A DNA stretch of 32,000 nt from an uncultured archaeon (lineage in GTDB: Archaea; Asgardarchaeota; Thorarchaeia; Thorarchaeales; Thorarchaeaceae). The notes below the pieces were generated by a model. The model did not search any database, was not told the DNA's origin, and saw only the letters and a list, made by a program, of their open reading frames with translations. Location of the stretch: contig CAYHAA010000005.1 of the NCBI GenBank assembly GCA_964354495.1, positions 1 through 32,000 on the forward strand, in the 5' to 3' direction. Position numbers and translations under genes: made by a program. Shown here piece by piece: positions 1-32,000 of the stretch (position 1 is the first letter of the stretch; each line of letters starts with the position of its first letter).

Positions 1-1
1 C

Positions 2-1804
2 AAGGTCAGAGCTCTGACCAAGGACCTTGTGTCCCTGATCTCGGCTGGCGAGGTCATTGAGAATCCGGCCTCTATTGTGAAGGAACTGATAGAGAACTCA
101 CTTGATGCTGAAGCAGATTTGATTGAGGCTGTGATAGAGGAGGGAGGCATCAAAAAGATCACGGTGTCAGACAATGGAAGCGGCATTCTCAAGGATGACT
201 GCAAGATCTGCCTCCAGCGCTATTCGACAAGCAAGATTAGAACAAAGAAGGACCTTGAAGAGATTACCACCTATGGCTTCAGGGGCGAAGCTCTGGCAAG
301 CATTGCATCCGTTGCCGATATTAGAATCACAACCCAGACTGATGAAGAAGAAACGGGAACACTTGTTGTATCCAAGTTTGGGACCAAGCCAACATACCAG
401 GAGGTTTCAAGACCAAGGGGGACCACAGTCGAGGTCGGAGAGCTGTTCAGGAATGTTGCGGCAAGGAGGAAACATCTCGCAGATGCAAAGACAGAGTCAC
501 AGAGAATCCAAGAGGCGATCATGAAACACGCAGCTATTCGCCCAGATGTCGGATTCCGGCTCGTAAGGGATGGAAAGATCATCATCGAATGTCCTCCAAA
601 CCAGAATGCGAGTAATAGGATTGCGATGCTGTGGGGTCATGAGATTGCCAAGGCACTTGTCGATGTTGAGTTCTCAATGAACGAATTGCGCATCTCAGGT
701 TTTGTCGCGCGACCCCCCATTTCACGAGGCAACAGGTCTCGAGAGTATTTCTCTGTAGTCAAGAGACCCATATCTGATGAGAAGCTGAGCCATGCTGTTG
801 AGTCTGCATACTCCACCACTTTGATGAAGAGCCAGTATCCCATCTGCGCTCTGGATATCACAACTGACCTCTCAAAAGTAGATGTCAATGTGCACCCAAC
901 AAAGAGAGAAGTAAGAATTCTCGATATGGACCAGGTCTGCGCAGCAGTCAGGAAGGCAACGCTCGATGCCCTAGGAAAAGGGCATTCCAAAGATGAGCCC
1001 ATAGCCCTTGAAGCGGTATTTGGCGAACCTGTTGAGAGCAGCATTGACAGAGGACTGGCTGCAACCTCTCGGGATACTATGAAGCCCATAAATCAGCTGG
1101 CAGCGATTCCAGTGATCGAGCAGAGAGTACTCGGAGCTTTGAATGAAGATCTGCAGGAATCAGCTGATGTCGAATTTCTCGGAGGCGTCTTCAGAATCGT
1201 TGGACAGATTCACAACCTCTACATCCTGCTCGAGTTCGATGACGGCCTCCTGATTGTTGATCAGCATGCAGCGCATGAGAGGATACTGTATGAGCGACTG
1301 CGAAAGGATGTGAATGATGGAACTGTTGCTGTGCAGGAGCTTCTCCAGCCTTTTGTCTTGAACCTGAATCAGAAGGATGCAGAACAAATCCTAGAGATTG
1401 TGGACATCTTGAATGAGATTGGCTACACAATAAGCAGCTTCGGTGGAAACGATATTGCCATCTCTACGCTTCCAGAGATATTCGGTAGAATAGCCTCTGA
1501 AAAGGAGCTCATGTCCCTAGTTGATAGAATCATTGACCTTGGGAATCATCAGGCTCGTGAAACGTTCGTAGATGACTTGGTAAAGATCACAGCCTGTCAT
1601 TCCGCCATACGTGCGGGTCAACCACTAGAGGTAGAACAGATGAGAAATATGCTTCTGGACCTGTCCAAAACGAAGAACAAGTATAACTGCTGTCATGGCA
1701 GGCCTTCTATGCTCAAGATAATGAAAGAGGACATCGATCGCAGCGTGGGAAGGATGGGGCCTGAAGCGATCAAGAGATTCAGAGCAAGACATGGACTGAA
1801 GTAG
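2..1804 (+). CDS. mutL: DNA mismatch repair endonuclease/ATPase MutL (5' partial; true start lies just upstream of the window)
   Basis: Frame is open from base 2 (KVRALTKDLVSLISAGEVIENPASIVKELIENSLDA). GHKL motifs DNGSGI, TSKI, GFRGEALASI and GTTVEV; DVNVHPTKREVR; endonuclease motifs DQHAAHERILYE, ACH and CCHGRP. Confidence 0.97.
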   Translation, partial: KVRALTKDLVSLISAGEVIENPASIVKELIENSLDAEADLIEAVIEEGGIKKITVSDNGSGILKDDCKICLQRYSTSKIRTKKDLEEITTYGFRGEALASIASVADIRITTQTDEEETGTLVVSKFGTKPTYQEVSRPRGTTVEVGELFRNVAARRKHLADAKTESQRIQEAIMKHAAIRPDVGFRLVRDGKIIIECPPNQNASNRIAMLWGHEIAKALVDVEFSMNELRISGFVARPPISRGNRSREYFSVVKRPISDEKLSHAVESAYSTTLMKSQYPICALDITTDLSKVDVNVHPTKREVRILDMDQVCAAVRKATLDALGKGHSKDEPIALEAVFGEPVESSIDRGLAATSRDTMKPINQLAAIPVIEQRVLGALNEDLQESADVEFLGGVFRIVGQIHNLYILLEFDDGLLIVDQHAAHERILYERLRKDVNDGTVAVQELLQPFVLNLNQKDAEQILEIVDILNEIGYTISSFGGNDIAISTLPEIFGRIASEKELMSLVDRIIDLGNHQARETFVDDLVKITACHSAIRAGQPLEVEQMRNMLLDLSKTKNKYNCCHGRPSMLKIMKEDIDRSVGRMGPEAIKRFRARHGLK

Positions 1805-1933
1805 CATCTTCGTTCTGCCGACTCGAAGTGCAGCCCTGATGCAGTGTCTGGGAGAAGGCGACTCAGAGACTCAATGGTGTCCAGCCCGTAGGAAACTGCA
1901 CAGACTGATAAGGGAGTCTGACTATATGAAAGA

Positions 1934-2006
1934 TGGCAGTCGATGAGGCGAACAATACAATCAGAGCCTTCGCGATGATGAAACGGTGAGCAGCTGAGAC
2001 TTGCCA
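1934..2006 (+). ncRNA. Candidate box C/D guide sRNA
   Basis: Degenerate C box (GTCGATGA, 1939-1946), 15 nt, D' (CAGA, 1962-1965), 9 nt, C' (ATGATGA, 1975-1981), 12 nt, D (CTGA, 1994-1997). Flanked by TGGCAGTC/GACTTGCCA, which can form a terminal stem. Lies in a ~410-nt intergenic gap. Confidence 0.28.
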
Positions 2007-2216
2007 CTCTGCTTCATTCAAGAACTGCCCTCGTGAATATGCGAATCTTGCAGTGTGAATGGGATATCATGCGGTATCATCATAGTAGTGCTTAGGAATA
2101 CATCAGGAACCAAAAAGCGAAGGCTTTTACTAGGATTTGTTGATAGATGTTCAGGCCAAAGAAACACTTGCGTCAAGCAGACCAGTGGACATGCCGGGAT
2201 GCAGGAAGGGATTCCG

Positions 2217-2621
2217 ATGAGCACGACGTGGTTCATTGCCAAAGAGTACCTCAAGAGACTGGAGATCGATTTTGAGGAACATGGACGCAAGACGTTCAGC
2301 GTTCGTCCGCAGAGGCATGTAGAAACAAAGGTCATCGAGGTCTTTCCTGGCAAGGACTGGATTACGCTAACAACTCGACTGATGAACCTTGAAACCCTGC
2401 AAGCCAAGGAAAAAGAGAACGTCTACGAGAAACTACTGAGAGCAAATGCATCTCTTGTAGAGGTGAACTTCGGAATTGACAAGAAGAGCTGCCTAATGCT
2501 GAGAAGTGCAGTACCGGTGACAGGTATCTCATACGATCTCTTCAACTGTATCTACGAAGCACATATTGCAGCCACGAAATTCTTTTTCGAGAAGATGAAG
2601 GACGAGCTTTTCAAAGAGTGA
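2217..2621 (+). CDS. YbjN-family / type III secretion chaperone-like fold protein, 134 aa
   Basis: Start moved to ATG 2217 (MSTTWF), which follows a GGAAGG purine tract; the ORF-track N-terminal extension looks non-coding. LLRANASLVEVNFGIDKKSCLMLRSAVP matches the YbjN/CesT-like 'LLxxN...FGID' pattern. Confidence 0.65.
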   Translation: MSTTWFIAKEYLKRLEIDFEEHGRKTFSVRPQRHVETKVIEVFPGKDWITLTTRLMNLETLQAKEKENVYEKLLRANASLVEVNFGIDKKSCLMLRSAVPVTGISYDLFNCIYEAHIAATKFFFEKMKDELFKE

Positions 2622-2652
2622 GCAGTACATCGTCAGCTCTATTATCAAGATT

Positions 2653-2684
2653 GAAAAAGGAGAGAAGCGGGTCCAGAACCCGCT
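2653..2684 (-). terminator. Hairpin plus U-tract terminator of the giant surface-protein gene
   Basis: 7-bp stem AGCGGGT/ACCCGCT (2666-2684) followed on the minus strand by TCTCTCCTTTTT; 10 nt downstream of the stop codon, between convergent genes. Confidence 0.6.
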
Positions 2685-2694
2685 CACTGCAGTT

Positions 2695-5600
2695 CTAGCT
2701 TCGCTTTCTCAGAGCAACAAGGATGATGACTACGACTAGGAGACCGCCAATTGCCGCGATGATTACAAACATTGAGTCTCCAAGGATTGTGCCAGTCCCT
2801 GTGCCCGTTGTCGTGGTTGTTGTCGTGGTCGTTGTCGTGACTATGGGTTCCACGACTGTGTACGAGAACTCACCAGAGATTGCTTCATTGCCTAGACTAT
2901 CCATTGCCACTAGTCTGTATGTAATGCTTGCACCATCAGCTTGTGCAGGGATGGCACCAGACCATGTGGTTCCATCTGCGGCCATTGTTACATTCGCCCA
3001 AGCTCCGGTGCCAATCCTGTACTGGAGAGTGACATAGTCAATGCCAGACGGATCAACAACGGTTGCAGACACAGTAACAGTGTCAGTGGGACTTGGGCTC
3101 GCAGGATCGTGCGCAATCAATGACATTGATGGGCCGTACGTATCGGGCAGTCCACCACTGGAGAAAGTGAAGAGATTCACTGCGCCCTCGAAGAAGTTGT
3201 CATCGATATCAGTAACTGTCACCCAGAAACTGACTGTGGTCGAAGGTGCATGATTGGGTATTACTCCTTCGTAGTAGCCAGCATCAAGAGTCATTGTCAC
3301 ATTGAAGTAACCAGAGGCATTCGAGTACGTCAGAATGACCTGGTCAATGCCAGACCCACCTGTGTCAGCTACTTGAGTTGATATGACAGCGACTTCATTG
3401 CCTAACCCATCAGTACTGTTCTCCCACGTCAGAGTGGCGATAGTAGGAGCAATGTTATCCCTGAATGGGAATGCCCTTGGCGCTGAGACTCCCACGTTTC
3501 CTGCATTATCACTTGCAATGATCTGATAGTTGAAGGTGTACCGGCCATCTTGAGTTCGTGGGATATTCACTACCCAACGACCAAGCCCCTCATTGTGAGT
3601 CATGCTATAGTTCTCGTTGTTATCAATGTCGTGGACCTTCACTCCTGCCAACTCCGAGCCGCCACTGTCAGTGACTATGGCTTCAATATGGGCGTTATCT
3701 ACTCCAGTTACCTTGAGAGGTACATGAGTGACTGTGCCAATAGCTGGTGCGTCAGTATCAGTAGTGCCATGCGAGATGTAGCCCACAAACACTGGGTCCA
3801 CCGTCACGGCCCAACCGTCCCACCACTTGAAACCAATCAAAGTGTAGAACTGCTCAGAGGTGACTGAGAATGATGTTGCAGTACCTCCACTTCCAGACAC
3901 GTAGATGGCACTGAGCGCAGAGAGTGGAACAGACTGCGCGTCCACTATGCAAGTTTGAGATGCATTCTTTGACCAAGAATACGGAGCGCCACCAAGGCTC
4001 ATCATTGCGACACTACTTATGCCAGAGGTCATAGTGAAGTTGCTGGATGCACTCGCCACTTCGTTATCGAGAATCTGTCCATAATCGCCGATATACGTGG
4101 CAAGTGCACAGCCGCCTCCACCACATGTAACTATTGAGAGGTCGCTAAAGAAGGATACAGCTAGACTCATTCCTTCGAGAACATCGGTTCCGCCAGGTGT
4201 ATCAAGACCCCACTGGCCTACGGAAATATCAAACTTCACTTCTGCAATGTTAGAACCAGTCTCATTCACAATTCCTGTGAAGTGCACAGCAAGAGAAAAC
4301 TCGTCCACTGCACACTTTGTGGGTCGCTCACTGAAGCTGGCAAAGTCAGATCCATAGTACTGACCAACGTACCAATCCCAGTAGGAGAACGCTCCGAATG
4401 GGTAGACAATGCCCGTAACATTCTCAAAGGTCACTCCGAAATCAACTGTTTCATTGACGCCGAGGTAGATGGAGTCAGTTGGGTTGTAGTTGCCAAAGGC
4501 CTCGCCAGGAGTGACGAAACTCACTGATTCTACATCGACAGGCATCCAGTAATGCGTCATCTCGGAGTCGCTTAGGCTTTCCGCTGACACATTCATGAAG
4601 TTGTCATCGTTCTCATCCTGCCAAGCAAACATTCCTGCGTATTGGTAGGCTAGATTGATGTCCATTAGTTCGCTATATGTGCCATTGCTGACATCAGTGC
4701 TATAGTGCTCGTCAAGCTCCCACCACAACCAACTCCATTCCCGAGAATTGTCGACTGCCCATTCCCATCCCTCCTTAGTCGCCTTCTGGACTAGGTCATC
4801 GGAGGTGAAGTTTTGGGCAAGCCATGCAATGCCCCAATAGCCTGGTCGTGAATTGCCCCATTCATCAAGGAGCGTTTCTTTGACTACATCTAACTCTGCA
4901 GGTGTCAGGGTTTGACCTGATGACGCCTTGGTCCAGATGTAGCTGTCTTCCCATGAGCATGTCCAATTGAAGGTGACAATGCCTGTAAAAGAGTGCATAA
5001 GGAACTCGTCCGCCCATGTGCTGTTATCAGGATCCCAGAGAATTGTAACATCCAGATACTCGTGAGTTATGTTATACCAGTCGGTTGATGAATGGAATTC
5101 CCTAACGAAGTACTGGTCATCTTTTGTGTCTAGGTCTCCATCCAGGTCGAGTGCGCCAGTATCAGGTTCGACAGTCCAAAGGTCAATACCCCATAGACCA
5201 GATTTCGGAGCACCAGTCACGATTCTGTCTTGTTCACGGATGATGGATGCAGGCAGTGGAGCATAGTCAAGCTTCTGAGAGTACCCCTCGAAGCGATATG
5301 CCTTGTAGATCATATCAGATCTTCCAGTGATGTTGTACACTGCTTCACCATACGTGAAGTTCCATGATGGAAAGTTATAGCGGTAGCTCTCTGGCGTATA
5401 GGATAGCGGGATGATCTCATACTTTGTTCCATTCATTGCCTGAAGGAAGAAGTAGTATTCTCCCCACACACTATTCTCCTCATGGACTTCCTCATACCAT
5501 ATCGAGCCATCCCATCTCCAATCAGTCACATTGTATCGTATGACGGGAACAGACATTGCCTGGAACCAGAAGGACCCATTATCCATGGTTCCCGTGACAT

Positions 5601-8600
5601 TCTCAATCATGATGACCTGAGAGGATAACTCATCCCATCCATGCCACCACTGATAGGCACCATAGATGTCAATCATATAGTATGTGTCTATTTCATAGTT
5701 GGACAAGTCAGTGGGCCACATCTGGGGATGGTCCATTCTTGAATAGAAGAACGTTCCATTGGATAGCGTGATGTTGTGAAAGACTGCGCGCCAGGTTGAG
5801 TTGCTATAGAACTCCTCCCCCAATTCAGTCATAACATATGCATAACTGCCCGTGCTGTTATATGAGTGAATCTGACTTGAGTAGTAGTCCCCACTATAGT
5901 CGCCTGTTACGAGATTCAGCCAATCTGTGACCTCGAACTCCAGTGTTGCAGGATTTCTATGACCCACAGCCACCGTCCAATCGTTATGAAGCACTTCAGA
6001 AATGAACAGCGACCCGTTGGCTCTGGTCACCCATGGCATTTGGTCGGAATAAATGTCGTAGTTCATGAAATGGTAAGGTGCCTTGCCCCAGTCAGTCAGA
6101 TTGTACAACGTACTGGATACATTCACTTGATAGACTTGGTAGGCGTAGTCATATCCAACATTGAGGGGATCAGGGGCGAACATGTCGAGAATCTTCTTTG
6201 CCACATATGCAGAGCCATTAATGTACGCTATTTCTTGGGAGTATCTGTTACGGATAATCCAATCCAGGTCGTACCATCCACTCATAGGCTCTCCTGCCTT
6301 CGGTATTGGGTAGTTAGTTCCTCCAACAGTGACATATGCAAAGAGTCGAGTCAGATAGTAAGGAATGAACACGTCGGAGTATGCTCCGCCACATCTCATC
6401 AACTCCCGTGGCCACTCGAACAAATAGTGTCGTCCATCGTGTGGGTTGAAGTACATATAGAGGTTTTCAAAACCTGGTTCCGTACACCTCCATACATCCA
6501 GAGGTTCCAAAGTTCCATTGAGACGAATAATCCAATGGTCATATCCAACGTATTCAGGCCAGCCAATCATGTAGAGTGGCTTAGTATTGAATGGTTCATA
6601 GGGATAGAGCGGTGCGGCATAGGTCATGCATGTATAGTCAACCTTTGCAACTGGAACTACACCAACTCTTACGGATGTGTATCCGCTCCATTCAGGCCAT
6701 ATCATGACGATGAATGAACCATCATCTGCAATCATGGAGTACATATCCATCGCGCCAATGTAATACGGATCGGATTGGAATGAGAAGAACCAAGTGCCGT
6801 TAGCCAGAGTGACATTGTACAGAGGCACAGTCTGGTCGCCAAAGACCTCTAGCTCAGTGCCATTGACCAGTCTAATGAAATGCCTATAGTCCTCAAGAAC
6901 GTAATCATATTCCTCACGAATTAGAGTCTCGTATGTATAGTCCTTGTCGCCGAAGACATAGCTCTTAAGCCATACAGGCGTGCCAGCAATCATGACAAAG
7001 GGAACGCTTCTGCGCTCATACACTTCATCAGTCTGAGTATTGTGGAAGACGCGTGCCTTAAAGGGCTGCTCGACGTAGACTATCTGAGTTCCATTCCAAT
7101 AGTGATATGCAGTGTCTTCTGTCCAGCCAAGGACAGTGTGGCTGCCCCAACCGGACTCATAGTCTGTGACCCAGGTGAGGTTTCCGTAGAAGTACTCCCA
7201 CCACCATTCAAGCGCTGGCATACTAGGCTCAGGCGTGATGTCAAACGACACTTTCAGGTCATTTCCGATGATTGAGTACGAAACATTACCAGCAATCAGG
7301 CAGCTAACGGGCATCTTTGCACGCAGAGATTGCATGGGATAATGCTGGTCGGTCCAGTCATTAGCAACAAAGTCCCAGATTCGTTCTTGCCAGAAGTAGT
7401 CCGTAATGAGGATTTTCTCGGGCTGCCAGATTCCAGGAGCTATTTCCTTGTTAATCCACTCGTAGTGCTCGCCGAGACCCCAAGATGTTCTCACAGTATA
7501 GTTGTAGACATTCACTTCTATGGTGCCTATTGGACTTACTTTGACCTGTATCTGTACGTCAGAGTATTGCGACCACTCAAGATCTACTTCCCTACCCCAG
7601 CGCTCCTGATGACCGTGCATGATGAACACGATACCATCAATATCATCAGCATAGTCAATGCCTCCTTGTAGTCTTGATGTGACAGTGAATGTGTCACCAA
7701 TATCTGCCTGAAATATCCAGCTTGGATTGTATGGTTTGCCCTCATGAGTGAGCCTGACTACTGAGACAGGACTGTCGACTGCAAGTTCTCTTAAGTCCTC
7801 ATAGTCAAGAGCTTGTTGAGGTGATGCAATAGGTAAGTTGACGAAGTTCACAAGTTGCTGACCATCAAGAGTGTATAGACGCTCAGAGAAGTGGAGAGTT
7901 TGACCGTTCTCACTTCCTGAAGGCAGCATTTCTTCGTTTATGTGACCTCTAAAGGTCACTACCAATTCGCCTGATGTTGTGTTGATGTAGACACCGCTTG
8001 TAGTCTCATTGAGTATGAAGGGCGTTGGAAAAGCGGGAGACCAAGATTCGTACTCCTGCCAGCTGGTGTACTCCCAGCTGTCGCCAATCCATGTGTAGTT
8101 ATCGTAGTGGTACAGAGCATGGTACATCCAGTTCGAGGATTCGAAATCATATGAAATTGCATACTCCGGCCAGGTCTGACGAATTCCGGATCCTTCGCCG
8201 AACGGGTAATAGAAGAAATATTCCTTGCCCATATTCAGCCATGTGTATGTTTCCTCCCAGTGATAGCCCTCTTTGGGTTCAGACCAAGTCACTTCAACAC
8301 TGGCGTTCCAAATGTATGTACCTGCTGCTTGACTCCATTCCCAAGCTCCATTGCGGACATGGGTTTCTTTGTAGGGGCCATAGACCCAGCGTTGTATTTT
8401 GATATTCGAGGGTGCTGACATGTGAATTGTGGCGTTGTCCATGAGCGTCGCATTGCTGACTGTCATCGTGATGTTGAAATCAACCCCACGATTGGCTGTA
8501 TAGAGTATTTCACCATCATCACCGAGTCGTGATACTACGTAGTATCCTCCAAAAGCGCTATTGACAATCTCATTAAGGTTCAGACCCAATAAGCAACCAC

Positions 8601-9378
8601 TCTGTTGAGTCTGTTGGCTCTGTGCAAGCTGCTGGAAATTCGTATCCATAGCTATCGCATTGAACATGTAGAAACCAGGTAATGTACTCGAGTTGAACAG
8701 TAGTCTGAATCGTCCCCAATAGGCCTCTGCACCAGCTGTGTATCTTGAACCAATATCATCAATTTCAACAAATGGCTCCACCATCGGTCCAAATATATCG
8801 GAGAGAGTGAAGTTTTCAGGTAGGCTTGAAGGCGGCGCCTCCGGCACGTCTATCACCTTGCTGGAGTAGGTTTCCCACTTGTTCTCGGAAACGTAGTAGA
8901 GAGCCATCACGCCATAAGCAGCCTTATCCGCGCTGGACATCTTGCCATCTACCATCCTTGACAGATTGTAGTATGAACCCATGATGGCCACAGCAAATGG
9001 AATCTGCCCGCTCAGTGCAGTATACGGTATCTCAACGATGAAGTCGACCCATGAACCGAGTGGAATCTCCTGATCCCAAGCGATGATCGCACTGTTTGTG
9101 GCATTGCGTGTGTGCCAGTTGACAGTGGGGCCGAATCTATATCCTGTTGAATTCCATTCTTCTTCTCGTTGTTCATTTATGACCTGTTGATCCCAGCTCA
9201 CCTGTGTGAAGTTAAATGGATAATCAGCAAGCGTGCTCTCCGGTCTGGTAGCCTGCGAATTGGAGAAAAGAGAATTCTCTTCTGAGTTCTGTGCAGGAAC
9301 CGTGGGAGCACCAATGAAGAGTGATGCTGCAAACAGGCATAGAGCAACAAGGGAGATTACTTTCGTGGCAAATTTCAT
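2695..9378 (-). CDS. Giant secreted, C-terminally membrane-anchored cell-surface (S-layer-like) glycoprotein, ~2227 aa
   Basis: ATG 9378 follows GAGGT and begins a signal peptide (MKFATKVISLVALCLFAASLFIGAPTVPAQ). Many N-x-S/T sequons, three C-terminal Ig-like repeats, a poly-Thr linker, one TM helix (MFVIIAAIGGLLVVVIILVAL) and a basic tail (RKRS). Confidence 0.85.
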   Translation of the reverse strand: MKFATKVISLVALCLFAASLFIGAPTVPAQNSEENSLFSNSQATRPESTLADYPFNFTQVSWDQQVINEQREEEWNSTGYRFGPTVNWHTRNATNSAIIAWDQEIPLGSWVDFIVEIPYTALSGQIPFAVAIMGSYYNLSRMVDGKMSSADKAAYGVMALYYVSENKWETYSSKVIDVPEAPPSSLPENFTLSDIFGPMVEPFVEIDDIGSRYTAGAEAYWGRFRLLFNSSTLPGFYMFNAIAMDTNFQQLAQSQQTQQSGCLLGLNLNEIVNSAFGGYYVVSRLGDDGEILYTANRGVDFNITMTVSNATLMDNATIHMSAPSNIKIQRWVYGPYKETHVRNGAWEWSQAAGTYIWNASVEVTWSEPKEGYHWEETYTWLNMGKEYFFYYPFGEGSGIRQTWPEYAISYDFESSNWMYHALYHYDNYTWIGDSWEYTSWQEYESWSPAFPTPFILNETTSGVYINTTSGELVVTFRGHINEEMLPSGSENGQTLHFSERLYTLDGQQLVNFVNLPIASPQQALDYEDLRELAVDSPVSVVRLTHEGKPYNPSWIFQADIGDTFTVTSRLQGGIDYADDIDGIVFIMHGHQERWGREVDLEWSQYSDVQIQVKVSPIGTIEVNVYNYTVRTSWGLGEHYEWINKEIAPGIWQPEKILITDYFWQERIWDFVANDWTDQHYPMQSLRAKMPVSCLIAGNVSYSIIGNDLKVSFDITPEPSMPALEWWWEYFYGNLTWVTDYESGWGSHTVLGWTEDTAYHYWNGTQIVYVEQPFKARVFHNTQTDEVYERRSVPFVMIAGTPVWLKSYVFGDKDYTYETLIREEYDYVLEDYRHFIRLVNGTELEVFGDQTVPLYNVTLANGTWFFSFQSDPYYIGAMDMYSMIADDGSFIVMIWPEWSGYTSVRVGVVPVAKVDYTCMTYAAPLYPYEPFNTKPLYMIGWPEYVGYDHWIIRLNGTLEPLDVWRCTEPGFENLYMYFNPHDGRHYLFEWPRELMRCGGAYSDVFIPYYLTRLFAYVTVGGTNYPIPKAGEPMSGWYDLDWIIRNRYSQEIAYINGSAYVAKKILDMFAPDPLNVGYDYAYQVYQVNVSSTLYNLTDWGKAPYHFMNYDIYSDQMPWVTRANGSLFISEVLHNDWTVAVGHRNPATLEFEVTDWLNLVTGDYSGDYYSSQIHSYNSTGSYAYVMTELGEEFYSNSTWRAVFHNITLSNGTFFYSRMDHPQMWPTDLSNYEIDTYYMIDIYGAYQWWHGWDELSSQVIMIENVTGTMDNGSFWFQAMSVPVIRYNVTDWRWDGSIWYEEVHEENSVWGEYYFFLQAMNGTKYEIIPLSYTPESYRYNFPSWNFTYGEAVYNITGRSDMIYKAYRFEGYSQKLDYAPLPASIIREQDRIVTGAPKSGLWGIDLWTVEPDTGALDLDGDLDTKDDQYFVREFHSSTDWYNITHEYLDVTILWDPDNSTWADEFLMHSFTGIVTFNWTCSWEDSYIWTKASSGQTLTPAELDVVKETLLDEWGNSRPGYWGIAWLAQNFTSDDLVQKATKEGWEWAVDNSREWSWLWWELDEHYSTDVSNGTYSELMDINLAYQYAGMFAWQDENDDNFMNVSAESLSDSEMTHYWMPVDVESVSFVTPGEAFGNYNPTDSIYLGVNETVDFGVTFENVTGIVYPFGAFSYWDWYVGQYYGSDFASFSERPTKCAVDEFSLAVHFTGIVNETGSNIAEVKFDISVGQWGLDTPGGTDVLEGMSLAVSFFSDLSIVTCGGGGCALATYIGDYGQILDNEVASASSNFTMTSGISSVAMMSLGGAPYSWSKNASQTCIVDAQSVPLSALSAIYVSGSGGTATSFSVTSEQFYTLIGFKWWDGWAVTVDPVFVGYISHGTTDTDAPAIGTVTHVPLKVTGVDNAHIEAIVTDSGGSELAGVKVHDIDNNENYSMTHNEGLGRWVVNIPRTQDGRYTFNYQIIASDNAGNVGVSAPRAFPFRDNIAPTIATLTWENSTDGLGNEVAVISTQVADTGGSGIDQVILTYSNASGYFNVTMTLDAGYYEGVIPNHAPSTTVSFWVTVTDIDDNFFEGAVNLFTFSSGGLPDTYGPSMSLIAHDPASPSPTDTVTVSATVVDPSGIDYVTLQYRIGTGAWANVTMAADGTTWSGAIPAQADGASITYRLVAMDSLGNEAISGEFSYTVVEPIVTTTTTTTTTTTGTGTGTILGDSMFVIIAAIGGLLVVVIILVALRKRS
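2788..2842 (-). repeat. Low-complexity ACN codon run encoding the poly-Thr/GT linker
   Basis: Encodes VTTTTTTTTTTTGTGTGT immediately before the TM anchor. Confidence 0.9.
2846..3768 (-). repeat. Three tandem ~100-aa Ig-like beta-sandwich repeats inside the giant protein
   Basis: Units begin DTDAPAIG, DNIAPTIA and DTYGPSMS. Each has a D(S/T/P)-G-S-G/E-type motif, N(Y/V)(S/T)M, (W/Y)xxxIP and a D-x-x-(G/D)N motif near its end. Confidence 0.75.
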
Positions 9379-9537
9379 CTTGTAGACCTCTGGTTTCAGT
9401 TCTCGAGAAAGCCGCGGTTCTGCCAAAACAGCACGGGGACGTGCATCGAGTAAGCAACATTTCGACAATGTGTTAGACATTGGTTGAAACAGTTGCGTAT
9501 CAAATAGCGGCGCTTCCCATAACTATCCGGATGTCTG

Positions 9538-9545
9538 AATATAAG
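9538..9545 (-). promoter_or_regulatory. Putative TATA box for the giant surface-protein gene
   Basis: CTTATATT on the minus strand is the best TATA-like element between the upstream terminator and ATG 9378. Confidence 0.35.
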
Positions 9546-9591
9546 GCTACGTTGATTGAATTAGGACAAGAAAGAGAAGAAACATTCGATT

Positions 9592-9632
9592 TAAAGAAAT
9601 GAAGACGACGAACGGGAGCATAACCGCTCGTC
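9592..9632 (-). terminator. Hairpin plus pyrimidine-tract terminator after the SpoIIM-fusion gene
   Basis: Minus-strand 9-bp stem GACGAGCGG/CCGTTCGTC (9607-9632, one G-U pair) followed by GTCTTCATTTCTTT. Confidence 0.55.
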
Positions 9633-9652
9633 GACTGATTCTCCGAGGGAAT

Positions 9653-12445
9653 CTAGAACATATGCATAATGATTGGAGTCACATATGCTTCAATGACTGC
9701 TGCGAGAATCAAGAAGAATGCGACAATGGCGAATGCCCGCCAGGTACGCGTATCGCCAAGAAGTGACCTAGTCTGAGCCGGCAGGAGGTTCCAATCCTTT
9801 GACTGTACTGTCTTACTGAGACCTCTGGCAACGCGTATTGAGAGGGCAGCAGCCAGCAGGAATATGGGAATCTCGATGATTGCGTGAGGTATGGTACTTT
9901 TCAGGAATTCCCAGATGGTGCCATCGATGATTGTCAGTTCGATAACTGAGAGACCACCTACAATCAAGGCTGTGGATAATACCTCTGCAATTGCCACGCC
10001 CATGAAACTGAACCGAATATAGGTGATCGGAAAGCGTTCCGTGCGGACATCCTCGGCCCTTCGATATAGCAGTCTATATGCTCCAGCTATGAGGGCAGGA
10101 AGTACAATGATGGCAATCAGTGTGAATTGATCATCATATACGAAGTACTCGATTGCAAAGACGAAGATGAAGAGAGGGAACCACCATGCACCAACTCCCT
10201 TGCCTTGGATGTAGCGGACTCCCATAACGACCAGTATAATCAATACTGGAACTCCAAAGACAAGTAGTGATCTTAGACCCAACTGCGCTGTGAATCCCCA
10301 AACCGGATGGGTGGGATTGAAGACACCATTCTTGGCATCAAATTGTGTAAGAAGAATGGAGATAGCTGCAAGGAGTACGAGTCCTACAATACTTGCTAGA
10401 CCAAGGTCTTCCTCACCCTTCGTCTTCTTTGCACCGACGAACCAGAGCACTGCCGACCAGAAGACAGGTCCAATGATGAGCATAAGGAGGGTTCGAACAA
10501 TATTGTGCTCAGCGATTATTACGAACCATCTGCCGGGGTCCAACAGCGATAGAGGTGCGACAGGAGGAGGCAGCACGCCTTCAAGCCCGTCAGGATTACC
10601 TATCTTTGCAAACAGCACTTCCAGAATGTACTTGACAAAGCCCGGATTCTGCAGTATCAAGGCGAATATGTACACCCCAATGATGGAAATCACCAATCCG
10701 CTTACGAACATGAGTGCTGAGTCAACAACGTCACGTTTCTGAACATTGAGGAGCGAGCTTGCTGCTTCTCCTGTCGTTTCCTTCCACTTCGTCCGATACT
10801 CGAAGAAGTAGAGTATGAACAGCGCCGTGAAGATGTACATGGGGAGACTTATGACGAACTGAGAAGCATACCTCCAAAGCCACTCTTCCGGACCGGGAAC
10901 GTATGGAATAGGCCTGAGTCTGTAGAACGCCTCTCCTACATAAGTCGCAGGAGTAACTGATACTCCGATTATGTAGTCCATCTGCGGCAAAGCAAAGTAC
11001 GTTGCTATTGAAACCAAAGCCCCCGAAAGAAGGGCAAACGATTCGGAACCACCCTTTGCCTTTCCCCTCATGAAGTACCCAAGCACGCCAATTAGCAGCA
11101 TCGCAGCAAAGGGGATAGCCAACATGAGAATGGTCCAAGTTGAAGGAGCTAGAAGGGAAATGTTGTTCCTTGGAACCGAGGCTCCCGGATAGAAACTTGT
11201 GGGGGTAGTCACTTGCTCGAGAATGTATGATACAACACCATCAACACTTCCAGGTAGAAAGCGGAATCGATTATCAGTGAACAGCCCATACGCAAAGAAG
11301 CTCTGCGTCGCGTAATTGAGTGTTGATGCAAAGACTGCGCCGATGAATGCTCCGATGACCACTAGCCCAGTTACCAAGGCAGCTATACAGTTATTCATGA
11401 TAGCCTTCTTATCGCTCTGACGAATCTTGGAACCTGCGTCCTTTATACCATCGAATACACGCTTGTAGAAGATGGCGGAGAAGTCCTCTGCATAGGGCAG
11501 TACAATGACAGCGAAAAGTATCGGGGGCGCGGCAAGCATGAGTCCGTAGGTGTAGTAGCCTAGCAAGATCTCTGTAGCATTCTCCAAATCACGACTCAGA
11601 AGGTCAATTGCTTGACCTGCAAAGATGTAGAGTGTCAGGAGAATATTGAGCCTGAAGAACCAGCCTAGGACTCCGTGCATCATCTCAGCGCCAAGGTCAC
11701 GTTGACCCAAATGGAGACCTGCCGCCTTTGCGATTCTATTCGAAGCTGGATATCCGAATCGATAGATCCATGTCAGGAATATCAGAACGCCTATCAGGTA
11801 GTTGGAAGAGGCCACATAATGTGCCGGATCGGTCACAGCAACAATATAACTATCGAGGCCGCCTGCATACACACTTATTGAAGGTACAAGCGTCGCAAGT
11901 CCAATGATGACATAGTCCTTCGATGCCTGTCGCCACGTCTTTGCCTGCACTTCTGGGTTGAGAGGATTGGCTTCAAGACCTTCGAAGGTTATGTTGTTCA
12001 ATCGGTCGCGAAGTCCAGAGTAACCATCGCTCTCCGGTTCTCTTTTCACGACTCTCTTTATGAAATTCCTAAAGACCATCTTTAGAGGATCCTGGAGAGT
12101 GAGCTTAGTTGCCAGGACAAGCATACCAAACAGGACAGCGATGAAGGACACCATTATCCAGGTCAGGTATTCCTGCAGGGACACAAAGAACTGCGATAGC
12201 ATATCAATCAGCAGCAGCCACGAAAGTGTGGATGTGTCCACGACAGAGTCGAACCCCGCTGAGACTGAAACATCCTGTCTTGCTATTGTAAGAAGGAACC
12301 ATGTGACTGTTTTGGCGTACATCAGAATGATGAACGATTCAATGAGCCTGCTCTTTCTCTTCCCAAAGAAGAGAAGGTAAACGAATGTGACAATCAGTGG
12401 GGGCAGGAACTCAAACACAATCGTAAGTATTGTCAAGTCCGGCAT
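9653..12445 (-). CDS. Large polytopic membrane protein with a C-terminal SpoIIM (stage II sporulation protein M) domain, ~930 aa
   Basis: Roughly 20 hydrophobic segments by eye. C-terminal IPHAIIEIPIFLLAAALS and LILAAVIEAYVTP match the SpoIIM PHGxxE(L/I)P and AAxxExxxTP signatures. Start placed at ATG 12445 (MPDLTIL). Confidence 0.8.
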   Translation of the reverse strand: MPDLTILTIVFEFLPPLIVTFVYLLFFGKRKSRLIESFIILMYAKTVTWFLLTIARQDVSVSAGFDSVVDTSTLSWLLLIDMLSQFFVSLQEYLTWIMVSFIAVLFGMLVLATKLTLQDPLKMVFRNFIKRVVKREPESDGYSGLRDRLNNITFEGLEANPLNPEVQAKTWRQASKDYVIIGLATLVPSISVYAGGLDSYIVAVTDPAHYVASSNYLIGVLIFLTWIYRFGYPASNRIAKAAGLHLGQRDLGAEMMHGVLGWFFRLNILLTLYIFAGQAIDLLSRDLENATEILLGYYTYGLMLAAPPILFAVIVLPYAEDFSAIFYKRVFDGIKDAGSKIRQSDKKAIMNNCIAALVTGLVVIGAFIGAVFASTLNYATQSFFAYGLFTDNRFRFLPGSVDGVVSYILEQVTTPTSFYPGASVPRNNISLLAPSTWTILMLAIPFAAMLLIGVLGYFMRGKAKGGSESFALLSGALVSIATYFALPQMDYIIGVSVTPATYVGEAFYRLRPIPYVPGPEEWLWRYASQFVISLPMYIFTALFILYFFEYRTKWKETTGEAASSLLNVQKRDVVDSALMFVSGLVISIIGVYIFALILQNPGFVKYILEVLFAKIGNPDGLEGVLPPPVAPLSLLDPGRWFVIIAEHNIVRTLLMLIIGPVFWSAVLWFVGAKKTKGEEDLGLASIVGLVLLAAISILLTQFDAKNGVFNPTHPVWGFTAQLGLRSLLVFGVPVLIILVVMGVRYIQGKGVGAWWFPLFIFVFAIEYFVYDDQFTLIAIIVLPALIAGAYRLLYRRAEDVRTERFPITYIRFSFMGVAIAEVLSTALIVGGLSVIELTIIDGTIWEFLKSTIPHAIIEIPIFLLAAALSIRVARGLSKTVQSKDWNLLPAQTRSLLGDTRTWRAFAIVAFFLILAAVIEAYVTPIIMHMF

Positions 12446-12645
12446 AGATGAATACACTCCGGTGTCCTATGAAGAGAAACATTTCAACTTCAATCAAAAA
12501 AAGGTTCGTTGCACGGACTCGCGTGCTGTTTCCATATAATTCACAGTAGTTCTTTGTCGTACCGAGAGTCTAAAGATGAGTCAATTAGCTATTGTGAACC
12601 AAATCAACCCGCGGGAAAGAATCGCCGTGAATCAAGGTGCATAAA

Positions 12646-13197
12646 ATGGAGATTTCAAAAGAACTAGCAGACGCAATTAGCGACCAACTCAATTACGAAC
12701 TCTATAGTGCCTACATCTATCTGTCAATGGCAGCCTGGCTTGAGGAACACAAATTGCCAGGAATGGGTCATTGGATTGAAGTGCAGATTGACGAAGAATA
12801 CAATCATGCAATGAGATTCTACAGACACATCGTTGAACGAGGTGGCCGCGTAACCATGAAGGCGATAAACGGTCCACAGACAGAGTGGAAGTCACCTCTT
12901 GATGTCTTCGAAACAGCTTACAAACATGAACAGGTCGTAACAGTGAGAATCTACACGATTGGCGACATAGCCGATAGATTAAGGGACAGATCAGCACAGA
13001 CAATGCTTACCTGGTTCTACAATGAGCAGACTGAGGAAGAGAAAAACACAATGGAAATCCGCGACCAGCTCGTGATGATTGGTGACAATATCCAAGGGCT
13101 CCTGATGCTCGATGCAAAGTTGGGAGCAAGAGCTCCAGCGGCGCCTGTGCCCCTTACCTCAATTGCACCTTCACCAGCACCTGCAGGTGCCCTATAG
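12646..13197 (+). CDS. ftnA: Non-heme ferritin with an Ala/Pro-rich C-terminal extension
   Basis: Ferroxidase-centre motifs QLNYELYSAYIY, EEYNHA, HEQVVT and EQTEEE. ATG 12646 follows AAGGTG. Confidence 0.95.
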   Translation: MEISKELADAISDQLNYELYSAYIYLSMAAWLEEHKLPGMGHWIEVQIDEEYNHAMRFYRHIVERGGRVTMKAINGPQTEWKSPLDVFETAYKHEQVVTVRIYTIGDIADRLRDRSAQTMLTWFYNEQTEEEKNTMEIRDQLVMIGDNIQGLLMLDAKLGARAPAAPVPLTSIAPSPAPAGAL

Positions 13198-13218
13198 GTT
13201 TCGTTTTTATCACAAGAA

Positions 13219-13257
13219 GCTGGAGGTGGGGCATTGCCTCCGGCGATTTTTTTTGTT
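13219..13257 (+). terminator. Hairpin plus T8 terminator after ferritin
   Basis: 9-bp stem GCTGGAGGT/GCCTCCGGC (two G-U pairs) followed by GATTTTTTTTGTT. Confidence 0.7.
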
Positions 13258-13258
13258 C

Positions 13259-13266
13259 TTTATATA
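13259..13266 (+). promoter_or_regulatory. Putative TATA box for the peptidase-PPAT unit
   Basis: TTTATATA about 60 nt upstream of the 13324 start. Confidence 0.45.
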
Positions 13267-13323
13267 GTATTGACCAAGACGCATACTACTTATGTTAGAG
13301 TCTCACACATTCTTCCGGTGTGA

Positions 13324-15324
13324 GTGAGAACTATGCTGCCAGAAGAGATTGTCAAGGCGATTGTTGATACGGTGTCAGGAATTCGAGCAAAGGAATACGT
13401 ATCGTCAATAGCCTTGTTCCATAGAATTCAAGCAAGCCCAGGCCTGCATGATGCCATACTGTATCTGAAGAATGAAATCGAAAAAATGACGAATGTCGGA
13501 GTCAAGCTCTATGAGTATCCTGCAGATGGAAAGTCGCTTATCGGAACATGGGAGGCTGTTCTTGGTTGGGAACCAAGATATGGAAGACTTAGCCTCATCG
13601 AGCCAGAGGAAAAAACGCTGGCAGACTTTGCTGCTGAGCCAATCTCATTGATTGCACACTCAACATCTGCAGATATTGAGGCAGAGGTCTGCTACATTGG
13701 GAAAGGACTGAAGCCAGAGGACTACAAGGGCAAGAGTGTGAAGGGCAAGATAGTTCTCACAGAGGGCATGGCAACGCAGGTCCACAGAGTGGCATGCATT
13801 AAGTATGGTGCGGCAGGTTTGCTCACATTTGTGCCGCCATCATCGAAGGATGAGATTGCTAGTCTTAGACGCTACGATGCAATCTGGCCAACTGGAAACG
13901 AGAGCAGCAAGACACGGTTCGGGTTCTCGCTTACACAAGCAGATGGTTTGAAACTGAAATCTTGGATTGAAGAAGGCAAGACTGTGAAAGTCAAGGCAAA
14001 AGTCAATGCAAGTCTGACGGAGGGGAAGACTGAGGTTCTCTCAGCACTGATTCCCGGACAGGACAGTTCAAAGGAGGTCTGGCTTGCAGCACATGTTTGC
14101 CATCCCAAACCCGGCGCCAACGATAACGCCTCTGGCAGTGGCGCATTGATGGAAGCCCTCAGAGTCATCTCTCAACTGGTCAATGAGGGCAAGATTCCAA
14201 AGCCTGCTTACTCTATCAGATTCCTCTGGGTACCAGAGTGGTCAGGGACAATCTATTTCATCGACAGAGAGAAGGAAATCCTGAAACGTTGCATAGGGAT
14301 GATTAACCTGGATATGGTCGGTGCAGATCCGGCCAAATCTGGTTCAACTCTGTGTCTCTTCAGGACACCTTTTTCACTGCCAACCACTCTGAATAATGTG
14401 GTCTTGCACTGGCTCAAGAAAGAAGCGGCAAGAAAAGATGATAGAACACAGGGCGGCACCATGACGCCCCTACCGTACAAGTATGAAATCTATGAAGCCG
14501 GAAGCGACCACTTCATGCTCACCGATAGTACGGTTGGTATTCCAGCGGTGATGCTGAACCAAGATCCAGACAGGTTCTATCACACATCAACTGACACTAT
14601 CGACAAGATTGACACAAGACAGATGGCCTACGTGACAAGAATCGCTGTACTGTCGGCACTATCCATGGTGCTACCAAAGCACGTCTACGAGGAGGCCATC
14701 CTGACAGAGTGCCGTAACGAATTCGTTGAACTCATGGACAAGGTCCTGATCAACGGAGTGATAGAGCTCTCTCGTTGCCTTGGAAATCCTGAGAAACTCT
14801 ATCCACGGGTTCTCAAATGGCTTGAAATGGTTCACAATTTGGGACAAGCAACACTGGACAAGGCAGCCAGTGAGTGGTCACTGATCAGCGAACAAGAATC
14901 AATCAGACAGGCACTGAAGACGAGTCTACAGATGACCTATACTACTGAAATGGTCATAGCTAGAAAAGCGTACGAAGGAGCATGTGCAGAGGTCGGCCTT
15001 AAAGCGATGCAGGAGGACCAGATTGTTCTTGACACCGATAGTTTCGGTGTGGAAGTCAAACGCATCTACCCCTATGCATTAAGCCCCTCATTTCTATTGC
15101 TCAGACTTGGTGAGAAGGCTGCAAGGTACGCTGAGATGCGACACAAGGATGAACACTCATGGGAAAGATTCGATGAAATGCTTAACATGGCTAAGGGCTG
15201 GACACAGTTGGAAGACATCTGGGACATGCTGTGCCTCCAGTTTGGTAAACTCGATTCCGGCGAGCTCCTCAGTATTGTCAAGGACTTCACTGAGGCAGGC
15301 ATCATCGAGTCGAGGAGAGTGTAA
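13324..15324 (+). CDS. M28-family zinc peptidase-like protein (DUF4910 type) with a PA domain and C-terminal winged helix
   Basis: AHVCHPKPGANDNASG, WVPEWSGT, NLDMVG, GSDH and YHTSTD; PA insert VKGKIVL; C-terminal MLNMAKGWTQLEDIWDML...FTEAGII. Start is GTG 13324 or ATG 13333. Confidence 0.85.
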   Translation: MRTMLPEEIVKAIVDTVSGIRAKEYVSSIALFHRIQASPGLHDAILYLKNEIEKMTNVGVKLYEYPADGKSLIGTWEAVLGWEPRYGRLSLIEPEEKTLADFAAEPISLIAHSTSADIEAEVCYIGKGLKPEDYKGKSVKGKIVLTEGMATQVHRVACIKYGAAGLLTFVPPSSKDEIASLRRYDAIWPTGNESSKTRFGFSLTQADGLKLKSWIEEGKTVKVKAKVNASLTEGKTEVLSALIPGQDSSKEVWLAAHVCHPKPGANDNASGSGALMEALRVISQLVNEGKIPKPAYSIRFLWVPEWSGTIYFIDREKEILKRCIGMINLDMVGADPAKSGSTLCLFRTPFSLPTTLNNVVLHWLKKEAARKDDRTQGGTMTPLPYKYEIYEAGSDHFMLTDSTVGIPAVMLNQDPDRFYHTSTDTIDKIDTRQMAYVTRIAVLSALSMVLPKHVYEEAILTECRNEFVELMDKVLINGVIELSRCLGNPEKLYPRVLKWLEMVHNLGQATLDKAASEWSLISEQESIRQALKTSLQMTYTTEMVIARKAYEGACAEVGLKAMQEDQIVLDTDSFGVEVKRIYPYALSPSFLLLRLGEKAARYAEMRHKDEHSWERFDEMLNMAKGWTQLEDIWDMLCLQFGKLDSGELLSIVKDFTEAGIIESRRV

Positions 15325-15345
15325 GCTCTGCGAGGCGGCCATTGG

Positions 15346-15816
15346 CTGTACAACAAGGTCGTCTTTGCAGGAACCTTTGACAGGTTGCATGAGGGACACA
15401 AGCATATTATGCGCACAGCATTCAAGCTAGGTCGCCATGTGGCAATTGGCTTGACTACAGACAAGATGCTGAGCCTGAAGGCCGATAAAGACTGCATTCA
15501 GTCCTATGCGGAACGATACAGAAAGTTGGAAGAGTTTCTCAAAGCCGAGTGTGATATCCGCAGAGCATCTGTTTTTCCGATTGAGACAAAGGAAGGTGGA
15601 GGCGACACCCTGGAAGAGCTCGATGCACTGATAGTGTCCGATGAGATTGGTGTCGTCAAGAATGCCTTTGACATCAACCAGCTAAGGATAGATAATGGAC
15701 TGCGCAGATTTCACATTATAATCATCCCCATGGTACGTTCCAAGGACGGACGCCCCCTTTCATCTACGAGGATGCGGGCTGGTGAAGTCTTCGACCTCGA
15801 GAGCCTCATCTACTGA
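15346..15816 (+). CDS. coaD: Archaeal-type phosphopantetheine adenylyltransferase (cytidylyltransferase fold); start codon non-canonical or uncertain
   Basis: YNKVVFAGTFDRLHEGH (HxGH motif), IGLTTD, LIVSDE and PLSSTRMR. The ORF-track start at 15385 falls inside the GTFDxLHxGH motif; the nearest in-frame upstream candidate is CTG 15346. Confidence 0.85.
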   Translation: MYNKVVFAGTFDRLHEGHKHIMRTAFKLGRHVAIGLTTDKMLSLKADKDCIQSYAERYRKLEEFLKAECDIRRASVFPIETKEGGGDTLEELDALIVSDEIGVVKNAFDINQLRIDNGLRRFHIIIIPMVRSKDGRPLSSTRMRAGEVFDLESLIY

Positions 15817-17075
15817 GCTGGAAAGAGGAGAGAAGCCAAGTATCGAGATTCGAAGGCTGGGTTCCCAGCCATCTCGATGTACGTGAGATGAGTTACCAGC
15901 TGTTCTGTCTTTTTTCGATTCTCCGGAATCATTAGTAGGTCCGCTCCATCAATAGCGCCCCGACTATGCTGGGTGATAGTCGCATTGGGAAATCTTGGAA
16001 GCATGCCGATTCTGCATGCATCCTCTATTCGCAGGTCGGAGCCGAACACACCAGTGATATAGAGGGTTTCGACTTGTTCAGCATCCAGTCTAGCCTTATG
16101 AAGGAGCAGCCCTATGACTCCTCGAATTGCAGCCTTAGACTGTTGGAGCATTCGGACATCAGGCTGGGACATAACGATTTGTCGGCCGCTGGCTGAAGCC
16201 GTATTGTCGACGAGAATGTAGTATGCAGTACTGCTATCGAGAGAGAGCCATCTTGAATTGAGGTTCCTATTGAATGAGCCTCTGGGGAGTATAATGTTCC
16301 TATCCAGCATTGCTGCTAGAGCTGATATCGCTCCCGTGCCGCAGACGCCACGCGGCTTCTCTCCTCCAATAGTCTTGCATTTGGGTCGCAGCGTACCTTG
16401 GTCAATCTGCACAGTGCTTATCGCACCACTCTCGCCAGGCATACCGCACTGCATTGACATAGCCTCGAAGGCGGGGCCCGAAGCAGCTGATGCAATCCAG
16501 ACGCCCTCTGTAGACTTGACCGCAATCTCTGTATTGGTACCGATGTCCATCGCGATGCAATTCGTTCGCGGTTCCAAGAATCCAGCAGCTAGCATCATCG
16601 CAGGCGCATCAGCCCCAATGAAAGACTCGACAATGGGAGGAGAGTAGCATTCTGCATCCTGCAGGACTGTGAAACCAATATCTGCAGCAGGCATGTGAAC
16701 AGGTGCCGTAGCATCCGCAGTGTAAGGTGCCTTCGCCAAGGATGAAACAGAGAGGTCAAAGAATAAATGGTGCATCACTGTATTGCCAACAATGATGACC
16801 TTCCTGATAGTAGCTGGGTCAAGCTGAAGCTGTTTGAGTATCGCAGAGTGTCCATCTTGAACGGCGGCACGGATGAGAGCTGTAAGTTGTTGAGCATTCT
16901 CTCTCTTACGAACTGAATAAGTTACTCGAGAGATGATGTCGGCACCAAATTGTGTCTGTGGATTGGGTACGACAAGCTCGAACACCACCTGAATGTCGGA
17001 CAGCCGGACAAGATGAAGCGTGATGTTAGACGTGCCAATATCCACAGAGAGTCCGTACTCATGAGCGCGTTGCAA
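15810..17075 (-). CDS. ASKHA-domain (DUF4445/RACo-like) ATPase, putative reductive activator of corrinoid proteins, without an Fe-S domain
   Basis: VDIGTS, NPQTQFGADIISR, GNTVMHHLF, FIGADA, MDIGTNTEI, ASGPAFEA, GVCGTG and LQQSKAAIRG. TTG start follows GAGGA. Confidence 0.88.
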   Translation of the reverse strand: MQRAHEYGLSVDIGTSNITLHLVRLSDIQVVFELVVPNPQTQFGADIISRVTYSVRKRENAQQLTALIRAAVQDGHSAILKQLQLDPATIRKVIIVGNTVMHHLFFDLSVSSLAKAPYTADATAPVHMPAADIGFTVLQDAECYSPPIVESFIGADAPAMMLAAGFLEPRTNCIAMDIGTNTEIAVKSTEGVWIASAASGPAFEAMSMQCGMPGESGAISTVQIDQGTLRPKCKTIGGEKPRGVCGTGAISALAAMLDRNIILPRGSFNRNLNSRWLSLDSSTAYYILVDNTASASGRQIVMSQPDVRMLQQSKAAIRGVIGLLLHKARLDAEQVETLYITGVFGSDLRIEDACRIGMLPRFPNATITQHSRGAIDGADLLMIPENRKKTEQLVTHLTYIEMAGNPAFESRYLASLLFPAQ

Positions 17076-17110
17076 CCGCCAACATTCCTCATGAAGCTAA
17101 GCGAGATTGA

Positions 17111-17560
17111 CTAGCGAACAATCATCACAGGGCACGACGCATTCTTAGAAACCTTGTCACTGATAGATCCAGTGAAAAGACGCTTCAACCCACTCACACC
17201 TCTTGAGCCCATGATAATCATGCCAATGCCCCTCTCGCTTGCAATGTCGATGATTTGAGATGCGGGGTCTCCGTGAGATAGCAGATCAATGACTTCGCAT
17301 CCACAGCTTGCTGCAATCTTCTTGGCTCTCTCCAGAATGTCCTCACCAAGATTTTGAAGGGAAACAAAGGGCTGGTCTGTGACTGTGTCGTGGTACGGCG
17401 TTGCTGAAACGACCATTGGAACAACATGAAGCAGAATGAGCTCTGCGCCCAATGGAGGCCCCATGGCACAGGCGTAGCGTACTGCCTTTTCTGCATACGC
17501 AGATCCATCGACTGCTACTAGGATGCTCTTTATTGTGATGGGTTCATTGCTCTCGCTCAT
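17111..17560 (-). CDS. Universal stress protein (Usp family)
   Basis: ILVAVDGS, GDPASQII, MGSRGVSGLKRLFTGSISDKV and PVMIVR. Confidence 0.95.
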   Translation of the reverse strand: MSESNEPITIKSILVAVDGSAYAEKAVRYACAMGPPLGAELILLHVVPMVVSATPYHDTVTDQPFVSLQNLGEDILERAKKIAASCGCEVIDLLSHGDPASQIIDIASERGIGMIIMGSRGVSGLKRLFTGSISDKVSKNASCPVMIVR

Positions 17561-17678
17561 CTAACACCCTCTATTGCTTCTCTGATAGACCATCAGCCTT
17601 ATCTCTCTTTCTCAAGAAACCCTGTTTTTCCAACAATATGCTTACTCGGTTGCGCTGAGTGAAACACCCATATTCATC

Positions 17679-18080
17679 ATGCTCGAGGGAGTTCCATTCA
17701 ACAACTTGGAGAACAAAGGAATGGACCTCAGTAAGATTAGGACAGAAGAGAATGTGAAGCGAGCAACACTCGAGATACCGGGTTATACCGTGTTCGACAG
17801 CATGGTGTATGCGGCGACATTCAGGATCCCGAGAGGAAAGGTCAGTACCTATGGCAGGGTCGCAAAGATGATTGGAAAACCCAAGGCCTATCGCGCTGTG
17901 GCGCACTCACTGCACAGGAATCCACTCTTTCCTGTCGTTGCCTGTCATCGTGTTGTGAAAGAAGATGGCAGTTTTGGTGGAGATGAAGCTGGAGCTGCTG
18001 GAAGACGTAAGAATTGCGAGGAAGAAGGTGTACCAACTGCAAAGGGAAAAGTCGTGATGAAGAAGGAACTCATCTTCTGA
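17679..18080 (+). CDS. ogt: O6-alkylguanine-DNA alkyltransferase (MGMT family), short form
   Basis: IPRGKVSTYGRVA, RAVA, NP, and active-site ACHRVV (variant of PCHR), followed by DGSFGG and EEG. Confidence 0.85.
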   Translation: MLEGVPFNNLENKGMDLSKIRTEENVKRATLEIPGYTVFDSMVYAATFRIPRGKVSTYGRVAKMIGKPKAYRAVAHSLHRNPLFPVVACHRVVKEDGSFGGDEAGAAGRRKNCEEEGVPTAKGKVVMKKELIF

Positions 18081-18153
18081 TCAGTTAGTGATTGCAGCTC
18101 CGTCCTCTGGAGCAACAGATAGCTACGGAGTATTTCGAAGACGGATTGTCTTG

Positions 18154-18185
18154 TAGACTTATGGTATTTCATACCATGGAGTCTA
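18154..18185. terminator. Long inverted repeat between convergent ogt and glyS
   Basis: TAGACT-T-ATGGTAT-TTC-ATACCAT-GG-AGTCTA forms 7-bp plus 6-bp stems overlapping the glyS stop codon. Confidence 0.4.
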
Positions 18186-19700
18186 CTTCAATGAACTGAA
18201 GAGCATTAGTCCGCGAACGAGTTTTCTTAGCACTTGTGGCAGCTCATCCTTGTGCACTCTGATCTGCTCCATTGAGTCACGTTCTCTGATGGTGACCGTG
18301 CCATCCTCGACTGTTGTATAATCAATGGTGACGCAGAAGGGAGTACCTACCTCATCTTGACGCCTGTACCTCTTACCTATCGACCCGCCAACATCGAACT
18401 GCACAATGAACCCCGAGTCCATAAGTGCAATATAGATCTCTCTAGCTGGTCCAAGAAGTTCATCCTTGCCCATCAGAGGAAAAACAGCGACCTGAATGGG
18501 AGCCACTTCTGGGGGAAACCTCAGCCAATCTGTGTCGCGAGCCTCGCTCTCAGGCTGGAATGAATTGTCAATTAGGCAGAAGAGGGGTCTCTCGATACCG
18601 AAGGCAATCTCGAGCACATTAGGGACAACAAGTTGCTTGTCAACAGTGACACTCAGCTTCTCCTTGGAGAACTCCTGATGTCTGGTGAGGTCGTAGTTGC
18701 CTCGGTCGTGGATACCGCAACACTCCACCCAGCCAAAGCTCTTTGTGAGGACCTCTACGTCCCATGCATCCTTTGCATAGTGAGCGCGCTCGGCAGGGGA
18801 ATGCTGCCTGAGGCGCATCTTTTCCTCTGTAAAGCCCATGCTTCGAAAGATGGAGTAGGCAAGATTGACACACCATGCATAGGCGGGGTTCCGAAAGTGA
18901 TTCTTCTTGATTGCCTCGGACAACTTCATCTTGAGGGGCACATTATCGCCCTTCTGTTGAATAGCGTAAGGGAGAAGCGGCAGCATATTATCCTTAATCT
19001 CGTCAAACTGCGACCAGGACTTCTCATCCTCCTCGAGTATGAAGATTTGACCCTCGGTTTGGGTAAACTCGCGCAGGCGCAGCATACCCTGCCGGGGTGA
19101 GATCTCATTGCGGTACGCCTTGCCGATTTGAAAGACAGACATTGGGAGTTTATCCCGGAAGAAGGTCAAGAGGCGTCTGAAGAGCAAGTAGGTCGTTGTA
19201 GCGGTCTCTGGTCTCAAGTACGCATCTTGGTCAAGACCGAGTCTTGTCTTCATCATGAGATTGAACGGTTCTACTGGCCCCAAAGGACTCCTGCATGATG
19301 GGCAGACTACGTCGAGTCTCTTGATGCTCTCCGTGAGTTCATCCAGTGACTGTCCTGCAATCCTTGCACCGGGAGATTGTTCCTCAATCAGATTATCGGC
19401 GCGATAGATCTGTCCACACTTTGTGCATTGGGTGACGGGGTCGACGAATCCATCTAGATGTCCAGAGGCTTTCCAGACTGCAGCCTGAGATACTGTAGGG
19501 CATTCGACCTCCCAGAAATTCGCCCTTACAAATGACGAGCGGATAATGCTCTCAAGACGGTTCTTCAGCAGCTTGCCGAGTGGACCTAAGTCATAGAATC
19601 CAGAGCTGCCTCCATAGATCTCTGGAGAGGGGCCCCAGAAGAATCCCCGTTTCTTGGCTAAGCCAGTGATAGTTTCACCGAAATCACGCTCTGAACTCAT
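18183..19700 (-). CDS. glyS: Glycine--tRNA ligase, alpha2 (archaeal/eukaryotic) type
   Basis: KKRGFFWGPSPEIYGG, YDLGPLG, SGHLDGFVDP, LRPETA, YRNEISPRQG, REFTQ, WVECCGIHDRG and the anticodon domain GSIGKRYRRQDEVGTPFCVTID. Start reset to ATG 19700. Confidence 0.97.
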   Translation of the reverse strand: MSSERDFGETITGLAKKRGFFWGPSPEIYGGSSGFYDLGPLGKLLKNRLESIIRSSFVRANFWEVECPTVSQAAVWKASGHLDGFVDPVTQCTKCGQIYRADNLIEEQSPGARIAGQSLDELTESIKRLDVVCPSCRSPLGPVEPFNLMMKTRLGLDQDAYLRPETATTTYLLFRRLLTFFRDKLPMSVFQIGKAYRNEISPRQGMLRLREFTQTEGQIFILEEDEKSWSQFDEIKDNMLPLLPYAIQQKGDNVPLKMKLSEAIKKNHFRNPAYAWCVNLAYSIFRSMGFTEEKMRLRQHSPAERAHYAKDAWDVEVLTKSFGWVECCGIHDRGNYDLTRHQEFSKEKLSVTVDKQLVVPNVLEIAFGIERPLFCLIDNSFQPESEARDTDWLRFPPEVAPIQVAVFPLMGKDELLGPAREIYIALMDSGFIVQFDVGGSIGKRYRRQDEVGTPFCVTIDYTTVEDGTVTIRERDSMEQIRVHKDELPQVLRKLVRGLMLFSSLK

Positions 19701-19842
19701 GCTATTCATCCAAGCTGCAACGTTCAATGGTTGTGAAATAAACCCTATGGTTGATTGCTCTAGCTGATTGCTATTCATCATAATAGGAACAGTCTTTTAT
19801 GGAAAAGTCGATGATGAGTATCAAAGCTGCCGAGGTCTTATG

Positions 19843-21105
19843 ATGGTCGAAGACTCGAAGATGTCAGGATTCTATAAACTGTCACGTAAGGAACGCGTGA
19901 AGATGCTCATGAAAGTCACCGGGATTGGTGAGGAGGACCTTGGACCGCTTATTGATCCTGGAAAGGTAGACCTGGAGATCCTTGACCATATGATTGAGAA
20001 TGTAGTAGGAGCCATGACCCTGCCTCTCGGAATAGCAACCAATTTCAAGGTCGACGGAAAAGACTACTTGATACCCATGGCTCTCGAAGAACCATCTGTT
20101 GTGGCAGCCGCGAGCAATGCGGCAAGAATGGCAAGAGACCTCGGAGGATTCACAGCGACAGACACAGGGCCGCTGATGATTGCTCAGATACAGGCAGTAG
20201 AAGTGCGCACGCCCTATGCTGCGAAGAACAGAGTCATTGAAGCGAAGGATGAGTTGCTGCAACTGGCAAACGAGCAGGATCCCATACTAGTCCGTTTTGG
20301 AGGAGGGGCAAGAGACCTCAGAGTCCGCATCATCGATACATCAGTGGGTGTGATGCTCATCACAGAGCTGATCATCGACACGCGCGATGCCATGGGTGCG
20401 AATGCAGTCAATACAATGGCTGAAGCACTGGCTCCACGAATAGAGAAGTTGACAGGTGGAAGAGTGATCCTCAGGATACTCTCGAATCTTGCGGAGTATA
20501 GACTTGTCCGTGCTAGGGCAACCTTCGATAAGGAGATGCTCGGCGGAGAGGACGTCGTCAATGATATCATTGCTGCCTGGGCTTTTGCGGAGGCAGATCC
20601 CTACAGATGTGCGACACATAACAAGGGCATCATGAATGGGATTGATGCAGTCGTGATAGCCACTGGCAACGACTTTCGTGCGATTGAAGCGGGAGCTCAC
20701 AGTTACGCCGCTGTAGACGGATACCGGTCTCTCACGAAATATGAGAAGGACGCAGATGGGAACTTGGTGGGTTCGATTGAGCTTCCAATGGCAGTGGGTC
20801 TTGTTGGCGGTGCGACAAAGGTACATCCTGTTGCACGGGCATGCGTGAAAATACTCGGTGTGAAGACAGCACTCGAATTGGGACATGTCATTGCTAGTGT
20901 CGGACTCGCACAGAACTTGGCTGCACTCCGCGCATTGGCTTCTGAGGGCATTCAGAAGGGACATATGGCGCTTCACGCACGCAATGTGGCGGCTACGGCA
21001 GGAGCTCGTGGAGAGCAAGTTGATATCATTGCTAAGAAACTCGTCGAGGAAAAGAATGTGAAGGTTGAGAGAGCAAAAGAGATACTTGATGAGACAAGCA
21101 AGTAG
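19843..21105 (+). CDS. mvaA: HMG-CoA reductase, class II
   Basis: MIENVVG, EEPSVVAAAS, DAMGAN, THNKGIMNGIDAV, GNDFRAIEAGAH and GIQKGHMALHA. ATG 19843 follows GAGGT. Confidence 0.96.
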   Translation: MVEDSKMSGFYKLSRKERVKMLMKVTGIGEEDLGPLIDPGKVDLEILDHMIENVVGAMTLPLGIATNFKVDGKDYLIPMALEEPSVVAAASNAARMARDLGGFTATDTGPLMIAQIQAVEVRTPYAAKNRVIEAKDELLQLANEQDPILVRFGGGARDLRVRIIDTSVGVMLITELIIDTRDAMGANAVNTMAEALAPRIEKLTGGRVILRILSNLAEYRLVRARATFDKEMLGGEDVVNDIIAAWAFAEADPYRCATHNKGIMNGIDAVVIATGNDFRAIEAGAHSYAAVDGYRSLTKYEKDADGNLVGSIELPMAVGLVGGATKVHPVARACVKILGVKTALELGHVIASVGLAQNLAALRALASEGIQKGHMALHARNVAATAGARGEQVDIIAKKLVEEKNVKVERAKEILDETSK

Positions 21106-21106
21106 A

Positions 21107-21157
21107 GAAGGCCGGGCTTCGGAGAGGTATTTAGAAACCTCCTTACTCTTTTTCTTT
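21107..21157 (+). terminator. Hairpin(s) plus U-rich terminator after HMG-CoA reductase
   Basis: GAAG/CTTC and GAGGT/ACCTC stems followed by CTTACTCTTTTTTCTTT. Confidence 0.5.
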
Positions 21158-21240
21158 GAATTCGATGTGTATCTGCGTCTAGAAGTAGATTAATGTGAGA
21201 ATGCTGCATCTATGTAAGCCATTGGGGAAGGTGATTAGTC

Positions 21241-22146
21241 TTGGCCAATGCACCGGGGAGTACAAACAAGATGGTAGGGCTTTTTCTTGTAGTCGTTCTG
21301 GTATCTGCTGCTGCGTTTTCCTATGTTCTAATGACAAACACTGAAAACCAAAATGATTCAGGTGATGGCCCTACATCTCCAATTCTCGATATTGATGATG
21401 CCATACATATCGATGGTGATGGTGAGTTCCAGAACTATACCATGGAGTATTCAGTGCCCGGTAATGGAACGGCGGAATATCCATATGTCATTCAAAATCT
21501 GAGCATGGTAGAAGAAGGCATTTGCATCGATATCAGGAATGTTGAAGCGTCATTCATTATTCGAGATTGTGAACTCAAGACGACTGCATATTACTGGGGG
21601 ATGGCATTCTATCTAAGGAATTGTCATAATGCGAGCATAGAAAGATGCAGGACTGAAGGAGGAATATCAGGTATAGAGTTCTTTGATTGCAGTGATGTAG
21701 TAGTACAGGACTGTCTTGTGAGTACTAGTGGCTGTGGGATCAATTCAAGCGTCTCTCAACGTCCAATCATAAGAGGGAATACAGTTTCTAACAACACCTA
21801 TGGCATCACTATCGTAGGCTCCAATGAATCAATCATTGAGAGCAACAGGATATCCTACAATGAACTAGGACTCTGGTCCCAATTCTCCTATAACTGCACC
21901 CTCAAAAACTGCAATGTAACTGAAAATAAACTTGGAGTTCATATTGATGTAGGTTGCAGAAACTGGGTGATCCACTCGAATAGGTTCGCAGGCAACATGG
22001 ATGGCAATGCTGAAGATGATGGGAGTATGAATCAGTGGGACGACGGAGTCAGTATCGGAAATATCTGGGATGACTACTCAGGCATTGGCTGGTACCCGAT
22101 ACCTGGAACCGCGGCTAGCTCGGATGGTTTTCCCCGAGGCGCCTAG
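21241..22146 (+). CDS. Membrane-anchored right-handed parallel beta-helix (NosD/CASH-like) protein
   Basis: N-terminal TM helix (VGLFLVVVLVSAAAFSYVLM); GNGTAEYPYVI cap; repeated GI...N.I..N..G coils; C-terminal NQWDDG...GNIWDDYSG. TTG start follows GGTGA. Confidence 0.85.
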   Translation: MANAPGSTNKMVGLFLVVVLVSAAAFSYVLMTNTENQNDSGDGPTSPILDIDDAIHIDGDGEFQNYTMEYSVPGNGTAEYPYVIQNLSMVEEGICIDIRNVEASFIIRDCELKTTAYYWGMAFYLRNCHNASIERCRTEGGISGIEFFDCSDVVVQDCLVSTSGCGINSSVSQRPIIRGNTVSNNTYGITIVGSNESIIESNRISYNELGLWSQFSYNCTLKNCNVTENKLGVHIDVGCRNWVIHSNRFAGNMDGNAEDDGSMNQWDDGVSIGNIWDDYSGIGWYPIPGTAASSDGFPRGA

Positions 22147-22234
22147 GTAGAATGACATATTATCTGCTCTAGTCGTAGAGTCTTTCAGTTTGCTCTTTCT
22201 CTTGAAGTGGTCAGAAACAAATCCAATGTCAAAG

Positions 22235-22273
22235 TCAGCCGGTTGTACTGAATTTCACTCTGTATTCAGCCAT
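22235..22273 (-). other. Candidate 12-codon small ORF MAEYRVKFSTTG with a perfect Shine-Dalgarno site
   Basis: GGAGGTG (22286-22280), a 6-nt spacer, ATG 22273 and TGA at 22237-22235, in a 290-nt gap with no annotated ORF. Confidence 0.3.
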
Positions 22274-22436
22274 TGACAGCACCTCCGTCATTCTTCTTTC
22301 TAGGTTCTTGCTGGAAAATATAGTTCCCATCTAGACCGCTGTTCGCCCTAGAAACATATTTGTGCAGCACAATTACCTATTTACAACCAGTCCAGCATAG
22401 TCTATATGAGATTCTGGTGTTTCGAGGTCGAGATAT

Positions 22437-23171
22437 ATGGAAGACGATTGCACACAATGGGAACGGCTCGCCAATGAATTCTTGGAGAATAACAACTACT
22501 ACCAAGCCGCGAACCAATTCAAACAGGCTGCAAGTTGCTATCTCGATCGTGCACTCGAGATGACCAAGAAGGCTGCAGAGTATTACCATATGTATGCTGA
22601 GGACCGTGTTGAGAATGATGATCACAAGGCTGCCGCAACAGCCTACCTTGAGGCAGCCACTCAATATAGGCAAACGAGTGACTTTGCCACTGCTCTGACA
22701 TTGTATGAGAATGCTGCAAAGGAAGCCCTGCTTGAGAGGATGACAGAAACAGCCGCTCAGGCATATCTCTGGGCAGCCTTTTCGTGTCACAGGATAGGAA
22801 ACCGCGAGTACTTCTTGACATGCGCCCAAAACATGGGCAACCTCTATGACAAGGCAGCTGAGAAAGCCATCGACAATGGAAACGCAGAACGCGCCGTGAT
22901 TGATCTCTCACTTGCAGCCATGGCCTTTGCCACCATCGAGAGAATGGACAAGGCCAAAGAGAGAATCGAGAAGGCAAAGAAGATCATTGGAAGGACGACT
23001 TGGGACTGGCTGGAAACGCTCTTGGCCTTTAGTGAAAATCTTGCTCAGAATAGGCTTGAGGAAGCAGACGACCTTCTCAAGATCTTCAAGGAAGAAGAAG
23101 CCATCCAAGAAGTCATGGGTGCTTGTCTCAGTATCAGGGAAGAGATACAGAGGAAGCGTCGTCAGTCGTAG
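22437..23171 (+). CDS. All-helical TPR-like protein resembling alpha-SNAP/Sec17 (soluble NSF attachment protein)
   Basis: Repeated A-A-x-x-(F/Y)-x-x-A-A helices (YYQAANQFKQAASCY, HKAAATAYLEAATQY, TAAQAYLWAA). No signal peptide or TM helix. ATG follows GAGGT. Confidence 0.7.
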   Translation: MEDDCTQWERLANEFLENNNYYQAANQFKQAASCYLDRALEMTKKAAEYYHMYAEDRVENDDHKAAATAYLEAATQYRQTSDFATALTLYENAAKEALLERMTETAAQAYLWAAFSCHRIGNREYFLTCAQNMGNLYDKAAEKAIDNGNAERAVIDLSLAAMAFATIERMDKAKERIEKAKKIIGRTTWDWLETLLAFSENLAQNRLEEADDLLKIFKEEEAIQEVMGACLSIREEIQRKRRQS

Positions 23172-23175
23172 GGTC

Positions 23176-24426
23176 TTACCCAACTCGGACAAGAGCCGTC
23201 TTGGCAACCTCTTGACCAATTCTGCCATCCACTGCTTTGATCGTAACTAGCTCCTCACCTTGCTTGATGGCTCTCACAAAGATCTGAAAGTGCATTGTTT
23301 CCCCACTACCAAGAAAGTGGATTGTCTTCTCTTTGTTACCTAGGGAGATTTCAAGACCCTCGGACAGATTCGTTGTGATTACAATGTTATCGGCTGGGCC
23401 GTCTCCTACATTCTTCAGATTCACTTCAATGATGGCCTCGTCTCCGAGAGAGCAGGATACTCTCTCTGGCGACACCTTCAAGTCCAAGTCAGATGGTGCT
23501 CGTGCGATCATGAACTCGACCTTGTTACTGTGCTTATGGAGAAGGACCTTTTCACCTTCTAGAGTCACTGTATAAGGGCCGATAGTTCCTGAACCACTCA
23601 GAACGGGAGTGAACTCAATCAGCCAGGACTCGTTCTTTGAAGGGATTGATGAGAACTCTGGTTCTCTCTTCATGATGACACTATTAGAGAGAGATACTCG
23701 ATGATCAACTATTCTTACTTGAGTAGCACATTTGAACTGCAATTCCAATTCGATTGGAGTCTTCACGGGTACTTCATTCATTTCCTGACCTGCCCAGCTG
23801 AGGGTTATCTCTGTGTCAAGTGCAAGCCTGACGGAACCAACCACGAACTCCACGAGTGACTGCTCAGGTGCCGTTGCTTTTGCGCTTCGTGCAACCTTCT
23901 CGAAACTCTCCCTGGAAACATCAGCTCCCTCGCAAAGAATTTCCACGCACGATTCTGCCAGGTCATATATGGGATCAGTCTTCCCTGATAATTCACCAAC
24001 TCTCTTCTCTGCCTTCTTCAACAGGTTTGTTGCAGTCTCGTAGTTTCTTGCACCAAGATAGCCTATGACAGCCATCCCAATCGATCGGTTGGATGCACGC
24101 AGTTTCTTTTCGCGGTATAGATGGTCGGAGGACTCAGAATACAGTCCACCGCCCTCATCATATCGACCCTCCATGTTTAGGCATTCAGCAGCCAGTATTT
24201 TCATCTCAGCACATCTGGTGTGGTCGTTAGACTCGAGGGCAGTAAATGCTGCTTCGCGAAAGTACTTCACAGCAAAATCCATCTCATCTTCTTCAAGAAA
24301 CAGTCTTGCTGCCTTCTCAAACTCCACACTGGCATATTGGGGAAAACCCTCCTCAATCTCAATCAGAGCCTTCTCGACGTATTTCTTGGCTTTCTTTGTA
24401 GGGTCAGACTTCAGAAACTTGAACAT
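23176..24426 (-). CDS. SNAP-like TPR domain fused to two C-terminal Ig-like (DUF11/CARDB-like) beta-sandwiches
   Basis: N-terminal ~200 aa are helical (YASVEFEKAARLF, FAVKYFREAA). C-terminal region is beta-rich, with IEVNLKNVGDGPADNIVITTNLSEGLEI...LGSGET typical of DUF11/CARDB. No signal peptide. Confidence 0.7.
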   Translation of the reverse strand: MFKFLKSDPTKKAKKYVEKALIEIEEGFPQYASVEFEKAARLFLEEDEMDFAVKYFREAAFTALESNDHTRCAEMKILAAECLNMEGRYDEGGGLYSESSDHLYREKKLRASNRSIGMAVIGYLGARNYETATNLLKKAEKRVGELSGKTDPIYDLAESCVEILCEGADVSRESFEKVARSAKATAPEQSLVEFVVGSVRLALDTEITLSWAGQEMNEVPVKTPIELELQFKCATQVRIVDHRVSLSNSVIMKREPEFSSIPSKNESWLIEFTPVLSGSGTIGPYTVTLEGEKVLLHKHSNKVEFMIARAPSDLDLKVSPERVSCSLGDEAIIEVNLKNVGDGPADNIVITTNLSEGLEISLGNKEKTIHFLGSGETMHFQIFVRAIKQGEELVTIKAVDGRIGQEVAKTALVRVG

Positions 24427-24554
24427 CTATCCTAGCCTCATTGTCCTCTAAGCACTGAAATGAGGGAGAACTTCCGCTATATCGCTTTCGGCTCAAGGAC
24501 TAATCCTTTTCAGGTACGACCAAATCAAGAAGAGCACATCATTAGAGTGCAACA

Positions 24555-25778
24555 ATGGTGACGGCGAATATGACAGAACAACCTTACTACTGGGATGATC
24601 CACTCAGAGAAAGCTTTGATATTACCATTGATTCAATCATCGAAGCAAATGGCTACACCTATGTCAAGATACTTGAGAATGTAGTGAAGCCCTCTGGTGG
24701 AGGACAAGCTGGCGATAGAGGCTGCATTGAGATCGACGGAATGACCTACGAGTTCATAGACACAGTGCTACAGGATAATGTCACCTTGCTTCAGATGAAA
24801 CAGATTCCTCCATTCAAAGTGAATGCAGTCCTTACCATTGACATGGTGTGGCGAGGAGCTATGATGAGCAATCACACTTCAGAACACCTGTTTGTTGGGA
24901 CTCTGAAGAAGAAGCATCCTAACATCGAGCTTGGCAGAATCTGGATTGATGGAAACCGTGGTGCTGTAGAGCTTAAAGGAGGTTCCCTATCAATTGAGAA
25001 CATTCTTGAGGCCGAGTCGCAGGTGCAGAGGCACATTGAACTGGCAATTCCAGTGAAGTCGGAAGTCACTTCTGCAAGCGACCTCGATGAGTCCGTGAGA
25101 GCAAGAGAGGGAGTGACCTCCAAACATGACATAATTCGAATCGTCAGGGTTGGAGACCTTGATAGCTCTGCATGTGCTGGTATTCATGTCACAAATACCC
25201 GCGAGATTCGTGTCTTCAAGGTGACCGATGTCAAGAGTAGAGATAAGGACACACACATAGAGTTCCTTTCAGGTTCGACAGCTGTGGAATCTCTGTCCGG
25301 CGTGTACAATGCAGCACTGGTCAGAAAGTACTCATACCCATTCGAACTGGAACAACTGGGAGCCGTCTTGGACAAGGCGAAAGGACTACAGATGGCGCAT
25401 GAGGAGTTGCTGCAAGAGATCGTACAGCTGTTGATTGATGGACCGCATAGGGAGCAGATTGGATCTATTCGGTTCTGGCATGAGTATCTGCCGGGATTGG
25501 ATGCCAGTAGTTTGCGGAACATTATGAAACAGCTGCCTGAGAATGAACGCTCTGTGACCCTCTTGTTTGCTCCGGGTCCCAAATCCAGTCTCATCCTCTG
25601 GACCAACAGTATGCCCAAGAATGCATCCTTCTACATTCAGGAGCCGGTCATAGAACTAGGGGGTAATGGCGGAGGTAGCAAAGACTCATTCACAGGAGGA
25701 TTCGGCGACATCAAGAACCCTCTGGAGCTATATCAACAACTAGTCGAGAAAGTGAAGAAGAGAATCTTCGGCACATGA
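24555..25778 (+). CDS. alaX: Alanyl-tRNA editing protein AlaX (large type, with C-terminal DHHA1-like domain)
   Basis: PSGGGQAGDRG, zinc ligands HTSEH and CAGIH, and C-terminal GGNGGGS. Confidence 0.9.
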   Translation: MVTANMTEQPYYWDDPLRESFDITIDSIIEANGYTYVKILENVVKPSGGGQAGDRGCIEIDGMTYEFIDTVLQDNVTLLQMKQIPPFKVNAVLTIDMVWRGAMMSNHTSEHLFVGTLKKKHPNIELGRIWIDGNRGAVELKGGSLSIENILEAESQVQRHIELAIPVKSEVTSASDLDESVRAREGVTSKHDIIRIVRVGDLDSSACAGIHVTNTREIRVFKVTDVKSRDKDTHIEFLSGSTAVESLSGVYNAALVRKYSYPFELEQLGAVLDKAKGLQMAHEELLQEIVQLLIDGPHREQIGSIRFWHEYLPGLDASSLRNIMKQLPENERSVTLLFAPGPKSSLILWTNSMPKNASFYIQEPVIELGGNGGGSKDSFTGGFGDIKNPLELYQQLVEKVKKRIFGT

Positions 25779-25834
25779 AATCGACTCAATTCAAGGTCCC
25801 GAAAACCGTCAGCGATATACTTGCACTGTTGGCC

Positions 25835-27436
25835 TTAGTCGAAGTCGGTGTGCTCCCAGTAAATCCGGTAGACCGACATTGTGTCCCGACCGCATATGAC
25901 ATTCTCTTCTAGATGTACAGTAAATTCAATCTCGTATGAGCTGACCGGCAGATACCGAAAGTAATACCTAAACAAGTCAGGAAAGAAGACAACGTAGTTG
26001 CATCCCCGGTCATGTAGGTACTGGATCTTCTCGAAATCAGTCATGTTACCATGTACGATGTCCGGACTCACCAATCCCGCGTGGTCAATCATGGTTCTGT
26101 TGGAGAAGTATCGCAATGCACCAGCGTCATGTGTTGCGAACACGGCATCAGGGGGAGTGTTCTCATTAAGCCATAGACCAATCTCGACCTGCATGTCATT
26201 GATGTTTCCTGCAGCCTTGCCATAGAATGTAGCTTGGAAAGAATAGCTCGGAACCATCGGTACGATGATCAGCACAGCAACAACGAAGACGCATAGATGG
26301 TTGAGTGATACTGAATCACGAATCTCCAAGAGAGCGGTGAAGACTATTCTGAGGAGTATGGCCACAGAAGCAATCGCTGCAATGAGAAAAAGGTCAAACA
26401 CTGGTAATAGGTAACGATTGTTGTTGATGAGCGCCGCATAGGGTGTTGAAAGCCTATAGAGTACAGTCAATGAAACGGGCAGTAGCCAAGCGAATGGGCG
26501 ACCCTTTGGAATTAGGATGATTCCAAGAAAGGCAGCAACCGGGAGAAAAGGCAACTCCTGCACAAAGTACGTCCAGAAGATGTCCCAAGCTTCAATCTCG
26601 GAGGCAGTAGGAGCATGAACTTTGGCATAGAATGTATCGGGTAATGGATAGCCAGTTACACTTAGACAATGAAGTATCCAGGGTGCAGCTACTGCTAAGG
26701 CAATGACACCCGAGAGAAGGAACAGGCCAAATCGAATTCGGGTCACTCTGCCCTTTAGCGCTAATATCAACAATCGAAGAGGAATGCAGAAGACCACGAT
26801 GATCCCTTCTGGCCTTGAAAGGAATGCCAGCCCTGCAAGAATGCCAAGGGCAAGATCATATTTCGTATCCTCTTTGTCGAGTATCGCAATTGAAAGAAGT
26901 AAGACAAAGACAAAGAGAGGGGTCTCCATGCCCGAGAGCATGAGCCAAGTGTTTCTAGGCACGAGTACAAATGCGATAGAGGCAACTATGCCCCAACTAA
27001 CATGTTCCAGATAGGTTGCCACAATGTACCCTGCAAGGTACGTCGAGCCAACATAGAATACAATCGAGAGTAGGTATACTCCCCAGATAACTCCAGATGG
27101 TTCTGTGGTGAACCAGAAGATGGATGAGAGAATAAGGGACCAGAGTGGGCTAGTGGACCCAGTCGACGGGTACCCAGGGGAGTATTCCCACGGTGTACCT
27201 TCATAGATCGTCCTAGCAAATTGAACGTGAATCCAAGAATCATCAAGGGTGAGGCCAGGAGATGCAATGGACAACATTGTCGCCAAATAATGAATGCAGG
27301 AGAGGGCCGTAGAAACAAGAGCGACGACTCCTAGGATTATTGCATCCAGATGTCGATTCATGAACCTCAGAAGGAGATTGGTCGTTGTCACAACCACTGA
27401 TTGGTCTGAATCAGTCTGACTAATTGTGTCCACCAA
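25835..27436 (-). CDS. GT-C superfamily polytopic glycosyltransferase-like membrane protein
   Basis: First-loop LDDSWIH...ARTI and GSTSPLW; SGMETPLF; SRPEG; PDTFYAK; RYLLP; soluble C-terminal domain WLNENTP..A..ATHDAGA..YFS.R.MID..GL. Confidence 0.75.
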   Translation of the reverse strand: MVDTISQTDSDQSVVVTTTNLLLRFMNRHLDAIILGVVALVSTALSCIHYLATMLSIASPGLTLDDSWIHVQFARTIYEGTPWEYSPGYPSTGSTSPLWSLILSSIFWFTTEPSGVIWGVYLLSIVFYVGSTYLAGYIVATYLEHVSWGIVASIAFVLVPRNTWLMLSGMETPLFVFVLLLSIAILDKEDTKYDLALGILAGLAFLSRPEGIIVVFCIPLRLLILALKGRVTRIRFGLFLLSGVIALAVAAPWILHCLSVTGYPLPDTFYAKVHAPTASEIEAWDIFWTYFVQELPFLPVAAFLGIILIPKGRPFAWLLPVSLTVLYRLSTPYAALINNNRYLLPVFDLFLIAAIASVAILLRIVFTALLEIRDSVSLNHLCVFVVAVLIIVPMVPSYSFQATFYGKAAGNINDMQVEIGLWLNENTPPDAVFATHDAGALRYFSNRTMIDHAGLVSPDIVHGNMTDFEKIQYLHDRGCNYVVFFPDLFRYYFRYLPVSSYEIEFTVHLEENVICGRDTMSVYRIYWEHTDFD

Positions 27437-27612
27437 CCTCGCATGTTTCGGATACCTGACAAGTATATGTGTTTTCTCAGATGGACATACTTTCGGGTAC
27501 CTCTCTCAGGGCCATTCAAGTCCGTTGAAATGTAGAGCAGCCTGAGAGAAGCAACTTAGGCCGAGAATTCCTCTGTTTAGCAGGTCCACCTTCACCCAGG
27601 GGTATAGGCTAC

Positions 27613-28779
27613 ATGACAATCGGCCAGGCACAGATGGCTCAAATGCAACTAGCACAAACAGTGTCAGACAGGCATATCACCGCATTCACACCACCAGGTC
27701 TGAATGTTGAAGCTGCAAAATACCCTATCCTATCGGCAGGTGTGCTTGCCACCACAGAACCTTCAGAGTGGCTCTCAATCTATGACTATCCGGAGTCTTG
27801 GCGCGGTCTGGATAGGGACGCCATTCTTTCAATGAGAAAACGACTGTTTCGATTCACTATGCCTATTGATGCTAGGACAATGGAACCTAAGGACTCTGTA
27901 GATACTCTGCAGACAATAGCTCTCTCAGTCAGTCCTGTTGCAATCGACACTAAGGCAACAGTCCTGCCCCCGAGAGACCTACATCCACTCGGAGGTCAAC
28001 TTCCTGCAGGCTCTGCAGTATTCGTGAAATCGCTTGAGATCATATCTGAGCCAGAGGTCAGTAGAGTAGCCAAGAGAGTGACAGAGCAGGACATTCCGGC
28101 ATCAGAGGCAGCATGGAAGCTGTTTGACTACGAGTACTCACTCGATCAAGTGGCACGATTCATGTCAGTTGGACTACTTGGAAGGCTGGATAGTAGAAGA
28201 CTCGTTCCCACACGCTGGGCGTACAAGGCAGTCATAGACGCATTCGTCAGTAGATGTCTTACTGAACTGTCAGACAAGCCGGGCGTTTCTTCCTATAAGC
28301 TTAGTTCTTCAGAGCTGTTCAATGAGAACTTCATCATCCTTGAACAACCGGGAGGACCTCAGGTTGACTACTTGAGAATTGAGCGAACTCAGAACGGATT
28401 CGAGCGAGGTGCGAGCCTTGAAGGCGTGAAGAATCTCACAATGGACTCCAAGACCGCTGTGTTTGCGGATCACGCAAGATTCTCAGTCTATCAGAACTTG
28501 GTGAAAAGAGAGGAGAAGGCACATCTGACCATATTCCATTTTGCTCGAAATAGCAGTAATGGCATACTTGGTCCATGGCCTGTACGAGAAGGCGTTAAGA
28601 TTGCCCTTGAATCAAGTCAGGTCGAACTCGATTCAAGAGAGAATGCGCTCATGGTTCTCAAATCGCTATTGGCTCCGGACTTCTCAGTTTGGGCCAGCGA
28701 GAATTCTCTGATTGATAGCCTCGGAGGAGCATTTAAGATAGTGGAGAATAGCTCCCCGCGTAATAGATATGAAGAATGA
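27613..28779 (+). CDS. nre: Divergent Nre-family archaeal DNA repair protein
   Basis: FTPPG..V...KYP (cf. SPPSVFVG..YP), DYPESW, LQTIALS..PV, MSVGLLG and RRLVPTRWAYKAV (cf. RKLVPTRWSITAV). Confidence 0.75.
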   Translation: MTIGQAQMAQMQLAQTVSDRHITAFTPPGLNVEAAKYPILSAGVLATTEPSEWLSIYDYPESWRGLDRDAILSMRKRLFRFTMPIDARTMEPKDSVDTLQTIALSVSPVAIDTKATVLPPRDLHPLGGQLPAGSAVFVKSLEIISEPEVSRVAKRVTEQDIPASEAAWKLFDYEYSLDQVARFMSVGLLGRLDSRRLVPTRWAYKAVIDAFVSRCLTELSDKPGVSSYKLSSSELFNENFIILEQPGGPQVDYLRIERTQNGFERGASLEGVKNLTMDSKTAVFADHARFSVYQNLVKREEKAHLTIFHFARNSSNGILGPWPVREGVKIALESSQVELDSRENALMVLKSLLAPDFSVWASENSLIDSLGGAFKIVENSSPRNRYEE

Positions 28780-28820
28780 AAAAAGAGGGAAGGTGTAGGA
28801 GAAGCCTACACACTCTCTTT
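28777..28820. terminator. Likely bidirectional hairpin terminator between convergent genes
   Basis: 7-bp stem GTGTAGG/CCTACAC (28793-28811), with CTTCCCTCTTTTTT on the minus side and ACTCTCTTTT on the plus side. Confidence 0.55.
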
Positions 28821-29834
28821 TGCCTGTTTTCTGGAGGCTCCCTTGTACATCAACAAAAGGCCAAGGATTGCCAGCATCCCGCCCGATATAAGACCGCCAC
28901 CCTGAAGTTGCGGTTCTGATCCAAGCAACTCTTCGAGACGATCTAGTAGCTCGTCCAGCAGACCTATCTCAAGCACATCGAGCTGACTCAATGCAATTAA
29001 AAAGAGCCCCGCACCTATCATGAGCATAAGCAGACCGACTCCGATGCCGCCAGCCCTATAGCTCATCGACCGTGGAAACTGACTTTCAATCACGTATCCT
29101 GTGGCAGCAGATACGGAGGCTTTGTATTTCTTGTTGCCGTATCTGTAGGTCAATTCCCAAACAGGAACATGAATCAAGAAGGTCTCGCCAACATTGATAT
29201 CATCCTTCCTAGACTCAATCTTGCTTACTTCTTGTAGAACTAGCTTTGTCTGTCGGTCCATTGCTTCCTGACGTGCTGCGGCCTTTGCATTTTCCTCAGT
29301 CATATTACTATGAAGGACTCTTCCAGCGAACTCCTCTGCGTGAGCATGGCTGAAGTACTCCTTTGCACGAGTCGGAATCGGATGGCCACGGATATCGGGG
29401 TCGATGTTCTTCACTCCGGCAATGTTAATCTCATGCCTTCGTGTGAACTGACCGGACTCCGGTTTCCAGAAGAAGTTGATCCGTTTATAGGCACCTGGTC
29501 GCTGCATCCATTCATCATGAAATGTCGCATCTCGACCCATTCCCTGATAGTCGGTGCGCGCATCAACTCTGCTTATCCAGAAGGGATACCACACCTGTTG
29601 ATTCTCAACGAACGTTGCAGTAGTGGGTAGATCAGCTGGAGCGCCGAGCTGCTTTGAAACCCAATCCAAGAGGGTTGTTTGAGCCTCGTTCTGTTTGAAA
29701 TGGACTCGTATCATATAATGGTCTTTGAACTTGGTACCCTCGGTTGTCTGCGCTGTTCCGCAGTACGGGCACACAAGGAGCACATCGCCAGGACCGGTCT
29801 CAAAACTTGCATCGCAAAAAGCACACTTCACCAT
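28806..29834 (-). CDS. Double zinc-ribbon membrane protein, paralog 2
   Basis: CAFC and CPYC; WYPFW; FLIHVPVWELTY; two C-terminal TM helices. ATG 29834 follows GGGGTGA, which overlaps the upstream stop codon. Confidence 0.8.
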   Translation of the reverse strand: MVKCAFCDASFETGPGDVLLVCPYCGTAQTTEGTKFKDHYMIRVHFKQNEAQTTLLDWVSKQLGAPADLPTTATFVENQQVWYPFWISRVDARTDYQGMGRDATFHDEWMQRPGAYKRINFFWKPESGQFTRRHEINIAGVKNIDPDIRGHPIPTRAKEYFSHAHAEEFAGRVLHSNMTEENAKAAARQEAMDRQTKLVLQEVSKIESRKDDINVGETFLIHVPVWELTYRYGNKKYKASVSAATGYVIESQFPRSMSYRAGGIGVGLLMLMIGAGLFLIALSQLDVLEIGLLDELLDRLEELLGSEPQLQGGGLISGGMLAILGLLLMYKGASRKQAKESV

Positions 29835-29839
29835 TTTGA

Positions 29840-30880
29840 TCACCCCTTCTTAGTGCGTTGGGTCATAATCAACACCCTGAACCCAAGCGCGGTCATTACA
29901 ATGCCAAGGATTGCCAGTACAGCTCCGATAGCAGTCCACATGTCCATAACAGGTTCAGTAGGAACAATGAGATTTTGATACAAGAACTGCGTTCCTACTC
30001 CTGCAAGAATAATTCCAATCAGGCCGAGAACTGTCCACATTGCCCGCTGACCTCGTGCGATTGGTATTTCGCCCATAAGCACCCTGCCAGAGTTGCCATC
30101 GATAGCAGCTTTGTAGAGATCGCCCTGGAACTTGTAGCGAACCATGGTGAACGGAGCCTGGAGGTATGTGGTTCCTCTCACACTAGTAGTAGTGCGACAA
30201 TCAAACAGCTCTGCCAGGCCACTTCCTGCCTGAGCACGATGATTATCAGCGACCCGTCCATGAATCGCCTTCTCGAATTCTTCCTGACCTATCTCAGCAT
30301 TGAGAATCATGGGATCAAGATCCTTGATCTTCTCAAAATTATAGGGAACTGTATTCTCAATCTTAATAGTTCCCAAGAATTCCTCAAGCCCATAGAAACG
30401 AGCGCCCTTTCTTGCAAGCATTGGCTCATTAGTATCTGTGTGAAGTTCAGACTGAACAGGTACGTAGCCTGTTTCGTAGTCAGTATAAGTCTCAGTCCTA
30501 GTATGGCCGTTAGAATCTCTAACAGTCCTAGTCTTTTGAACGGGAACCTGAACGGTCTTGTATCCCTTGTAGTAAGAATCAGCTTTGACCTTCGCAGTCC
30601 ATACTGGTACGTAGATCAATCGGTTCTCGACGACTTGAACATTCTTGACCAAGGACTTATTCATACCCTTATTCTTGTCAAGAAAGCCTTGGAAGCCCCG
30701 TATTCGCTCATCAGCGCCTATGGCAGGCTCCATCAAGTGGTCGCCAATAGCCTTTCCCTCTATTGTGCTCGTATTCCCACAATAGTTACAAGTAATAACA
30801 ACATCATCAGGTCCCGTTTTTACATTGCCGTTACAGACAGGACACTTGAACATGTCCGCTGTTTGTGCTTCAGAACCCAT
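29840..30880 (-). CDS. Double zinc-ribbon membrane protein, paralog 1
   Basis: CPVC and CNYC; IYVPVW; YLQAPFTMVRY...IDGNSG; two C-terminal TM helices. ATG 30880 follows GGAGAG. Confidence 0.8.
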   Translation of the reverse strand: MGSEAQTADMFKCPVCNGNVKTGPDDVVITCNYCGNTSTIEGKAIGDHLMEPAIGADERIRGFQGFLDKNKGMNKSLVKNVQVVENRLIYVPVWTAKVKADSYYKGYKTVQVPVQKTRTVRDSNGHTRTETYTDYETGYVPVQSELHTDTNEPMLARKGARFYGLEEFLGTIKIENTVPYNFEKIKDLDPMILNAEIGQEEFEKAIHGRVADNHRAQAGSGLAELFDCRTTTSVRGTTYLQAPFTMVRYKFQGDLYKAAIDGNSGRVLMGEIPIARGQRAMWTVLGLIGIILAGVGTQFLYQNLIVPTEPVMDMWTAIGAVLAILGIVMTALGFRVLIMTQRTKKG

Positions 30881-31036
30881 AGTCAAACTCTCCGAGTCTG
30901 TGTATAGAAGAGCAATGTAGGTGAATTCTATTTAGCGTTATGGTGGTTGGCCCTCGAGAGTGATTTGCAGTGTTTTGATAGTTCGCAAACATTCAGAGGA
31001 AGGGCATCGACAACTTGTTTGCCCGTCTAGCCAATT

Positions 31037-31999
31037 TCATCTGCGGATTTCATCGCGAAGTCTGGCAACTGAGAATTCATCCACTCTGTCTTTGACCTCC
31101 TCTCGGGCAGCCTGATGTTTTTCAAGGAAGTCTACCATTAGGGGAGCCAGAAACTGCTTGCAGGGGCCACAGAGCAATTCACCAGATCTGCATGTGCGTT
31201 CGATTTCAGCGAGCTTAGCGTCGTCAGGTACGAAAATGAACTTGTACCATTTGAATACACTGCAGATGTCTGGATTAGCTCCGAGTTTGCGCTGCTCTTC
31301 GACCGTGGCGCGCCCTCCTGTAAAAGCAGCCATAACCTTCTTCTTCGCCATTCTTGACGTGTCAGTGGTGTAGATGACAGACATCTCATCAGAGGCAGAC
31401 ATCTTGCCTCCCTCTTTTAGACCTGGAACAAACATGCATTGGATGGTCGCAGGCTTGTAGTATCCGAGCTTTTCCGCGATATCTCTAGTCACCCTCCAGA
31501 ATGGATCTTGGTCAATCGCACACGGAATGAGGCAGGGCACGTTCTTGCCATAGATCCATGAGTGCAGAAAGGCCGGAACAGCTTGTATCGCAGGATGCCA
31601 GATGGAACCGATGTTCGTACTATTATCAAAACCGAAAGTCGCTTTTACTGTCGAGAAGGTCACTTTTCGAGCAACCTCAACAGCAATCTCATACAACATA
31701 TCAATGTGTTCGATGTCCTGAATGATGTACGTGTCCTCAGGTTCGAATCCGAGCGCCAATAGATCCAAGGTGTTCTCGTATGTATACCGTTTAACATCGC
31801 CAAGGCTGAGATTACTGTTGAAGAAGTACTTCTCATCATTTGTCATCTGGAAGTATAGTCGTGTCTTCACTCTGTCCTGCAGCCATTTGGTGAATATCCA
31901 AGGAACAAGATGACCGATATGAGTGTGGCCGCTGGGTCCTCTTCCAGTATAGATTATGAACGGATTCCTCTTGACATGTTCATCCAAAATCCAGTCTAG
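31037..31999 (-). CDS. trpS: Tryptophan--tRNA ligase, archaeal/eukaryotic type (5' partial)
   Basis: LDWILDE..., YTGRGPSG, HIGH, QMTNDEK, AIDQDPFWR, KMSAS and CRSGELLCGPCK. The frame runs off the window end. Confidence 0.97.
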   Translation of the reverse strand, partial: LDWILDEHVKRNPFIIYTGRGPSGHTHIGHLVPWIFTKWLQDRVKTRLYFQMTNDEKYFFNSNLSLGDVKRYTYENTLDLLALGFEPEDTYIIQDIEHIDMLYEIAVEVARKVTFSTVKATFGFDNSTNIGSIWHPAIQAVPAFLHSWIYGKNVPCLIPCAIDQDPFWRVTRDIAEKLGYYKPATIQCMFVPGLKEGGKMSASDEMSVIYTTDTSRMAKKKVMAAFTGGRATVEEQRKLGANPDICSVFKWYKFIFVPDDAKLAEIERTCRSGELLCGPCKQFLAPLMVDFLEKHQAAREEVKDRVDEFSVARLRDEIRR

Positions 32000-32000
32000 G

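Follow-up and report, generated by a model that had tools for sequence, protein, structure and literature searches.

A conserved Asgard archaeal protein family with a truncated SNAP/Sec17-like helical domain and two generic Ig-like domains

Background

Both the SNAPs and NSF count as innovations of eukaryotes that build on an archaeal Cdc48, and Heimdallarchaeota are known to possess SNARE-like proteins. Helical-repeat proteins tend to be dropped from catalogues of eukaryotic signature proteins as "promiscuous TPR". A gene for a protein of this kind in a thorarchaeal genome raises the question of what its product is. A preliminary description, made from the sequence alone, had viewed the protein as a gamma-SNAP-like solenoid fused to two Ig-like domains, and had compared this layout with large TRAPP subunits and adaptin appendages. 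Here, we ask whether the protein is related to any of these families and what role such a relationship would imply. The gene is located in a window of 32,000 nucleotides (i.e., the whole stretch of DNA that was analyzed). No published description of the family was found in the searched literature on Asgard archaea together with SNAP, Sec17 or large TRAPP subunits.

Gene and protein

The gene occupies positions 23176..24426 of the minus strand and comprises 416 codons plus a stop codon (23176-23178). The ORF list and the translation indicate that the reading frame is real and that its product of 416 aa starts with MFKFLK. Both the start and the length were backed by more than 100 homologs, nearly all of them with exactly 416 aa. 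The product is acidic (pI 5.2) and has a charged N-terminus, and no catalytic motif, signal peptide or other export signal, or transmembrane segment was present in it (the highest 19-residue Kyte-Doolittle mean was 1.24). The AlphaFold2 model, which was built from an alignment of 22 members, reached a mean pLDDT of 91 and a pTM of 0.74. It consists of ten helices (residues 9-204) followed by beta-sandwiches at residues 206-308 and 314-415. Translation, homologs and model therefore bear out the preliminary description as far as the reading frame, the helical solenoid and the two sandwiches are concerned. Hydropathy, the charged N-terminus and the absence of an export signal likewise agree with its statements that the protein lacks a signal peptide and that the sandwiches behind the solenoid are cytoplasmic.

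The 22 aligned Thorarchaeota members had a mean column identity of 66% and no internal gaps. Conservation differed among domains (0.76 for the solenoid, 0.54 for the C-terminal helical bundle, 0.70 for the first Ig-like domain and 0.68 for the second), so that the solenoid is the best conserved part of the protein and the bundle the least. The invariant positions of the solenoid are Y31, E37, K38, K54, R57, E58, R71, K76, D101, R127, N134, K138 and R142. In a wetland RNA library, a single contig of 247 nt covered positions 23306-23548 at ~98% identity, which is a weak hint of transcription and no proof of it.

Homology of the helical domain to SNAP and Sec17

The helical half of the protein (residues 5-204; 23815..24414, minus strand) is composed of an alpha-solenoid and the C-terminal helical bundle, and is equivalent to residues ~88-290 of SNAP/Sec17. 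It has the SNAP fold, in which antiparallel helical hairpins form a twisted sheet with a helical bundle as its C-terminal cap. In a fold search against 48,161 chains, gamma-SNAP and Sec17 took the first two ranks. In a second structural look, every entry among the top ten was SNAP, Sec17 or HAP40.

Sequence searches pointed to the same family. The best match of the single sequence against the PDB (HMMER) was gamma-SNAP, with residues 12-134 of the query aligned to residues 94-216 (E 0.009), and gamma-SNAP was also the best match of the Thorarchaeota profile (E 4.6e-4). The signal became much stronger with a profile of the broad family, which matched Sec17 with an E of 6e-12, gamma-SNAP with 6e-11 and alpha-SNAP with 1.7e-9. 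Only an engineered consensus TPR scored above the SNAPs in this search, and other natural TPR proteins were found at 7.5e-8 or weaker. The best HMM stretch aligned residues 45-182 of the query to residues 131-267 of Sec17, with the same offset as the structural superposition.

The Pfam SNAP model (PF14938) was matched by all 22 Thorarchaeota members and by 26 of the 29 members of the broad family, and distant members aligned co-linearly to HMM positions ~88-262. Two of these distant members exceeded the cut-off (30.6 and 27.1 bits vs 25), and the 416-aa protein stayed below the gathering score (16.8 bits vs 25). This model is promiscuous: it had matches in 10 of 14 control genomes, and a canonical TPR protein encoded alongside the gene in the same genome reached 42.6 bits. 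Pfam SNAP hits are therefore weak evidence when taken alone, since the model also matches ordinary TPR proteins. The claim of SNAP homology is carried by the common register in which fold and profile searches place the domain. Three independent lines concur, and we conclude that the helical half of the protein is a truncated homolog of SNAP/Sec17.

The gamma-SNAP-like character of the solenoid had been proposed from two alignments made by eye, and the fold ranks and broad-profile E-values given above support the proposal. The two alignments fared differently. The second one (EGRYDEGG... and MAVIGYLGARNYETA) is the same alignment as the gamma-SNAP match of HMMER. The first one, between YASVEFEKAARLF and a segment starting with SAASEY..., was a non-significant stretch for HMMER (-0.5 bits), and is shifted by ~80 residues (two hairpins) relative to both the second match and the structural superposition. 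It is a register slip of a kind that is usual in repeat proteins.

Ig-like domains

The chain continues from the helical bundle into two Ig-like beta-sandwiches. The first (Ig1) covers residues 205-312 (23491..23814, minus strand), and the second (Ig2), which is of the DUF11/CARDB/MG type, covers residues 313-416 (23179..23490, minus strand). When Ig1 was folded alone, its matches to cohesin, MG, TRAP-beta, TRAPPII and the adaptin ear were all weak and of about the same strength, and no specific match was found for it. In the case of Ig2, the family profile detected very large proteins with as many as 25 copies of the domain (E down to 7e-35). Six of these large proteins were scanned and all of them were DUF11/CARDB proteins. 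By profile, Ig2 thus belongs to the DUF11/CARDB type that is common to bacterial surface proteins. DUF11 repeats also cross-match models of TRAP-beta, transglutaminase-C, HYDIN-type and ASH domains, and because of these cross-hits the Ig families blur at the profile level and the Ig signal is superfamily-wide. Both Ig domains are generic.

Proteins of the DUF11/CARDB type, such as chlamydial OmcB and planctomycete surface proteins, resemble Ig2 and the Ig tandem by profile and by structure, with TM scores of 0.38-0.48 over residues 205-416. However, they are exported proteins with many repeats, whereas the protein described here is cytoplasmic and has two Ig domains behind a SNAP-like head.

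Distribution across Asgard archaea

A search among 5.8 billion proteins retrieved 173 relatives, once more nearly all of exactly 416 aa, and those with a name belonged to Thorarchaeota, Sifarchaeia, Hermodarchaeota or Promethearchaeota. Scanning one genome per prokaryotic species, we found the gene as a single copy in 68 of 68 loci, all from Asgard archaea and nearly all from Thorarchaeota, with identities of 43-94%. The family profile found no second full-length copy in the genome under study. More distant full-length relatives (410-450 aa, 15-21% identity) formed ~35 clusters in a representative search, and all of the named clusters were from Asgard archaea (i.e., Promethearchaeota, Hodarchaeota, Heimdallarchaeota, Helarchaeota and Ranarchaeia). 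The ESM Atlas held a sister cluster of 109 archaeal members, with a TM score of 0.74 over 399 residues.

A broad profile matched 380 of 400 Asgard species genomes at E <= 1e-6, a figure that overstates the family. Five of the genomes with weak hits were inspected and contained partial matches, to the head only or to the Ig domains only. Strong full-length matches (E < 1e-20) were present in ~280 of the 400 Asgard genomes (~70%) and in ~15 of the 33 families sampled, according to a hand count from the table. In the largest Asgard family sampled, 134 of 135 genomes carry the gene family, whereas four genomes of another kind, small but complete and all from one family, have no strong full-length match. 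The preliminary description had considered that matches might be confined to bacterial TPR+DUF11 proteins outside Asgard archaea. This outcome did not occur, since the full-length architecture was found in Asgard archaea only.

The same contig encodes, ~78 kb downstream, a protein of 567 aa with a helical head of ~225 aa, one DUF11-type Ig domain and a coiled coil. Its Ig domain lies directly behind the head and is homologous between the two proteins (hhalign probability 95%, E 2e-8). However, the 567-aa protein differs in having a single Ig domain and a long coiled-coil tail, and BLAST detected no likeness between the two heads. The presence of this second protein in the same genome indicates that the module of a helical head followed by a DUF11-type Ig domain recurs in Asgard archaea.

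In a separate language-model search of the Atlas with residues 1-205, all scores were below 0.9 and the matches are treated as leads only. These leads suggest that TPR proteins matching the SNAP model also occur in Bathyarchaeota and Methanobacteriota.

Potential role as a scaffold

The reading that we consider probable is that of a soluble bridging scaffold or adaptor, in which the SNAP-fold head binds one partner and the Ig tandem another. A scaffold is what would be assumed by default for any protein that combines helical repeats with Ig domains. The conserved solenoid would hold a helical or extended partner on its surface, as SNAPs do with SNARE bundles and HAP40 does with huntingtin. The Ig tandem would provide a second surface for protein binding or self-association, and because of this second surface the protein could bridge two partners. 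In Thorarchaeota, the hydrophobic and basic tip at the N-terminus may add a weak contact with a membrane or with a partner. The protein would thereby reuse the SNAP fold as a scaffold, and the closest precedent for such a use is HAP40 (huntingtin-associated protein 40; PDB 6x9o and 8vlx), which is a SNAP-derived scaffold. Unlike the archaeal protein with its two Ig domains, HAP40 belongs to animals and unikonts, lacks Ig domains and has a known partner. The preliminary description had suggested a tether- or adaptor-like architecture that links SNAP-like and coat- or tether-like modules. The SNAP-like head and the adaptor reading were retained from this suggestion, and the identity of the Ig modules with those of TRAPP or adaptins was not.

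Gene neighborhood and the adjacent SNAP-like gene

In Thorarchaeota, the gene is accompanied by genes for HMG-CoA reductase, a SNAP-like protein of 244 aa and an AlaX-like protein, a conserved context of housekeeping character. The stretch from prolyl-tRNA synthetase (ProRS)/HMG-CoA reductase to AlaX/Nre is syntenic across the class. Loki-type relatives are found next to OMP decarboxylase, an Fe-S protein and a thymidine/AMP-phosphorylase-like gene (Pfam labels from one locus). Eighteen further loci from the phylum-wide search, together with the Loki-type and Hod-type loci, had a housekeeping array that differs from that of Thorarchaeota and is common to most of them. No neighbor was common to the Thorarchaeota and Loki-type contexts. 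Since the neighborhoods are of housekeeping type and differ between Thorarchaeota and Loki-type genomes, the context gives no functional clue, and we rejected it as an indicator of function.

The 244-aa gene itself (22437..23171, plus strand; regarded here as context only) encodes a stand-alone SNAP-like helical protein and converges on the gene under study, with the two stop codons 4 nt apart. Its profile matched alpha-SNAP in the PDB (E 0.002), and its family is weakly related to the solenoid of the 416-aa protein (hhalign probability 55%, E 1e-4). In all 61 Thorarchaeota species loci with DNA at this position, the two genes are arranged tail to tail with stops 4-15 nt apart. The neighbor is even better conserved across loci than the 416-aa gene, with identities of 63-98% compared with 43-94%.

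Taken with the SNAP-like nature of both products, this arrangement is suggestive of a pairing, and the 416-aa protein could be half of a fixed two-protein unit in Thorarchaeota, which would be compatible with the scaffold reading. Nevertheless, we regard such a unit as unlikely. On the one hand, the adjacency may be inherited gene order, since the whole ProRS-Nre region is syntenic across the class, and the two genes are not co-transcribed because they are convergent. On the other hand, the 244-aa gene was not found beside the Loki-type and Hod-type relatives, and its family was not found in five genomes, including four of Loki type that keep the 416-aa family, although such an absence shows little. 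The prediction of a complex between the two proteins returned a score of 0.00, which amounts to no verdict and was counted neither way.

Comparison with the working parts of SNAPs

A second alternative would have the protein act as a working archaeal SNAP. In this case, the solenoid would sit on a coiled-coil complex at a membrane (SNARE-like or other) and recruit a Cdc48-type AAA+ ATPase for disassembly, with the Ig tandem serving as a handle for the ATPase in place of the SNAP tail. The homology of the solenoid to SNAP/Sec17 and the conserved hydrophobic tip at the N-terminus of Thorarchaeota and Heimdall/Hod-type members are in favor of this possibility. In addition, a 2026 preprint reports that Heimdall SNARE-like complexes resist mouse NSF and suggests that an archaeal Cdc48 may act on them, without naming an adaptor (10.64898/2026.10.19.760048).

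The functional features of Sec17 include a hydrophobic, membrane-inserting loop near the N-terminus (F21/M22), a concave SNARE-binding face on which K159 touches the SNARE zero layer, and a C-terminal domain in which L291/L292 stimulate Sec18 (PMC5643095). Of these features, the loop, the lysine and the NSF-activating tail are missing from the archaeal protein. In both the profile and the structural alignments, the first ~85 residues of SNAPs had no counterpart, and the region of the membrane loop is absent because the first residues of the domain correspond to SNAP position ~88. The zero-layer lysine is missing as well, since Glu74 aligns with Sec17 K159 (by residue count on the HMM alignment, a placement that depends on the alignment); gamma-SNAP is itself charge-reversed at this position (PMC5643095). 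The free C-terminal leucine tail that activates NSF is also absent, as the chain passes from the bundle, whose last residue is 204, into the Ig domains. Compared with the SNAP family (alpha-, beta- and gamma-SNAP and Sec17; PF14938), the 416-aa protein thus lacks the two opening hairpins along with the membrane loop, continues into two Ig-like domains where SNAPs end in a free leucine tail, and has an archaeon as its host. Conservation is lowest in the bundle, the part through which SNAPs contact NSF, and a linkage to Cdc48 was seen in no neighborhood examined. The protein probably does not work as alpha-SNAP does, and the wider possibility of an archaeal SNAP acting with a Cdc48-type ATPase is quite unlikely.

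A different, short tip is present at the N-terminus. It comprises residues 1-10 (M-F-K-F-L-K-x-D-P; 24397..24426, minus strand) and is a hydrophobic and basic motif that was modelled as disordered, with a pLDDT below 50 for residues 1-5. Among the 22 Thorarchaeota sequences, M1, F4 and K6 are conserved in at least 90%, and D8 and P9 are invariant. A similar tip, in which hydrophobic residues are combined with a basic one and a proline, is found in Heimdall/Hod-type relatives, and the tip is missing from most Loki-type relatives. Pfam DUF6435 was matched weakly at its N-terminus (E 0.0012). The tip is not homologous to the membrane loop of SNAP; the membrane contact proposed for it in the preliminary description is possible.

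Resemblance to TRAPP subunits and adaptins

The third alternative concerns the large TRAPP subunits TRAPPC8/9/10/11 (Trs85/120/130), in which TPRs are followed by ASH/Ig domains (PMC4094338), i.e., the same order of an alpha-solenoid and Ig-like sandwiches as in the archaeal protein. The protein could accordingly be a small archaeal relative of these subunits or of TRAPPC13 that acts with a Bet3-like TRAPP core and small GTPases. Full-length Foldseek searches agree with this resemblance. Against 550,129 Swiss-Prot models, TRAPPC9/Trs120, TRAPPC10/Trs130, TRAPPC8 and TRAPPC11 headed the list and were all within the first eleven ranks, with alignments spanning residues 8-416 and E-values of 1e-13 to 1e-11. 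Among 2.3 million AFDB fold clusters, TRAPPC11, TRAPPC8 and TRAPPC9 dominated behind the family's own members, and in the PDB yeast TRAPPII was the top match. The same genome also encodes Bet3-like TRAPP proteins, but on a different contig.

However, the superpositions on TRAPP were poor (TM 0.2-0.3, rmsd 17-24 A), although flexibility between multiple domains could mask a true relation. In the second structural look, the 50 chains with the highest Z did not include TRAPPII, and in the AFDB clusters every TRAPP entry was outranked by one TPR protein without TRAPP annotation, which we took as prokaryotic. At the sequence level, none of the TRAPPC8/9/10/11 Pfam families was among the 25 families matched by most members at E <= 1, either for the 22 Thorarchaeota or for the 29 broad-family members. 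The C-terminal domain of TRAPPC13 (PF23643 TRAPPC13_C) was weakly matched by nine of the 29 broad-family members, always on Ig2 and at best with an E of 4.8e-5, and no such match was found in the 416-aa protein itself. Three of these matches were inspected and reached 17-19 bits against a cut-off of 27.9, beside similarly weak matches to other Ig-like families such as TRAP_beta, DUF11 and Transglut_C. In addition, large TRAPP subunits are ~3x larger, and by sequence the solenoid of the archaeal protein is SNAP-like and its Ig2 is DUF11-like.

With regard to adaptins, the ear of gamma-adaptin appeared with an E of 2e-3 within a long generic list, Alpha_adaptinC2 was weakly matched in four distant members, and the platform (TBP-like) subdomain of the adaptin ear was not in the AlphaFold2 model. 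The likeness to adaptin ears noted in the preliminary description consists of weak matches, and that of Ig1 was equalled by its matches to cohesin, MG and TRAP-beta. Its TRAPP-like architecture stands as regards domain order and Foldseek ranks, next to a poor superposition and no match to the TRAPPC8/9/10/11 models among the listed families. Membership in the TRAPP and adaptin families was not adopted. We read the TRAPP resemblance as a shared order of common modules and not as demonstrable kinship; a role as a TRAPP subunit or true kinship with one is highly improbable. A top Foldseek rank for TRAPP subunits should be taken with caution here, as it reflects domain order.

Evolutionary implications

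Even if the 416-aa protein is only a scaffold, as we favor, its helical half shows that Asgard archaea had the SNAP fold before there were eukaryotes. A bolder proposal, which we rate as very unlikely, is that this Asgard-wide family and its SNAP-like relatives are the stock from which eukaryotic SNAPs arose, and that they already acted as adaptors between a Cdc48-type unfoldase and membrane-located coiled-coil (SNARE-like) complexes. If this were true, the family would provide an adaptor that has been missing from a cycle of complex assembly and disassembly older than eukaryotes. Along with the stand-alone relative and the coiled-coil relative that this genome encodes, this conserved Asgard protein with a SNAP-homologous head provides concrete candidates for the question of how Heimdall SNARE-like complexes are disassembled.

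Genomic context of the gene

The studied gene has a divergent neighbour encoding an AlaX-like protein with a tRNA_SAD domain (24555-25778, forward strand), an arrangement found in 66 of the 68 Thorarchaeota loci. The start codons of the two genes are 128 nt apart, and both promoters must lie inside this gap (24427-24554). On the other side, a convergent gene (22437-23171, forward strand) encodes a stand-alone helical protein of 244 aa, which is more conserved than the studied gene (mean column identity of 76%) and seems to be distributed in Thorarchaeota only. The profile of this protein matched alpha-SNAP at an E-value of 0.002.

In Loki-type and other Asgard genomes (loci L079 and L084-L101), the ortholog is found within a conserved co-directional array. 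It is preceded by genes for OMP decarboxylase, a small unknown protein, a small FAD/NAD-binding-like protein and a 446-aa Fe-S protein, and followed by that of a thymidine/AMP-phosphorylase-like protein. No neighbour was common to this array and the Thorarchaeota context of the studied gene.

The N-terminal tip

Residues 1-10 of the protein (24397-24426, reverse strand) form an N-terminal tip with a weak match (E-value of 0.0012) to positions 1-21 of DUF6435, a Pfam family of unknown function whose model spans 53 positions. This match was present in 16 of the 22 aligned Thorarchaeota members. Both the tip and DUF6435 start with Met, hydrophobic residues and Lys, followed by Asp-Pro.

Related proteins in the same genome and in other Asgard archaea

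Elsewhere in the genome, on contig C1 (~118.8-123.7 kb; positions 13769-18684 of locus L081), we observed two consecutive look-alike gene sets. Each comprises a protein (315 and 344 aa, respectively) that weakly matches the winged-helix family HTH_47, and then a Bet3-type TRAPP protein (171 and 163 aa; 26.1 and 40.3 bits). The first set is followed by a 172-aa protein of unknown kind and the second by a V4R protein. About 10 kb from these sets, a 611-aa protein (L081 2138-3973) exceeded the Pfam SNAP cut-off with 43.7 bits.

On contig C5, ~78 kb downstream of the studied gene, a 567-aa protein (positions 706-2409 of locus L078, reverse strand) has a helical head and a coiled-coil tail of ~230 aa. 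Between them lies a single Ig domain of the DUF11 type, which is a homolog of Ig2 in the studied protein (hhalign probability of 95%). The family profile also matched a 673-aa ORF of another Asgard genome (G055:C4:495871-496734) twice, at the helical head (24-180) and at Ig2 (311-391). These sequence matches suggest that the head-plus-Ig module also occurs in another, longer form, represented by this ORF.
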